A DNA stretch of 64,000 nt from Scyliorhinus canicula (taxonomy: Eukaryota), in the NCBI RefSeq assembly GCF_902713615.1, contig NC_052155.1, positions 55,506,315-55,570,314 of the forward strand, written 5' to 3'. Both the position numbers and the translations under genes were made by a program. How positions within the stretch are numbered: position 1 is the first letter of the stretch; every line of letters begins with the position of its first letter. The notes under the pieces are model-generated. The model was given only the letters and a program-made list of their open reading frames with translations, was not told the DNA's origin and did no database searches. Shown here one piece after another: positions 1 to 64,000 of this stretch.

Positions 1-1506
1 CAAAAGACTATTGCAAATTTTCTAACAAGCAATAGTTCAGAAGCTGAATTAAGTTTCACAATTGGAATCACCCGGTTTGCAGTTGAGATGTACATTTGGG
101 ATATTTTGCCCATTATTTTCACATGACATGGCCATTCAAAGTTGTTTTCAGCTGCAGGTTACAGGGCAGATTGTATTTCAAGTGATTGATGCAAAAATTG
201 GATAGACACCGGTACTCACCAGTGCAGAGGCCAAGAACCAAGCATGACACCAACAGTATGTGTGCCATAAAAAATCATTTTGCTTAAAGACTGGGATGTT
301 AAATAATTCTCTTTATGCCTGCTCAGATTGATATAAAGGCTTGCATGGTGTTATTTCAAGAGGAGTGACAACGTTTTCAGAGTACCTTTGACAAAATTCC
401 GCCCTCACCTGAAACCATCAAAATTATGATCTGGTCATTTACTTCATAGTATTTATGGAACCTTGCTACATGTAAATTTGTTGTGCAATAATTGAATCAT
501 CTGCCAATATATACCTATGAGGCTTCAAGTCTCATTTACACTCGAGTGACGTGCTTTGGGATGTTTTATTATGTTAAAGGCACTGTGTAAATACAAGTTG
601 TTCTAAATGCTTTGGAATTCAAAATTCAGAGGGCTTTCGTCAAGGTAAAACTATTTTCCACCAATCAGTAAGTTGGTAACTCAAGGGCATCAACTTAAAT
701 TCACTGCCAGAATACAAAGGGATTGCTTGGGGAACGCTTTTAAGCAGAGAGCTGATATAACACAGAATAACCAAGCAGAATTCAAAATCTTTTTTTGAAA
801 AAAGGGAAGCTCATTAGTATTTTACAAAGCAGAACTTTAATGGGGAAAGAACAGGAGTTGGGGTGGAACTAATCAGGTAGTTCTTGAGAGCCAGTTCAAG
901 TATGATGAGCCAAATGGAGGTACCTTCTGCACAAAATAATTCTACAATAGCAACGACACTTCAATCACACTTCTATGAAGCACTTTAGCACATCCTGAGG
1001 ATGTGAAATGCACAGCATAAATATATATATTTTTATATTTAAGAACATTCTGATTGCAGCTTTGAAGCCAGACAAAACAGTGATGCCTTCTGTCAAAATT
1101 TCTTGGTCTTCATTGCAATGTTGTTAGATGGACCAAGTTAAAAGCTATTGCAATTATAAGCAGTTTGTCAGTTTAATTACTGTCAGACAATGAAGCATTT
1201 GTCTAGTCTAGTGCACATTGATTAGCTGAGATAAATGTACATCCTTGCCTCCTGGCCAATAATCAGGTGGAGTGAATTGCCAGGCTGATCCAACTTTTAC
1301 TACAGACATTCACAATTTATTCATGGGGAAATCAAACCAGCAACCTATGGCTAGTCATTCTACTTGCCAACTTTTTAAAAGCAAGCGGCCAATACTTTTC
1401 AGACAAAATACGAATCCAACTGCTGGAGGAAAGAAATCCAAGTCCCAAATATCAGGAAAGACTTCAACAAATGCATAGTTTAGAATAAACAGGCTTTTGA
1501 CCTCAC

Positions 1507-1551
1507 CAAAAACCATCCTCCATATTGCTGGATGTGGTCGGGTGAAAGGAC
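1507..1551 (-). CDS. PTDSS1: PTDSS1 coding exon 3 (45 bp); gene continues beyond the left edge
   Basis: tttacAG acceptor, encodes [21 protein letters not shown] donor at 1506. No further PTDSS1 exon was recognised in 1-1506. Confidence 0.95.
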
Positions 1552-1676
1552 CTGTAAAATTGAAATAAAAATCCTTAAACAATGCATCTTTAGATAAATA
1601 AATTGTTTCAGAATATGTAAAATAATATGCAAGAATTGTGATAAATCGCAATTCTCGCTAGTAACAAACAACTTAC

Positions 1677-1768
1677 CATTAGGAAATGCTAAAACACTTA
1701 CAATTAGAAAGAAGAACACCACTGAAAGAACGCCCTTCCATATATTATCTTCTAGACTTGTATCATCC
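1677..1768 (-). CDS. PTDSS1: PTDSS1 coding exon 2 (92 bp)
   Basis: TAG acceptor at 1771-1769. Encodes [35 protein letters not shown] donor at 1676; phases match the neighbouring exons. Confidence 0.96.
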
Positions 1769-2082
1769 CTAGATTTGAAAACAACGGTAACAGTTGGGGA
1801 TTTTTATTTCAGGATTTAAGTCCTATCAAAAGCATTTGGGAAACGCATTAGTTTATTAGACACAACATTTTACGGAGCAATAAAATTTCACAATCCACCC
1901 GCACTGATATGCGAGACAAAGTGGAAGGTTTATTCAGAAGGAGAAAGGAAAAATCGACATAGAATCGAAACCGGGCAAGGAAGTTTACAAAAGTGATACA
2001 TTATAGCACAGGCCTAGCAGTAGAATCTCTGGAAAGCCAGCCTGGTACTCATGCCGGGATGTGAAACGAGACCAGCTGATTG

Positions 2083-2102
2083 ATAGAGAGAGAGAGAGAG
2101 AG
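2083..2102. repeat. (GA)n microsatellite in a PTDSS1 intron
   Basis: gatagagagagagagagagag read directly. Confidence 0.85.
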
Positions 2103-2144
2103 CAGGCAAAGCAAGGGGAGGGAGGGCTGGGCGCAGCCAGCTAC

Positions 2145-2323
2145 CTGGTAAAGGCGAAATACATGACACTGATGATAGTGAAAGTGAGCAGAGTGATGGT
2201 GTGAGGCTTGTAGAAGAAGTCTATGGTGATATCCTCCACTTGCTGCTCGTTGATCATACGGAAATGCAGTTTATAATTCACATCGTTCTTGCTGATTGTC
2301 CTGCTGCCTATACCGGACACCAT
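2145..2323 (-). CDS. PTDSS1: Phosphatidylserine synthase 1, first coding exon (179 bp)
   Basis: Translates [60 protein letters not shown], nearly identical to the vertebrate PTDSS1 N-terminus. GT donor (AG|GTAG) at 2144-2143, phase 2. Confidence 0.97.
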
Positions 2324-3000
2324 GGCTGCAGCGCTCCGCCCGACAAGTCGCGGCAGCCAGCAAGAGCCCAGAGAGCCAGAACACTCCAACGTCAACCAGT
2401 CTGAGACAGACAGAGGGGGGGGAATAACTAACCCTCAAATACAAAAACACCTCCTCCGGGCAACACTGGCAGGGCATTGATCAGACACACAACATGTACA
2501 TCTTTTACATATAAGGTGGGATATTTTGAAATTGCGAGATGCTGTCTATTAATCTAAAAGAAAGATGTGTGAAAAACACTCCCCTGTCGTTGATGGTGGA
2601 CTGTTCCATTCAGGCACACAGCTACATTTTAGAACGTCCTTGGAGCACGTGGGGAGGGGGAGTATCGACAGAGAAAAAAGACAGCTGATAGAAAGAGGAA
2701 TAGCTGAGAGAGAAATAGAAAGAGAGAAATAGCTGACACAGAGAAAATTAGCTGATGGAGGGAGAGAGAGATAACTGATAGATGAGAGAAATAGCTGATG
2801 TAGAGAGAAATAACTGATAACAAGGAGAGACTACTTTCCCAACCCAGTCTTGAGTCTGTAAGGAGGGGGGATACAGGCAAGCAAGAGAAATAGCCACTAT
2901 TCGGAGTGAGAGGAAGCTGAGAGATATTTTTGAATCCTACCTACAATCTGCCAGGTGAGAGAAACAGCTGATAAAGGGATTGTGGTGGTTGGGGGGTGGG

Positions 3001-6000
3001 CAGCCCCAGCCCCAGCCCCAGCCTGCTCTGATCAGCCCCAGCCCAGTCTGCTCTGATCAGCCCCAGCCCAATCTGCTCTGATTAGCCCCAGCCCAATCTG
3101 CTCTGATCAGCAAAGTGAGTGAAGGAGCTGATGGATAGAGGGGTAAACCTTCCCCAGCCCAGTCTGCTCTGATCAGCAGAGTGAAGGAGCTGATTGATAG
3201 AGGGGAAACCCTCCCCAGCCTAGTCTGATCTGATCAGCAGAGTGAGTGAAGGAGCTGATGGACAGAAGGGTGAACCTTCCCCAGCACAGACTGCTCTGAT
3301 CAGCAGAGTGAAGGAGCTGATGGATAGAGGGGTAAACCCTCCCCAGCCCAGACTGCTCTGATCAGCAGTGAAGGAGCTGATGGATAGAGGGGTAAACTTC
3401 CCCAGCCCAGACTGCTCTGATCAGCAGAGTGAAGAGCTGATGGATAGAGGGGTAACCTCCCCAGCCCAGACAGCTCTGATCAGCAAGTGAAGGAGCTGAT
3501 GGATAGAGGGTAAACCTTCCCCAGCCCAGACTGCTCTGTCAGCAGAGTGAAGGAGCTGATGGATAGAGGGGTAAACCCTTCCCCAGCCCAGTGCTCTGAT
3601 AGCAGAGTGAAGGAGCTGATGGATAGAGGGGTCCCTTCCCCAGCCCAGACTGCTCTGATCAGCAGAGTGAAGGAGCTGATGGATAGAGGGTAACCTTCCC
3701 CAGCCCAGTCTGCTCTGATCAGCAGAGTGAAGGAGCTGATGGATAGAGGGGTAAACCCCCAGCCCAGACTGCTCTGATCAGCAGTGAAGGAGCTGATGGA
3801 TAGAGGGGTAAGCCTCCCCAGCCCAGACTGCTCTGATCAGCAGAGAAGGAGCTGATGGATAGAGGGGTAAACCTCCCCAGCCCAGACTGCTCTGATCAGC
3901 AGAGTGAAGGAGCTGATGGATAGAGGGGTAAGCCTTCCCCAGCCCACTGCTCTGATCAGCAGTGAAGGAGCTGATGGATAGAGGGGTAAACTTCCCCAGC
4001 CCAGACTGCTCTGATCAGCAGAGTGAAGGAGCTGATGGATAGAGGGGTAACCTTCCCCAGCCCAGACTGCTCTGATCAGCAAGAGTGAAGGAGCTGATGG
4101 ATAGAGGGGTAACTTCCCCAGCCCAGACTGCTCTGATCAGCAGAGTGAAGGAGCTGATGGATAGGGGGTAAACCTCCCCAGCCCAGACTGCTCTGATCAG
4201 CAGAGTGAAGGAGCTGATGGATAGAGGGGTACCTTCCCCAGCCCACTGCTCTGATCAGCAGAGTGAAGGAGCTGATGGATAGAGGGTATCCCTTCCCCAG
4301 CCCAGTCTGCTCTGATCAGTAGAGTGAAGGAGCTGATGGATAGAGGGGTAAACCTTCCCCAGCCCAGACTGCTCGGATCAGCAGTGAAGGAGCTGATGGA
4401 TAGAGGGGTAAACCCTCCCCAGCCCAGACTGCTCTGATCAGCAGTGAAGGAGCTGATGGATAGAGGGTAAACCCTCCCCAGCCCACTGCTCTGATAGCAG
4501 TGAAGGAGCTGATGGATAGAGGGGTAAACTTCCCCAGCCCACTGCTCTGATCAGCAGAGTGAAGGAGCTGATGGATAGAGGGGTAACCTCCCCAGCCCAG
4601 ACAGCTGATCAGCAAAGTGAAGGAGCTGATGGATAGAGGGTAAACCTTCACCAGCCCAGACTGCTCTGTCAGCAGAGTGAAGGAGCTGATGGATAGAGGG
4701 GTAAACCTTCCCCAGCCCAGACTGCTCTGATCAGCAGAGTGTGTGAAGGAGCTGATGGATAGAGGGGTAAACCTTCCCCAGCCCAGACTGCTCTGGTCAG
4801 CAGAATGAAGGAGCTGATGGATAGAGGGGTAAGCCTTCCCCAGCCCAGTCTGCTCTGATCAGCAGAGTGTGTGAAGGAGCTGATGGATAGAGGGGTAAAC
4901 CCTCCCCAGCCCAGACTGCTCTGATCAGCAGAGTGAAGGAGCTGATGGATAGAGGGGTATCCCTTCCCCAGCCCAGTCTGCTCTGATCAGCAGAGTGAAG
5001 GAGCTGATGGATAGAGGGGTATCCCTTCCCCAGCCCAGTCTGCTCTGATCAGTAGAGTGAAGGAGCTGATGGATAGAGGGTAACCCTCCCCAGCCCAGAC
5101 TGCTCTGATCAGCAGTGAAGGAGCTGATGGATAGAGGGGTAAACCCTCCCCAGCCCACACTGCCGATAAGCAGTGAAGGAGCTGATGGATAGAGGGGTAA
5201 AACTTCCCCAGCCCAGACTGCTCTGATCAGCAGAGTGAAGGAGCTGATGGATAGAGGGGTAATTCCTCCCCAGCCCAGACAGCTCTGATCAGCAAAGTGA
5301 AGGAGCTGATGGATAGAGGGGTAAACCTTCCCCAGCCCAGACTGCTCTGATCAGCAGAGTGTGTGAAGGAGCTGATGGATAGAGGGGTAAACCCTCCCCA
5401 GCCCAGACTGCTCTGATCAGCAGAGTGAAGGAGCTGATGGATAGAGGGGTAATTCTCCCCAGCCCAGACAGCTCTGATCAGCAAAGTGAAGGAGCTGATG
5501 GATAGAGGGGTAAACCTTCCCCAGCCCAGACTCGATCAGCAGAGTGTGAAGGAGCTGATGGATAGAGGGGTAAACCTTCCCCAGCCCAGACTGCTCTGGT
5601 CAGCAGAGTGAAGGAGCTGATGGATAGAGGGGTAAGCCTTCCCCAGCCCAGTGCTCTGATCAGCAGAGTGTGTGAAGGAGCTGATGGATAGGGGGTAAGC
5701 CCTCCCCAGTCCAGACTGCTCTGATCAGCAGAGTGAAGGAGCTGATGGATAGAGGGGTATCCCTTCCCCAGCCCAGTCTGCTCTGATCAGCAGAGTGAAG
5801 GAGCTGATGGATAGAGGGGTATCCCTTCCCCAGCCCAGTCTGCTCTGATCAGTAGAGTGAAGGAGCTGATGGATAGAGGGGTAAACCTTCCCCAGCCCAC
5901 TGCTCTGATCAGCAGTGAAGGAGCTGATGGATAGAGGGGTAAACCCTCCCCAGCCCAGACTGCTCTGATCAGCAGTGAGGAGCTGATGGATAGAGGGGTA

Positions 6001-7316
6001 AACCCTTCCCCAGCCCAGACTGCTCTGATCAGCAGTGAAGGAGCTGATGGATAGAGGGGTAAACCCTCCCCAGCCCAGACTGCTCTGATCAGCAGAGTGA
6101 AGGAGCTGATGGATAGAGGGGTAAACCCTCCCCAGCCCAGACTGCTCTGATCAGCAGAGTGAAGGAGCTGATGGATAGAGGGGTAAGCCTTCCCCAGCCC
6201 AGTCTGCTCTGATCAGCAGAGTGTGTGAAGGAGCTGATGGATAGAGGGGTAAACCCTCCCCAGCCCAGTCTGCTCTGATCAGCAGTGACGGAGCTGATGG
6301 ATAGAGGGGTAAGCCTTCCCCAGCCCAGTCTGCTCTGATCAGCAGAGCGTGTGAAGGAGCTGATGGACAGAGGTGTAAACCTTTCCCAGCCCAGTCTGCT
6401 CTGATCAGCAGTGAAGGAGCTGATGGATAGAGGTGTAAACCTTTCCCAGCCCAGACTGCTCTGATCAGCAGTGTGTGTGAAGGAGCTGATGGATAGAGGG
6501 GTAAACCCTCCCCAGCCCAGTCTGCTCTGATCAGCAGAGTGAAGTAGCTGATGGATAGAGGGGTAAACCTCCCCAGCCCAGTCTGCTCTGATCAGCAGTG
6601 GAAGAAGCTGATGGATAGAGGGGTAAACCCTCCCCTGCCCAGTCTGCTCTGATCAGCAGAGTGAGTGAAGGGCTGATGGATCGAGGAGTAAGGCTTCCCC
6701 AGCCCAGACTGCTCTGATCAGCAGAGTGTGTGAAGGTTCTGATGGACAGAGGTGTAAACTGAAGGAGCTGATGGATAGAGGGGTAAACCGTCCCCAGCCC
6801 AGTCTACTCTGATCAGCAGAGTGTGTGAAGGAGCTGATGGATAGAGGGGTAAACCGTACCCAGCCCAGTCTACTCTGATCAGCAGTGTGTAAAGGAGCTG
6901 ATGGATAGAGGGGTAACCCTTCCCCTGCCCAGACTGCTCTGATCAGCAGAGTGTGTGAAGGAGCTGATGGATAGAGGGGTAAACCTTCCCCAGCCCAGTC
7001 TGCCCTGATCAGCAGTGACGGAGCTGATGGATAGAGGGGTAAACCTTCCCCAGCCCAGTCTGCTCTGATCAGCAGTGAGGGAGCTGATGGATAGAGGGGT
7101 AAACCCTCCCCAGCCCAGACTGCTCTGATCAGCAGTGTAGGAGTTGATGGATAGAGGGGTAAACCCTCCCCAGCCCAGTCTGCTCTGATCAGCAGTGAGG
7201 GAGCTGATGGATAGAGGGGTAAACCCTCCCCAGCCCAGACTGCACTGATCAGCAGTGAAGGAGCTGATGGATAGAGGGGTAACCCTTCTCCAGCCCAGAC
7301 TGCTCTGATCAGCAGC
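3001..7316. repeat. Minisatellite array, ~57-65 bp unit, about 70 copies
   Basis: Consensus cagcccagactgctctgatcagcagagtgaaggagctgatggatagaggggtaaaccttccc repeats from ~3090 to 7316. It is preceded by cagccc hexamers and ~24-bp subunits at 3001-3110. Confidence 0.98.
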
Positions 7317-7960
7317 AACGCCGAGGGGAGGAGCTCGAGTCTGTATTTTTATGTTATTTAGAGACCGTCGCTATTCCCGGCTCAGCTGCACTTCACTCCC
7401 CATGGGCCTCGAGACTTTGCCACTGGGTTTAAAAACGAATCTTCGCCTGATGTCGATGAGTGCATTCTGCCCGCCGAGGTACTGGCTTGTCTTAAACCCT
7501 GGGTGTGGGTGAGGCTGCGCTGTAAACACTCAGAGTTTTGTGTAAACAGTGAGCAATTTAATATGGGAGCAGCCAGTATTGGCTGTGGCAGGGGCAGTCT
7601 GTGCGGTCCGCTGCTGTTTATCTTCCCCGGAGCAGAGTGCACACATTGCTGTGTGTGCTTCCCGGTCGGAATCATTAAGGTGGGTACCCGGAGCGTGTTG
7701 GTTGATATTGTCGGAGAGGATTCACCTCAATACCCAGTTATTCTGACTGGCCTCTTTATTCACTGGTCCCATTCTGGAACATCTCTTCTTGCTCTCACAG
7801 GCCTTCGTTTCTTTCCCCAAGCCCGGTGCTCAGAAATTGGCACAATACTCCAGATTTAGGCCAATCCGGCTTGGCAAAGGCCCAGCAGCAAATTTATTTT
7901 CTGTTCTCGGGCCGACCTCCGAGTGCCTCTTCAAACAGACTACTCGACCCGCTGCGCCCC
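7317..7960. promoter_or_regulatory. CpG-retaining segment; candidate MTERF3/PTDSS1 promoter or non-coding first exon
   Basis: Unique sequence with many CpGs between the divergent genes. Plus-strand donor candidates are AAG|GTGGGT (7680) and GG|GTGAGG (7509). The TSS cannot be determined from sequence. Confidence 0.45.
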
Positions 7961-8527
7961 TTTAAGGACCTGTTTCTGTTCCTTCACCGCTTTTAGAATA
8001 GCCCCATTTCATTTATATTGACTCTCGCACATCCTACCAGCATTGTACGTAGCCATTTACGACACAGAAGGAGGCCATTTGGCCCATCGTGTATATGTTT
8101 GCGCTACTCAGAGCAAACCAGTCGTTTCCCCGCTCCATCACTGTAGCCCTGAAAGCCCTTCATGTATCCATCTGATTTCCTTTTGAAATGATTGATTGTG
8201 TTTACCACCCTCGTGCAGTATTTTACTTTCACCACCCTTGTGTAGCATAATAAAGGAGTTCTTCACTTTTGCACTGCATCTGTACCCAAAGTCTGTGTTC
8301 CCTAACCTTTGTCTACCTTACCTAAGCTGTAATAATCTTGTACACCTATTAATTTCCTTAACCACCTTTGTTCTACAGAGAACAACCCCAGCTCCTCCAG
8401 CCTAACCTTGCAGCTAAAATCCCTCATCCCTGGAATTATTCATAATTATTCAAGTAAATTACTTCTGCATCCTCTCAAGGACGCTTGCATCCTTTCTAAA
8501 GTGTGGTGACCAGAACTGTACACAATA

Positions 8528-10900
8528 TGCTCTAACCTCTCCAGTCCAGAAATCTATTGTTTGGAAAGACCGCTTGTCCGGAAATCTTTTCAGCAAACCC
8601 GGGAAACTCACCGGCTCGCCACTCGGCTGTTCGGGTGCTGCAGCAAATCGAGAAGGCATGGCCTCACCTAATCTACGGAGGCACGGGAATTTGTGAGCTG
8701 AGTTACTTTGTCATCTCATGCTGTTTTCCCCATGCTACACAGTCAGCTTTCACTTGCCATTTGCTACCCTCTGTTGCAGAGGTGCTTTTAAGTAGACCTA
8801 AGTATTCCCAGGGTATAGTTTAAAAAAAAATTTAAACTGTCACCATGACATCTAAGAAAAATGCAACAAAACGTAAACATGTCACACTGACAATATCGGA
8901 AAAGGTGGAAATCATAAAGAAACTAGATAAGGGTGCTTCGGTGAAAAGTTTGTGTGAGGTGTATGGTGTGGGTCTTTCAACAATTTACGACATCAGGAAA
9001 CAACGTGAAAAACTCTTTAAATTCTGTGCAGAAAGTGACACAGTTGAAGGAATTAGTGAGCGTAGAACACTGCATAGTGCTAAATCTGCTGACCATGATG
9101 GTGTGCTGTATGAATGGTTCCGACAGCACCGTAGTAAGGGGCTCCCTGTGTCAGGGACAATGCTTATGGAAAAGGCTAAAGAATTTCATACCGATTTGAG
9201 AATTAGTTCTGCCTGTGAGTACTCCCAAGGTTGGTTGCAAAAGTTCAAACATAGGCATGGGATTCACCTAAAAGCTACTGGCAAACAGCTTCTTGCTGAT
9301 AGAAAGGCTGTTGAATGTTATGTAACTGAGTTTGCGAAGTTGATGAAGGATGAGGGTCTTAGCCTAGAGCAGATATATAATGCGGACGAGACGGATGTTT
9401 TCTGGAGGTGCTTGCCACGAAGCACGCTTGCTGGTGCAGAGGGGACAGTGGTCCGCAATCGCAAAGAGTCAAAAGAAAGGCTCACAGTGCTCACATGTGC
9501 AAATGCTGCTGGAACACACAAGTGTAAACTCTTGGTTGTTGGTAAAAGTGCTAAACCTTGTGCTTTAAAAGGGATGAAAATCATGCCGGTGCTTTACGAG
9601 GCCAACAAATGGTCATGCGTCACTCAGGAGATCGTGAGTAACTGGTTCCATCATCATTTTGTCCCCGAGGCGCGTGCACACTCTCAAAAGATTGGGTTAG
9701 CTGCAGACTGCAAAATTGTGCTTCTTTTGGACAATTATTCAGCTCACCCCCCTGTAGAACAATTAGATGCTGACAATGTCTTCCCTACATATTTACCCAC
9801 TAGTTGCGCATCTTTAATTCAACCAATGGACCATGGAATTACTAAAGCAATGAAAAGCCACTACAGGAACAGTTTTTTACGTCGTCTTGTGAACAGCTAC
9901 AATACTGGTGGTGTTGATGCTTTTAAGAAGGCCGTCAATATCGAAGATGCTATTTTGTGTTTGGCAAATGCTTGGAACGGTGTCACTAGGAGAACCTTGC
10001 AAAATGCGTGGCATAAGTTGTGTCCTGCAAGTATGCTTAATGATGAGGATGCAGTGGAAAACATTGAAGGCTTTAATGTAAACAAGGCAAAGGCAGCTGA
10101 TCTCTTATGTTATGCCAAGCAAATGCAAAGTGTTGATTTAGACAAGCAAGATATTGTGACGTGGCTAAACGGTGAAGATGATGCTCCAGGTGTGCAGCAA
10201 GCAACAGATTCAGAGATAATAGAGATAGTTTTAGAGCCCAAGTCTGAGGATATTGGCAACAGCAAAACGGAAGATAATTTTTCTAATGAGATTAATGTGG
10301 AAGAGGGGATAAATCTAGCCTCTCGCTTCATTCGCTTTCTAGAGCAACAAAGTTTTATAAGCCATCAAGATGTAATGCATGTGCACCGAATCCAAGAGAA
10401 ATTAATAAAGAAGCAACTCAACCACAAGAAACAAATGAGGTTGCAACAAATGTTTGATGAAGTTGGAAAATCCTGTGCATGCACACCGTCAAAATCACCC
10501 AGTCCAATCCCATCAACCAGCAGACTGAATGAAACAAAGGAACCAGAATTAACTGCCCTTGCTGTTAATTATCACCCACTTTCTTCCATGCCCCTTCAAA
10601 CGATTAGTGCAAGAAAGCAGTGTATGGAATAGCCTGTTCCCTCAAAGTCATTGGTAGAATTTTGGTACAGTATCTGGGAGGAGAAACGTGGAAAATACAA
10701 TATTTGGACAAGTGAAACAAATTTAATTATTGCTTTATAACATTTTATCAATGTTTATGTTTCAGGTAAAATTTGAATCTACAGTATTTTCTGATCACAC
10801 ACTTGTGGTTAGGCATTCTAATGTCATTCTATATTCCAGAAAGTTCGGAAATCCATAAATGGCTTGATCCCAAGCATTCCAGACTGGAAAGGTTATAGTG
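8528..10900 (+). mobile_element. Full-length Tigger/pogo (Tc1-mariner superfamily) DNA transposon, 2373 bp
   Basis: TA at 8526-27 and 10901-02. The 24-bp TIRs (tgctctaacctctccagtccagaa vs cactataacctttccagtctggaa) match at 18/24. The flanks rejoin into a continuous CR1 sequence (cagaactgtacacaaTActctagttgtggcctaaccagag), and an uninterrupted paralogue is visible at 22272-22330. Confidence 0.93.
8845..10632 (+). CDS. Tigger/Jerky-like (TIGD2/JRKL/TIGD7-type) transposase-derived protein, 595 aa
   Basis: N-terminal CENP-B/psq HTH (RKHVTLTISEKVEIIKKLDKG..YGVGLSTIYDIRK) and a second HTH (LYEWFRQHRSKGLPVSG..GWLQKFKHRHGI). DDE_1 domain with NADET, LLLDN and QPMD (D..D32D). Kozak context gtcaccATG; no stops or frameshifts. 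Confidence 0.93.
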   Translation: MTSKKNATKRKHVTLTISEKVEIIKKLDKGASVKSLCEVYGVGLSTIYDIRKQREKLFKFCAESDTVEGISERRTLHSAKSADHDGVLYEWFRQHRSKGLPVSGTMLMEKAKEFHTDLRISSACEYSQGWLQKFKHRHGIHLKATGKQLLADRKAVECYVTEFAKLMKDEGLSLEQIYNADETDVFWRCLPRSTLAGAEGTVVRNRKESKERLTVLTCANAAGTHKCKLLVVGKSAKPCALKGMKIMPVLYEANKWSCVTQEIVSNWFHHHFVPEARAHSQKIGLAADCKIVLLLDNYSAHPPVEQLDADNVFPTYLPTSCASLIQPMDHGITKAMKSHYRNSFLRRLVNSYNTGGVDAFKKAVNIEDAILCLANAWNGVTRRTLQNAWHKLCPASMLNDEDAVENIEGFNVNKAKAADLLCYAKQMQSVDLDKQDIVTWLNGEDDAPGVQQATDSEIIEIVLEPKSEDIGNSKTEDNFSNEINVEEGINLASRFIRFLEQQSFISHQDVMHVHRIQEKLIKKQLNHKKQMRLQQMFDEVGKSCACTPSKSPSPIPSTSRLNETKEPELTALAVNYHPLSSMPLQTISARKQCME

Positions 10901-11450
10901 TACTCTAGTTGTGGCCTAACCAGAGCTGTATAAATGTTCAGCAGAATTTCCCTGCTTTTTTACTCAATGCCTCTATTTTATGAAGTTCAGGATCCCATAT
11001 GCTTTGCTAACTGCAGTCTCAATGTGTCCTGGCACCTTCAAAGATATATACACGTGCACCCTCGGGTCCCTTTATTCCTGTACACTATTTAGAAATGTGT
11101 CATTAAGTCTGTTCCTTCTTTCTATCTCTATGCCAAAATGTATCACCTCACCGTTTTATATATTAAATTCCATCTGCCAATTGTGTTCTCATTCAGCTAG
11201 TCTATCTAAGTCCTGTGGTGGTATGATCCTCACTGTTATCAAATCTGGAGGCGTGACAATGGCAAATTTTGAAATTTTACTCTATTCCAATATCTTAGTA
11301 ATTTATATATAGCAAAAATAATAATGGCCCTAGCACTGACCTTTTGGGGAAGACCACTATTGACCATTATCCAGTCTGAAAAATGACCATTTACCACAAC
11401 TCACCTTTTTTTCTGTTCCGAAACTATTTTTTTATCCAAGTGGACACTGG

Positions 11451-11697
11451 CTGCGTGGAGTTTGCACGTTCTCCCCGTGTCTGCGTGGGTTTCCTCCGGA
11501 TACTCCAGTTTCCTCCCACAGTCCCAAGATGTGCAGGTTAGGTGGATTGGCCATGCTAAATTGCCCCTTGGTGTCCAAAGGTTAGGTGGGGTTACGGGGA
11601 TAGGGTGGTGGCGTGGGCTTAGGTAGGGTGCTCTTTCCAAGGGCTGGTGCAGACTCGATGGGCCGAATGACCTCCTTCTGCACTGTAAATTCTATGA
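11451..11697 (+). mobile_element. 5'-truncated HE1/V-SINE-type SINE
   Basis: V-domain gtctgcgtgggtttcctccgg..ctcccacagtcc and tail ttctgcactgtaaattctatg, shared with other copies in the window. Confidence 0.85.
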
Positions 11698-12889
11698 CTG
11701 CCCTATAACTTTTCTGAATTAAATATATCAGAGAGTCCTGTGGTCTTAACACTGACCCCTGGGCAAACATCATTGCATACTCCCCTCCCGTCTGGAAGAA
11801 CAGTTGTTTACCAGGACTCTACTTTCTTTACCTTAGCCAATTATGTATACATGCAACTGCTGTCGCTTTATTCCCATGGGCTTCAATATTGCTAACATGT
11901 CTATAATGTGGTGCTTTATTATGCATTTTGAAAATCCATTTATATCAGCTGCACTGCCGTTATCAACCCTGTCTGTTACTACATTAAGGACATTAACAAA
12001 GTTAGTCAAACACGATTTGCCTTAAACAAATCTGTGTGGACGTTTGTTTATTAATCTATTTGTTTCCAAGTGCCAACTCATTTTGTTTTATTTTTGTCTA
12101 GTCTTGTCATCAACGGCATTATGTGGCTTTCAGTTGTTGGCATCATCCCTCTCCGCAATTTTAAACAGGGATGCAATATTTCCAAGTTTCCTATCCTCTG
12201 GCACCACCCCCACATACAAGGAAGATTGGAAGATTGTGGCCAGTATCTCCTGTAATTTCTAGTAAAGCTTCCATCACTACTCTAGGGGCCAGCAGAACAT
12301 CCTCCTCCGACGAGATCTCCTGCAACCCCCTCCCAACAATCTATACCCCCTCCCCCGCTCCCCCATGTACCTGCCGTAGTCAAAGGACCACAACTGTGGC
12401 TTCTAGCCCTTCCGCAGAGAGATGGCCCATCCATGCTGATGGTTTTTTTGAGATTAAGGAAACACTGTTTAAAATGTGCATCAATGTCTCCTAACTACAT
12501 AGGCAGCTCCCACCCCTGACAGTGGTGGAGCACCTTCTATTGGCCCTCCAGCCTTGGAAGCTTGTCTGCGGTCGGTAATTGGATGGTGAATGGACACACC
12601 GGCTACTTGTTAAAAATCGTGTTGGCCATCAGGGTCATATCATCAGGGACGTAGTGCGGGGACCTGAAATTATATCCACTCCAGGGTCGTGACCTCAGAA
12701 AATCCAGCCCATGGTTTCCATTTCATATTTTGCTTTACTGTTTCAAATCTGTAAGTATTCAAAGGGGAAATGTTTTGAAACATTTAAAATTGTCTTTTAA
12801 CATAACCGTTACCAAACGTTTTATGGGTACAACTTGATGTTTACTTATCAAAATTTTTTGTTTACAGGATCATGGTAAATTGAACAAAA

Positions 12890-13217
12890 ATGTCCTCACT
12901 GTGCCATCGCATATGTTACCGTTGGTCTTCATTGAGAATCACTGGACTGGTTTTCTCTTCAAAGCAAGAAACAAAGGTGTTGCCTAAAGCATCATACAGT
13001 CTTCGATCTTGGTCTGGTTTAAATACACATCCATGCCTCTTAACTCAAAAACTCTGGAGGTTGGAAAATCCGAACTTGAATTCTTCAGCAGCAGACTCAC
13101 CACCAAGTGAGGAAGATGGCACTGCAAGGTTCACAGAAAGCAGTATTTTGCTAAACACAAACCAAAACCATGGCAAAACAGAACCATCTAGACTAGCCAT
13201 AGACGTACAACCTATGG
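12890..13217 (+). CDS. MTERF3: Mitochondrial transcription termination factor 3, first coding exon (328 bp)
   Basis: tttacAG acceptor at 12866-67, ATG at 12890, Arg/Ser/Leu-rich presequence-like N-terminus. G|GTAAGC donor at 13218, phase 1, in frame with the next exon. Confidence 0.85.
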
Positions 13218-14219
13218 GTAAGCAGATAGAAAAGCTGTATTTTTTGGTGTTTATAGTAACAAAAAAATGTAGCTTGGATTTGATTTTAACCAACCGTCAG
13301 CTGGCTCCTAAACTCTGGAATTCTCTTCCAAAATCCATGTATCTTTCTTTTGTCTTCCATTAATCAAGTCTGTCTTCTGGCTCAGTGTCAAACCTTATCT
13401 GATAGCACTCCTATAAAACTCCTTGAAATATCTTATTCTGCTAAAGATGCTGTGTAACTGCTTCTTGTCAGTGAGGCAGCCTTTAGTTATCCATAATGAA
13501 CTGGGAGCACAAATTCAATTGTCTTCTGGTGCCTTGCCCAAATATCAGTTATAAAAATAAAAAAAAAAGCCTCTCTGTTCAATATCCATGGACTGCTTGA
13601 TTAACTGAGGCCACTGCAGCTGAGTATAAACCTCTTCTCACCTGGGATCTGTGCATGTGTGTTACTATCACCTCTGTATGGTCGTGATGTGGCTAAGTCC
13701 AAAGCAGAGACTGAAACTGTGCAGTTCAACACATACGAGATGGCAGCTTTAGAGATACATAAAATGTATATAGTAATACCTGCAATGACTCTGATTTATG
13801 TGAGTGAATGATGCATCATATAATATTTTTACCCATTGAGCTGGAAGAATGATGCATTTGCTGGTCCCAGTCATGTTCAACAGAGCTATGTACTTCTTTT
13901 AAAATAACTTCCTGGTGACATCATCTGCTGCGGGTCGAGAACAAATGTCAGCAAAGCCATAAGAAAAAGAAAACCAAGCTCTAGGCTTTATTACTAGAGG
14001 AATAGAATTGAAAAATTGGGAATTTATGCTAAACCTGTATCAAACTCTTGGTTAGATCAGACTTTGAATACCGCATGCAGTTATGGTCACCACGTTATAT
14101 GAAAAAACTATACAAGAACAATTTAGCACCTTTTAAAGTAGTAAAACATCCCAGGATGCTTCACAAAAGCATTACGGATGAAGAATGGTTCCAGGAGACA
14201 CAAGAGAATACTAGGTCAT

Positions 14220-14522
14220 CATAGAATCCCTAGGTCATAATAGAATCCCTAAAGTGCAGAAGGGGGCCATTCGGCCCATTGAGTCTGCATTAACCCTTCG
14301 AAAGACCACCCTGCCCAGGCCCAATGCCCTGCCCTATTCCTGCAACCCCATCCTAAAGGGCAATATAGCATGCCAATCCACCTAACCTGCACATCTTTGG
14401 ACTTTGGGAGGAAACCAACGCATACATGGGAGAATGTGCAAACTCCACACAGACAGTCACCCAAAGTTAGAATCAATCCCGGGTCCCTGACGCTGTGACG
14501 CAGCAGTGCTAACCACTGCCAC
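14220..14522 (-). mobile_element. HE1/V-SINE-type SINE
   Basis: Reverse complement of the tRNA-like head and V-domain; short tandem tail catagaatccct. Confidence 0.8.
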
Positions 14523-15064
14523 CTGGTCAGATGAGCAAAAGCTTGGTCAAAGAAGTAGGTTTTAAGTGGTGTCTTATAGGAGGAAAGTGAGGTGGAGGGC
14601 ACTGAAAAGAGTGAGAGAAGGTTTACAAGGATGATGCCAGAAATATATAAGTATGAGGAAAGGACCGACAGGCTAGGTCTCTTATCTCTTGAAAAACAAA
14701 ACTAGAGGTATTTAAAATTCCAGAAGGTTTTAATAGAGTGGAGACAGAGAGAACGTTTTCTCTTGTGTAGAAGAAGACAACTATAGGCCATCAATATAAG
14801 ATAGTCACCAGGAAATCCAGTAAGTGATTCAGGAGAAATTTCTTTACTCAAAGACTGATGAGAATGTGGAACTCGCTACCACAGGGAATTGGTTGAAATG
14901 AATAGTGTACATGTATTAAGGCGAAATTGGAAAGCATATGAGCAAAAAGGAATTAGAGGTGATATGATTCATGATAGACTTAGATGGGGAAAGGGGAGGA
15001 GGCTCAAGTGAAGCATAAACATTGGCATGGACTGGTTGGGCTGAATGGCCCGTATATCTTATGG

Positions 15065-17070
15065 CATGATTTTTCAAGCCTAAGGTCACGACCTGCGGGT
15101 GGATCACGGGCGAGTGTCGGGAGAGTCATGGAGCGATCAGTCGTGGCCCTTCCGATTGCGAGAGAAGCACCCAACAGCCACGACCAGCTTTTACATTGAG
15201 AATGCCGCCCGCGCCTGCCAGCAGCCCAGCATTTTGCCTTGCTCCATCCAATTGCACCCACTTTATCCAATGGGTGATTAGCTTTCCTAATGTCATATCC
15301 AACGTCTAATTGTTCAGTTGACCAATAGGAGGAGGCGGGCAGTACTTCCAGCGGTGGGATTGGTGGAGCTCGGGGCCTGTGATGGACACGGAGAGCGGCC
15401 AAGTGAGGTTTGTGTGAGGGGTGAGAATGGCGGGTCACAATGCTAGCAGTCAGCACCAGTTCACTGGCTTCCACAAGTACTTCACATAGATCATAGAATT
15501 TACCGTGCAGAAGGAGGCCATTCAGCCCATCGAGTCTGCACCGGCTCCTGGAAAGAGCACCCTACCCAAGGTTAACACCTCCACCCTATCCCCATAACCC
15601 AGTAACCCCACCCAACACTAAGGGCAATTTTGGACACTAAGGGCAATTTATCATGTCCAATCCACCTAACTTGCACATTTTGGACTGTGGGAGGAAACCG
15701 GAGCACCCGGAGGAAACCCACGCAGACACGGGGAGGATGTGCAGACTTCGCACAGACAGTGACCCAAGCCGGAATCGAACCTGGGACCCTGGAGCTGTGA
15801 AGCGATTGTGCTATCCACAATGCTACCGTGCTGCCCCACCATCACAGAGAGGAGGAAGTATGTGATAGCTACATAAACAGGGATTACAGCAATTTGTTTG
15901 TTCTTCAAACAAGAAGATACAAGAAGAAGGCACCAGCAGTAATCACAGAAAATAAATTATGTGTTTCTCCTCTGGGGCAGGGCAAGTGGAATTTAAGCAC
16001 CAGCATGTGAAATCTGTGTGAATGTTTGAAACCTTGGCTAGTGTGTCACTGTAATGGCGTATTATAAGTTATCAGTCTTAACAAATAAAACTCATGGGAC
16101 ACAATGTGCTGTTTAAAGAAAAGAGAATGGCGTCCACCAGCATGCCCCTCGGGCAGATCCAGCAGTGTACAGTCTCGTTGCCCAGCAGGACAGAATGCCA
16201 CCTCCTGACGTCAGCACGCTGTCCCAATAACGCCACCTGTCGTCAGCATGCTGTCCCAGGACCAGATTTCTTCTTAAAAACGCCAGAGTCTTCGCACCAG
16301 AAGGGGTGAGAGAGCAGGTCACACGCACAAAATGTACACTGATGTCACGCGCTCCGTGCTTTGGCTGCAAAATCCTGAATGAGAAATTCCTCCATTTTGT
16401 AGCTACCAGCAATCAAGCAACAGGAGTGTGTGAAGAACTGAAGTTAAATCAGTTTATAATAACGAAGAGAGAACCAGAGATACAAACAGGCCAGGATCTC
16501 ACAACTGAACTTGCTGGAGACAGCTTCTCAGGAGACTCCACGGCAGGACAAAGCAGTGCTGGCGTGAGCTCCAGGGCCTCTGATGAACAACCCATTAAGA
16601 AGGAGCTGAAATCGGAAACAAATCTGTAGAAAGATGATTTCTTGAGGTATGGCTTTATTAATTGCGCCAGTGCAAATCAGGATGCAATGCCCATGTGCAT
16701 TATGTCCAGGGAAGTACTGGCAAATGAAAGACTAAACCCTCAAAACTTCAAAAGCATTTAAAGACTAAGCATGGCAAGTTTGAGGACAAACATCTTTATT
16801 TTTTTGAAAGGGTGCAGTGAAAACTTAAATCATCAGCTGAAGCCCTTAGCAGAAATGTAACATTGAACGACAAAGCAAGTGAGTTCATGAGGAGCAAGCA
16901 GGCTCACCTGTCGCAAGGTAAGCAAAAAAGTCAGTTGCGAAGTTTGGAGAATGTGGGTCGCGAAGACTGGCTGGCCGGCGGGGGTCACAGGATTAGCTGG
17001 CCGGCGTGGGTCCCGAAGGAAGGCCGATTGGTAAAAATGGGTGCCAGGCAAAAAAATTTGAAAAATACTG
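15065..17070 (+). mobile_element. hAT (Charlie/Buster) internally deleted transposon with a nested SINE
   Basis: 8-bp TSD tcttatgg (15057-64) / tcctatgg (17071-78). TIRs catgatttttcaa / ttgaaaaatactg. Disrupted BED-finger remnant at ~16630-16880 (DDFLRYGF..PMCIMSREVLANE..KPSKLQKHLKTKH). Confidence 0.88.
15486..15836 (-). mobile_element. Full-length HE1-type SINE nested in the hAT element
   Basis: Near-identical to the copy at 57244-57598, in the opposite orientation. Confidence 0.9.
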
Positions 17071-17193
17071 TCCTATGGAATCTATGTATGTGGAGAGAGA
17101 AACAGAGTTCACGCTTCAGCGAGAAAACCTTTCATCAGTTCTGCTCTGGAATTGTAATCTTTGGCTAATTTAGTATTTTTATTTAAATCCCAG

Positions 17194-17346
17194 CATTAGA
17201 TGATGCCCCACCCCCTTCTCTGTTTGAAGAAATATCTGAAGAAGAAGCTTTACGAATTGAGGCAAGTCCTCCACTACCTCCAACCTCTTTTACCCTGCGT
17301 GACTATGTTGACCAGTCTGAAACTCTAACCAAGTTGGTGCTGCTGG
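17194..17346 (+). CDS. MTERF3: MTERF3 coding exon 2 (153 bp)
   Basis: Encodes [50 protein letters not shown]; AG/GT junctions. Confidence 0.95.
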
Positions 17347-17661
17347 GTACGTAACAATTCTTTTGAAATAATTCCAGCATCTTGGACATAGATGTAGCCG
17401 GCTATTCTAGCTGACTGTTATTCACGTGTATATAACGTCTTTATGTACACAAGCTTCACGGTTTTCTTTGAAGTTTAGTGCCATTTAAGAATTGAATCAC
17501 TGTGGGCTACAAACATACAAAAATTATTGAAAGGAAAAGGACATTTAGTCCATTGAGCTTTTCCAATACAGTTTTAACCAATACAGGTACTGGTTTTAAG
17601 AATTATGATCAAATGGTTCCACCTATCAGTAACTCCTAGAAATAAAGACAGTCCAGAGGAA

Positions 17662-17875
17662 GGGGTGACACAGTGGTTAGCACTGCTGCCTACGGCACTG
17701 AGGACCCAGGTTCTGTCCCGGCCCCGGTTCACTGTCTGTGTGGAGTTTGCACATTCTCCATGTGTCTGGATGGGTTTCGCCCCCCACAACCCAAAGATGT
17801 GCAGGTGAGGTGGATAGGCCAAGCTAAATTTCCCCTTAATTGGAAAAAAAATTGGATGCTCTTAATTTAAAGAAA
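17662..17875 (+). mobile_element. Short tRNA-derived V-SINE
   Basis: A-box-like head (gtggttagc) and A-rich tail; same family as the copies at 32372 and 55861. Confidence 0.8.
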
Positions 17876-19623
17876 AATCCAGAGGACAGTGGGTTAAGGG
17901 TGATGTCATGCGAACGGGGGTGGTGGTGTCGGATGGTCAATGGGGTGGGGGTGGCAGTAGTAGTTGTGCCGGATCGGGGGCTGGTGGTCAGGTTGTCTGG
18001 GGGGTGGTAGTTGGACTTGGAGGAGAGTTAGGCAGTTGTGATTTGGGGGGTGGGGGGGGGATTGTCAGGATGATAGATCTGCACTTTGGTTAATATATCT
18101 TATGTGTCGCCGCACTATATATTACTCAACAGAACTTAAACTGAGCGTCATGCGTGAAGTAAATTAATAATAATAAACACTTGTCACAAGTAGGCTTCAA
18201 TTAAGTTACTGTGAAAAGACCCTAGTCGCCACATTCCAGCGCCTGTTCAGGGAAGCCGGTACGGGAATTGAACCTGTGTTGCTGGCATTATTCTGCATTA
18301 CAAGCCAGCTGTTTAGCCCACTGTGCTAAACCAGGCAGCTTTAAATTGTAGCTTTATTTAGTCAGTTTTCAGATATCTCTTGATCAAGTCAGTTTGCTTG
18401 CAAATACAGAATTTTTAAAAGTTTGTTTTGTCCAGGCAAATACAGATGACTGAGTCAAATTCAATACAAAGTACAGTTCTTGGTGATTTCTTCAAGTTAA
18501 AATACACAATTCAGAGAAGTTGAAAATAGACAAAATGGCGGCTTTCGGAGCAAAGCGCAGGAAATAATTAAAGAAATGAAGTAAGATGATTCTGGAATAA
18601 ATTGCCCAAATCGGCACCTATTTTTAAGGTAATTGCTATCGTTAATGTTCTGTCCCCTTTCTGTCTGTGATTGGGTCATAATAATTATAGTTCATTTTAT
18701 TTGATAGAAATGGCTGTCCATCAAATTTTGGTACGGGGTGACTGTGTTATCCTATTTCCACCATACTTTATCAGTTCTCATGAACACTGAACTAGGAACG
18801 TTGCCCAGATTTACATACTAACGAATGTGTCTGTCTGGAGTTATAATCTGATTATTCTCATTATATTCAGCAGTTTTCACTGTTTGTCTGTTTGAACTGT
18901 GTGACCTTAATGAACCATTGTCATTCTGAAGCACTTTAATAAGCCGTTTTGATTTTGAACTATTTCTTCCTTTTAAACCTATTATATATTAAAAGCTAGA
19001 TTTCTATCACGGGGTCAGTTGGGTGATTGGGAGTGTCAGTTGTGGATATTTTTAACCTGTCTAACAATTCCTGGGCAACGACCCAGGTGGGTCCTGTCGA
19101 ACCTTTGAAGTCTCTGACTCTAACATAGTCTGAGACTTTAGTGGAGGATCCCAGAGAACAGGGGAATTCACTAATGAAAGTTGAAACCTCTCCGGCAATT
19201 CCCAGGTATTTCCATGCGTCAGGACTTCCACAGGGTCTTGACGTGCATCTTCATATGTCTAGTGTTCAATGATCCAGAGGCCTGAAAATTTGGTGCTATA
19301 TTATTTTAATGGACTTCCTCTGACCTTTTTCAGTGCCTCTAAATCTTCCGTTATGTGATGGGACCAAAACCGAACACAAAATTCTAAATGAAGCCTAATC
19401 ACATTCTTGTGTAAGGATATTATAGTGATCTTTGTTCAACATTAGGCTATCTGTGCAATATATCCCAGTACTTCATTAGCCTTTATTAAAACATGGTGGT
19501 ACAGATCATAAACTTTGAGAGACTCATCAGGAAAATTGCAACCGGAAACATTGTACACTCATTCATATTTTCTCTTTTGATATTCTTCTCATATTATTAA
19601 TTTCCTCATCTCCTACCTCACCT

Positions 19624-20765
19624 GGTTTCACATTGCCGGGTAGATGCCAGTGTTGTAGCTATGCTGGAACAGCTTGGCTAGTGGTGTGGCAAGTTCTGGA
19701 GCGCAAGTCTTTGGTACTATTACCGGAATATTGTGAGGGCCCATAGCTTTTGCAAGTCCAGTGCCTCAATGTGAAGATGGGACTTTGTCTCCACAACGAC
19801 TGTGCAGTGGTCACTTCTACCGATTATTGTCATGGACAGATGCATCTGCAGCAGGCAGATTGGTGAGGATGAGGTCAAGTATGTTTTTCCCTCTTATTAG
19901 TTCCTTCACCACCTTCCCTGTCCCCGTCTAGCAGCTATGTCCTTTAGGACCCAGCCAGATCAGTCTTTGGTGGTACTACCGAGCCACTCTGACATTGGTC
20001 TCCCGCCCAGATCATATTCTGCACCCTTGGCACCACAGTGCTTCCTCCAAGTGGTGTTCAACATGGAGGAGTAATGATTAATCAGCTGATGGTGGCCGGT
20101 ACATGGTAATCAGCAGGAGTTTTCCTTGCCCATGTTTAAACTGAAGCCGTGAGACTTCATGGAATGTTGAACACTCTCAGGGCAACTCCCTCCCGACAGT
20201 ATATCATTGTGTCACCACCTCTGCTGGGTCTGTCCTGCCGGTGAGACATACCCTGGTATAGTGATAATGGTGTCTGGGACATTGTTTGTAAGGTATGATT
20301 CTGTGAGTGTGATTATGTCAGGCTGTTGATTAACTAGTCTGTGAGACAGCTCTCCTAACGTTGTTACAAGCCCCTACATGTTAGTAAGGAGGATTTTACA
20401 GGGTCGGTCGGGCTAGTTTTGCTGTTGCCGTTTCTGGTGCCTGGTTCGCTGCCTGGTGGTCCTTCCGGTTCCATTAATTTTTTGTGTTTTCATTGTGGTT
20501 GAATACAACTTGAGTAACTTGCTAGGCCATTTCAGAGGGCATTTAAGAGTCAAACACATTGCTGTGGATCTGGAGCACATGTAAGCCAGACCAGGTAAGG
20601 ATGGCAGATTTCCTTCTCTAAAGGATATTCATGAACCAGATGGGTTTTTACGACATTTGGCAATGGTTTCATGGTCATCATTAGACTTATAATTCCAGAT
20701 ATTTTATTGAGTTTAAGTTCCATCACCATCCATAATGGGATTCGAACCTGGGTCCCCAGATCATT
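19624..20765 (-). mobile_element. Degenerate LINE fragment (CR1/L2 group)
   Basis: Shares sequence with 24960-25210 and 44860-45135 (ccagaccaggtaaggatggcagatttccttc). No intact ORF. Confidence 0.55.
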
Positions 20766-20985
20766 ATCCTACCGCTTACCCTCATTCTCTCAACTTCCAT
20801 ATATGGATAAATCAGTGTTTGGATTCTGGGATCAGTGATATTGTTCTGTGCAAAAATATATGGTTAACATGTATAAAAGCAAAACAACTTTATTTTTATG
20901 ACTAATTTTCATAGCCAGAAAATAAAGAAATAGCTTTTGACATTGTGCACTATTAATGCATTTTGCTTTTAATCATATCTTACAG

Positions 20986-21175
20986 GTGTGGATCTGTCTA
21001 AGTTAGAAGTGCGACCGAATGTGGCCAATATGCTCTTACGGTTGGATTTTGACAGAGATATAAAAGGGCGACTTCTATTCCTAAAGGATGTGGGAGTAGA
21101 CGATCAACTGCTTGGAGCATTCCTCACTAGAAACCCTTTCATTTTGACTGAGGACATAGAGAATCTACAGATGAG
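20986..21175 (+). CDS. MTERF3: MTERF3 coding exon 3 (190 bp)
   Basis: Encodes [46 protein letters not shown]; AG/GT junctions. Confidence 0.96.
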
Positions 21176-21253
21176 GTAAAGAAAAGGATTGGATGATCTA
21201 TAAAGATAGCCCGAGGAGTGTCAGGAAACTGATGAGATCTGCAAGTAGAAATG

Positions 21254-21458
21254 GGGTGGGACTTTTCCCACGCCACGCGGTGTGTTTTGTGGCGGCGCAG
21301 GTAGCTCACCATTGGCCACAGTCGGATTTTCTGGTCCCGCACTGTCAACAGAGTTCCCCATTGTATGCCCCCCCGCCGCCGCCGGGTAACCCACTGGGGA
21401 TTCGCCGTCGGCAGGACTAGAAGATCATGCGGAGGGAACGGTAGTAAAATTCCAGCCC
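21254..21458. mobile_element. Short Harbinger-type MITE
   Basis: Imperfect TIRs gggtgggacttttcc / aaaattccagccc with a 3-bp ATG duplication. Related copy at ~24713-24891. Confidence 0.6.
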
Positions 21459-22837
21459 ATGAGGGAAACAAATCTGGAAACATAAAGCAGAACATTAAAA
21501 CATTCTTCTAGTCTGGCAGGAGTAAACAATGGGGAAAATGAGGTTTTGGCTCATTAACTTACAATGGCAAAGTGGTGTCAAACAATAGGAAAAGAAAACT
21601 GAGGTATTTAATTATTGATTTTAAATGCTTACAGAACAAAGAGGTGGAAGAAATGCAAGACTTGAGCTATAATTTAAAGGTGAATGTAGGTTGACATAGA
21701 GTTACAGGGTAATTAAGTCAGGTGAGAAGGCTATTTAGCTTCTTGAGTCCATGCCTACTCTCTGTGGAGCAACCCGACCAGTCCCATTCTCCTGCTCAAT
21801 CCCCTACAGACCTGCAAGTTTATTTCCCTCAAGCACCCATCCAATTTCCTTTCAAAATCATTGATCATCTCTGCATCCACCACCCCCATTGGCATTGCAT
21901 TCCAGATCATTACCTCTTGCTACATAAAAAAAGTTTCACTCACATTCACCCTATATCTCTGGCCCAAAAAACTGCATCCTCGTTATTATTGGCTGATGGC
22001 AACAGTATATTTTTTTTTCTGTCTTTTCGCAACATGTTGTAATCTCTTTCAAACCTCTCCTTTGCTCCAAATAAAACAACAGCTTCTCCAACCTAACATT
22101 GTAGCCCTCATTTGGAATCATTCTGGTAAATTCCTCTGCACCTTCTCAAGGACTCTCATATCCTTCCTAAAGGCGAACAGGCAGTGAAATGTGGCGACTA
22201 GGGGCTTTTCGCAGTAACTTCATTGCAGTGTTAATGTAAGTCCACTTGTAACAATAAAGATTATTATTATAAGTGTGGTGACCAGAACTGGAAACAATAC
22301 TGTAATTGTGGCCTAACTAGAGGTTTATAAAGGTTCAGTATAACTTTCCTGGTTACTTTACTCAATACTTCTATTGATGCAGCCAAAGGGCCTATACACT
22401 TTGTTAACTATTCGAATAGTTAACAAAGTGGTTAGCACTGCTGCCTCATAGCACCAGGGACCTGAATTCAATTTTGGCCTTGGATGACTCTCTGTGTGGA
22501 GTTTGCATATTGTCCCCATGTCTATGTGGATTCCCTCCCACAGTCCAAAGATTAAATTGTACCACATGCCCAGGGTTGAGCAGGTTTTAGAGGGTCGGTG
22601 CAGACACGGTGGGCCTAATGGCCGCCTCCTGCACGGTAGGGATTTTATGATTCTACTCTCATATGACCTGTCATTTCATAGATCTATGCACGTGAACCCC
22701 CAGGTCCTTCTGTCCCTGCACTCTTTAGAGCTGTGGTATTAAGTCAATATTGTCTCTCCCTATCCTTTGATTAACATTTTTAATTCTGGATTTTGAGCAA
22801 ACTGGCTTTACTGATTGCATGTATTATTACAGATATT

Positions 22838-23952
22838 GGGCACGATCTAACGGGCGCGTCACACTCGAACAGGAGTGTGGCATGGTTGGTAGATGCCGAG
22901 TGAAGTTTGCCGCGGGCTTCCCGTCAGCCAGTAAACCTCATGATATCAGGGTAGACCTTGCGAGGCATCGGGATCAGGACCCCACTCATAATGGACTGGA
23001 CCAAGCCACAATCGCTGAGTCAGTTTTGAACACAGTGCGCTCACCCGGGATCTACCGGCCTCTCCAGGGAGGCTCCAACTGGGCACCTTTCAGTACTGGT
23101 CTACTCAAACATGGACCAGCGGAATGACACACAAGGTGGGTCTCCCAAGCCATCAGAGGCCCCAGGGTGGCCGGGGATCAGGCAGCGTGGCCCCCCTGGC
23201 CCTCCCCCTGGAACACAGGGTGACGGTGGCAATGTGTCTGGGTGGCACCGCCAAGGGTCAGGGCCTGAGGGGGCCATGCCCATGAAAGGAGGGTGGATGA
23301 CGGTTATGAAGGGTGTGGGGGTGCTGGCAAGCTCATCTCGGCAACTGGAAAGTCTCCTCACATCTGGGAGCCATTTTGTCCAGCAGTTCCGATCTTCCTT
23401 CACCGCCCCCCCATTGCTCTTTTGACCCTGCCCTCACTCCTCCAATCTTGGGGAGGCCCCTATGAACCCCATTCACTCCCCTCTACCTGGCAAAGACCCT
23501 TGGGCCAGGCCCCTGGCAGTGCCAGCCAGGCACCCTGGCACAGCCAATGTGTCTGTGTGGCACTGCCAGGGTGCCAGGCTGGCATTGTCAGAGTATCCGG
23601 GTGCCGGGGGTGTGCCAGGGTATCACCCTGTCTTGTCTTCAACCATGGGGAGGGGGGGGGGGGTCTCCAATGTCCTGAGAGAACCCCCCAGGTGCTGTTA
23701 CGCCTTGTCCATGTTTGTGTGGACCAGTACTAAACAGCACCTAGGCAAGGCTTCCCAGGTACTGCCTTTTGGGCACTGGTGAATCCTGCATTGGGTATTT
23801 AAATGAAGGTGAGATCTAGATCGCGCCGGGGTGGGGGGAGCGAGTCGATGACTTGCGATCAGCCCAGCGTTGGTCTAATTTTGGGCTCGCGGACGATTCA
23901 CCTGTTGCGTCCATATCCGGGCCGGGCACAACAGAGCCACTGAATTGTACCC
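22838..23952. mobile_element. GC-rich non-autonomous Harbinger-type element
   Basis: Ends gggcacgatc / gaattgtaccc with att/act flanks and internal (t)gccagg(g) repeats. Homologous to 62061-62830. Confidence 0.6.
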
Positions 23953-25737
23953 ACTATTTCTGCAGCTACCTCTTTTAAAAACCTAGGGTGCAGGTCGTTT
24001 GGGGCACTTCTTCCCTTTAAATTCTCGAGTACTAAAAGTGTTTGTGCTGCTAAGGCCATCATCCAAGCAGTTGTTATCTGCAGATTGATCTCATGCAGTG
24101 ACCTCCTGTTCCAATTACATCCTTCACATTGTAAACTTTGGCACAAGCAAAGTTAGTATCTTCTCATATGCCAAGCTCTGATCACCTGTCACCCTGAACC
24201 TCTGACTTCCTCGAGTCCCAGTCACCAATGCCTCAAATTTAAAATTATCTTTTGTTTAAATTCCTCCATTGTTTTACCCCTCCCTATCTCTGTGGCCTTC
24301 TCTAATACCATAAACCCTAATAAACTCTTGGTTCTTCTGAATCCAGACTCCTACGCATTCCTTCTGCCTATATTAACCTTTTGGCTACTATGTTTTTAGC
24401 TATCAGGAATTCCCTCGTTAAACCTTTCCACCTCCATTTACTCCTCTTAAGAGCCCCTTAAAGCTTATGTGTTTGAGCGAGTTTTTTCTCATCCTTAAAT
24501 CTCCCTCTTTTTAAATTTATTCTTTCACGGGATGTGGGCGTCATTGGCTAGGCCAGTATTTTTATTGGCCGTGCCTAATTGCTCTTGAGAAGGTGGGTGG
24601 TGAGCCACTTTCTTGAACTGCTGCAGTACCTGTCGTATAAGTACACCCATGGAGATAATAGGGAGGGAGTTGTAGGATTTTGACCCAGTGACAGTGAAAG
24701 GATGGTGATTATAGGCTGGAATTCTCTGGCCATTTGCTGGTGGCGGGATTCTCCCATCCTGCCAGCAGTCACAGGCTTCCCAGCAGCGTGGGGGTGCTTC
24801 AATGAGAATTTCCATTGACAGCGATGGGAGCAGAGAATTCCACTGCCAGCTGCTGAGAAACACGCAGCTCGGAGGCGGGAGAATCCTGCCCATATTTCCA
24901 AGTCAGGATTGTGTGTGGCTTGGAGCGAACTTGCAGGTGGTGGTGTTCCCATGTATCGTATGGTGAGGTGGCGACATAGCGGTATTGTCACTGGATTAGT
25001 GAACTAGAGACCTAGAGTAATGCTCTGGGAACCCAGGTTCAAACCCCGCCACTGCAGATGTTGAAATTTGAATTCAATAAAAATTTGTAATGAGAGGTCC
25101 AATGATAACCATGAAAGTGTTGTCGTAAAACGCCATCTGGTTCATTAATGTCCTTAAGGGAAGGAAATCTGTCGTCCTTACCTGGTCTGACCTACATTTG
25201 ACTCCAGATTCTCAGCTTCTCAGCAACGTGGTCGACTAGCACTTTTCTGTGTTGAACGACTTAATTTGCCGATTATTTAGCCATTCTACACGTGTATGAA
25301 TTTCCTCCTATAATTTGTTGCAGTCCTCCTCTATGTTGCCTATTTTGAATGTTATCACCCTCCGTGTTTCCCCCACCCCAATTTGTTATCGTCCCAAAAT
25401 TTAGAAATGGGGTTTTTGATTCCAAAGTAATTCTTCATGTAAATTGTGAACAGCAGTGGTCTCGGCCTGATTTTTGTCTTTCTGCTACTTTGAATAACTA
25501 CCCCTTTTCCCCACTCGCTGTTTTCTGCATTGAATCTAGCTAGCAATGCATTCTGCCACTTGTCCCACTCCATATTATTGAACCTTATTAATTCATCATT
25601 GTACTAAATTAGATATATAGTATGTTCTCGAATATCTTATGAAGTCCAAATATGGATGCAAAACATAGCAAATATTTGGTGAAGTATTGGTTTCAAGTCT
25701 TTTAATTCAACATGCATGGTTTTTCATTTTATTTTAG

Positions 25738-25885
25738 AATACAGTACCTACAATCGAAAAAATTCAGCAAAGAAGCCATTTCAAGGATGGTGTCAAGAGC
25801 CCCTTATTTGTTAAACTTCAGTGTGGAAAGACTGGACAATAGACTGGGGTTCTACCAGAAAGAACTGGGGCTAAATGTGCAAAAG
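25738..25885 (+). CDS. MTERF3: MTERF3 coding exon 4 (148 bp)
   Basis: Encodes [49 protein letters not shown]; AG/GT junctions. Confidence 0.96.
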
Positions 25886-28800
25886 GTAATGCTGTTATGA
25901 ATTCAATTCTGTGGAATGTGGAGTTCTGATGCAGCTGCATGTGGTGAGACCCGACATTGTGGGATGAGGAGACCTTCTATAACTGCTGTCTTTGTATGCC
26001 AGCCATAGTCCCAGAATAATTCAACCTCAGTGCCACTTATGATGTCTTTGATCATTACCATTAGTCATCGATGTTAAGCATGGCGTGAGACTGTTAATTG
26101 GAATGGCCAATTAATGGGGAGTCTGGATTTTAAAGTGGTGCTTAATTACTTTGGCATTTAAAAGAAGAAAACCTTGTACTTGGCACCTTACCATGTTTCA
26201 AAGTAGTTCATGAATTGCTTTGAAGTGCAGCCACTTTTATGCACAACAAAGATGCCGCAAAGAACAATGTGATAGATGATTAATTAATGCAGTTTTGGTG
26301 GAATGGAGAGATTGACCAGTCTGGTAAAATTGACCAGTGTACGTAAAATATATCCCCACTGTTCACAAATTGCATCATGGAATCTTTAAAATCCACCTAA
26401 ATCATTGAGCCAATGGACTGCCCTCAGTTTAACACCTCACTGAAGAGTGGCATCCGACTGGACTGCCAGTTTAGATGCATGCTTCAGTTCTGGAATATAC
26501 CTTGTACTGTCAACTTTCTGACTCCAGTGTTATATATTGAATCTAACTATAGCCGTAACAAGTAAGTTACGTACAAAAAATGTATATGTTCGCCTTCGAG
26601 ATACCAGTTCACTTGTGATGTGAATAGCTGGTATTGTACGAGGACAAAATTACTCTGCCTCTGGAGAGATTGATTCACAGACAGACAGAGTTGCCTTTTA
26701 CACTGGTTCCTGATGCTTGTTTTTTTTTACAGGTTCCTGCTGAAATTCTGTTAAATACCCTTGGTGTAACATTTATTAATCTACACAAAAATATCTAACT
26801 TCAGTTGTTGAACTGCCACCTGATATCACCTGTGTGGGTGAAAGAAATGCTGAGACTTCTCTGTCTTTCCCTCTCCTTGAAGTGAAAAGTGAAATGCATC
26901 TGGCTAAAAAGGTTACCAGCACATTCTCTGCCATCACCATTCTTCATGCATGTGAAGAACCTAGGGCAAATACTAGGGGAGGCGGTAGCGTAGTGGTATT
27001 GTCACTGTACTAAAGTCATAAGAGTTTTACAGCACAAAAAGAGGCCCTTCAGCCCCATCAAGTCTGTACTGGCCATCAAGTACCAATCCATTCTCTTTTT
27101 TCCAGCACATGGTCCATAGCCTTGTATGCTATGACGTTTCAATTGCTCATCTAAATGCTTCTTAAATGTTGTGAATGTCCCCGCCTCCATACCCTTTCAG
27201 ACAGTGAGTTCCAGATTCCCACCACCCTCTGGGTGAAAATGTTTTCCCTCAAATACCCCCTAAATCTCCTGCCCATTACGTTAAATCTGTGCCATCTGGT
27301 TATTGACCCCTCAAGTAAGGGGAAACGTTTCTTCCTATCTACCCTATGTCCTTCAGAATTTTGGACACCTCAATCAGGTCCCCCTTCAGCCTTCTATGCT
27401 GTAAGGAGGACAACCGTAGTCTAAACAGCCTCTCTTCATAGCTGAAAGGCTGCACCAGGCAACATCTTGATGAATCTCCTCTGCATCCGTAGGTTAGGCA
27501 GCATCTGTGGAGTTTTTTCAGAACTGGAAAAAATAATGGTGTAACCCACTTTAAGCAGGCAGTGGCAGGGAAAAGGGGTTTACCATTAACTAGAAACTGA
27601 ACTGGACTAGTCACCATGGCTACAAGAACAGGTCAGAGGCGAGGAATCTTGTGGCGAGTAACTCATCTCTTGACTCCCAAAAGCATGTCCAAAATCTACA
27701 AGGTACGAGTCAGAAATATGATGGAATACTCTCCAATAGCCTGGATGAGTGCAGCTCCAAAACAGTCGAGAAGCTCGACTCTATCGAGGACAAAGCAGCC
27801 CGCTTGATTGGCATCCCTTCCACAAACATTTACTCCCTCCACCACCGCCGCACTGTGGCCGCAGTGTGTATCATCGACAAGATGCACTGTAAGGTTCATC
27901 AAGGATCCTTAGGCAGCACATTCCAAACCCATGGCCATCTAGGACAAGGGCAGCAGACACTTGGGAACACCACCACCTGGAAGTTCCCCTCCAAGTCACT
28001 CACCATCCTGGCTTGGAAATGTATCGCTGTTCCTTCACTGTCGCTGGGTCAAAATCCTGGAATTCCCTCCCTAAAAGCACTGTGGGTGTACCTACACCAC
28101 ATGGACTCCAGCAGTTCGAGAAGGCAGTTTGTCACCTTCTTAATGGCAATTAGGGTTGGGCAGCCAATGCTGACCTAGCCAGCGACACCCACATCCCATA
28201 AATGAAAATAAAAGGGTCTGTGATAGAGTGAAAGTAAAAGAGATTAAATGACAAACGGGAAGACAGTTCAAAGCAAAAGGTGAAATAAAGGAACAAAGGA
28301 TAAGTCTAGAGCAGATGTAAATGTGATGCACAGATACACCACCACCAACTGCCATTGGAAAAAATGGGGATTGAAGTTACGATCTGAAATTATTGAACTC
28401 AACATTGAGTTCAGAACACAATAAAATGTCTCAACTGAAAGTGAATTACTGATACCTGAACGTGCTTCATTGGAACATTGTAGGAGACAGATGATGAGAG
28501 ATCAGAGTGGGAGTCTGCCAGAACTGTTGGTGATGATTGTGTTTCTATCTCCATAGATGCTGCGTAATGAAGTATTTTCACCATTTTCAGTTATTTTAAA
28601 TTGCTGGCATGCACGGTACTTTGTTTTTGTATTAGTGCTTAATTCAGTGTAGTTCAGACTTCAACAGAGCTTCTCGTGGGGCTGGTTTACATCAATGGGC
28701 TAGACAGCTGGTTTGTGATGTAGAACTAGGCCAGCAGCGCGGGTTTAATTCCTGGACTGGCTGAGAATTCTGAATTCTCCCTCTGTGTATCAGAACAGGC

Positions 28801-29246
28801 GCCGGAATGTGGCGACTAGGGGGCTTTTCACATTAACTTCATACTTGTGACAATAGAAGATTATTATTATGTAGACAACATTGGAGTAAAAACAAAAAAT
28901 GCAGGAAACATTCAGCGGATGTTATAGTTGAGTGATTTCGAGTGAATTGATTTGACCAAATTAGGGATGATCTAGAGCAAGACAGAAGTGATCTTATTGG
29001 CCATTAATTCCAGACGAAAGAAAACTACTGGAAATGCACAGCAGATCTTTCTCCACCAGACTTAAAAATAAATGATGGGTTTCTACTCAATATTAACCTT
29101 TCACCAGATTGGGTTCTGATGATGGAGCTTTATCTCAAATGCTAACATCTCTCTGTTTTCGGAGACGGGTCAGCTTCTGTTAGTATTTGCAGTTACTTTC
29201 TCTTTGTATCTTGAATTATAATTTTAGTTTCTTTTATTTCTGCTAG

Positions 29247-29318
29247 ACTCGTGATCTGGTTACCCGACTTCCCAGATTGTTAACTGGCAGCTTGGAGCCG
29301 GTCAAAGAAAATCTAAAA
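29247..29318 (+). CDS. MTERF3: MTERF3 coding exon 5 (72 bp)
   Basis: Encodes [24 protein letters not shown]; acceptor ctgctAG, donor GTAGGT. Confidence 0.94.
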
Positions 29319-31763
29319 GTAGGTGAAACCGTGATATTTTTCCTGAAAAAGTATATATAGGACGCAAAGTATCTCTGTCAAAGTCCCACATGGAAGTGTG
29401 TGATCCTTTGAGGAGGTCACTTAGCCATTTCACCCCTCAAACCTGTTCTGCTATTCAGTGGGGTTGTGACTGATCTTTCATTGGTGAACAGAAACCAAAA
29501 ATTGCAGGCTTAAAAATCAGCAGTTGTTCCAGCGTTAACTGACATTGCAGGAGAGTTCCAAACTTCTGTCACGCTTTCTGTGTGGATGTTTTCCGACCGT
29601 TACTACTGAAACACCTGGCTCTAAATTCAGTGCTATGTCTACTAGAACTAGATTCCACAACTAATTGAAACAGTGTAAATGGATAAACTTTGTTCATTGC
29701 TCTGTTGTCATGCTTTTCCTGAACCTTGCAGAAGGTAAATATTAATGCTTTTCTTCCACCATTTAGTTTTTTTTCTTTTATAGAATATTTGTTTTCGATC
29801 ATTTAAGCACTTGTTCCTTTGTTGGGCAGCCCTGCTTTTTCCTTTACACCCTGTAGCTTAGCCACTTGGCTTTTTCAAATGTTAAAATCTCTCTGACGCA
29901 TGCACTCTCTGTCACTTGTGCGCTCTCTCCCTCACTACCCAACTATCTTATTTCCCAGCCAGTTACTCTACAGGTCAGCCCTTTGTTTGCTCCCTGCAGC
30001 ACTGTGCCTTCCAGCTGCAGCTCCCATTGTCATCTCAGGATCCACATGCTCCTGTGGTGTATTAAGTATAGCAGTCAGAGTTTTTACTTTTGCCTGTGGA
30101 CTCTGAAGTTGTTCGGTTCCACAGCCATGGCTGTTTTTAATGTAGATGAGGAATTTAGTGGAGTGTAATCCCGCAACCAGGAATCCATAATTCACATGGC
30201 ACTGGTCATATTTGCTATGGATTTTCAGTCGCTGGCTTCTACGGTTCTAAATGGAATGCTCCATTTCCCACAACCTTGGACGCATCGGGAATTGCTGCTG
30301 CTGTCCTGTCCTGTTCACCCGTCAGTCATCTGCTGATGGAAAAATAATCGAGTGACTCCTCAACAATAACAGCGCTCAGTTTGGGTTCTGCCAGAACCAT
30401 TTTGCTGCTGACCACATCGAATATGGTTGCAAGAGCTGCATTCTGGAACAGTGAGAGTATCTATGATTGACATCAAGACTGCATTTAACAGAGTATGACA
30501 CCAATGATCCCAACTAAACTTGAGGTCACTGGTAAAAGCTTGAGTGGCTGGAATAAAACTTAATGTACAAGAAGATGCTTATGGTTTTGGAGGCCAACCC
30601 CAGGGCATTGCTGCTAGTGTTCCTCAGGGCAAAATCCTTATCCCAACTTAATTCAGCTGTTTCACTGATAACCTCTGCCGGAAAGTCAGGGGTGAGACTA
30701 TCCACCAATTAAACTCTAGTGTAGGCACTCCATTTACAACTCCTCCAATAATGGAACAACCTATGGTAAAACCTGGAAAACATTCAGGGTTAGTCTGACG
30801 ATTGGCAAATAACATTTGTGCCAATATCTCTCCCATCTTCAATGACAACAGTGGCAATTGCCAAGGCTGCACCATCAACATATTCCAGCCAACAGATGAT
30901 GGTTACTCTGTGACAAATGATCCTTTAGTTGCTTTTCAAAACCTGCAAAGTTCAAGTAAGAAGCAATGGCCTTTTTTCAAGAAGCTTGACACTATAACAC
31001 ATTCCATTTCATTAGTGCCTGTGCCACTAACTCATAGTTCACCCTTCTACCGATCATGCATTTTATTAATAATATGTACTATGTACAGGACACACTGCAG
31101 CACCTCAACGAGCTTGCAACCTCTGCCACTGAGAAGCAAAGAGCAGTAACACTATCTGAAAGTTTCTCTCTAAATCACACTATCCTGCTGTGGACATTAT
31201 CACCTTTCCTTCATTGGTGTCTTATAATACTGGAAGTCACTAACTTCATCATTTTGGAAGCATCAGCACCACAAGATATGCAGACATTTAAGGAGAAATA
31301 TTGTCAGGACAAATAGGATTTGGTGATTTAAAAACAGCCATGCTTGTTGCGTCCTGGAAAATAAAAATTAAGCTTACAAGGGATGTTTCCATTAAAAAAT
31401 GTGAATGTTGGTATTTTCAATGGAAACAGTTGGCAAGGAGTGGGTTCCAAATAATGTATTTTATATAATTACTGTTTCAAAAATATTTGATGCGCACTCC
31501 CCTTCTTATTTAGAAAGAAAGCAAGTCTGTTATTCCCAGTTACATGTATTAAAATAGAAAATGCAGGAAATACTCCAGGTATTTCCAGCATTTTCTGTTT
31601 GGTTGCAGATTTCCAACATCCACGGTATTCTGTTTGTAGACCAAAATGGAAACATATTTAGCTTTGACTATTATCTAATGGCAGTGGTGGCTGAATTTCC
31701 ATCTAGTTATGTCAAGTTTATGATTGCAAACCTCTTCCTCAGGCAATTTTTTTGGTTTTCCAG

Positions 31764-31925
31764 GTTTGCCGGATTGAGTTGGGATTTCGTGAAAATGAAA
31801 TCCAGCACATGGTAACTAACGTCCCCAAACTCCTCCTGGCTAGTAAGAAAAAAGTGACTAGATTATTTGATTACTTGCACAATACCATGGGTATCCCCCA
31901 CCACCTAATTACAAAATTTCCTCAG
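31764..31925 (+). CDS. MTERF3: MTERF3 coding exon 6 (162 bp)
   Basis: Encodes [54 protein letters not shown]; AG/GT junctions. Confidence 0.96.
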
Positions 31926-32163
31926 GTAAATATAACTGCTTAAATTTAATATGAATGGCTTTTCTTGTCTTTTAGGGACTGTTCAGCTGAAGACATAATT
32001 ATTATTCTTTTGATGGGTACTAACTTTTTGACTTTGGTCATTTTGAATTTGGTAATCTTTGGTAAAAGAATGTGCATTTATGTTATCTAAAAACATTCTT
32101 AGAACTGTGTATATTGAAAATTAACTTGTGACACCTAATAAAAAATTTTGTCTTTCCCCCTAG

Positions 32164-32358
32164 GTTTTCAATGGAAAGTTTTTGAGAATTAAAGACAGAC
32201 ATCTGTTTCTTGAACACTTGGGAAGAGCCCAGTATGATCCAACTCAACCGAACTATATCTCACTGGATAAACTGGTTGCAACACCTGATTATGTATTCTG
32301 TGTAGAGATAGCAAAAGGCACATTGCTGGACTTTGAGGCATTTCAAAAAACCCTTTAA
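32164..32358 (+). CDS. MTERF3: MTERF3 last coding exon (195 bp incl. TAA)
   Basis: Encodes [43 protein letters not shown]. The joined CDS is 1248 nt = 415 aa. Confidence 0.96.
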
Positions 32359-32371
32359 ATTATTTTAGAAA

Positions 32372-32600
32372 GGGCAGCACGGTGGCACAGTGGTTAGCAT
32401 TGCTGCCTACGGCGCTGAGGACCCAGGTTCGAATCCCGGCCCTGGGTCACTGTCCGTGTGGAGTTTGCACATTCTCCCCGTGCCTGCGTGGGTTTCACCC
32501 CCACAACCCAAAGATGTGCAGGTTAGGTGGATTGGCCACGCTAAATTGCCCCTTAATTGGAAAAAATAATTGGGTACTCTAAATTAAAAAAAAATAAAAT
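32372..32600 (+). mobile_element. Young V-SINE inserted immediately after the MTERF3 stop codon
   Basis: 16-bp TSD taaattattttagaaa (32356-32371, 32600-32615) and intact A/B boxes (tggcacagtgg, ggttcgaatcc). Confidence 0.92.
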
Positions 32601-32862
32601 AAATTATTTTAGAAACGTTTCACTATGCACTGATGCAGAGTGGTGAACATTTTTCTTGTGCATCCCATAACTACATAAACTACTTCCTGACTGGTTGTAG
32701 TTTGCTCAGTGGCAATGGCAGAGCTATCTGGCAATAAATAAAGAATAATTTTTAACCGCAGTACTTATATTTTTTAATTCTTTCACCAGATGTGGGCATC
32801 TCTGACTGATTGCCCTGGAGAAGATGGTGGTGAGTTGCCTTCTTGAACCACTTGGGCTTGTA

Positions 32863-33183
32863 GAACATACATAGAGCATAGAACATACAGTGCAGAAGGA
32901 GACCATTCGGACCATCAAGTCTGCACCGACCCACTTAAGACCTCACTTCCACCCTATCCCCATAACCCAATAACCCATCCTAACCTTTTTGGTCACTGAG
33001 GGCAATTTATCATGGCCAATCCACCTAACCTGGACTGTGGGAGGAAACCGGAGCACCCGGAGAAAACCCACGCAGCCACGGGGAGAACGTGCAGACTCGG
33101 CACAGTGACCCAGCGGGGAATCGAACCTGGGACCCTGGCACTGTGAAGCCACAGTGCTATCCACTTGTTCTACCGTGCTGCGC
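32863..33183 (-). mobile_element. HE1-type SINE
   Basis: Reverse-complement head and V-domain with catagaa-type tail repeats. Confidence 0.85.
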
Positions 33184-33931
33184 TATGTAGCTATTGTGTG
33201 ATGTAGGTATACCCACAGTGCTGTTAGGAAGGAATGCTTCTCTTGAGTGTGACTAGATTTTAGATGTGGTTTATATACTGTGAACCAGTCCTCACTGAAT
33301 GGATTTAACCTTCCTAGCATGAATTTGTGTTGTCAATGATTGCCAGAAAGCTGGCCACCTTTATTCCCCTTTTTATTATCAGGATTGAATCCAGGTCCTG
33401 GAGTTGAATATGCCCCATATTTGCTCAGAATATTTTAATGCCAACTGAACTAAGGATTTCCCATTATGATGTTGAAAATTATGTAAATTCTTTTGAGGGC
33501 CACCTGTTAAGATGCAGCAAGTTTATTGATGCAAACATTCGTCCTTGTTAAACTGTGCAGTATTGCTTGAATTAGAGCCATGCTTAGAATAACCCTGAAT
33601 GAAGATGGACTGTAAATGTACAATACTATTCTAAATCCTGAGTTTTGTATATTTCTGACTTGGAATCAATCCATCAAGCTATTGCTGGAAGTACACAGCA
33701 GCTCTCCCAGGATCTAGACGTAGATTGTGACAGATTTACTGTGTTTCTGCAGTTGCTGCTTTTATTTCAGAGTGGTTTTTACTCATGAATAAACTACTGT
33801 GTTTTCCCCGTGTCTGCGTGGGTCTCACTCCCACAATCCAAAGATGTGCAGGATTGGCTGGGCTAAATTGCTGCTTATTTGGAAAAAGTAAAAAAAATAA
33901 ACGACTGTGATAGAAATATTATCGTAAGATC

Positions 33932-35495
33932 ACTTCTGGTGGTGGCCTTGAACTGAGCAAAAGCTGGCTCTCGTGTAACATCTTCGACTAAGGCCTTTTA
34001 ACCCCAGCACACAGGCACCTAAAGTACCTACAAGCCCCCAGCTTAATCCCCTTCGACCGCACTGCCAAGAAGGGAAAAGCCAGCAAAGACAAGGGGAGGG
34101 AAGCCTCAGCCTCGGAACCGGCAGCCACACGTGGGGCCACGGAACCGGAGAGGGCCGGCACCATAGAGCTCCCAGCACAGACCCAGGAGCTGATGGACCT
34201 CATTACCTCTGAGCTCCAGAGACACAGGGAGGAGATGAGAAGAGACCTTCTGGCAGCCATTGAAACGGCAGTGGAAGTCGTGACGTTGTAGAATCCATAA
34301 TAAAATGTTCCTTAGCCAAGGATGTGGGTCTGCAGAGACAGAATGTTGGACGTAGCCGAAACAAAAATGTACTCTGTAAACTGCAGTAACCACCCTAGGA
34401 CAGGTGGGGAGATAACATATGCAAATAAAGGATTGAAAATACTCTGGGTCCACATACCCTATTGGCTAGAAATGCTGTCCTTTCATTGGTTTAAAATGGA
34501 AGTTTGTGATATTACTTGTGTGTTGACATGCAAATAAGGGATTAGACTGCGACTGTAAACCTATTGGTTGAAAATATTATAAGTATTACAGCTTCGCTGG
34601 ATTCAGGAGAACATCATAGTCAATCTCATTGTGTTGTTCTCCTTATGTACAAGCCAATAAAGTTTGATTTGAAGAGTACTTGCCATGCCTACTTGTTAAT
34701 TTCCACAAAGGCCTCAATGAGGGAGGTAATGGCCAATATGAAGCGGAGGCTAGAGACCCAGGAGACGACGACAAGAGACCTCGAGAAGGCCACCATGGAT
34801 CAAGGGGATCGGATCATGGGGCTCAAGGGCGAGGTGGCAAGCCTGGTCAGAACCCAGAAAGGGCTGAAAACAAAGTCAACAACCAGGAGAAAGATCGTGT
34901 CAGACAAATTTGAGAATCGTGTGAACGGAGGTGAGAAACCCCACATAGTACGTAGCAGTGATGCTCGGGAAGCTTCGCCAAGCCCCCAGAGGCAGACAGC
35001 ACCCACAGGTCGCTTCAGCTTCGGCCTAGATGAAAAATGAAAATCGCTTATTGTCACGAGTAGGCTTCATTGAAGTACTGTGAAAAGCCCCTAGTCGCCA
35101 CATTCCGGCGCCTGTCCGGGGAGGCTGGTACGGGAATCGAACCCTGCTGCTGGCCTGCTTTAAAAGCCAGCGATTTAGCCCAGTGAGCTACCACTGGTAG
35201 CCCAGGAAGCACCACTGGTGATGATAGTGAGGCTCCACGGGTACCAGAACAAAGAGCGGATCCTGAGGTTGGAGAAGAGCACAAGAAGGTGCAAATGGGA
35301 AGGACATTCCATCCGTTTGTACCAAGATATTGGGGCAGACCTAGACAAGCGCCAGGCCGAATTTAACAGTGACAAATCTGCCCTGTACAAAAGTGGGGTG
35401 AGGTTTGGCACGCCCTATCCTGCCGCCAAGCTATGGGTTATGTGTCAGCACAAGGAACATTATCCAGAGCAAGCCAACAAGTTTGTCCAGTAAAA
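33932..35495 (+). mobile_element. L1-clade LINE 5' end and ORF1 remnant, interrupted by a solo LTR and a SINE
   Basis: Coiled-coil segment (MKRRLETQETTTRDLEK..) and L1 ORF1p C-terminal motif (IVRLHGYQNKERIL..IRLYQDIGADLDKRQAEF..RFGTPYPA). Confidence 0.75.
34287..34707 (+). mobile_element. Probable solo LTR (421 bp) inserted in L1 ORF1
   Basis: TG...CA ends with short inverted termini (tgtagaa / ttccaca), TATAA at 34578 and AATAAA at 34656. No clean TSD. Confidence 0.6.
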
Positions 35496-35999
35496 CAGAC
35501 TGAGCAAATAACGATAGAGGGCAATGGTCAGAATGCGGGCTGGCAGAATGGGTGACATGGTAGCACATGGTTAGCACTGCTGCTTCACAGCGCCAGGGTC
35601 CCAGGTTCCGTAGCACCCGGAAGAAACCCACGCAGACACAGGGAGAACGTGTGCAGACTTCACACAGACAGTGACCCAAGTTGGGAATCGAACCCGAGAC
35701 CATGACGCTCTGAAGCAACAGTGCTGACCACTGTGCTACTGGGAAGGGAGAATAAAAGAACACCGTATTATTTAAATGGACAAAAACTGGGAAAAGCTGC
35801 AACACAAAGGGACTTGGATTGGAGGGTACTTGTGAAAGAAGCACAGAAAGCTAGCACAAAGGTTCAGGTAATCAGGATTGGTGGAAAAGAGGAAGGAAGT
35901 TTTGCTGCATCTATACAAGGTAATGGTGAGACCAGATCTGGAGTACTGTGAGCAGTATTGATCCCCTTATTTCAGGAAAGATATTGCCTGGAGTTCAAC

Positions 36000-36750
36000 A
36001 TTTGGGAGACTAAATGTTGCTGCCAGGACTGATGTGATTCGTATCTCCGTTGGGGGTGCTATTTGGTAAGCGGGTTAGGACATGCAAATGGGCCAGCACT
36101 GTGCTGCGTGGAAATTACCGGACCAGTGGGCGTTGTAACCACTGGGGCTGGAGTTAGCGCCTAAGAGCTTGACAGCTAGAACTGTTTTTAAGCGCTCCAC
36201 TCACACAGTCACTGCAGCCACGAAGATGGCTCACAGAAGACCTGCCCCAGAGTTTGGGAGTCGAACGTAGACCCACAGCTCCATGCCAATGAGGAGTTGA
36301 GGAACATTTTCTTCACCCTTGGGTGAATTGGACATTTTGAATTCTCCCTCAGTGTCCCCGAACAAGCGCCATAGTGTGGAGACTAGGGGATTTTCACAGT
36401 AACTTCATTGCAGTGTTAATGTAAGCCTACTTGTCATGCTACTAAAGATAATTATTGAATATTATTACTCCGCCGACTCAAAACCTGTCTTCCTAACAGC
36501 ACCTGGGAGGTGGTGGCAGAGACAGCCAGTGCTGCCAATCTCACCAGGAGGTGACGGCTGGTGATCCTGAGTGGTGGAGGTGGAGAACCAGAGAGGGTTC
36601 CAATGGCCACTGTGCAGATATCCTCTGGTTGGGGTGAGCTCTGCTGATGCCCTGCTTCCTCTGCAGTGGGGCAGCGCTTCTGAGTAGTGCCAACACCTAG
36701 TAGGACCCTGATTGAGCTTGACCATGTTCTCCCCATTGAAGGTATGAGGG
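36000..36750 (+). mobile_element. Harbinger remnant with a decayed Myb/SANT-like ORF
   Basis: Fragments MAHRRPAPEF (36226) and WEVVAETASAANLTRR (~36505) resemble the Harbinger Myb-like protein; interrupted by a SINE tail. Confidence 0.45.
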
Positions 36751-36751
36751 T

Positions 36752-39700
36752 TGTTGTGTTCTGTGATCTCACCATTGATAATGATACAAAACATGTAGAT
36801 ATTTAACTGGAACAAATGATTGTCAAATGCGTGGAAAGACAACTAACAGTATAATGTACGGACAAGGTTATTCAAATTCCTCAGGAGCTACTTTAAGTGT
36901 GACTGTCCTGTATGTCCTACTCCCAACTAGTGGGTCAGTCCAGTCACGTGATGGAAGTCTGGTGCCACCCGCTGGCTGGAGGTCATACCAATAGTTATAT
37001 GTGCTGATACGCAACTTTATACATTTATACAATTATAAACATTTATGTGTACATGCATATCACCACATCTCCCTTCCTTTGGAAGCATGAATATTTACAA
37101 ACATAGCTGTTTTTTTTAGTGCTGTGATATGCATGATAGCTTTAAACATATGTTACGCACATTTTGTTACAAGTTCAGTCTGTCAGGCTTGCTCCTTAAT
37201 CTGGTCGACCTCCTGAGTGCTGGCTGAAATTGTGATTGTGTGCCACCCTCGTCTGTTGTTGGTGTACTTGTTCCACATTCCTTGCTGCGGATGCATCGTT
37301 GATCATTGGCTCTGATGGGTTGTCTGTAATTTTTTCAATTATGCTGGATTCAGTACGAAAGGCCGTGCAACTTTCAGTTATGCTCGCAATACTGATCAAT
37401 CCTCAGTGATCACCATAAACGACTGTGGACCTGCCTGTCGCAAAACCTTTGTCAAATTTACCCATCAATTGCCACTGGCATCCTCAAGTCTGATGGTGTG
37501 CCCTGGCTGCAGTGGCTGGAATTTCCTTGTGCACTTATCATATGTCTCTTTCTGCTTCACCTTTTGAAGAAGCAATTTCCTCTTTAGCCGTCGATCTACG
37601 GGGAGAGCCTCCATGGATGGCAGGGTCATTCGTAGCTGCCTGTTCATGAGCCGCTGTGCTGGCAACAGTCCATTGACAGGTGGCGCCGAACGGTAACTCA
37701 GAATCGACAAGTAGATATCTTCCCTGCTAGCAATGGCCTTCTTTAGCAGCTGCTTGACCATGTGCACACCGTTTTCCACCTTCCCATTCGACTGGTGATA
37801 TAAAGGGCTAGAGATGATGTGCCTGAAATCATAGTGACTGGCAAATTCAGTCCATTCCTGATTCTTGAAACACGGCCCATTGTCCGACATGACAATGGAT
37901 GGTATATCATGTCAGGCAAAAATCATTTTGGCATGTTGAATGACACATGGGCAGTCGGGTTCACTGAGATATTTGACTAACATTTGCAGGACTACATCCT
38001 TGGCTGTTTCTGCCGTTATCAAGCGCAGCTTCTCATCGGAGACCGGGAGTGATGCAGCAAAGAGATTAACATGCAGTTGGACAGCATCCTCATCCAGACA
38101 TATCTCATTGATGCCAGTGGCTCAAAAGAGCGTGACAGTGACTTCAAGGTGCTTGCCTAGCATGTTAATGAGATTAAAGTAGTAGCACTGGAGTTTCATC
38201 ATTGGACACAAGTGGCCTGTGGTCAGTCTCTACTAGAAACAAAGGCAGCCCATATAGACAGTCATGGAATTTCTCTAGACCGTGACTAGCCCAAGGCATT
38301 CCTTTTCGATCTGTGCATACCTGCGTTCCATGTTGGCCATTGCCCTCGCGCGTATGCCACCGCAGCCAACTGCTGTCTGCAACCTGTTGTAGAAGCACCG
38401 CTCCAAGGCCATCCTGGGTTGCATCTGTTGAAATCTTGTCTTTTTTGGTGGGTCAAAGAAAGCAAGGACTGGCGCCATCGCCAGTGAGGTATGCAAGCGC
38501 TTGCCACTCCTGCTCGTATTTATGAGACCACTGAAATGCTACGTCCTTTGTTATGGAGAATCGCAGCTGGGTCGCCTTGGAGGCCAGGTTGGGAATGAAC
38601 TTGCCCACAAATTTGATCATCCTCGGTATGCGTAAAACACCTTTCTTGTCTGGGGGACCTGTTACCGTGAACAGCTACGCAACACACCTCTCGTCAGGCT
38701 GCGCCTGAAGGCCAAAGGCAAAAACATTGAGTCTAAACTGTTGTTTGAAATCGCGCCAGTTTTTGTCTGTTACCCAGACTTGAAGCTGGTGGGTGCCTTT
38801 AAACCTTCCATCGCGAATTTCACCGTTGTTTGTTTTGTTGAGTCGCAAATATCCATAGTTCACCAGGTCGGCAGAGATTTCTTTTTCGCTCTTCGGCATT
38901 CTTCGCCTCGCCTCTTCTGTTGTTACCTTTTAGATGTTCTGAACTGTTCTGGTACCATGTTGTGTTCTGTGGTCTCAACGTTGACAATGATACTCATAGA
39001 ATATGTGGATATTATCAGAGACTCCAGACTTTGCATTCTTCCAGACCCTTCCACCAGGCAGAAGAATTAGAACATTACAGCGCAGTACAGGTCCTTCGGC
39101 CTCGATGTTGCGCCGACCAGTGAAACCGATCTAAAGCCCATCTACACTATTCCATTATCATCCATATATTTATCCAATGACCATTTAAATGCCCTTAATG
39201 TTGGCGAGTCCAGTACTGTTGCAGGCAGGGCATCCCATGCCCCTACTACTCTCTTGAGTAAAGAACCTACCTCTGACAGCTGTCCTATATCTATCTCTCC
39301 TCAGTTTAAAGCTATGTACCCTCATGCTAGCCATCAGCATCCGAGGAAAAAGGCTCTCACTGTCCACCCTATCTAATCCTCTGATCATCTTGTATGCCTC
39401 TATTAAATCACCTCTTAACCTTCTTCAAGTCTGAAAACCTGCACATCCAGACATAGGAACAGCTTCTTGCACACAGCTACTAGACTCAACGACTCTCCCT
39501 CGGATTGATCTGTTCCCTGTAAGAACACTATTCACGATGTCCTATGCTGCTTGATCATGTATTTGCTTTGTTTGGCCCCTTGTTCCGCACTGTAACCAAT
39601 CACTGTTTGTTGATGTACCATTTGCCAATGTACTCTGTCGATTATTCATTTTTTGTCTACTGTGTATGTTCCTAGCTCCAAAAAAATACTTTTTACATGT

Positions 39701-39970
39701 GACAATAAATTGAATCATCAAATATTTAACTGGAACAAATGATTTATTGTCAAATGCGTGGAAAGGCAACTAACGCTATTATGTACAGCAAGGTTACTCA
39801 AATTCCTTGGGAGCTATTTTAAGTGCGGCTGTCGTGTTGTACGTGCTACCAATTTACAGGTCAGTCCATCATGTGATAGACTTCTGATGCCACCCGCCAG
39901 CCGAGGTCATACCAATGGTTACATGTGCTGATATGCAACTTTATACATTTGTGCAAAATGTATATTTATG
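36752..39970 (-). mobile_element. Internally deleted Ty3/Gypsy LTR retrotransposon
   Basis: 3' LTR at 36752-37067 with PPT at 37068-80. 5' LTR from 38958 with PBS TGGTACCAGAA, split by LINE inserts at ~39000-39720. Remnants of gag (NWRDFKQQF), RNase H (RYAQIEKECLG, ETDHRPL) and integrase (SDNGPCF..SSPLYHQSNGKVE). Confidence 0.88.
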
Positions 39971-40304
39971 ACTGAGGTCTTAGGTAGATTCTTGATCAGT
40001 AAGATAATCAAGGGTTATGGCAAAAGAGCAAGAAAATGGACGCTCAAATGTTGGATCAGCCATGACCAGCCATGATCCTACATGGACAGGGAACCACAAA
40101 GAATGTCTGCATGCTGCAAATCAAATACCTGGTCAAATAATGATGCTACTTGGGGTTGTGGACTTTATTTTCTTTGTACTTATTTTTTTCTTTGATGTCG
40201 TTCGTGGCCCGACGACTGCTCCATCTGCGAATTTCACCGTATTCCCCACAGTAACACTGTAACCAACTTGAGACTTTGCCAGTGGGGAGAAATCACGAAT
40301 TATT

Positions 40305-40698
40305 TTTTTTTTAATAAACAATTTTATTGAGGTAGTTTTTGGCTTTATAAACAGTTACAGACATCGTCAGAAAGAAAGCAAAAAAGGCAAAAACGTGCAA
40401 ACATCCACGTACTTTCAATACTTCCATCGTAACATATTGCACAAGCCCGCTCCTCTCCCACCGGTACTACCCGCCATATTTTCCCTCCTACTCTACTCTA
40501 CCCACCCATCCCCTGCTGACGCTCACTCTCCCGCAAAGAAGTCAATAAATGGTTGCCACCTCCGGGCGAACTCCTGCACAGATCCCCTGAAGGCGAACTT
40601 AATTTTTTCCATACCCAGGAAACTCGACATGTCCGCAAGCCACCACTCAATCTTCGGGGGATTTGAGTCCCTCCACGCCAATAGTATTTGTCGCCGGG
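40305..40698 (-). mobile_element. Young 5'-truncated L1-clade insertion in the UQCRB upstream region
   Basis: TSD gaaatcacgaattatt (40289-304, 40699-714), poly(A) tail and AATAAA on the minus strand. Open ORF2 C-terminus RRQILLAWRDSNPPKIEWWLADMSSFLGMEKIKF..RWQPFIDFF. Confidence 0.88.
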
Positions 40699-40739
40699 GA
40701 AATCACGAATTATTAAGTCTGCATTGTACCATTGCAGGA

Positions 40740-41300
40740 CGTGGTGCTTCCACTGCCAGCATGCAGCACCTTATCCTCATCGAGCAAGAGCAGACTCTGC
40801 AATCAACACAGGCACGTGCACCTCCGGCTTACGTATCAAAGGCACGCTCACGCGCGAATCGTCATTACTCACGCGCACGCAGGACGGGACCAAGACTGTC
40901 CTGCACACCCGCGCGGGGACGCGCACGCATACACGCACGCACGGCATCTTTACGTGTCTCCACCACCCCCTGCGGATTATTCTGGATGGTGATAACCGCG
41001 CAGCCGCACTGACCTCCTGGCCAAGAAGATGGCGGCGAGAGCCCCAGGTGAGAGCTACTGGTTGTTATAAGCCGCTGCCTAGGCGAGGGCGAAGGGGAGG
41101 GAGAGGTCGGACGTGATGAAGCCGGTATAACGGCTCCTGCGCGCCTCTTGTGACAGTGTACCGTCCAGCTGGTCAGAGATGAGCGCTTCGGCCTTGGGTT
41201 GTCCTTGAAGGGGATGTGGGGCGATTGCCCCGGCGGCCATCAGAGTGAGGGAGTCCCACTCGGGGCTGAGCTCCTGCCCGGGGACCGTGACTAACTCCAG
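40740..41300 (+). promoter_or_regulatory. UQCRB CpG-island promoter
   Basis: Dense CpGs, repeated gcgcacgc motifs (NRF1-like) and a YY1/TISU motif GAAGATGGCGGC over the ATG. Confidence 0.8.
41029..41047 (+). CDS. UQCRB: Cytochrome b-c1 complex subunit 7, exon 1 (19 bp)
   Basis: ATGGCGGCGAGAGCCCCAG|GTGAGA inside the CpG island; phase 1 matches exon 2. Confidence 0.9.
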
Positions 41301-42249
41301 CGGCAGGACAGGTTCCCGCCCTGAGGCCTGTAACTCCCTGACATTGGGAAGGGAAAGGAAACTTGCCTTGATATCGAGCTCAAGGTGACCCAGGAGAAGA
41401 ATCCTTGATGGAGACCGTTCGGCTGGTCGTGCCCGTGCTGCCTCTTTGGCGGCACGTTGATCAGATAGATTCTTCTACATGTTTTGGGAATACCCCTCTT
41501 TTTGTCTTTTATACTGTCACTTTCCTGGTCGAGATGAAGATAATTGAAGTCTCCTATTGTCACTGCTCTGTAGTCCTCACATCTCTAATTTTCCTGTAAA
41601 GACCCTCTTCTAAATCTTAAACTATTTGGGACTCAATGGTATACACCCTGATCAGTAATAGCTCCTGCCTTTGACTTCCAACTGTATCATCCTCCATTAC
41701 TGTAACTGTTTATGAGGGGTGGCACAGCATTGCTGGCTCACAGCACCAGGTACCCGGGCTTGATTCTGACCTTGGGTCATTGTGTGGAGTTTGCACATTC
41801 TCCCCGTGTCTGTATGGGTTGCCTCTGGGTGCGCTGCCCCCCCCCCCCCCCCCCCAAAAGACCAAACATGTGCAGGTTAGGGGCTTTTCACAGTAACTTA
41901 ATTGAAGCTACTTGTGACAATAAGTGATTATTATTATTATAGGTGGATTGGCCATGCTAAATTATCCCTTAGTGTCCAGAGTGAGATTATGGGAATATAG
42001 TGGGGGATTGGGCCGAGGTAGGGTGATCTAGCAGAGGGTCAGTGCAGACTCGATGGGCCAAATGGCCTCATTCTGCACTGTAGGGATTTTGGGATCGATA
42101 CTGTCATCCCATTTCCTGTTACCTTCCTTTTCTTTCCTTAATTCCTTGTAGCCATGAGTATTAAGTTCTCAGTCGTTCCCTTGTTTGAGCCAGGTCTCTG
42201 TCATTGTCACACTATTGAAGATCTATGTTAATTCTTCTGATCTGACTTT

Positions 42250-43130
42250 CTACACACATTGCTCAAGCATGAATCCAGAGTTGAATTCAGCAATTCTGTA
42301 GTTGAATTCTGTTTTAACGACACCTTGTATTCCCAAATAGATGGTGTCACCATGGGATCCCCTCTAGCCCCACTCCAAACATCTTTGTTGGTTTCCATGA
42401 GAAATGCAACACTGATGGAATGACACCTAACCTCCTATTCCTTGCATATTTCCAATAAGTAGATATGTTTGCTATATTTGAATCAAGAACTGCATGTAAG
42501 AACATTTTAGGTGCTTATTCATCTTATTCATCCTGCGCTTAAATTCACCTTTAAAATGGAGCAGTCAAACAAGCTCCCTTTCCTCAATACGCTAGTTAAG
42601 AAATCTGCCCAGGATTCTCTATTGTTTCCTGCAAGCCGACCTTCATTGGGCAATATATGCATTGACATCCTGCAGTTCCAATTACCATAAGATTGGCCTT
42701 GTAAGCAACTTTGTAAACAGGGCTCAAGCCATTTGGTCACTGTACAAGCTTGATGCTGAAATAGGGCACATCAAAGCCATGCTGCAGGATAATGGCACCA
42801 TGATTAGATCATGGCTCACTTTATATCATGCAGACTCATGAATGGGCCTAAGGTTGCTACTTTCAGACCTGAAAAGTGCCCAGTTCTACCTCATTACCTG
42901 GAAGGGTAAGGTGTCTCAAAGATTGGAACAATAGGTGAAACTAGCATGTTGTCAGTATGCAGTAGCAACACGGGTAGTGTTTTCCACTAACAATGCTGCC
43001 ATCAAATCGAAAGGATATCCTGCCTGTCACACTAATGAGCAATGTGGTATATGAATTTCAATGCCGGTGTGGTATCAGGTATATAGGCTGTACACTCCAA
43101 TGATGGCAGATCGTATCAAACAGCAAGAGC
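42250..43130 (+). mobile_element. Penelope-like element remnant
   Basis: RT motif EFCFNDTLYSQIDGVTMGSPLAP (~42300-42375) and GIY-YIG-like NVVYEFQCRCGIRYIGCT (~43040-43095); frameshifted. Confidence 0.75.
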
Positions 43131-43340
43131 CTTCACTCTGCTCCCTTGCAGTCACACACTGGTTTTCCTGAACCTCTGTGTTAGAGTGTGTTCTATATAA
43201 AACTATTAAATTTATTTCCCTCTGTTATGCTTTGGGAGCATTTATCAATCACTTTTGAGCTCAATGAATGAGTCTGAGTGATTGGAGGTAGAGATGTTTC
43301 CTGGATTGTGATAACTTTGAGCACTAATGTCTCTCACCCT

Positions 43341-44578
43341 TGTTAGGATATTGGGCCACACCCCAACATTTGTTAGCACATCGGACTAGAACCCCAGTTT
43401 TTAAAATTTTGTAAAACTTTTCTTGTGTTTCTAATAATTTCATTTGTAATTGAATTTTAGCTAATTTTAATGTTTCAGATTGTGTCTCTGGCAAAGTTAA
43501 ATGCTGAGCTATCGCTTCAATTATCTCCACCTTCCTCACCCCCTTCAGGTAAAGTCAACTGCAACTTGACTGCCAAATCCAAAAGCTTTGTTTTAACCAC
43601 CCTTTGTAAACCAACCAGAGTGATCTCTTCCACACCCAGGAAACTCTTTGCCACTGAAAGAACCATTTTACCAGTCACTCCCTGTTTAAACTGACAAGAG
43701 TATCAACACCTGAAATAAAGCACCAGTTTCTCTCACACGCTGTCTTTACATTCAATAATCCAAAACAAACTAGGAATGATACTTTTTAATCCCGATAAGA
43801 GCCCCAATTTTGTTAGGACACTGGACCAAACCCTAATATTTGGTAGGATACCAGACAAAACCCAAACAATTTTTTTTTTTAAAGTAAAACTGTGAGGAAT
43901 GGATACTTAACCCCAGGAGTGATCACTCTGGCCAATAGGTATCTTTTATGTTAATACAAACTTTAAATTAAACACATAATTAACCACATTAACATCAAAG
44001 AAAATAGCTGTGCAATTATCAGTTAAATTCTTCTTAAATACAAGGAAAAACCTAAACTTATTATCTATACCTGCTACTAACTCCAATTAAGCAATACAGT
44101 TCAAATGCCACTGATAAATAAAGTTAACAAACAGATTACTTGCTTGGTTGTGTATACACTCTTGGAGAGTGCGGCCCTTTCAGGAGCAGAACCAATACAT
44201 TTCAGCTCAACCTAGCAGCATTTGGCAAAACTGCTATGTAACTTAAAATCCTTCTGTCTTGTCAGACTCAAATTCTGGGGCAAACGGCAAAACTACAGAC
44301 AGATCTGGTCCCTCCCATAATTGCATATCTGTATCCCATTAAGATATCACATGACCTGCTTAGTTAGGACTAAATATATTGCCTCATAAATTATGTACTC
44401 TCCAGGAAATATCCAGTAATCATAATGATCCATAAACCCTCTGTGTAAACAAGTAAATCGTTAGAATCGATCATGACTTCACCTTTTATGACTTCTTAAT
44501 TACAGCTTTAGCATACACACATAACTTTAATCTAGGTTCTTTAACATTACTGCAACAAATATATACCTTTTAATAACA
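43341..44578 (-). mobile_element. Gypsy (Gmr1-like) LTR element with a large internal deletion
   Basis: LTR at 43811-44578 (TG..CA), tRNA-Pro-like PBS (TGGGGCTCTTATCGGG) and gag N-terminus (..LLDLAVKLQL..RKVEIIEAIAQHL). An ~80-bp stub of the other LTR lies at 43341-43420. Confidence 0.7.
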
Positions 44579-45156
44579 TTACTGCCATAAATATAATATA
44601 ACCATTTCTACATTCATCACGCCTTCTCTCAGTCTTACAAGTAATAGCCCGTGGCATTTTAAACCTATGAAAAATATGCGGCTTGCGTCGATATAGACCC
44701 TTTTAAAGTGAATTAAGTACTTCAGAAATGTAGTCATTGTTGTGAGGTAGGAAACATAGCAAGCTCTCGCAAACACAAGTATGATAGTGGCCAGGTAGTT
44801 TTTTTTATTCATTCATGGGATGTGTGTGTGACTGGCTGGGCCAACATTTATTGTCCAAATCCAAGGGCATTTATGGGTTGACCACATTGCTCTGGATCTG
44901 GAGTCACGTGCAAACCAGACTGGGTCAGGACGCCAGATTTCACTCCCTAAATTACATTAGTGAACCAGATGGGTTTTTACAACAATGGTCTCAGGGTCAT
45001 CATTAGACTTTTTTTAATGATGTTTTTATTGAATTCAACTTTCACCAACTGCCATGGTGGGATTTGAACCCGGGTGCCCAGAGCATTACCCTGGATTTCT
45101 GGGTTACTCGTCCAGCGACAATACCGCTCCGCCACTGCCTCCCTGTTACTTCAGAG

Positions 45157-45822
45157 GTAAATGGTGCCGAGGTGGAGATGGTTGACAGCTTCAAATTCCT
45201 AGGTATGCACATAACCAACAGTCTGTCCTGGTCCACCCACGTCGACGCTACAACCAAGAAAACACAGCGCCTACACTTCCTCAGGAAACTAAGGAAATTC
45301 AATATGTCCACATTGACTCTTACCGATTTTTACAGATGCACCAATAAAAACATCTTATCAGACAGCATCACAGCCTGCTTGGCCCAAGGTTGCAAGAAAC
45401 TTCAGAGAGCCGTGAACACAGCCTAGTCCATCACACAAAGCTGTCTCCCATACATTGACTGTCTACACCTCCCACTGCCATGGGAAAACAGGCAGCATAA
45501 TCAAAGCATAATCCCACCCGGATTAATTCTCCCATCGGGCAGAAGATACAAAAGCCTGAGAACAAACAACTAACAGGTTCAAAAACAGCTTCTTCCAACT
45601 GTTACCAGACTCCTGATTGACCCTCTTAGGGCTGAACTGAAATCTCTTTGCATCTTCTCTACTGTTGTAGCACTATACTCCATATGCTTCACCTGATGTC
45701 TATGTATTTACATTGTGTATTTATCGGATGCCCTGTGTTTTACATGTATAGAACGATCTGCCTGGACTGTGCGCAGAACAATATTTTTCACTGTACTTGG
45801 TACACGTGACAATAAATCTAAA
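45157..45822 (+). mobile_element. Rex1/Babar-type LINE 3' fragment
   Basis: VEMVDSFKFLGMHITNSLSWSTH..QRLHFLRKLRKF. Related copies at 47420-48825 and 60160-60690. Confidence 0.75.
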
Positions 45823-46412
45823 TGCTGGTAAGGATGATGAGAAGAACTCATCTCTTTTCAAAATAGTACCATAGGATCGTTTATGTCAAATTCAGAAATC
45901 CATCATGGCCTCGGTTTGACATCACAAACAAAGTATTAGCCTTGAGTGGGGGCTTAAACTCACAGTTATCTAGCTGAGACCAGAGTGAGGCGAGCCATGG
46001 CTGACCCCTAAATTCATTTTATATTAAAACTGAGTGTAATTCATCCTCTGATAACTTGTATGAAAAAATGTGATCAGAAATTCCAAACCAACAGCAATAA
46101 ATGCTGCCTTTCTAGTATTGAAATGAAATGAAAATGAAAATCGCTTATTGTCACGAGTAGGCTTCAATGAAGTTACTGTGAAAAGCCCCTAGTCGCCACA
46201 TTCCGGCGCCTGTCCGGGGAGGCTGGTATTCATCAAAGCCCAAGAACAATGTTTTTAAAAAGTGCCCTGGCTCAATGATTTTCTTACAGTGAGTATTTTT
46301 ATGTAACTGAGTTTTTCTGTGTACACTGATTTTAAATCAGAAAATTTGGTTGCCTAGTTTGGACTTTTTCTTCTGTAAGTGAGTTATGTTTTGTATATTT
46401 TCCTTCCCCCAG

Positions 46413-46484
46413 CCAAAGCAACAAGCAGTTTGCTTCAAAGCCTTCAAAAGTGGTACTATAATGCTGCAGGGTTCAACAAATATG
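46413..46484 (+). CDS. UQCRB: UQCRB exon 2 (72 bp)
   Basis: Encodes KATSSLLQSLQKWYYNAAGFNKY; ccccccAG acceptor, GTAAGT donor. Confidence 0.96.
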
Positions 46485-47419
46485 GTAAGTTTTAGTTTAT
46501 ATTCCTGTTGACTTTTTCCATATTTTCTTTCATTCTCAGGATATAGGCATCACTGGTATGGAAAATATTTATTACCCATCTCTAATTGACTTTTAGAAAC
46601 TGGTGGTGAGCCACCTTCTTGAACCCATTCAGTTAACACTGCCACAATGCTGTTAAGTAACAGGTTCTAACATAATTGGCCTGGTGATGATATAAGTCCA
46701 AGACAAGTTGGTGTGTGACTTGAATGAAAACAAGGTGTGTGTGTTTTCAATCACCTGCTCACCTGGAGATTGCAAGTTTAGGAGGTGCTGATGAAGACTG
46801 GGCAAGTTCTGTAGTGAATCTTCTAGATAATAAATACTGCAAATATTTTAAAATGTATGACATAGGAGCAGAATTAGGCCATACCGCCCGTCGAGCATGC
46901 TCCGCCATTCAATTATGGCTGATAAGTTTCTCATCTCCATTCTCCTACCTTCTCCCCATAAGCCCTGATCCCCTTAATCAAGAACCTATATATCTTTGTT
47001 TTAAAGACACTCAGTGATTAGGCCTCCATAGCCTGCCGTGGCAACGACTTCCAAACATTCACCACCCTCTGACAGAAGAAATTCCTCCTCATCTCCATTT
47101 TAAAGGATTGTCCCTTCAGTCTGAAGCTGTGCCCTCAGGTTCTAGTGTTTCCTATGAGTGGAAACATCCTCTCCACATCCACTCTACCTAGGCATCTCTG
47201 TATTCTGTAAGTTTCAATAAGATTCCCCCCTCATCCTTCTAAACTCCAACAAGTACAGATCCAGAGTTCACAACCGCTCCCCCTTGGCACTCACATGCCA
47301 GCACATGGCTTCGGTGGGGGAAAGAGCATCACAGTAAAATCTGATTCAGAACTCAACAGTCTGCTGCTAGCCCCCACCCCAATCATTTATATCCCATTTC
47401 CTAACCCAGTGAGTACTCT

Positions 47420-48825
47420 ATTCCGTAGTTCCCATCTTCTTCAAGAAGACCATCATTATACTGGTGTCAAAGAAGAACCAGGCAACATGCCTCAACGACA
47501 ATTCCAGTGGCCTTGACATTTGTCATTTATGAAATGCTTCGAGACGTTGGTCATAAGACACATCAACTCCATTCTCACATAATGCCTTGATCCACTGCAA
47601 TTCACATACCGCCACAACCGGTCCACAGCAGACGCCATCTATTTGGCCCTACGCTCATCCCTGGAGCATCTCAACAAAAAGGACTCCTATATAAGACTCC
47701 TATTCATTGCCTACAGTTCCTCCTTCAACACCATAATCCCAGCCAAGCTCATATCAAAGCTCCAAAATTTAGGTCTGGGCTCGTTCCTCCACAACTGGAT
47801 CCTCTACTTTCTGACACATAGACCACAATCAGTAAGGATAAACAACAACACCTACTCCAGGATAATGCTCAATACCAGGGGCCCTGCAAGGCTGCTTACT
47901 TAGCCCCCTACTATACTCCCTACACATAAGTGACTGGCAAGATTTGGCTCCAATCCATCTACACGTTTGCTGACGACTTGTGGGTCAGGTCTAGAGCAAT
48001 GATGAGTCAGAATACAGGAGGGAGGTAGAGAACCTAGTGTGGTGTAACAACAATAGTCTCTCCCTCAACGTCAGCAAAACCTAAGAACTGGTCATTGACT
48101 TCAGGAAGAGAAGTATCGTACGCACCCCTGAATGAATCAGTGGAGATGGGGATGGTTGACAGCTTTAAATTCCTAAGTGTACACATCACCAACAATCTGC
48201 CCTGGTCCACCCACGTCGACGTCAAGACCAAGAAAATACAACAGCACCTACACTTCCTCAGGAAACTAAGGAAATTTGGCATCTCCACATTGACTCTTAC
48301 CAATTTTGACAGATGCAACATAGAAAGCATCCTATCTGGTTGCATCACAACCTGGTATGGCAATTGCCCGGCCCAAGGTTAAGAAACTACAGAGAGCTGT
48401 GAACACAGCCCAGTCCATCACTGGAACCTGCCTGCCAGTCATTGACTCTGTCTACAGGTTCGCCTCCCATCCATGTCCCACCGTCTTGGGAAAGCGGGCA
48501 GCATAATCAAAGATCCCTCCCACTTGGGTTATTCTCTCTTCCGACTTCTTCCGTCGGACAGGAGATTAAAAAGTCTGAGAACACGCACCAACCGGTTCAA
48601 AAACCACTTCTTCCCTGCTGTTACCAGACTCCTGAATGACCCTCTTATGGACTGAACTGATCTCGTTACATCTTCTCCACTGAATAGTACTACACTTCGT
48701 AAGCTCACCTGATTTGTGTCCCCATGTATTACATGCATGTCCTATCTTTTTTCTGTATGGACTGTATGCAGAACAATTCTTTTTGCTGTACCTCGGTACA
48801 CGTGAGAAATCAAATTCAATTTAAT
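47420..48825 (+). mobile_element. Rex1/Babar-type LINE RT remnant nested in CR1
   Basis: [34 protein letters not shown] and SFKFLSVHITNNL motifs. Confidence 0.8.
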
Positions 48826-48934
48826 TCATTCCCGAGGTCATTCTTTTGAACCCCCTCTGGACCCTTTCCGAGGCCAGCACATCCTTCCTTAGATACAGGG
48901 CCCCAAACTACTCGCAGTACTCCAAATGGGATCA

Positions 48935-50334
48935 AACGTATGCAAGCCGAAACATTTTAGACTGTCAAAATACAGTTTCATTTATATTTTCGGAATAGTA
49001 GCATGATGAGATGACTAACGTCTCAATTGTTGCAGATAAGCAACAATTGGAAGTGGCGTTGCATTGGGAGGATGGATGGCTTGTTATCAAATCAAATGTG
49101 TTTTGAATATAGCTTAAACCAATTAGGATTATATTGGGGTGTGATCGGATCGCTTAAGACAGATATGAAAGAGTATATCCATGGATGATTTGGCCACCAT
49201 TTTAGACAAGAAAGACAGAAAGACAAGAAGAAAGAAAGACAAGAAGAAAGAAAGACAAAGAGACAGAGAGAACGAGACAGGAAAGAGACAAAGAGAACAA
49301 GACAGAGAGAGAGAGAGAGAAAGTAAAGGAAGAGAATTAGAAAAGAGTTCTGTATTCCTATTTCATTTTCATACTTTGACTTCAGCCTTTGACTTTTAAA
49401 GTTGTGTTCAGGCTATTGTCTCAGAAGATAATTCCTGTGATTCTTTGAAGAAAATCAAATTGTCTACAAACTACCTTTTAAATCATTTTCAAGTTGTAAT
49501 CAATGAACTTCAATAAAACAATTCTTATTTGCACCTGACAAGTTTTTAACTTGAATTTCTACTGAGTTTCAGCAATGTCTCAACAACAACCGGCAACCGT
49601 AAATTGAAAATCTTTAAAATCCAAAGATACAACACTTGGCGTAGTCGGCAGGATTTTAAAGATTTTTCAATTTACGGTTGCCGGTTGTTGTTGAGACATT
49701 GCTGAAACTCAGTAGAAATTCAAGTTAAAAACTTGTCAGGTGCAAATAAGAATTGTTCTATTGAAGTTCATTGGTTACAACTTGAAAATGATTTAAAAGG
49801 TAGTTTGTAGACAATTTGATTTTCTTCAAAGAATCACAGGAATTATCTTCTGAGACAATAGCCTGAACACAACTTTAAAAGTCAAAGTATGAAAATGAAA
49901 TAGGAATACAGAACTCTTTTCTAATTCTCTTCCTTTACTTTCTCTCTCTCTCTCTGTCTCTGTCTTGTTCTCTTTGTCTCTTTCCTGTCTCGTTCTCTCT
50001 GTCTCTTTCTGTCTTTCTTTCTTCTTGTCTTTCTTTCTTCTTGTCTTTCTGTCTTTCTTGTCTAAAATGGTGGCCAAATCATCCATGGATATACTCTTTC
50101 ATATCTGTCTTAAGCGATCCGATCACACCCCAATATAATCCTAATTGGTTTAAGCTATATTCAAAACACATTTGATTTGATAACAAGCCATCCATCCTCC
50201 CAATGCAACGCCACTTCCAATTGTTGCTTATCTGCAACAATTGAGACGTTAGTCATCTCATCATGCTATTATTCCGAAAATATAAATGAAACTGTATTTT
50301 GACACAGTCTAAAATGTTTCGGCTTGCATACGTT
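48935..50334. repeat. Long inverted repeat (foldback): arms 48935-49622 and 49651-50334, 28-bp spacer
   Basis: The arms are reverse complements with only a few substitutions and small indels. The twin ORFs 49181+ and 50086- reflect this symmetry. Confidence 0.97.
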
Positions 50335-51476
50335 ATGGAATGTGGTTCAGGCTGTTATCACAAGTGGCCAGAAATCAGAACAATGGAGCCTTTAATTATT
50401 CCACCTTTATTGCCATGAGACTTTGCTGCTGTCCTTGAAAGAATGTGATGTTTTTATCAGTGGTTCTGTTTTTCCCAAACACATGTCTGAGTTTGGAAGT
50501 TGTATATTTCTTTCATTTTAAAACTGGGATTTAATATTTCTGTCTTAAACAGTCTTCTTACCTATATTAAGTGTATTTAAAATACCTGACTTCTACAGAT
50601 CTGACCAGAGCCTTATACAGCCTCAGAAGTACATCCCTGCTCTTGTATTCTAGCTCTCTCGACATGAATGCTACCATTGCATTTACCCTCCTAACTGCCG
50701 ACTGAACCTGCACGTTAACCTTAAGAGAATCTTGAACTTGGACTCATAAGCACCTATGTATTTCAGATTTCCGAAGCAGTTTCCCATTTAGAAAATAGTC
50801 TATGCCTCAATTCTTCTTACCAAAGTGCATATCCTCACACTTTTCCACATTGTATTCTATCTGCCACTTCTTTGTCCAATCTCCTAGTCTATCCAAGTCC
50901 TTCTGCAGTCCGCCTGCTTCCTCAGTACTATCTGTCCCTCTGTATATCTTTGTATCATCTGCATTCACTGAATTCAAATTCTAAAACTTCTATCATATGA
51001 TTTGAAATTGCATTCTTTGGTTAGTAGTTCACTCACATAAATATATATATATACATAAATATATGAACACAAATCGTATAAATCAAATGCACAAAGTATC
51101 TTTTTGAGAAAACACTTGTTGCCTCTTCCTTTTTGTTTGCTAACCCCTTTGTGGATGATATGGTTTCGACCACAGATTCTATGTTTTTTAAGCGTCACTC
51201 TCCAGCACCATAAAATAATTAAAGTAAAACAAAGTCTGCTACTTGAAATAGTCTGCCGGAAACCTGCCACGTCAACGTTAAAATACACCATTTAAACGTG
51301 ACTTATCCAGTTTCTGCATATGGTCTGCTTTCATTATGCATTATCATTCCTGGTCCTGCAGATCAATTCTGCTGCTTCATGGGTGCTTTCTGGTTTTAAA
51401 GAAATTACATTCAGGAAATTACATTATCTGAATTGATCACGAATGAGATAAGTACTTTAAGTATGTTTGTTTCCAG

Positions 51477-51643
51477 GACTTGTGCGCGATGACATATTGT
51501 ATGAAGATGATGACGTAAAAGAGGCTGTGAGAAGGTTGCCTGAAAACCTTTATAATGATAGAAATTTCCGCATCAAACGAGCTTTGGATTTGAGCATGAA
51601 GCATCAAATCCTTCCAAAGGAAATGTGGACAAAATTTGAGAAG
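51477..51643 (+). CDS. UQCRB: UQCRB exon 3 (167 bp)
   Basis: Encodes [56 protein letters not shown]. Confidence 0.97.
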
Positions 51644-52326
51644 GTAATTTGCTGACATCTGTAGAAGGGGAAATGTTTACTACAGTAGGTCTTCTTCCCA
51701 GTCCCTCCATCCACTCCACTAATGTTTTTGGGTCTTCCCAGCCATGCAGTTCCCTCAACAGTTAACTGTAACCCAGAGAGCTGCCAAATACCTCAAGCCT
51801 TGTTGCTTTGATATGCCAATGAGCAATACTGATTTGCCTACCTTGGGTTTTTTCTTTGTGTCAAGGCAGGAACTCCTCGCTGGATTTCTTTATATAGAAT
51901 GTATAGCATAGAAACAGGCCATTAGGCCCAGGGATTTATTTTGTAAATAGGTATTTCTACTCTGTAAGAACATTCTTCCACCCCTTTTACATTTCATGTA
52001 GTCCATTCAGCATCATTTCTTATTCATAGCTAATTTCCCCTTAAATGCCATTTGCTTAAACCACTCCTTGTAGCAAGTTCCACTTTCTAGCCATTTCCCG
52101 ACTAGAGATTCTCCTAAATTCCCTAATGTACTTGGAATTTATATTCATAACACCCAGTTTTGGTCTTTCCTTCAAGTCAAAACATCTTCCCTACCTTTAC
52201 TGTATCAAGTTTTTCTTACTAAAGAATCCCTTAAAAGAATAAAGAAAACAGTTATTTATATAAATATATTGATACAAAAAATGTTACACTTAAAAACGGT
52301 TCTATTCAACCCATTCTTTGTTGCAG

Positions 52327-52404
52327 GATATGCGCTACCTAGAACCATACCTTAAAGAAGTTATCACCGAACGAAAAGAAAAAGAAGAATGGGATAAGAA
52401 GTGA
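52327..52404 (+). CDS. UQCRB: UQCRB exon 4 (78 bp incl. TGA)
   Basis: Encodes DMRYLEPYLKEVITERKEKEEWDKK*. The joined CDS is 336 nt = 111 aa. Confidence 0.96.
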   Translation, partial: DMRYLEPYLKEVITERKEKEEWDKK

Positions 52405-52530
52405 TTTGCTGATTTCATTTTTGACTTGGTACTTGATTCTCTGTTAATATCTAGCCATGCAAATTTAAAACTTATTCCTTCGTTATTGACTTTTGTCAGC
52501 AGCCAGGATAACAGATTCCCTTCTTGAAAG

Positions 52531-52536
52531 AATAAA
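52531..52536 (+). terminator. UQCRB polyadenylation signal
   Basis: AATAAA about 125 nt after the stop codon, followed by GT/T-rich tttgttttgtttgtgt. Confidence 0.75.
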
Positions 52537-55500
52537 TTGTGCTGTAAAACTATGTAAATGCAATTTGTTTTGTTTGTGTACAGTATGATTTAAAAGTCAT
52601 TTCCAGATTATTTCTGTCAGGGATGCTCTTACTCATGTAATTGTGCAGATTTAAAAATAAATCGAAAGTGAGGTTCTGCCCTCATACGCTTGACCGGTAG
52701 GAAAGAAAACCGCTTTCAGAAATCAAACTTGTATTACGTTGCATTTCAGTATCTTCATCTCAAAAAATAATGAACCATTCAAGACCATTTTTAATGAAAA
52801 AATGCAATTTGAATTTGTAGCAAGTTACACTTGGGAAATCATGGAATCAATCTTTGGCATGGAATTTGTAGGGTTTTTGAAGACAAACCATTCTGTGTTT
52901 GCCATCATTGCTCCCCTGAATCTGATTGCAACTTCCAGATTTAATGCAAACGCAGATTAACCTGAAGTTGTGGGCTGTCATTTACTCCCTACCACAGGTA
53001 GAGGTGTGGACCCAATCTTCCTGCCCCCAAGCCAACATTCAACAAAATCAATTTTTTGAACCATCAGATAAATGGATGGAAAATTATCATCTTAGCTGTG
53101 CATTATTTCCTGATTTATGCTAAAAATCCTCTAAACATACTTCATTTCCTAGGAATAGAAAAGCAGCACAGTCACAACTGCTGCTGACTATAGACATCTG
53201 TGAGGAGTTCTTGGGAAATGTTAAATTCACACAGCAAATATAACGATGTGTCACCATGTTGAAATAAAGCTTTTATAGTTTAATTGCCACTGTCATTTCA
53301 GTATTTAGGTGAAAGCAAAAATGTCTCATCCCCATGTTGAATGCAGACGTTGCAAGAAAATTCCACAAATTGCTCAAAGTACAGATGTAAACACGGCAGC
53401 AGACATGATTGCTTCACAGCGTCAGGGTCCTAGTTTGGCTCCCAGCTTGGGTCACTGTCTGTGCGCAGTCTGCATATTCTCCCCATGTCTGCGTGAGTTT
53501 CCTCCAGGTGCTCTGGTTTCCTCCCACAAGTCACGAAAGACGTGCTTGTTAGGTGATTTGGACATTCTGAGTTCTCCCTCAGTGTACCCGAAGGTGCCGG
53601 AGTGTGGTGACTAGGGGCTTTTCACATTAACTTCATGCAGTGTAAATGTAAGCCTATTGTAGTGCTATTGTGACAATAATAAAATTATTATATAATAGCT
53701 GTGTCCAGCAGTTTGAAAAGAAAATCCAATCAAAGTTTAAAAAAACTTAAAAGGTATTCAAATACAGCTCAATCAGTGAATTATGCTGTTGTGAAGTTTG
53801 TATTTAAAGCTTGCTTTGGACTTTGTCGATTTTCAATGAAGTTTCTAGTTAATTTTTGAAAAAGCATTTTGAGTGAATCAGAAGGCAAATCCAGTGCGTG
53901 GAGTTGAGCCTTCAAATGCAGTTGGACAGGTGTACTTTTCTGTAATGTTATAGTTATGCAACATAAGCACAGTTTCTGTGTTTGATGCTGATGCAGTTCA
54001 GGCCAACACTCTGCTTTTAAATTAGACCCCCATCCTGACTTGACAGTGCAGAGAATGCTCACGTAGTGTAATATATAATAATCTTTATTGTCACAAGTAG
54101 GCTAACATCAACACTGCAATGAAGTTACTGTGAAAAGCCCTGTGAATATATGGTCATCATTAATTTATACTGTGAATATATGGTCATCATGGGTCCAATG
54201 ATGGCATATTTGCAATAACTTGGAAAATTGTGCCTCCAGAGCAGAGGCTCGCTATGCTTGAGGAGTGATTGACTACCCTCTGCAACATCTGAGAATTTCC
54301 TGCACCACAGCCCAGGGTGTGATCACGAAGAGACAGTGGTCAATTGTTTGATATACAAGGATTGAGTCGAAAGAAGTAGGTGACCATCTGCGAGGGCAGC
54401 AGATGAACAGCACTTTATGAAAACAACAGTTCTGGTTTGCTTTCATGGAGTCACAGTACAGAAACACTCTTCGTTCCAATATTTTTGATGTTAGTGTTTA
54501 TAATCCGTATGAATTTCATCCACCCAGAGCTGCAGCTACAAGCTATTCTGTAAAAAGGGTTTGCCCTACATAATGATGCCCATAGTTTATTTTACGACTT
54601 TTAAAAGCCTTCCAGGAAGGAGTGGTGCAGTGGTTAGCATTTTGCCTCATGGCACTGGGGACCTGGGTTTGATTCTGCACCCGGGTTACTGTCCATGTGG
54701 AGTTTACACATTCTCTCTGTGCCTGCGTGGGTCTCATCCACAAGCTAAAGATGTGCAGGGTAGATGGATTGGCCATGCTAAATTGCCCCTTAATTGTAAA
54801 AAAAAAAGAATTGCGTACTTTAAATTTTAAGAATATGTATTTTTTTCAAGCCTTCAGGGGCACCTCTTGTGGTAGGGTGCTGCACAGAGCCTCAAACACT
54901 TCAATTGGCTCTCCCATCTGGACAACCCCAGATTCCTGGAAGCTGCATCTTAATTTGGTGCCTTCGGGAAGATCATACAAGCTGGCGATCTTCCGAAAGC
55001 ATTGGCACCAGGACCTGGAAATGGTCCTGGCCTGTGTTTAAAAACTGAGGTTGCCCAATGTGTTACATAAGAAGAACTTTAGCGAGCTGTACAGAACGAT
55101 ACACAAAATTATGAATGGTTAAAATAGCATTGTGATTTAAATGTCACTCATTGAGGCAACTCTCAGCGGTGTTCTAATCCCTGTTATACTTCTGGTCTGC
55201 ACTGATTGTGGCAGATAAAATCATACAATTGATGACCTCTTGCCACTCCTGGTGGCATCACCTTTTGTAAGATACTTAAACATATTGATTTGGTTGTATA
55301 TTGTTATTGCATTTGCATTGATGCCCCTACTTCCCTATGAACATTTGGCATTTTCACATCCTACACCATTTTTCTTCTTTAGCACGCATCCCAGGCTGTA
55401 ATAATAAAGTCTCACAAGTGAATATAAGAAACCTTGCTCTTAGACACATGAATATGTCAGCTTGACATTGCAGATAGGCGGTGCTACACATGACCATTGT

Positions 55501-55860
55501 ATGGAGACCTGGGAGTTATGCCATCCAACAGCTTTCATCCAGCTTGAAAAGATTGTGTTCTCTGCTTCTCACACGACGATTTTCATTGAAGAATCAAGGA
55601 AAGTCTGCAGCTGCTCACCAGAAATTGAAAGTCTGCAGCCTCAGCAGAAATTGATTACATTAGCTAGGTGACGCAGACATCTAAGTATATTCTATTACTA
55701 AATGGTCAGAAGTGTTTTCTTTCGTTCAAGTTTTTGCCATGGATCAAAATCTTGCCATTGTCCAGCACTAACTGATGAGCCTTTATGAGCATCAATGAAA
55801 AACAACCCGCAAGCAAAATAAAACATGTTAATCTGTAGCAAAATCATAATTCTCTCTTTA

Positions 55861-56076
55861 GGGGTGGCACAGTGGTCAGCACTGCAGCCAACGGCGTTGA
55901 GGACCCGGGTTCGAATCCCAGCCCTGGGTCACTTTCCGTCTGGAGTTTGCACATTCTCCCCGTGTCTGTGTGGGTTTCACCCCCAGAACCCAAAGATGAG
56001 TAGGTTAGGTGGATTGGCCATGCTAAATTGCCCCTTAATTGGAAAAAAATAATTGAGTGCTCCAATTCATAAAAAA
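55861..56076 (+). mobile_element. V-SINE with TSD
   Basis: 15-bp TSD ataattctctcttta (55846-60, 56077-91). Confidence 0.9.
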
Positions 56077-56574
56077 ATAATTCTCTCTTTATGTTACATA
56101 GCTACAAATATTGACCAGGTACATGCTGTGTTGATCACCATGCTAAAGGTAATTGACAAAAGAGAAAAGAAAACACAGAAGTAAATAAATGGCAGACCAG
56201 AAAAAAAAGGACCTGATGGATTTAGCATTTGAAACCAAGTGTATGTATGTAAGACTGCTGCTGATCTGCAAATGTTTGTCATGCTCCATACTGCATTCAT
56301 TAAACAAAACAAATACTAACTCGTCCCAAAGGTTTTTATTACTATATCAAATTTAGTAGCCCATTTAAATTTCAAGTAAGCATGGTCAGTCATAAAATGC
56401 TTGCTGCCTAAATACAACACAACTACTTACCACAATTGGCTAGCATTCTCCAAATAAAACTTATGAAAGGTGTCTGAATTATGAGTCTCACGTTGAGGGG
56501 AATGCACAATTAAAGACAGCTTCTCTGTATTATGATTTACCAATTCAAATGTATTGCAACACTTCCAATCAAAC

Positions 56575-56770
56575 ACTTTTTTAAAATTTAGAGTACCAAA
56601 TTCATTTTTTCCAATTAAGAGGCAATTTAGCATAGCCAATCCACCTAGCTTGCATATTTTTGGGTTGTGCGGGCGAAACCCACGCAAACAAGGGGAGAAT
56701 GTGCAACCTCCACACGGACAGTGACCCAGAGCTAGGATCGAACCTGGGACCTCAGCGCCGTGAGGCTGCA
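56575..56770 (-). mobile_element. V-SINE
   Basis: Reverse copy of the 55861 family, flanked by tccaatcaaa repeats. Confidence 0.8.
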
Positions 56771-57243
56771 CCTCCAATCAAATATGACCAAACTTCACTC
56801 AAAACCATAGAGGATTGCCGGGGACACTAATGTGAATCTTTGCCAGGAAATATCTAGCACTGGGAAGTGCTGAAGACCTGCTGATGTTGCTGCTGGTTCT
56901 ACACTAATGCTGAGTTCCTTTAGGAACATACCACAACCGATCTGTGAAGAGGCTTCATTGGCACCACACAATGTGCAGAAGTTCTGTTCATTATGCAATA
57001 GCACAGAAACAAAGTATACCAACGCATCAAGCATTATTTTTCAGTATTTTTAAAGTTAAGAAAAAGCAGATGCTAACATGTCATCTCCTCAATCATTAAA
57101 TATTAGCTACCTGGAAAATGGAAGCCTGCACTTGTCTTCAAGCACAACTCTGGTTTGCAACCGATCAAAGTACAACTTACAGTGGATAAATTAGGTGTAG
57201 TAACTACATTGGCCTCCACAGATATTGACCTGAGAATGGTAAC

Positions 57244-57598
57244 TACATTGTGGATAGCACAATCGCTTCACAGCTCCAGGGTCCCAGGTTCGATTCCGGC
57301 TTGGGTCACTGTCTGTGTGGAGTCCGCACATCCTCCCCGTGTGTGCGTGGGTTTCCTCCGGGTGCTCCGGTTTCCTCCCACAGTCCAAAGATGTGCAGGT
57401 TAGGTGGATTGGGCATGATAAATTGCCCTTAGTGTCCAAAGTTGCCCTTAGTGTTGGGTGAGGTTAACGGGTTATGGGGATAGGGTGGAGGTGTTAACCT
57501 TGGGTAGGGTGCTCTTTCCAGGAGCCAGTGCAGACTCGATGGGCCGAATGGCCTCCTTCTGCACTGTAAATTCTATGTAATCTGTAAATTCTATGTAA
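57244..57598 (+). mobile_element. HE1-type SINE
   Basis: Head, V-domain and tandem tail tgtaaattctatgtaa. Confidence 0.88.
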
Positions 57599-58739
57599 AC
57601 ATCCTAGTTCATCTCAGCAGGGAAAAGGTTGAAAACCCACAAATATCAGACAAAATGACTATGGATGTGCTTAAAATAAACTATGAAATGTGACTGAGAT
57701 CATAGAATTTACAGTGCAGAAGCAGCCCATTCGGCCCATCGAGTCCGCACCGGCCCCCCGAAAGAGCACCCTACCTAAGCCCATAACCCAGTAACCTCAC
57801 TCAACCTTTTTGGACGCTAAGGGCAATTTAGCATGCTAATCCACTTAACCTGCACATATTTGGACATAGATGAATAAACCTTAAACATTTTTATGTTACT
57901 AAATGTAAAGGGATTCCTGAACTCTAGATACTGGCTTACAAACTTCAATTTTGAAAAAAATAGGTTGAGATATTTGTTGTAATACTTGTTGTATAGAAAA
58001 TTTCTGAAAGCATCTGAGATTTAACAGGTAAAATGATTCCTCTGTGAAGGAATATCTCATTGGATTTTAATTCTGGAACTCAAGTAAACCGATATTTTCT
58101 AGGTGTTTTCTGTACTGTAAAACATATCTATCCTCTTTACAGTCAGAGTGTGGAGGCAGCATTGCAACTCTCCTTTCGTGTTTTGAAAGTGCTAATCCTT
58201 TTTATCTTATCCAAGCTCAGGTTTGCTGTGAGGTTATTAATATAAAACTGGATCACTCAAAAATCGAGAGTTTGGGAAATACGCCACAATTTGTAAAGAG
58301 GGAAACAAATTGAAACACCTTTCTGGTTATAATAATAATCTTTATCTTTATTATTGTCACAAGTAGGCTTACATTAACACAGCAATGAAGTTACTGTGAA
58401 AAGGCCCCAGTTTCCAGACACCGGTGCCTGTTTGGGTACACAGAGGGAGAATTCAGAATGTCCAAATTACCTAACGGCACGTATTTCGGGACTTGTGGGA
58501 GGAAACCCACGCAGACACGGGAAGAATGTGCAGACTCCGCACAGACAGTGATCCAAGCCTGGAATCAAACCTGGGACCCTGGCGCTGCAAAGCAAAAGTG
58601 CTAACCACTGTGCTACCGTGTCACCATGGAGGGGTGTTGAGAGGAGAAATTAGTGCTGTTTAAATTACACCCCCCACCCACCCCAATTTCACTGTACCGG
58701 GAGTCATTGTGATCATCACATGCAAAACCTATTGTGTAC

Positions 58740-59875
58740 TCTTTTGGAAAAACATAACTTGTTAAAGGAGAATCAGCATGAATTCAGGAAAGGAGGTCGC
58801 ATTTAACTAACCCGCTGGACTTTTTTTTAACATAACTAACATAATGGATAGGGGTCCTGCTGCTGATCCTGTATATATGAATTCTCAGAATGGTTACGCT
58901 AAATTTTCACATTGACTAGTGACAAAGTTTAGAAATCATGGAATAGAGTGCAAAGTACAGCTGGACAGAAAACTAAGGGTAGCTATGAATGGGAACTTTT
59001 CAGGTAAGAAAGAATCGAATATCCCAGATGCTGGCCATGAAATATTATTTTTTATATATGTGGTATTAATGGCTTGGCTGAAGATGTAACAAGCAAAATT
59101 TTTTAAGTTTTCAAATTATGCCAAAACAGATTCCAGCGCAAATAAGGAAGAACAATGCAACTACATTCATAGCAATGTAGATTTAAGTGGCAGGTACATT
59201 TCTCAAGGTGAATAAGTGTAATATAAGGAGCAAGAAAGTACATGAGAGAGTGTTTTTAAGGAAATGGTATACAGCATATTAATAAGTAAAAAAAATCTGT
59301 TAGAGCTGATAAATATATGAAATCAGCAACAAGGTGTTTATTGGAATATATTTTTTACAGGGAAGGAGTAAAAATCAAAACTGGAATTATTATTTCTGCA
59401 TAAGAGTTGGTTGGGCACCATCTGGAGTATCCAGTGCACTTTAGGTTAACTCATATTCTATGCCTAAAAATGTGAAGAGGTGTGCAAGAAATGTATTCTG
59501 CATAGCATAAATTTTAAATTATCTGAAAAGGTTTACAAAATGGGCTGTTCTTAAAAAATATCTTTTGTGGTAGCCTGCTTATTTTTTTTCAAGATGACAA
59601 AGAGAATAAATTGACAAATTGGTTAAATTGTTTAATGTGTTGAATGCTTTAAGTACCAAAGAATACAAGCTTGTCAACAAAGTTAGGAGGATAGAGGAAA
59701 GTCAGATTGATACCTTTTACCTAAATGGTATTAGAGCCGTTGAATAGACAATCAGAAAAGACCAATGTTGTCAGTTGAAAAAGGATTAAGTTAAGAATAT
59801 TTAAGCTCTCTGCAAGTATAGTAGAATACAGCAAAAATAAACAGGTAGCTAGGGTCAGAACATTTTTCTTGTTCC
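58740..59875 (+). mobile_element. Very old CR1 RT remnant
   Basis: Decayed NQHEFRKG..LTNPLDFF (QHGF..SCLTNL-type motif) at ~58770 and a CR1-like 3' region. Confidence 0.55.
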
Positions 59876-61656
59876 TAAACGAAATGTATTTAAATTACAA
59901 AACAGAAAGTGCATAAAAATAAATTAAGGTTTTGGAGGAAGGTTTTTTTTTATCACATTGAATTGAAAATTGAAAATCGCTTATTGTCACGAGTAGGCTT
60001 CAATTAAGTTACTGTGAAAAGCCCCTAGTCGCCACATTCCGGCGCCTGTTCGGGGAGGCTGTTACGGGAATCGCACCGTGCTGCTGGCCTGCCTTGGCCC
60101 GCTTTCAAAGCCAGCGATTTAGGCCAGCGGGAGTGTAACCAATTTAGAATACCAATTTCTGTAGATATACCATTGAAAGCATCCTATTTGGATGCATCAC
60201 AGCCTGGTCTGGCAACTGCTCGGCCCAAGACCATACGAAACTACAGAGAGGAGGGACCACCCAGTCCATCACACAAAACCGCCTCCCATCCGTTGACTCC
60301 ATCTATACCTCCCGCTGCCTTGGGAAAGCGGGCAGCATAATCAAAGACCCCTCCCATCCGTTCTATTCTCTCTTACAACCTCTTCCACCAGGCTGAAGAT
60401 ACAAAGGTTTGAGAAGACACACCAATAAATTCAAAAACAGCTTCTTCCCCGAAGTCTGGCTGTTACTAGACTCCTGAATGATCCTCTGAACTGATCTTAT
60501 GGACTGACTGATCTTTCTACAAACCTTATATCCCCCCATACTTCACCTGCTGCCTATGTTCATGTATTTTTATTATGTATCCTCATGTATTTATGATATG
60601 TTCTATGTTTTCAAGTAAGGAGCGATCTGCCTGGACTGTGCGCAGAACAATGCTTTTCACTATACCTCAGTACACATGACAATCTACATCTAATTAAACC
60701 CGTTTAACAGTACCAACAGCTAAAAATACATACACTGGGGGAAAGATTCCCTCCGTTGCATGTGTTATTAAATCATAACTTGTTGTATAAAGAGACATTT
60801 ATGACTTGGTAACATAGTTCGCACAAAAGAAGTCTCCATTAGATCCAAGATGCTAAACAAAGTGTAAAAGTGGGGATACAGAGTGTGCTAGGCATGCTTT
60901 TCCCACGAGGTGTCGCTAGAAGCATTTAGAAAATATGTGTGTTTTTGAGCCTGTTGTCAATTGAACAGGACAAAAAACAAAGCAAAAGTTTAGCGAAAGT
61001 ACGATTTATGGAAATAAAGAAATAACTAGGACAATGCATTTGCAGCTTGATGCTGCATTGAATTACACAGACCTGGGAATCAATGGAAAGTAGTTTGTTC
61101 GTTTCAAGAGCGGTGTGTTGAAGAAGCGGAACATTGGAATGGAAAGCAACATCAGGTCCAACAGAAAGATCGCCTTCTCTCCTTTCCCCTTCTTGAAACA
61201 GGTAAGGTGAAATTCTGCTGCAGAAGAGTTTCAGCAGGGAATCCAATTGTTGTTTATAAGATCCACGTAGAATGACCACATCAATGTCATAAAATACTAT
61301 CACGAAGCTTCTGCAGGGCTTCAGTTCAGCTGTACGTTCAACTGTTGGTCTAAAAGTTTCGCGTTGTTATTTAAAACAATGAACACCTTGCTAAAGTAGC
61401 ATCCATTTATTTAGGAAAAGTAATGACACTCGTATATAAACAAAAAATAGTGGAAATAAAGTAAAATGGTGCAATCCCATAATGAAAAATAAAAGAACGT
61501 AATGTTTATGACAAAATAAGAAAATGAACTTCGAAAGCACGAAAATAAATTCCAAAAATAGAAGTGGCTGCAAATCACCAGCATAATATAATAACTGTAC
61601 AATATATTGAAATAATTCTACACAACTGTATATATAGTAGCAATGTTGTCTCAATT

Positions 61657-62012
61657 TTGGCTTAGTGGGATGGGCAAGTTCCATAATTGAGGCTGAAACT
61701 CCAGTACAGTATTGAGGGAGTACAGCAGTGTAGGAAATGCCATCTCTTGAGTAACACGTTAAACCAAGGTCCAGCTGCCCACTCGGGGCCTCATGGCACT
61801 TTTCAAAGAAAAGGAGCAAAATTCACCCTGTGCCTTGGCTTAGTGGGATGGGCAAGTTCCATAATTGAGGCTGAAACTCCAGTACAGTATTGAGGGAGTA
61901 CAGCAGTGTAGGAAATGCCATCTCTTGAGTAACACGTTAAACCAAGGTCCAGCTGCCCACTCGGGGCCTCATGGCACTTTTCAAAGAAAAGGAGCAAAAT
62001 TCACCCTGTGCC
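61657..62012 (+). repeat. Perfect 178-bp tandem duplication within a Deu-domain SINE
   Basis: 61657-61834 is identical to 61835-62012. The sequence matches a shark DeuSINE (actccagtacagtattgagggag..cgttaaaccaagg), which resumes at 62013-62060 and ~62840-62910. Confidence 0.9.
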
Positions 62013-62060
62013 CTGACCAATATTTATCTCGCACCCAGCATCACTAGGAAAGCAGATTAT

Positions 62061-62830
62061 CAGCGAGCCCGTTGCGCCCGGCGTGGATTCAGGTGTAACC
62101 TGGGTTCTGCGCCAGTCACCTGACCCGCTCCGCCAGGCGCAATCTGGACCTGGACTTTGCTTGGCAACCTGGATATGTAAATGAGCCTCACGCCTCATCT
62201 AAATATCCAGCTCCCAGGACACATCAGCTGTGCTGAGGGACCTCGCCAGGGCCTCGTTTAGTACTGGCCCACACACATGTGGACCAGCATAACAGCACCT
62301 GGGGGGTTCTCCCAGGTCATTGGAGACCCCCCCAGGTGGTCAGGGGCAGAACAGGGTGGCACCCTGGAACTGCCTGCCTGGCACACTGGCAGTGCCACCT
62401 GGGTACCCTATCAGTGTCACTCTGACACTGCCAGAGTGCCAGGGGATCTGCCAACTTGGGTGTCCAGGTGCCATGTTGGTACTGTCAGGCTCAGGTAGAG
62501 GTGGTGCCTAGTGTCCCCCCCCAAGGTTGGGCAGGTGGGGGGAGGGGGGGTTCAAAAAAGACGGGGAAGCCTCAAAGTCGGGGGGGGGGGGGGGGGGGGG
62601 GGGGGTTGTGATATCGAGGCTGCCGGACAAATGGCGCCCCGAACTGCGCGGAACCTTTCCTGTTGGAGAGCTGAAGCTCGGTAGTGTAACCTCTAAGTGT
62701 GGCCCCTGCGCTGAGAAACTCTTCAAGGCCAAAGAAAACCAGAGACGTGCCGTTAGATAGCGAGTTCTTTCTCAGAGCTGCAGCCGCCCTGAAACGCCCA
62801 GCTAAACGTGCGGATGTTAACTTGAGTCAG
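62061..62830. mobile_element. GC-rich Harbinger-type element inserted in the DeuSINE
   Basis: Homologous to 22838-23952 (gccagggt repeats, agtactggcccacacacatg). Confidence 0.55.
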
Positions 62831-64000
62831 CTGATGTGATGTGTGCAATTTGGCTGCTGTATTCCCTTACATCGAACAATGACTTCTAAAGTATATCATT
62901 GACTGTAAAGAGGTTGTGAGTACACTAAAGTTCTTTATTTCTATATATGTCATACTGCTAAATAAAACAGATCAATAAAATGTGTTATCAACCAAGAAAT
63001 GATTAAGTGCAACATAAAGTATTGTACAAATAAAATAGACTGATTCAAAATTCTGCTTGAAACAAATTGAGCAAAATATTATGTTATAAATAGCATGACA
63101 CGGCTTAATAAGAAGTCAAGGTATGAAGGATATAATTCTGATGATTTTAAAAATCTGTATAAATAAGATAGAGCCATGTACAATGCTGTATTTCAATAAA
63201 TAAAGGAAAGGTATAATAACTAAATATTGTCTTCAAGAAATTGAATACAAAAGAAATGAACAAGATAAAATAGCACCAAAATAGTAATACATTCAACAAA
63301 ATAATGAAATGCCAAAATACTGCTTTAAACAAAATAAAGTAAAATTGAATAAAACAAACACTATGCAAATTAAAAATGAATTTGAAATGTAACCGTAAAT
63401 GCTAAAATTAAGTGTACATAATAAACACAATTAGCCAAGTAAAAGTTAAAGTATTATGATGTAAAATAAATGTAGAAGATAGTATAATGCTGAGATGCTA
63501 TAAAAATAAAATCGATATCATTCTAAGACATTATATAAAATAACACAACACAATAAATAAAATCTAAATGAAAAAACAGAGGAATGCTGACGTGCTGTAG
63601 AAAATAAAGTAGGAGAATCATACCAAAATATGCTATGAAATTTAATAGCTGAGTGTTGGAATACAAAAACCAGTTTAACAAATTAGAACAAAATTAAATT
63701 AAGTGTTATATGAATGAAGCATATGAAATAAACTAAGTCATGTAATTCGCAACACCATAAAAAAGTTAAATATTATAAAACAGAAAATGGTACGGAACGT
63801 GATAGTTTGTTCAAAGCCATTAAACCAAATGAAGCCCAAAACACTCATAAACCCAAAGAGCAAGTTGAGCCTGAAGTCCCAACATATTTCAGTGGTTTAT
63901 TTTTCCATAAATTACTTAGTCCAGTCAGACGGTCTACAGTATTGATATCAACAAATATGTTAAGCCTTCATACTCAACCTGCTCTTTGGATTTTTTTACT

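Follow-up and report, generated by a model that had tools for sequence, protein, structure and literature searches.

Upstream of the ATG exon of MTERF3 in the shark Scyliorhinus canicula lies a complete Tigger/Jerky-like transposase ORF that, with high confidence, we regard as domesticated within the leader intron of this host gene. The analysis covered a window of 64,000 nt of contig NC_052155.1, and all coordinates below are positions in this window. The explanation that we favour for the locus as a whole, and consider probable, combines insertion, domestication, a shared leader and promoter, and a stand-alone protein product. That is, a pogo transposon would have entered the 5′ leader intron of MTERF3 at a TA dinucleotide, oriented in sense with the gene, and the inserted copy would have become a host gene, its ORF under purifying selection and the remaining family decayed. 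Transcripts would start in the MTERF3 leader region (7450-7679), from which splicing would lead to exon 2 of the gene (12868) in one case and to an acceptor carried by the transposon (8779/8780) in the other. In an mRNA spliced to 8780, the first good ATG would be that of the transposase itself, and translation would give a free-standing protein that has a complete DDD domain besides two helix-turn-helix domains of the CENP-B type.

A complete pogo/Tigger transposase upstream of MTERF3

The transposase ORF (Table 1) matches three Pfam domains: CENP-B_N at residues 9-60 (6.5e-10), HTH_Tnp_Tc5 at 87-143 (2e-14) and DDE_1 at 210-389 (1.5e-42). The catalytic residues D181, D296 and D329 are all present in the window copy. 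Among 12 sequences compared, D181 is invariant, and D296 and D329 are replaced by N in Stegostoma only. The domain architecture is identical to that of JRK, JRKL, TIGD1-7 and CENP-B, the domesticated pogo transposases of vertebrates, and the best matches outside sharks are 'jerky' proteins with 46-50% identity. Automatic annotation names the transposase 'jerky protein homolog'. The protein is likely to bind DNA in a sequence-specific manner, and the numerous short relics of its family are conceivable targets.

The downstream gene was identified as MTERF3 by the presence of an mTERF gene at an equal offset in orthologous loci. The S. canicula MTERF3 protein maps to the same contig as the window, in which one exon of the gene carries an mTERF repeat. 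Both the acceptor and the donor of exon 2 are kept in Stegostoma and Heptranchias, and the MTERF3 proteins of relatives map to this exon. When the MTERF3 N-terminus was used as a query against representative sequences, a single match was returned, from Narcine.

Table 1. Features of the transposase-MTERF3 locus in the window
Feature	Coordinates	Strand	Remarks
Leader exon '1a', end	7450-7478	+	Donor GAG/GTACTG at 7479
Leader block '1b'	7606-7679	+	ATG-free; closes with donor AAG/GTGGGT (GT 7680-81)
TA target-site duplication, left copy	8526-8527	.	Ends set by alignment to short non-autonomous (MITE-like) family copies
Tigger/Jerky-like pogo element, 2,373 bp	8528-10900	+	Own-genome copies 66-81% identical stop at the same limits
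Left terminal inverted repeat, tip bases mutated	8528-8554	+	About 19 of 27 bases shared with the right arm (visual count)
Candidate alternative MTERF3 leader exon in the 5′ part of the element	8658-8692	+	Donor TTT/GTGAGC at 8693
Pyrimidine tract and AG acceptor	8749-8779	+	AG 8778-79; kept in Stegostoma and 4 of 5 decayed family copies
Leader before transposase ATG, 65 nt	8780-8844	+	ATG-free, stops in all frames; 77% identical to Stegostoma
Transposase-derived gene, 595 aa	8845-10632	+	Complete pogo/Tigger transposase ORF
Donor-like CAG/GTAAAA	10763-10771	+	Family consensus TTTCAGGTAAAT; Stegostoma CCA/GTAAAT
Right terminal inverted repeat	10874-10900	-	Family-copy alignment
TA target-site duplication, right copy	10901-10902	.	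Family-copy alignment
MTERF3 exon 2	12868-13217	+	Acceptor AG 12866-67; ATG 12890; in-frame TGA 12880-82 in leader
MTERF3 exon with mTERF repeat	31776-31928	+	Pfam PF02536, 30.3 bits, above cut-off

Limits of the element and origin of its splice signals

The ORF sits in an element with all the features of the pogo/Tigger group, that is, the domain set and D/D/D residues, inverted repeats with TA duplications, and multiple genomic copies. A genome-wide DNA search in S. canicula gave 54 matches with 66-81% identity, all of them old and many of them short and internally deleted. The inverted-repeat consensus derived from the family copies starts with CACTGTAACCTCTCCAG, and the motif TTTTGAGCAGACCC occurs in the terminal and subterminal repeats of the Tigger family. 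The sequence into which the element inserted is itself an older shark repeat.

Given these limits, the transposon itself contains both the 8778-79 acceptor and the donor-like site at 10766, a point absent from the first-pass annotation. A CT-rich tract with the consensus TTTTGCAG is found at the position of the acceptor in the five decayed copies and the Stegostoma orthologue, and the retention of the AG in most of them shows that the acceptor is an ancestral property of the transposon family. An intron internal to the 5′ part of the transposon, with a donor near 8693 and the acceptor at 8779, was also considered and rejected, as no conserved donor was present among the family copies. Further upstream in the element, a block at about 8626-8665 that hardly differs from its Stegostoma counterpart might serve as an internal promoter. 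No canonical AATAAA occurs between the transposase stop and 11453. Within 10633-10900, neither AATAAA nor ATTAAA was found, the only variants there being AATACA at 10694 and CATAAA at 10854.

Orthology, age and selection

Intact orthologues of the transposase were found in S. torazame (95% identity, 595 aa), Carcharodon carcharias (83%, 598 aa), Chiloscyllium punctatum, C. plagiosum and Hemiscyllium ocellatum (72-73%, 597 aa) and Stegostoma tigrinum (72%, 596 aa, flagged as low quality). The order PTDSS1 - transposase - MTERF3 occurs in six other species belonging to three orders: the orthologue always closely precedes the mTERF gene, with which it shares the strand, and, where the flank is long enough, lies downstream of a divergent PTDSS1 (Pfam PSS). 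Hemiscyllium and C. punctatum each have two tandem copies, one near PTDSS1 and the other near MTERF3. The alignment of the Stegostoma DNA with the window covers the element and extends on either side into the flanking old repeat, which makes the insertion an orthologous one. No transposase homology was detected in the Heptranchias locus (45 kb), and in Heterodontus the coding starts of PTDSS1 and MTERF3 are only 2.4 kb apart, a gap too small for the element. These two loci place the insertion, most simply, in the ancestor shared by the carpet, mackerel and ground sharks; losses in Mustelus and Cetorhinus, in whose annotations the orthologue is absent, would be possible. We take the age of the insertion, from approximate shark divergence times, to be on the order of 200 million years.

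In a phylogenetic tree the shark transposases form one clade (100/100), in which the branching follows the species tree; rodent JRK and skate JRK-like proteins group apart from it (100/99). The shark transposase is not the JRK orthologue. Unlike JRK, the shark proteins make up a clade of their own at a different locus, and the inverted repeats, TA duplications and same-family relics mark the insertion as shark-specific and separate from that of JRK.

The ORF DNA of S. canicula is 81% identical to that of Stegostoma, with differences of 16, 13 and 27% at codon positions 1, 2 and 3; the non-coding parts are 58-70% identical and rich in indels. For this one species pair dN/dS was 0.246 at a dS of 0.585 (Nei-Gojobori), with values of 0.13 for the DNA-binding part and 0.30 for the DDE domain. 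Three of the four ORF indels are in frame, and the fourth, at window position 9324, is the deletion of one nucleotide in Stegostoma. Together with the two catalytic D-to-N replacements, this deletion raises the prospect that Stegostoma can do without catalysis, or even without the gene; the Stegostoma branch of the tree is no longer than those of its relatives despite the frameshift, D296N and D329N. Nine intact ORFs across seven species, the dN/dS of 0.25, and own-genome family copies that are fragmentary and only 66-81% identical all argue against a neutral transposon relic in which the ORF stayed open by chance. The still recognisable inverted repeats and TA duplications and the frameshift in Stegostoma would fit such a relic, which we nevertheless consider extremely improbable.

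Leader exons and splice sites of MTERF3

Direct reading of the window letters located every motif that the first-pass annotation had named. The acceptor AG at 8778-8779 follows a pyrimidine-rich tract and is separated by 65 ATG-free nucleotides from the ATG at 8845, which has an A at -3. The GT of CAG/GTAAAA, at 10766-67, lies 133 nt past the transposase stop, and both the AAG/GTGGGT donor and the AG preceding the ATG exon of MTERF3 are in place (Table 1). The sites were ranked by a rough position-weight score among the 353 GT and 335 AG sites of 7316-11453 and 11500-13300. By this score the donors at 7680 and 10766 came first and fourth, and the acceptors at 8778 and 12866 second and fourth, respectively. 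The segment containing the 7680 donor had been described as CpG-rich, a description that stands only in a moderate, relative sense: CpG observed/expected is 0.57-0.76 at 7400-8200, compared with 0.23-0.3 at 10400-11400 and 0.03-0.1 in the minisatellite upstream. This minisatellite has a 62-nt unit and occupies 3086-7315, immediately upstream of the 7400-8200 segment.

Several upstream exons of MTERF3 could be placed by means of the gene models of relatives. The N-terminus of the S. torazame MTERF3 RefSeq isoform X1, MSMSAFC, maps with 100% identity to 7450-7470 and the protein resumes at 12868, which implies the junction 7478^12868; the 17 additional residues of this isoform correspond to 29 + 22 nt. 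An older S. torazame model (GCB63732) begins with MASPNVRRHGNL, which maps with 92% identity to 8658-8693, and resumes at about 12868-12869; in the alignment with Stegostoma the donor at 8693 is absent as a conserved site. The C. punctatum MTERF3 isoforms X3-X6 begin in the old repeat to the left of the element (window equivalent ~8241-8450) and continue with exon 2. Relatives' models thus link an exon at the window equivalent of 7478, 8692 or ~8241-8450 to 12868. All of these exons precede the transposase ORF, so the ORF lies within an MTERF3 intron in sense orientation. An MTERF3 transcription start downstream of 10900, which the first-pass annotation had given as the outcome that would count against it, is therefore not what the relatives' exons indicate. 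In S. canicula such leaders are all non-coding, owing to the in-frame TGA in the leader part of exon 2.

Block 1b is 69% identical to Stegostoma amid an otherwise unalignable region, and the Stegostoma donor ACG/GTGAGT aligns with the one at 7680. None of the relatives' annotated models examined uses this donor. Two further candidates were dismissed. An ATG in block 1b as the start of the 516-aa MTERF3 of C. punctatum was ruled out, as that protein maps to the old repeat left of the element, and a proximal first exon at the conserved stretch 12709-12800 with a GTAAGT donor was rejected as a conserved donor, Heptranchias having no GT there.

Probable mode of expression of the transposase

The first-pass annotation had proposed that the transposase forms a spliceable exon upstream of MTERF3. 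Its arrangement is borne out by the sense orientation of the ORF between the leader exons and the ATG exon, and by the fact that Stegostoma has conserved both the donor block at 7680 and the acceptor at 8778-79. As to the particular splicing pattern, the single annotated exon 1-exon 2 join in the closest relative uses the donor at 7478/7479, not 7679/7680, and in five species (S. torazame, Carcharodon, Stegostoma, Hemiscyllium and C. plagiosum) the transposase is annotated as a gene of its own. In NCBI, the two transposases of C. punctatum are filed under the MTERF3 gene as isoforms X1/X2 (eight protein accessions), which implies transcripts sharing exon structure with MTERF3.

Most likely, as we infer from these sequence features, the transposase is expressed by sharing the promoter and leader exons of MTERF3 through the ancestral acceptor of the transposon, a mode that we regard as somewhat better than an even prospect. 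Of the words sampled from 8780-10765, 60-100% occur in 18 runs from six studies, runs that are only guessed to be RNA, and for the rest of 7400-13200 the proportion in the shallow ones among them was by our own arithmetic only about 35-62%. The contigs of each run amount to no more than 59-216 Mb, for a genome of 4.2 Gb. The enrichment of 8780-10765 suggests the pattern expected for an expressed exon, if the guess as to the nature of the runs is right. Among Logan RNA contig fragments, the first 152 aa of the protein had no match from sharks.

The separate annotation in five species could also mean that the transposase is a nested, independent gene, with its own promoter in the 5′ part of the element or in the adjoining old repeat, in which case the MTERF3 intron would be a mere site and the acceptor an unused relic of the family. 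The strongly conserved block at ~8626-8665 is consistent with this, and the S. torazame model exon in 8658-8692 hints at transcription there. Moreover, the JRK/TIGD genes known so far are mostly single-exon. Against independence stand the C. punctatum transcripts that encode the transposase and are grouped with MTERF3, the retention of the acceptor AG and of the leader donor across a dS of 0.585, and the known tendency of sense intronic Tigger elements to be exonised (PMC10901741). We hold a nested gene to be possible but unlikely.

If the donor-like site at 10766 were used, 8780-10765 would be an internal exon between the leader and exon 2, giving a bicistronic mRNA in which the transposase ORF precedes that of MTERF3 and which would probably be subject to NMD. 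The exonic part of this site is weaker in Stegostoma (CCA/GT) and the motif is merely the family consensus, two points that weigh against such a cassette; Stegostoma does retain the GT, no canonical poly(A) signal lies ahead of the fourth-ranked CAG/GTAAA, and the naming of the C. punctatum isoforms would be compatible. On balance we think a cassette of this kind improbable. Little credence is likewise given to a broader proposal, the natural gene trap, in which the Tigger family would be built with its ORF flanked by an acceptor on the 5′ side and a donor on the 3′ side, and transposase would be made mainly from sense copies in host introns; in sharks, a fixed and catalytically complete copy would be co-transcribed with MTERF3, and part of the transcripts, bicistronic or sensitive to decay, would tune MTERF3 output.

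For the favoured splicing of a leader exon to 8780, the two leaders differ in their upstream context: exon 1a joined to 8780 would create a 14-codon upstream ORF ending before the ATG at 8845, and block 1b contains no ATG. No single ORF joins host coding and transposase sequence, the segment 8780-8844 having stops in all frames, and an MTERF3-transposase fusion protein is possible in no case.

Relation to known transposase captures

Capture of transposases by alternative splicing, as in KRABINER and SETMAR, was surveyed in tetrapods by Cosby et al. (bioRxiv 10.1101/2020.05.07.082677), who found that eight of nine captured transposases used an acceptor inherited from the transposon and situated just upstream of the ORF. 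The shark locus resembles these captures in that a host intron harbours a DNA transposon in the sense direction, an ancestral acceptor immediately precedes the ORF and the parental transcript is retained. It differs in that no host coding exon is fused, the upstream exons of S. canicula being non-coding, so that only promoter and leader would be shared; in that the entire transposase is retained and not the DNA-binding domain alone; and in that it occurs in sharks, beyond the tetrapod survey.

The first-pass annotation had drawn a parallel with PGBD3 in ERCC6/CSB. This analogy applies insofar as an intact transposase ORF lies behind an acceptor in an intron of a host gene that is still expressed. 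It breaks down at the fusion protein: PGBD3 is a piggyBac element that forms one with CSB, whereas the present element is a pogo element with a candidate acceptor, no host coding sequence fused and no canonical AATAAA after the ORF. In human, SAFB represses the exonisation of sense intronic Tigger elements (Ilik et al. 2024, PMC10901741). Such elements are, like the one described here, potential gene traps, but they are dead and become exonised on SAFB depletion, whereas the shark ORF is under selection.

In the literature searched, no paper describing the PTDSS1-MTERF3 transposase locus was found. The locus adds a case from cartilaginous fishes to transposase domestication, and one in which the steps are unusually legible, with the inverted repeats, the target duplication, the decayed copies, the empty site of an outgroup and a later tandem duplicate all visible. 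Unlike in the known captures, the transposon's own acceptor may open a host promoter to the transposase without any fusion protein. If the junctions are confirmed, the model of transposase capture would be widened from exon shuffling to promoter sharing, and the expression of a DNA-binding protein would be tied to that of a regulator of mitochondrial gene expression.

Tandem transposase copies and probable subterminal repeats

At the loci of Chiloscyllium punctatum and Hemiscyllium ocellatum, the domesticated transposase was found to be tandemly duplicated, each copy being intact and 597 aa long. Most differences between the tandem copies lie towards the two ends of the protein, and the middle part is identical in both, a pattern that suggests gene conversion.

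The 5′ part of the S. canicula element contains two occurrences of the motif TTTTGAGCAGACCC, one located past the inverted repeat and the other directly 3′ of the acceptor. The motif is also carried by the decayed copies of the element's family (L032-L039). These motifs are probably subterminal repeats that would be bound by the transposase.

Leader region and N-terminal variants of MTERF3

In the leader part of MTERF3 exon 2, positions 12880-12882 form an in-frame TGA in S. canicula and Stegostoma, and the equivalent triplet is GGA in S. torazame, which opens N-terminal extensions of MTERF3 (models of 432, 434 and 421 aa). N-terminal variants were also found in C. punctatum, where isoforms X3-X6 (protein models P0253, P0252, P0142 and P0258) derive up to 98 N-terminal residues from an exonised old repeat; in these models exon 2 starts in a frame other than that of canonical MTERF3, and the canonical frame is resumed later.

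About 70-160 nt 5′ of the exon 2 acceptor lies an AT-rich non-coding block that is strongly conserved (e.g. TAAGTATTCAAAGGG and TTTGAAACATTTAAAATT) in a three-way comparison of Scyliorhinus, Stegostoma and Heptranchias. A conserved donor within this block was ruled out, the GT being missing from Heptranchias, and the block may constitute an intronic regulatory element.

Further upstream, the MTERF3 leader and the 5′ end of PTDSS1 are held apart by a 4.2-kb minisatellite in which CpG is nearly absent. The equivalent interval in Stegostoma is ~1.7 kb long and is without the minisatellite array.

Features of the element and of the MTERF3 upstream region (window positions)
Feature	Position	Strand	Remarks
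PTDSS1 5′ end	about 2133-2653	minus	
Minisatellite, 62-nt unit	3086-7315		~60 copies, 86-89% match
TTTTGAGCAGACCC, first occurrence	8584-8600		
TTTTGAGCAGACCC, second occurrence	8785-8800		
Conserved AT-rich block	12709-12800		candidate intronic regulatory element

A second Tigger family

The S. canicula genome (G000) also harbours a separate and abundant Tigger family (e.g. loci L002-L012), with only 31-34% identity at the protein level, for which a first look yielded 984 candidates. Numerous copies have stop-free open frames of 540-570 aa, and in S. canicula this second family may have been mobile until recently.

Follow-up and report, generated by a model that had tools for sequence, protein, structure and literature searches.

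Recruitment of pogo/Tigger transposases as host genes is an established and recurrent process, with CENP-B, JRK and JRKL, the TIGD2-7 genes, POGK and POGZ as examples, and the catalogued domestications are tetrapod- or mammal-centred. In a different superfamily, CSB-PGBD3 is a piggyBac transposase captured as an alternative exon within a host gene. Pogo-superfamily transposases recruited in this repeated manner are single-copy host genes that have kept their DNA-binding domains (PMC7386202, PMC4231638). None of the twelve pogo-derived genes listed by Gao et al. (2020, PMC7386202) is shark-specific; their working rule scores sequences with terminal inverted repeats (TIRs) and target-site duplications (TSDs) as transposons, and cartilaginous-fish relatives have been scored as transposons or pseudogenes in surveys (PMC7386202). 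Tigger transposons have been reported in sharks with TA duplications, ends of 18–23 nt and proteins of up to 585 aa, in host species that include Scyliorhinus torazame, Carcharodon and Chiloscyllium (Diaby et al. 2022, PMC9219625). They have CAGTA... ends (CAGTAAGTCC...), proteins of 306–560 aa and lengths of 2.1–3.4 kb, and are regarded there as copies that are mobile or moved by horizontal transfer (PMC9219625).

Here we describe a Tigger/pogo element of 2,373 bp at positions 8528–10900 of a 64-kb stretch of Scyliorhinus canicula DNA, the whole of which we refer to as the window. We consider it probable, at roughly 85%, that the element now serves as a host gene, domesticated in the shark lineage from one Tigger/pogo (JRK-type, DD32D) transposon. 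NCBI pipelines already annotate the gene, under generic names, and we found no description of it in the literature. Because its ends and duplications are still recognisable, the locus would be scored as a transposon under the rule of Gao et al. (2020, PMC7386202).

The element, its reading frame and its ends

The first-pass annotation described TA duplications, 24-bp TIRs that differ at six positions, and an insertion into an already degenerate CR1; the duplications, the six differences and the split dispersed repeat, a putative CR1, were re-found in the sequence (Table 1). When 8528–8551 is compared by eye with the reverse complement of 10877–10900, the 24 nt mismatch at positions 1, 2, 5, 12, 20 and 21; a repeat search gives 82% for the inverted ends 8530–8551 and 10877–10898. 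Mismatches 1–2 and 20–21 are TG/CA pairs, a pattern that CpG decay would give. The element is flanked by a dispersed repeat, with a DNA word depth of 312 in the bin containing the left flank, and DNA contigs of other copies of this repeat join 8509–8526 straight to 10901–10903, providing paralogous empty sites.

Table 1. Features of the element and its surroundings, numbered from the first nucleotide of the window.
Feature	Position	Strand	Evidence or remarks
Upstream block with GT donor 7680–7681; candidate first exon in common with a distal MTERF3 isoform	7606..7679	+	Stegostoma match
Left TA target-site duplication	8526..8527	.	Sequence; flanking repeat picks up again after right TA; DNA contigs of other repeat copies link 8525/8526 with 10903
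Degenerate inverted repeat of the left end, with TG as its terminal dinucleotide	8528..8551	+	18/24 match to right end
28-nt block in 5' non-coding part of the element	8633..8660	+	26/28 identical to Stegostoma (pairwise alignment)
Candidate 3' splice site, pyrimidine run and CAG, AG at 8778–8779	8766..8779	+	65 nt upstream of ATG
Intact transposase-derived ORF	8845..10632	+	1788 nt including stop codon, 595 aa
Two helix-turn-helix DNA-binding domains (CENP-B_N, HTH_Tnp_Tc5)	8869..9273	+	Pfam, PDB 1hlv, Foldseek
RNase-H-fold catalytic domain, aa 177–389, D181/D296/D329	9373..10011	+	Pfam DDE_1, motif positions, AF2, Foldseek
Conserved C-terminal helices, aa 485–544	10297..10476	+	Near-invariant in five sharks; AF2 pLDDT 80–94
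Right terminal inverted repeat	10877..10900	-	Sequence and repeat search
Right TA target-site duplication	10901..10902	.	Sequence
MTERF3 first coding exon (context, outside the element)	12868..13100 (3' limit approximate)	+	Acceptor AG 12866–12867, ATG 12890

The reading frame at 8845–10632 contains zero stops or frameshifts and is by far the longest ORF of the window, the runner-up being a 221-aa frame within a minisatellite; neither the element nor its protein was found a second time in the 64 kb. It starts in a CACCATG context, ends at its own stop and has no mTERF domain fused to it. Pfam places CENP-B_N at aa 9–60, HTH_Tnp_Tc5 at aa 87–143 and DDE_1 at aa 210–389 (E-values of 6.5e-10, 2e-14 and 1.5e-42), the domains of a pogo/Tigger transposase. 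The DNA-binding region matches PDB 1hlv (E 4e-08; Foldseek TM 0.81, rmsd 2.4), and the catalytic domain matches the catalytic cores of Mos1, Sleeping Beauty and SETMAR in Foldseek. Both domains are confident in the AF2 model, in which the catalytic-domain strands lie at 177–186, 212–220, 291–296 and 312–317 with pLDDT of about 90. The triad residues are D181 in NADETD, D296 in LLLDN and D329 in QPMD, forming a DD32D triad with 90% or higher conservation of its columns across 75 homologs; this D2–D3 distance falls within the roughly 30–36 residues of pogo/Tigger elements, which also have short inverted ends and a TA duplication, as does the element here (24-nt ends matching at 18/24). The ORF reading, the Pfam matches and the motif positions thus uphold the earlier description of an intact 1788-nt frame that keeps both helix-turn-helix domains and the full triad.

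Orthologs in other sharks and constraint on the protein

On one side of the element is PTDSS1, recognised by its Pfam PSS domain and lying on the minus strand with its CDS start near 2323; on the other side is MTERF3, recognised by Pfam mTERF. Protein search and alignment recovered exactly one close relative per shark in S. torazame (95% identity), Carcharodon (83%), Chiloscyllium (72%) and the zebra shark Stegostoma (72–73%), and the next-best matches after this set are coelacanth copies at 49–50%. All four relatives, like the window protein, are situated between a PSS gene on the minus strand and an mTERF gene on the plus strand, such that a single copy occupies the syntenic position in five sharks of three orders. 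The orthologous site is therefore not simply empty or disrupted elsewhere, as a full-length relative is present in four other sharks from three orders. No annotated ortholog from whale shark, skates or other chondrichthyans was present in the protein collection, and a search with the N-terminal 200 aa found no truncated shark orthologs. At the DNA level the window and Stegostoma are colinear from the candidate upstream exon onwards, across the two halves of the repeat, the two ends of the element and the ORF, with the same insertion in the same broken repeat, and the MTERF3 first-exon region is 80% identical to positions 13349–13732 of the Stegostoma sequence L001. The proposal of a lineage-specific host gene is retained as to the host gene and refined as to the lineage: its range is at least Carcharhiniformes, Lamniformes and Orectolobiformes, and it is not shown to be confined to a species or genus.

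The ORF is intact in three of the four relatives (S. torazame, Carcharodon and Chiloscyllium). The Stegostoma frame has one 1-nt deletion at codon 160, flagged by NCBI as LOW QUALITY PROTEIN and positioned precisely where the DNA-binding domain gives way to the catalytic domain, and both downstream catalytic aspartates are changed to asparagine (D296N and D329N). The triad is thus kept in four of the five sharks, and on the strength of the deletion and both substitutions the gene may be dispensable or decaying in Stegostoma. Conservation of the N-terminal 160 residues is unusually high in zebra shark, with 3 lineage-specific changes versus 15 in Chiloscyllium (Fisher p = 0.003).

Comparison of the window with Stegostoma, a single species pair, gives dN/dS of 0.247 (NG86), 0.307 (YN00) and 0.302 (ML), with a bootstrap 95% interval of 0.19–0.32 and a maximum of 0.36 among 300 replicates, and thus not a value near 1. 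The DNA-binding part is the most constrained (dN/dS of 0.15 for aa 1–150). Identities at codon positions 1, 2 and 3 are 83.7%, 86.9% and 72.9% respectively, and dS of 0.44–0.58 agrees with the non-coding K2P distance of 0.37–0.49, third positions diverging as the flanks do. The ORF has 2.2 indel events per kb, and three of the four are in frame; non-coding sequence has 21–33 per kb, which makes indels about tenfold rarer in the ORF. The codon-position pattern and the in-frame indels indicate that the constraint acts on the encoded protein and not on RNA or DNA elements. We conclude, at the level of sequence comparison, that the 595-aa frame has been kept by purifying selection on the protein.

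The ends of the element behave differently from the frame. The left end is 65% identical to Stegostoma (L001 about 9668–9693), the level of the neutral flank, and in the Stegostoma right end an 11-nt deletion has taken the outermost bases together with the TA. We considered functional conservation of the ends and rejected it, since identities of 65% and 83% over about 24 nt each are indistinguishable from neutral. A well-matched non-coding block, at 8633–8660, is surrounded by sequence that is about 69% identical to Stegostoma. Mobility appears to have been lost, with ends that are degenerate (6/24 mismatches, differing terminal dinucleotides) and deleted at the right terminus in Stegostoma, yet still recognisable; we read the ends and TA duplications as slow-decaying, non-functional relics.

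Transcription, mobility and alternative readings

Two RNA-type runs belonging to different studies gave contigs with lengths of 2898 and 2912 nt that extend across 8066–10977, and RNA-type runs from several studies contain the whole element. Contig coverage begins in the bin 7596–7744 and is zero at 7298–7595; RNA word depth is 12–15 over the ORF and drops to 0.3–4 past about 11020, a possible sign of a 3' end of its own. A downstream control stretch at 11700–12500 is, however, covered to 97–100% by the same RNA-type runs, and the coverage may therefore be pre-mRNA of a long MTERF3 isoform. We saw no spliced joint in the RNA contigs, and a raw oligo-dT run contributed 9 reads with none in the ORF. 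Expression, raised in the first-pass annotation as a check on the gene, is supported in part: RNA-type runs cover the entire element, and the signs of a mature mRNA are ambiguous.

The upstream block at 7606–7679 is present in Stegostoma too (TTCCCGGTCGGAAT.ATTA.G/GTG.GTAC), and with sensitive blastn settings window positions 7606–7887 align with L001 8863–9143. The motif CTGCAG/RGGTG at the candidate 3' splice site is common to both species. In Chiloscyllium the mTERF model begins 1066 nt upstream of the start codon of the transposase, in agreement with a Stegostoma ATG (L001 8933) 1068 nt upstream. These features bear on a quite improbable alternative, namely that the transposon sits in intron 1 and is transcribed only in MTERF3 pre-mRNA or as an alternative terminal exon, with selection tied to MTERF3 regulation and not to an independent gene. 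Consistent with it, NCBI names the Chiloscyllium protein 'MTERF3 isoform X1', the mTERF models of S. torazame and Chiloscyllium begin upstream of the ORF, the GT donor of the upstream exon and the AG acceptor ahead of the ATG are both common to Stegostoma, and contigs from the RNA runs also contain the interval that separates the element from MTERF3 exon 2. The constraint described above is nevertheless on the encoded protein, the ORF has its own start and stop, and the fall in RNA depth points to a separate 3' end. Fusion of the ORF with MTERF3 was rejected on the basis of its stop codon and the lack of an mTERF domain. As it concerns how the gene is expressed, this reading largely complements that of a domesticated gene.

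It is much harder to maintain that the element is still autonomous or was recently active, its intact ORF reflecting youth or selection among transposon copies. The full domain set, the intact DD32D triad, the TA duplications and the presence of both ends would suit an active transposon, related multi-copy elements are found in coelacanth, and Tiggers are reported in sharks (PMC9219625). DNA word depth, though, is 4.7–8.3 over the element interior as compared with 4.2–6.4 in unique flank, and 312 and 7608 in nearby repeats, and clustering at 90% identity unites two proteins, one from each Scyliorhinus species; this single-copy depth is not that of a young multi-copy family. Moreover, the insertion in Stegostoma is orthologous and within the same split repeat, the ends mismatch at 6/24 positions, the terminal dinucleotide among them, and have been lost in part in Stegostoma, divergence between orthologous copies reflects only host-level selection after insertion, and the shark Tiggers of Diaby et al. 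have other ends and 560-aa proteins (PMC9219625). Fixed synteny implies that the element is immobile, and we conclude that this copy is single, vertically inherited at one locus and most probably immobile.

The chance that neutral simulation leaves the frame free of stops is 8e-4 with 0.15 substitutions per site and falls to about 1e-5 with 0.25, per lineage, which bears out the earlier argument that a neutral copy of such age would be broken. The least credible reading, that of a neutrally decaying old Tigger relic whose frame stayed open by chance, can draw on the slow evolution of shark genomes and on the 65–72% identity of the element's non-coding parts and ends to Stegostoma, like that of the flanks, and is strongly disfavoured by dN/dS of 0.25–0.31 that does not exceed 0.36 in any bootstrap replicate, by third codon positions at 73% against 84–87% for the first two, by the tenfold rarity of ORF indels, by the probability of about 1e-5 at the observed neutral distance, and by a frame open in four independent lineages.

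Proposed history of the gene and its nearest known systems

Synteny, dN/dS, single-copy depth and simulation all support the original reading of the locus as a domesticated host gene under purifying selection. In the history that we propose, the transposon would have inserted at a TA within the dispersed repeat between PTDSS1 and MTERF3, before the split of the orectolobiform, lamniform and carcharhiniform sharks, which diverged on the order of 200 million years ago. The gene may lie in sense orientation in the first intron of a distal MTERF3 isoform, and its transcription might be driven by a host promoter with a first exon some 1.2 kb upstream of the ATG, not by the end of the transposon. 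In molecular terms, wholly by inference, the protein would be a nuclear, sequence-specific DNA-binding factor acting through its two CENP-B-type helix-turn-helix domains, as these are the most constrained part and are still tightly conserved in zebra shark. The RNase-H-fold domain and the C-terminal helices would form a structural or oligomerisation module, which may still be catalytic given the triad kept in four of five species.

An unlikely but more specific version of domestication is that a catalytically competent nuclease or recombinase has been kept for about 200 million years in galeomorphs along with what is left of its ends, and that it works on scattered Tigger-derived sites or on the locus at the head of MTERF3 where it lies itself; the zebra shark product, with its frameshift, its two altered aspartates and its conserved N-terminus, may be shifting to DNA binding only. 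Comparison of the four species whose triad is intact with the one that has a frameshift and has lost two aspartates offers a natural experiment on which domain is selected.

The locus adds an independent, ancient, shark-lineage case to a known process, and its founding insertion is unusually easy to read directly, since the target-site duplication is preserved along with both ends and the host repeat that was split; its orthologs span three orders. It also shows that screens which discard every sequence bearing TIRs and TSDs will overlook domesticated genes where genomes evolve slowly.

In the phylogenetic tree the five shark proteins form one fully supported clade that branches as the species tree and stands apart from the clades of JRK, JRKL, skate and coelacanth. 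Domestication in the shark lineage would therefore be independent, the sharks having their own clade outside mammalian JRK/JRKL. Orthology to mammalian JRK was rejected on the same separation and on the gene's own insertion in a shark repeat between PTDSS1 and MTERF3. JRK has CENP-B_N, HTH_Tnp_Tc5 and DDE_1 in the same order as the shark protein, with about 46% identity and a length of 530–570 aa compared to 595 aa. It is DD32D/E in Gao et al. (PMC7386202), a spacing like that of the shark protein, and its Ka/Ks of 0.207 (PMC7386202) reflects a regime similar to the 0.25–0.31 of the shark gene; unlike JRK, the shark gene retains the ends and TA duplications of its own insertion. JRKL differs in being a distant long branch in the tree. 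The N-terminus of the shark protein matches the DNA-binding fold of CENP-B, although CENP-B and TIGD3-5 are without a recognisable triad (PMC7386202) and four of the five shark orthologs retain theirs.

Two further systems are close in arrangement or in host. As in CSB-PGBD3, a sense transposase ORF would lie in a host intron behind a 3' splice site, where a host promoter could drive it, and its ends remain recognisable. CSB-PGBD3 belongs to another superfamily, however, and splicing at the shark locus is a candidate only; no in-frame fusion is possible there, since the upstream exon is non-coding or opens only a very short reading frame, which ends ahead of the transposase ATG. The reported shark Tiggers (PMC9219625) belong to the same family and share some of the host species of the present locus, which differs from them in its ends and in being a fixed syntenic gene.

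Structure and insertion site of the transposase ORF

The ORF within the Tigger/pogo element is by far the longest in the 64-kb window, the runner-up being a 221 aa frame inside a minisatellite. As the first-pass annotation had described, it is intact and retains two helix-turn-helix domains and a full catalytic triad: D181 (NADETD), D296 (LLLDN) and D329 (QPMD), the last two spaced by 32 residues. Conservation in these columns is at least 90% across a family alignment of 75 sequences. In an AlphaFold2 model (mean pLDDT 75.9, rising to ~90 in the cores of the DNA-binding and RNase-H-fold domains) D181 lies on the first strand, D296 ends the fourth strand and D329 directly precedes the next helix. 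Foldseek with this model returns CENP-B(1-129) with a TM of 0.81 and also the catalytic domains of Mos1, Sleeping Beauty and SETMAR; the CENP-B DNA-binding domain is the sole sequence-detectable relative among solved structures.

Features of the locus (window coordinates, or residues of the ORF where marked aa)
Feature	Position	Remarks
Minisatellite	3086-7315	4.2 kb; unit 60-62 nt, about 60-70 copies, 86-90% match; GC 0.56, CpG nearly absent
Possible distal alternative MTERF3 first exon	7450-7480	ATG at 7450 and 7456, then GAG/GT at 7479-7480
Upstream block	7606-7679	GT donor at 3' end (7680-7681); common to window and Stegostoma
Very high-copy short repeat	8043-8191	word depth 7608 (DNA run), 253-741 (RNA runs)
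Flanking TA	8526-8527, 10901-10902	
Tigger/pogo element	8528-10900	
Candidate acceptor	AG 8778-8779	pyrimidine-rich, CAG; 65 nt upstream of ATG; common to Stegostoma
Transposase ORF	8845-10632 (+)	ORF scan; uninterrupted, 1788 nt, 595 codons
CENP-B_N	aa 9-60	Pfam
HTH_Tnp_Tc5	aa 87-143	Pfam
DDE_1	aa 210-389	Pfam, E 1.5e-42
Probable proximal MTERF3 first exon and promoter	12576-12814	L001 12641-12875; ends CT/GTAAGT at about 12751
MTERF3 coding exon	12868	own acceptor

The TA duplications and imperfect 24-bp ends noted earlier are borne out: TA is present on either side, and the 24-nt ends agree at 18 of 24 positions (22 nt and 82% by repeat finder), with mismatches at positions 1-2 and 20-21 that are TG/CA pairs, as expected of CpG decay. 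The element is flanked by a dispersed repeat (word depth 312 in the left-flank bin of a DNA run), and several DNA contigs from other copies of this repeat fuse 8509-8526 directly to 10901-10903 and act as paralogous empty sites.

Many near-identical copies would have indicated a young family. Neither the element nor its protein recurs elsewhere in the window, and word depth inside the element is 4.7-8.3, compared with 4.2-6.4 in the unique flank 7298-7893; nearby repeats reach 312 and 7608 in the same run. The 90%-identity cluster that contains the ORF protein has only two members, from S. canicula and Scyliorhinus torazame. By its depth and by this two-member cluster, the element does not belong to a young multi-copy family.

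In a protein search, four sharks each contribute a single close relative: S. torazame (595 aa, 95% identity), Carcharodon carcharias (598 aa, 83%), Chiloscyllium punctatum (597 aa, 72%; entered as "MTERF3 isoform X1") and Stegostoma tigrinum (596 aa, 72% in the search and 73% in the alignment of the five shark proteins; flagged "LOW QUALITY PROTEIN"). Identity then falls to 49-50% for several Latimeria copies and 46% for mammalian JRK and skate "jerky". In all four species, as in S. canicula, its neighbours are a PSS-domain gene (-) on one side and an mTERF-domain gene (+) on the other, so that the PTDSS1-MTERF3 site is occupied in four further sharks. At the DNA level we compared one species pair, the window and a Stegostoma record (L001), and these are colinear from the upstream exon (7606-7887 and L001 8863-9143) past the element, taking in the split repeat on either side, the two element ends and the ORF. 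This colinearity indicates one insertion, older than the split of Orectolobiformes from Carcharhiniformes and Lamniformes, which dates to roughly 200 million years ago or more.

The minisatellite separates the PTDSS1 start from the upstream exon of the transposase/MTERF3 unit; the Stegostoma interval is ~3 kb shorter and gives no blastn match to it.

Constraint on the coding sequence

Between the window and Stegostoma, the flanks are 65% identical (K2P 0.49, 24-33 indel events per kb) and the non-coding parts of the element 69-72% (K2P 0.37-0.42, 21-28 per kb), and the ORF is 81% identical (K2P 0.22, 2.2 per kb), with just four indel events, of 1, 6, 3 and 3 nt. Identity by codon position is 83.7, 86.9 and 72.9%, and dN/dS is 0.247 by NG86 (dN 0.144, dS 0.583), 0.307 by YN00 and 0.302 by ML, with a codon bootstrap range of 0.19-0.32 and no replicate above 0.36; the ratio is not near 1, the value that would have spoken against the proposed host gene. 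Split by segment, the ratio comes to 0.15 in the DNA-binding domains (aa 1-150), 0.30 in the catalytic domain and 0.28 in the C-terminus. The argument that a neutrally ageing copy would be broken also holds in simulation: with 0.05 substitutions per site 5% of trials remain stop-free, a share that drops to 0.08% with 0.15 and to about 1e-5 with 0.25 per lineage (half of the observed dS). Selection among transposon copies can be ruled out as the source of constraint, since both copies derive from a single insertion; the constraint is therefore post-insertion and host-level.

As recorded (L001 10001-11793), the Stegostoma ORF has lost 1 nt at codon 160, outside any homopolymer and exactly at the boundary of the DNA-binding and catalytic domains, giving ORFs of 165 aa (DNA-binding domains only) and 440 aa. 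The second and third catalytic Asp are Asn in this species, and all three are kept in the other four. Its terminal branch does not exceed that leading to Chiloscyllium (0.077 and 0.10), and lineage-specific changes in the first 160 residues and the rest number 3 and 30 in Stegostoma, compared with 15 and 22 in Chiloscyllium (Fisher p = 0.003). This pattern fits either recent loss of the catalytic part with a DNA-binding product kept or incipient pseudogenisation. The right terminus and its TA are gone in Stegostoma through an 11-nt deletion, indicating that the element ends are not under constraint.

A tree of the ORF protein and 43 relatives unites the five syntenic shark sequences in one fully supported clade (stem 0.34) whose branching, (S. 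canicula, S. torazame), Carcharodon, (Chiloscyllium, Stegostoma), is that of the species tree. Mammalian JRK with the skate proteins, JRKL, and the coelacanth copies all fall outside this clade, so orthology with JRK is rejected; judged by its placement, the shark gene was recruited independently, from a Tigger lineage of the JRK type. Separately, skate "jerky" proteins P0023 and P0028 sit near mammalian (rodent) JRK P0021, P0027 and P0033 on short branches, and frog and reptile sequences are farther from mammalian JRK; this closeness is odd for vertical descent and recalls the Tigger horizontal-transfer claims of PMC9219625.

Transcription and exon structure

Expression, proposed at first pass as a check on the gene, gives a mixed answer. 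At least 11 RNA-type runs, drawn from five or more studies, contain 96-100% of the words sampled from the element; contigs of 2898 and 2912 nt in two such runs are colinear with 8066-10977, and further contigs span 7686-8092. Along the locus, word depth in the RNA runs rises from zero at 7298-7595 to 12-19 at about 7600-11020 and falls to 0.3-4 farther on, all regions covered by the DNA run. However, a control stretch (11700-12500) is 97-100% present in the same RNA runs, a raw oligo-dT run yields nine reads only and none in the ORF, and no spliced joint was seen in the RNA contigs; the RNA coverage could therefore partly be pre-mRNA. The short repeat at 8043-8191 interrupts all contigs at about 8058-8095. 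X15, an RNA-type run assigned to another organism, contains 73% of the element's 31-mers, pointing to either a very close relative or a labelling problem.

In S. torazame and Chiloscyllium the NCBI mTERF gene models begin before the transposase ORF, on its upstream side, and conservation of the donor and acceptor motifs supports a reading in which the ORF would be framed as an exon under an upstream host promoter. The segment 7450-7480 roughly fits the start of the S. torazame model, which precedes the transposase ATG by 1382 nt, and may be a second, more distal MTERF3 first exon. The block directly upstream of MTERF3 exon 2 has 75% identity with Stegostoma and is probably the proximal first exon with its promoter.

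Relation to known pogo-derived genes

Of the twelve pogo-derived vertebrate genes catalogued by Gao et al. 2020 (PMC7386202), none is shark-specific, and the authors credit cartilaginous fish only with "JRK pseudogenes"; by their rule, a sequence with TIRs and TSDs is scored as a transposon. Our literature search found no description of this shark gene, and NCBI automatic annotation already includes it under generic names. The shark Tiggers of Diaby et al. 2022 (PMC9219625) are rejected as the same locus, as they have other ends and encode 306-560-aa proteins.

With one syntenic copy in each of five sharks and dN/dS of 0.247-0.307 between the window and Stegostoma, the host-gene reading first put forward is upheld, and the data support a domesticated, lineage-specific Tigger transposase gene in galeomorph sharks. 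JRK, with DD32D/E and Ka/Ks 0.207 (PMC7386202), is close to it in both catalytic spacing and constraint. Domesticated pogo/Tigger genes are a well-known kind to which the shark gene adds a new case, unusual in that the founding insertion is still readable and that one species appears to drop the catalytic half.

What the first reader, a model, noticed from the sequence alone, without database searches (positions are those of the whole stretch)
48934..50597. Young 1.4-kb near-perfect palindrome of unrecognised origin inserted in UQCRB intron 2
Seen: arms of ~688 and ~684 bp around a 28-bp spacer differ only by a few substitutions, a 13-bp indel and microsatellite slippage. The insert also carries ~260 bp of unique sequence on the right. 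It splits an old CR1 whose halves rejoin (..ctccaaatggGATC / GATCtgaccagagcc), leaving a 4-bp GATC duplication (48930-33, 50598-601). Known: long, tight inverted repeats extrude cruciforms and are unstable, and when transcribed form dsRNA substrates for ADAR and Dicer. Inference: this is either an undescribed foldback/MITE-like element or a repair-generated palindrome. Every UQCRB pre-mRNA would carry a ~680-bp stem.
Basis: partly seen in the sequence, partly recalled or inferred. Interest (0 to 1): 0.7.

Follow-up and report, generated by a model that had tools for sequence, protein, structure and literature searches.

The report
Retroelement copy with snapped-back inverted arm
The 1.4-kb palindrome in a catshark UQCRB intron is real, but it is most likely one copy of an abundant, still unclassified shark repeat whose front 688 bases were copied backwards as it inserted, a known side-product of retroelement insertion and not a new kind of mobile hairpin.

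Summary
The left arm is 48935-49622 and the right arm 49651-50334, around a 28-nt spacer. The arms differ by 3 substitutions and 5 indels. A 263-nt tail follows, and a GATC duplication sits in a CR1-like LINE whose reading frame closes once the insert is removed.

The genome is Scyliorhinus canicula, and the insert lies in UQCRB intron 2 on the sense strand.

The origin is partly resolved. Arm and tail belong to one interspersed repeat family of roughly 100 or more copies, and they are adjacent in other copies too. The central 68 nt (49603-49670) is at single-copy depth. Its 31-mers occur in only 4 runs from 2 studies, whereas arm and tail sequence occurs in all 20 runs that hold any of the stretch. 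So this is not a foldback or MITE family, and probably not a long-read artefact.

The form (target site, antisense copy, sense copy, tail, target site) matches the snap-back 5' junctions described for target-primed reverse transcription. The Penelope-type form fits less well: there is no hammerhead motif and the tail is 263 nt, not 30-40.

The UQCRB coding span in S. torazame is 1.78-1.82 kb shorter, which fits absence of the insert there.

The family's class, the outer junctions in independent reads, and any RNA effect remain untested. Other agents of this scan have reported Penelope-type palindromic insertions elsewhere in this genome, on other DNA.

The parts
48930..48933 (.). Left copy of the 4-bp target-site duplication GATC
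   Evidence: The family consensus across the empty site comes table 7. The frame closes.
48934..48934 (.). Single unassigned base A between the duplication and the palindrome. It is not part of the mirror and not part of the target.
   Evidence: The mirror of 50335 would be T.
48935..49622 (-). Left arm (688 nt), read as the antisense (snap-back) copy of the right arm. It carries a private T at 49500 where the family and the right arm have C.
   Evidence: alignment. table 3 (49500 T>C in all family contigs).
49204..49336 (.). Purine-rich microsatellite-like tract inside the left arm (mirror at 49941-50063). It holds the 2- and 4-nt arm differences.
49374..49386 (.). 13 nt present in the left arm and in family contigs but missing from the right arm. 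This is a deletion between CTTTGAC direct repeats in the right arm.
   Evidence: In one search, contigs lie across the place without a gap.
49603..49670 (.). Locus-specific centre: the inner 20 nt of each arm plus the spacer, at single-copy depth
   Evidence: depth is 1221 at 49500 and 7.4 at 49615 in X1, and X18 contig 9 leaves the window sequence after 49602; centre words are held by only 4 runs.
49623..49650 (.). 28-nt spacer (loop); no terminal microhomology to the arm
49651..50334 (+). Right arm (684 nt), read as the native sense copy of the repeat family, continuous with the tail
   Evidence: table 8: contigs 10 (X18) and 28 (X5, a different family copy) run across 50334/50335.
50335..50597 (+). 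Tail (263 nt): native 3' continuation of the family unit, with no mirror copy. An exact 95-nt contig (50442-50536) has depth 673 in X1 and 451 in X3, against about 5 for single-copy DNA.
   Evidence: tables 2 and 8
50598..50601 (.). Right copy of the target-site duplication GATC
48000..48933 (-). Host LINE fragment, downstream half (RT C-terminal region from ..HLEYCE onward, plus 3' part). The family is very abundant; the left limit was not mapped.
   Evidence: table 2 (summed depth 1e4-1e5)
50602..51024 (-). Host LINE fragment, upstream half (..NADDTKI..LYKALVRS)
   Evidence: table 2 (depth falls to single-copy level after about 51024)
46485..51476 (+). UQCRB intron 2, which holds the insert
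   Evidence: In one search, RNA contig 32 jumps at 51476.

Best explanation
This is one insertion event of an abundant, still unclassified interspersed repeat of Scyliorhinus canicula, made by target-primed reverse transcription with a snap-back. As inferred, a staggered cut at GATC in an old CR1-like LINE primed cDNA synthesis from the 3' end of the repeat's RNA (window 50597), back through the tail and the right arm. About 48 nt beyond the family's recognisable sequence, the cDNA's 3' end folded back and copied 688 nt of itself. That end was then joined to the upstream target, with one extra A. Copying this long strand produced the layout antisense arm, 28-nt loop, sense arm, tail, all inside one 4-bp duplication. 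Shown here: the anatomy, the duplication, the repeat-family origin of arm and tail and their native adjacency, the single-copy centre, and the private mutations in each arm. Inferred: the RNA intermediate, the element's orientation, and the timing of the fold-back. As a consequence, UQCRB pre-mRNA should carry a ~680-bp near-perfect stem. This was not tested.
For: The anatomy and the duplication are. In DNA runs X1 and X3, arm and tail show summed depths of 400-5000. An exact 95-nt tail contig has depth 673 and 451, against about 3-7 for single-copy contigs. Contigs of other family copies cross the arm/tail border, so the right arm plus tail is the native order and the left arm is the extra copy (table 8, records 10 and 28). 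Both arms share states that differ from the family majority (49077 T and its mirror 50190 A; 49065/49067 and their mirror at about 50200), so both arms derive from one copy (table 3). The centre is at single-copy depth, and its spacer-touching 31-mers are held by only 4 runs, whereas arm and tail words are held by all 20 holding runs. One duplication brackets the whole structure, and the left end is not a natural terminus. That fits a mechanism that needs only the 3' end of the element. The same layout is documented experimentally for R2 insertions: 'snap-back' 5' junctions in which the cDNA 3' end primes on the cDNA itself before joining upstream DNA (PMC11204384). LINEs are the recently active elements in this genome (PMC11979771). 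The two S. torazame assemblies have UQCRB coding spans of 9,593 and 9,561 bp against 11,376 bp here. The difference is 1,783 and 1,815 bp, and the insert plus duplication is 1,668 bp.
Against: No evidence shows that the family is a retroelement. It has no RT or EN coding signal, no poly(A) or recognisable LINE 3' tail, no tRNA head, and no shared 3' end with any LINE in the window. Several RNA-run contigs of different variants stop at 50563, 34 nt short of the insert's end, so the family's 3' terminus may not coincide with the insert's right end. The fold-back point shows no microhomology. The outer junctions were not seen in independent contigs. The torazame comparison rests on gene length only, because no DNA could be fetched. 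All read evidence comes from assembled contigs, not raw reads.
Confidence: 0.5

Rival explanations
1. Penelope-type double priming. A dimeric RT/endonuclease cut both target strands and each strand primed a cDNA on the same kind of RNA. The two copies met head to head, and one started 263 nt inside the RNA, which produced the one-sided tail.
For: Penelope-like elements typically leave an inverted 5'-truncated copy upstream and a tail at one end only (PMC8557442). The anole PLE enzyme cleaves and extends both strands and starts reverse transcription internally (PMC11167929). Other agents of this scan report many such palindrome-plus-tail insertions in this same genome (unchecked notes). If the family unit has a fixed 5' end near 49602/49671, two full-length cDNAs would meet as observed.
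Against: There is no hammerhead core (CTGANGA) on either strand and no Rfam hammerhead hit even at E up to 5. There is no RT or GIY-YIG signal. The tail is 263 nt, not 30-40. The inner ends coincide to within 28 nt while the outer ends differ, which is the reverse of what two independent, randomly truncated cDNAs give. Both arms share the 20 locus-specific inner bases.
Confidence: 0.17
2. A DNA-level fold-back. A break in the LINE was repaired by copying an ectopic family copy with a strand switch (template-switch or hairpin-capped end replication). Alternatively, an ordinary insertion was later duplicated in inverted form by such a process.
For: Inverted duplications with small loops arise from self-annealed 3' overhangs at breaks, including breaks made during L1 insertion (bioRxiv 10.1101/2024.12.14.628481). 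The 48 locus-specific nt at the centre and the possibly non-family 34 nt at the right end could be donor-locus flanks. No retroelement hallmark was found.
Against: A clean 4-bp duplication around the whole insert with no loss of target bases is the signature of a staggered cut and insertion. A later duplication would have had to break exactly at the element's 5' junction without touching the duplication.
Confidence: 0.15
3. A mobile foldback or MITE-like element that transposes as a palindrome.
For: Long, near-identical arms and a short target-site duplication.
Against: The centre is at single-copy depth while the arms are at about 100x or more. Native family sequence (263 nt) lies between the right arm and the duplication. 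Other family copies carry the arm-to-tail order in one orientation.
Confidence: 0.04
4. An assembly artefact (fold-back chimeric long read or misjoin) in the reference assembly.
For: The window has the same UQCRB span as the public S. canicula assembly, so there is no independent assembly check. The outer junctions were not seen in independent contigs. Only 1-2 of 5 sampled centre words were found per run.
Against: Spacer-touching 31-mers occur in short-read contigs of two studies and at least three samples. The arms differ by 3 substitutions and a 13-nt deletion, with private derived states in each arm. The LINE frame and the duplication are exact.
Confidence: 0.06

Closest known systems
Snap-back 5' junctions of non-LTR (R2) target-primed reverse transcription (PMC11204384)
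   Same: The upstream target is followed by an antisense copy of the insert's own 5' part, then the sense insert, with the natural 3' end on the other side. The antisense part is templated by the cDNA itself.
   Different: There the snap-back segments were seen in engineered R2 insertions in human cells. Here the arm is 688 nt, the event is germline and fixed or common in a shark, and the element's class and enzyme are unknown.
Penelope-like element insertions with an inverted 5'-truncated copy and a one-sided tail (PMC8557442, PMC11167929)
   Same: Inverted copy upstream, unique extension on one side only, one duplication around the whole insert. Other agents' notes say the form is common in this genome.
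   Different: No hammerhead motif and no PLE coding sequence. The tail is 263 nt and not 30-40. The arms coincide at the inner ends, not the outer ends.
L1 twin priming (5' inversion)
   Same: An inverted 5' segment inside a single target-site duplication, arising during TPRT.
   Different: Twin priming inverts a different, upstream part of the element with little overlap (from established knowledge). Here the two arms are the same 688 nt.
Foldback elements and long-TIR MITEs
   Same: Long inverted arms, a short central segment, a short target-site duplication.
   Different: Those transpose as palindromes, so many copies share the centre and both outer ends are termini. Here the centre is single-copy and one outer end is internal to the insert.
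Inverted TE pairs in introns (for example inverted Alu pairs) as dsRNA and ADAR substrates
   Same: Intronic inverted repeats predicted to form long dsRNA in pre-mRNA.
   Different: Here both arms come from one event, are 99.6% identical and lie 28 nt apart. No RNA editing or small-RNA data were examined.

Membership tests
Foldback / MITE-like DNA transposon | Many copies share the whole palindrome, including its centre | tested here: not met
   Depth is 1221 at 49500 but 7.4 at 49615. Centre 31-mers are in 4 runs only, against arm and tail words in all 20 holding runs.
Foldback / MITE-like DNA transposon | Both outer arm ends are the element termini and abut the target-site duplication | tested here: not met
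   263 nt of native family sequence lie between the right arm and the right GATC.
Non-LTR retrotransposon insertion with snap-back 5' junction | One target-site duplication around the whole insert, with the target otherwise intact | tested here: met
   GATC at 48930-33 and 50598-601. The LINE frame closes and the family consensus runs across the site.
Non-LTR retrotransposon insertion with snap-back 5' junction | The antisense segment is a copy of the adjacent sense segment and abuts the upstream target | tested here: met
   Arms are 99.6% identical and share states that differ from the family majority. The left arm starts 1 nt after the duplication.
Non-LTR retrotransposon insertion with snap-back 5' junction | The sense part ends at the family's common 3' terminus | tested here: inconclusive
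   Contigs of several variants stop at 50563, 34 nt before the insert's end. There is no way here to align whole genomic copies.
Non-LTR retrotransposon insertion with snap-back 5' junction | The family is a retroelement (an RT-encoding master, or a 3' tail shared with a LINE partner, and variable 5' truncation) | not testable with these tools
   No coding signal in the fragment. No shared tail with LINEs in the window. Genome-wide copies could not be fetched.
Penelope-like element insertion | Hammerhead ribozyme motif in the repeated terminal part | tested here: not met
   No CTGANGA on either strand of 48900-50640. No Rfam hammerhead at the gathering score or at E up to 5. The Naiad clade of PLEs also lacks it, so this does not exclude all PLEs.
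Penelope-like element insertion | 30-40-bp tail at one end only | tested here: not met
   The one-sided extension is 263 nt.
Penelope-like element insertion | PLE RT / GIY-YIG coding sequence in the family | tested here: inconclusive
   There is none in this 0.95-kb fragment, but 5'-truncated copies need not carry it.
L1-type twin priming | Inverted and direct parts are adjacent, essentially non-overlapping parts of the element | tested here: not met
   The arms are the same region along their full length.
CR1-like LINE (host of the insert) | RT C-terminal reading frame (..ADD.. to ..LVRPHLEYC..) continuous across the restored site, and a very high copy number | tested here: met
   Assignment to the CR1 clade rests on motif recall, not on a phylogeny.

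The most novel reading that the evidence does not exclude
The repeat that supplied arm and tail is an undescribed class of short non-autonomous shark retroelement that regularly inserts as snap-back palindromes. This copy would then make UQCRB, a housekeeping gene, a constitutive source of ~680-bp intronic dsRNA (an ADAR or Dicer substrate) that is present in S. canicula and absent in S. torazame.
Probability: 0.07. Interest if true: 0.55.

Novelty: new member of a known kind. Interest (0 to 1): 0.3.

Why it matters
The finding is a clean germline record of a snap-back event during insertion of a mobile element in a shark. It has an unusually long (688 nt) and young antisense arm, and the target site is fully preserved. 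Such fossils show that a side-reaction seen in engineered R2 insertions also happens in nature. It also places a near-perfect 680-bp hairpin in every pre-mRNA of a highly expressed mitochondrial-complex gene. That gives a natural test of how sharks handle long intronic dsRNA, with S. torazame as a likely insert-free comparison. It does not reveal a new type of mobile element.

Tried and rejected
- **Other copies in the window.** blastn (word sizes 9 and 7) and nhmmer found none.
- **Family copies through proteins.** Three open frames of the arm were searched in the large protein sets and gave no relatives. Exact look-up of two arm ORFs found nothing on record.
- **Metagenome scan.** A 26-mer of the high-copy tail gave 0 hits.
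- **Orthologous introns.** The S. torazame and S. canicula loci were found, but no DNA was returned because the files are too large. Only gene spans could be compared.
- **RNA families.** Rfam gave only sub-threshold miRNA-precursor matches, which any long hairpin produces. They were rejected as chance.
- **Other sequence signals.** No tRNA or SINE head and no Pfam domain.
- **A-to-I editing.** The A>G and T>C counts in RNA contigs (X5, X18) are matched by the DNA runs (X1, X3), so they reflect family variation. Contigs cannot show editing in any case.
- **Sequencing adapter.** A 13-nt resemblance of ..TCTCAACAACAAC.. (about 49578-49590) to a long-read hairpin adapter, recalled from memory, was rejected. 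It lies about 45 nt from the centre, sits in an AAC microsatellite, and is covered by short-read RNA contigs of the family (record 9).
- **Restriction-ligation artefact.** GATC is also the DpnII/MboI site, but the insert holds four uncut internal GATC sites (49143, 49148, 50116, 50121) and the contigs come from long reads.
- **Earlier notes of this scan.** Look-ups by sequence were blank.

Full report
**1. Observation**

The palindrome exists as described.
- A gapped alignment of 48934-49640 against the reverse complement of 49620-50340 gives 675 aligned columns with 3 mismatches and 5 gaps of 2, 2, 4, 13 and 1 nt.
- The left arm is 48935-49622 (688 nt), the spacer 49623-49650 (28 nt) and the right arm 49651-50334 (684 nt). 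The repeat finder reports the same arms in ungapped blocks.
- The small gaps lie in a purine-rich microsatellite-like tract. The 13-nt gap (49374-49386) lies between two CTTTGAC repeats.
- The tail 50335-50597 has no second copy in the window.
- GATC stands at 48930-33 and at 50598-601. One unassigned A (48934) sits between the left GATC and the mirror.

**2. Setting**

- The window's UQCRB exons equal the Scyliorhinus canicula protein P0127. The ATG-to-stop span (41029-52404, 11,376 bp) equals that of the public assembly.
- UQCRB is on the + strand. The insert lies in the roughly 5-kb intron between the exon ending ..NAAGFNKY and the exon starting GLVRDD, which is intron 2.
- The flanks are a LINE on the minus strand. 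With the insert and one GATC removed, the frame reads ..NADDTKI .. LYKALVRSHLEYCE.. without a break.
- Contigs of other copies of this very abundant LINE (summed depth 1e4-1e5) give the consensus ..CTCCAAATGGGG|TCTGACCAG across the site (tables 2, 5c, 7).
- The 4-bp duplication and the 'halves rejoin' claim therefore hold. Calling the LINE CR1-like rests on my recall of the ..LVRPHLEYC.. motif, not on a phylogeny.

**3. Where the insert comes from**

I laid the contigs of four public runs of the same species on 48000-51600: two DNA runs (X1, X3) and two RNA runs (X5, X18).
- **Copy number.** Single-copy DNA has contig depths of about 3-7 (records 1, 2, 22-24). The bins of the arms and the tail have summed depths of 400-5000. 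A contig identical to 50442-50536 has depth 673 in X1 and 451 in X3. Arm and tail therefore belong to a repeat family with on the order of 100 near-identical copies, and more at 90% likeness.
- **Native order.** Contigs of other copies cross the arm/tail border (record 28 of X5, with 8 differences, and record 10 of X18). So right arm plus tail is the family's native order, and the left arm is the extra, inverted copy.
- **One source copy.** At 49077 and its mirror 50190, and at 49065/49067 and their mirror near 50200, both arms share a state that differs from the family majority. Both arms therefore descend from one copy.
- **Private changes in each arm.** The left arm has T at 49500 where the family and the right arm have C. 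The right arm lacks 13 nt that the family has. This is what a real, slightly aged duplication looks like.

**4. The centre is private to this locus**

- Family depth falls from 1221 at 49500 to 7.4 at 49615 in X1. A 355-nt contig of X18 leaves the window sequence after 49602.
- I searched the run index with 49593-49680, a stretch in which every 31-mer touches the spacer. Only 4 runs hold any of the 5 sampled words: two runs of one sample in study P1 and two samples of study P4. Arm and tail words are held by all 20 holding runs from 6 studies.
- This makes a transposing foldback family unlikely.
- It also argues against a long-read fold-back chimera, because those contigs come from short reads of at least two studies. 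The support is thin, at 1-2 words per run, and the outer junctions were not seen independently.

**5. Mechanism**

The structure is: target duplication, A, antisense 688 nt, 28-nt loop, sense 684 nt, 263 nt of native 3' continuation, target duplication.
- Only the right end can be a natural element end. The left end is an internal point of the family unit.
- The antisense arm is what results if the cDNA's 3' end folds back and copies the cDNA before joining the upstream DNA.
- Exactly this junction class ('snap-back', templated most often by the cDNA itself) is reported for R2 insertions (PMC11204384).
- LINEs are the recently active elements of this genome (PMC11979771).
- A later inverted duplication is less parsimonious, because it would have to break exactly at the 5' junction without touching the duplication.

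I put this reading at 0.5. It is not higher because nothing shows that the family is a retroelement:
- no coding signal;
- no poly(A);
- no tRNA head;
- no tail shared with a LINE in the window;
- several contigs stop at 50563, 34 nt before the insert's end.

**6. Rivals**

- **Penelope-type double priming (0.17).** It is a serious alternative. The form 'inverted upstream copy plus one-sided tail' is described for these elements (PMC8557442). The enzyme extends both target strands and starts internally (PMC11167929). Notes of other agents report many such insertions in this genome (unchecked). Against it: no hammerhead core on either strand, no Rfam hammerhead at E up to 5, and a tail of 263 nt and not 30-40. 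In addition, the inner ends coincide while the outer ends differ.
- **DNA-level template switch or hairpin-capped break (0.15).** It is known around L1-induced breaks. It would explain the private central 48 nt and the possibly non-family last 34 nt as donor flanks.
- **Foldback or MITE family (0.04).**
- **Assembly artefact (0.06).**

**7. Age and distribution**

- The arms differ at 3 of 675 sites (0.44%). Without gene conversion this means a recent event, on the order of a few million years at typical slow vertebrate rates. This is inference; no shark rate was looked up.
- The two S. torazame assemblies have UQCRB coding spans of 9,593 and 9,561 bp. These are 1,783 and 1,815 bp shorter than in S. 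canicula, and the insert plus duplication is 1,668 bp. That fits absence in S. torazame but does not prove it.

**8. Consequences**

- Because the intron is transcribed on the + strand and the structure is symmetric, the pre-mRNA should contain both arms. The predicted fold is one stem of about 680 bp at -1181 kcal/mol.
- RNA-run contigs with 0-2 differences to the insert exist (records 9, 10 and 13 of X18), but they cannot be told apart from other family copies.
- A>G and T>C counts are alike in the RNA and DNA runs, so there is no sign of editing at contig level.

**9. Verdict**

Its origin is partly explained: one copy of an abundant shark repeat that gained an inverted 5' arm at insertion. 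It is a new example of a known kind of insertion by-product, not a new mobile hairpin. Three things remain open: the class of the repeat family, independent confirmation of the outer junctions, and any effect on RNA.

Noticed in passing
window 48000-48967 and 50598-51024: The LINE that hosts the insert belongs to a family with summed contig depths of 1e4-1e5 in DNA runs where single-copy DNA has about 5. It is one of the most abundant repeats of the genome and is also prominent in RNA runs.
   Followed up: partly
window 49024-49049 (mirror at about 50218-50243): Inside each arm there is a small perfect hairpin, CAATTGTTGC-AGATAA-GCAACAATTG. It is part of the repeat family itself and its role is unknown.
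   Followed up: no
window 50563: Contigs of at least three sequence variants from two RNA runs all stop at 50563, 34 nt before the insert's right end. This could be the family's true 3' terminus, a variable (TA)n, or a transcript end.
   Followed up: no
window 49615: In DNA run X1 the only two contigs over this place (total depth 7.4) read C where the window has T. This is either a SNP of the palindrome centre in another individual or a second low-copy relative, possibly the source copy.
   Followed up: no
window 48930-48933, 50598-50601, 49143, 49148, 50116, 50121: The target-site duplication GATC is also the DpnII/MboI site. Four more GATC sites lie uncut inside the insert, so a restriction-ligation origin is unlikely.
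   Followed up: yes
window 51476-51600: RNA contigs of 1303 nt (X5, depth 2130) and 594 nt (X18) jump from here to the exon ending at about 46484. This confirms the splice of UQCRB exons 2 and 3 and high expression.
   Followed up: partly
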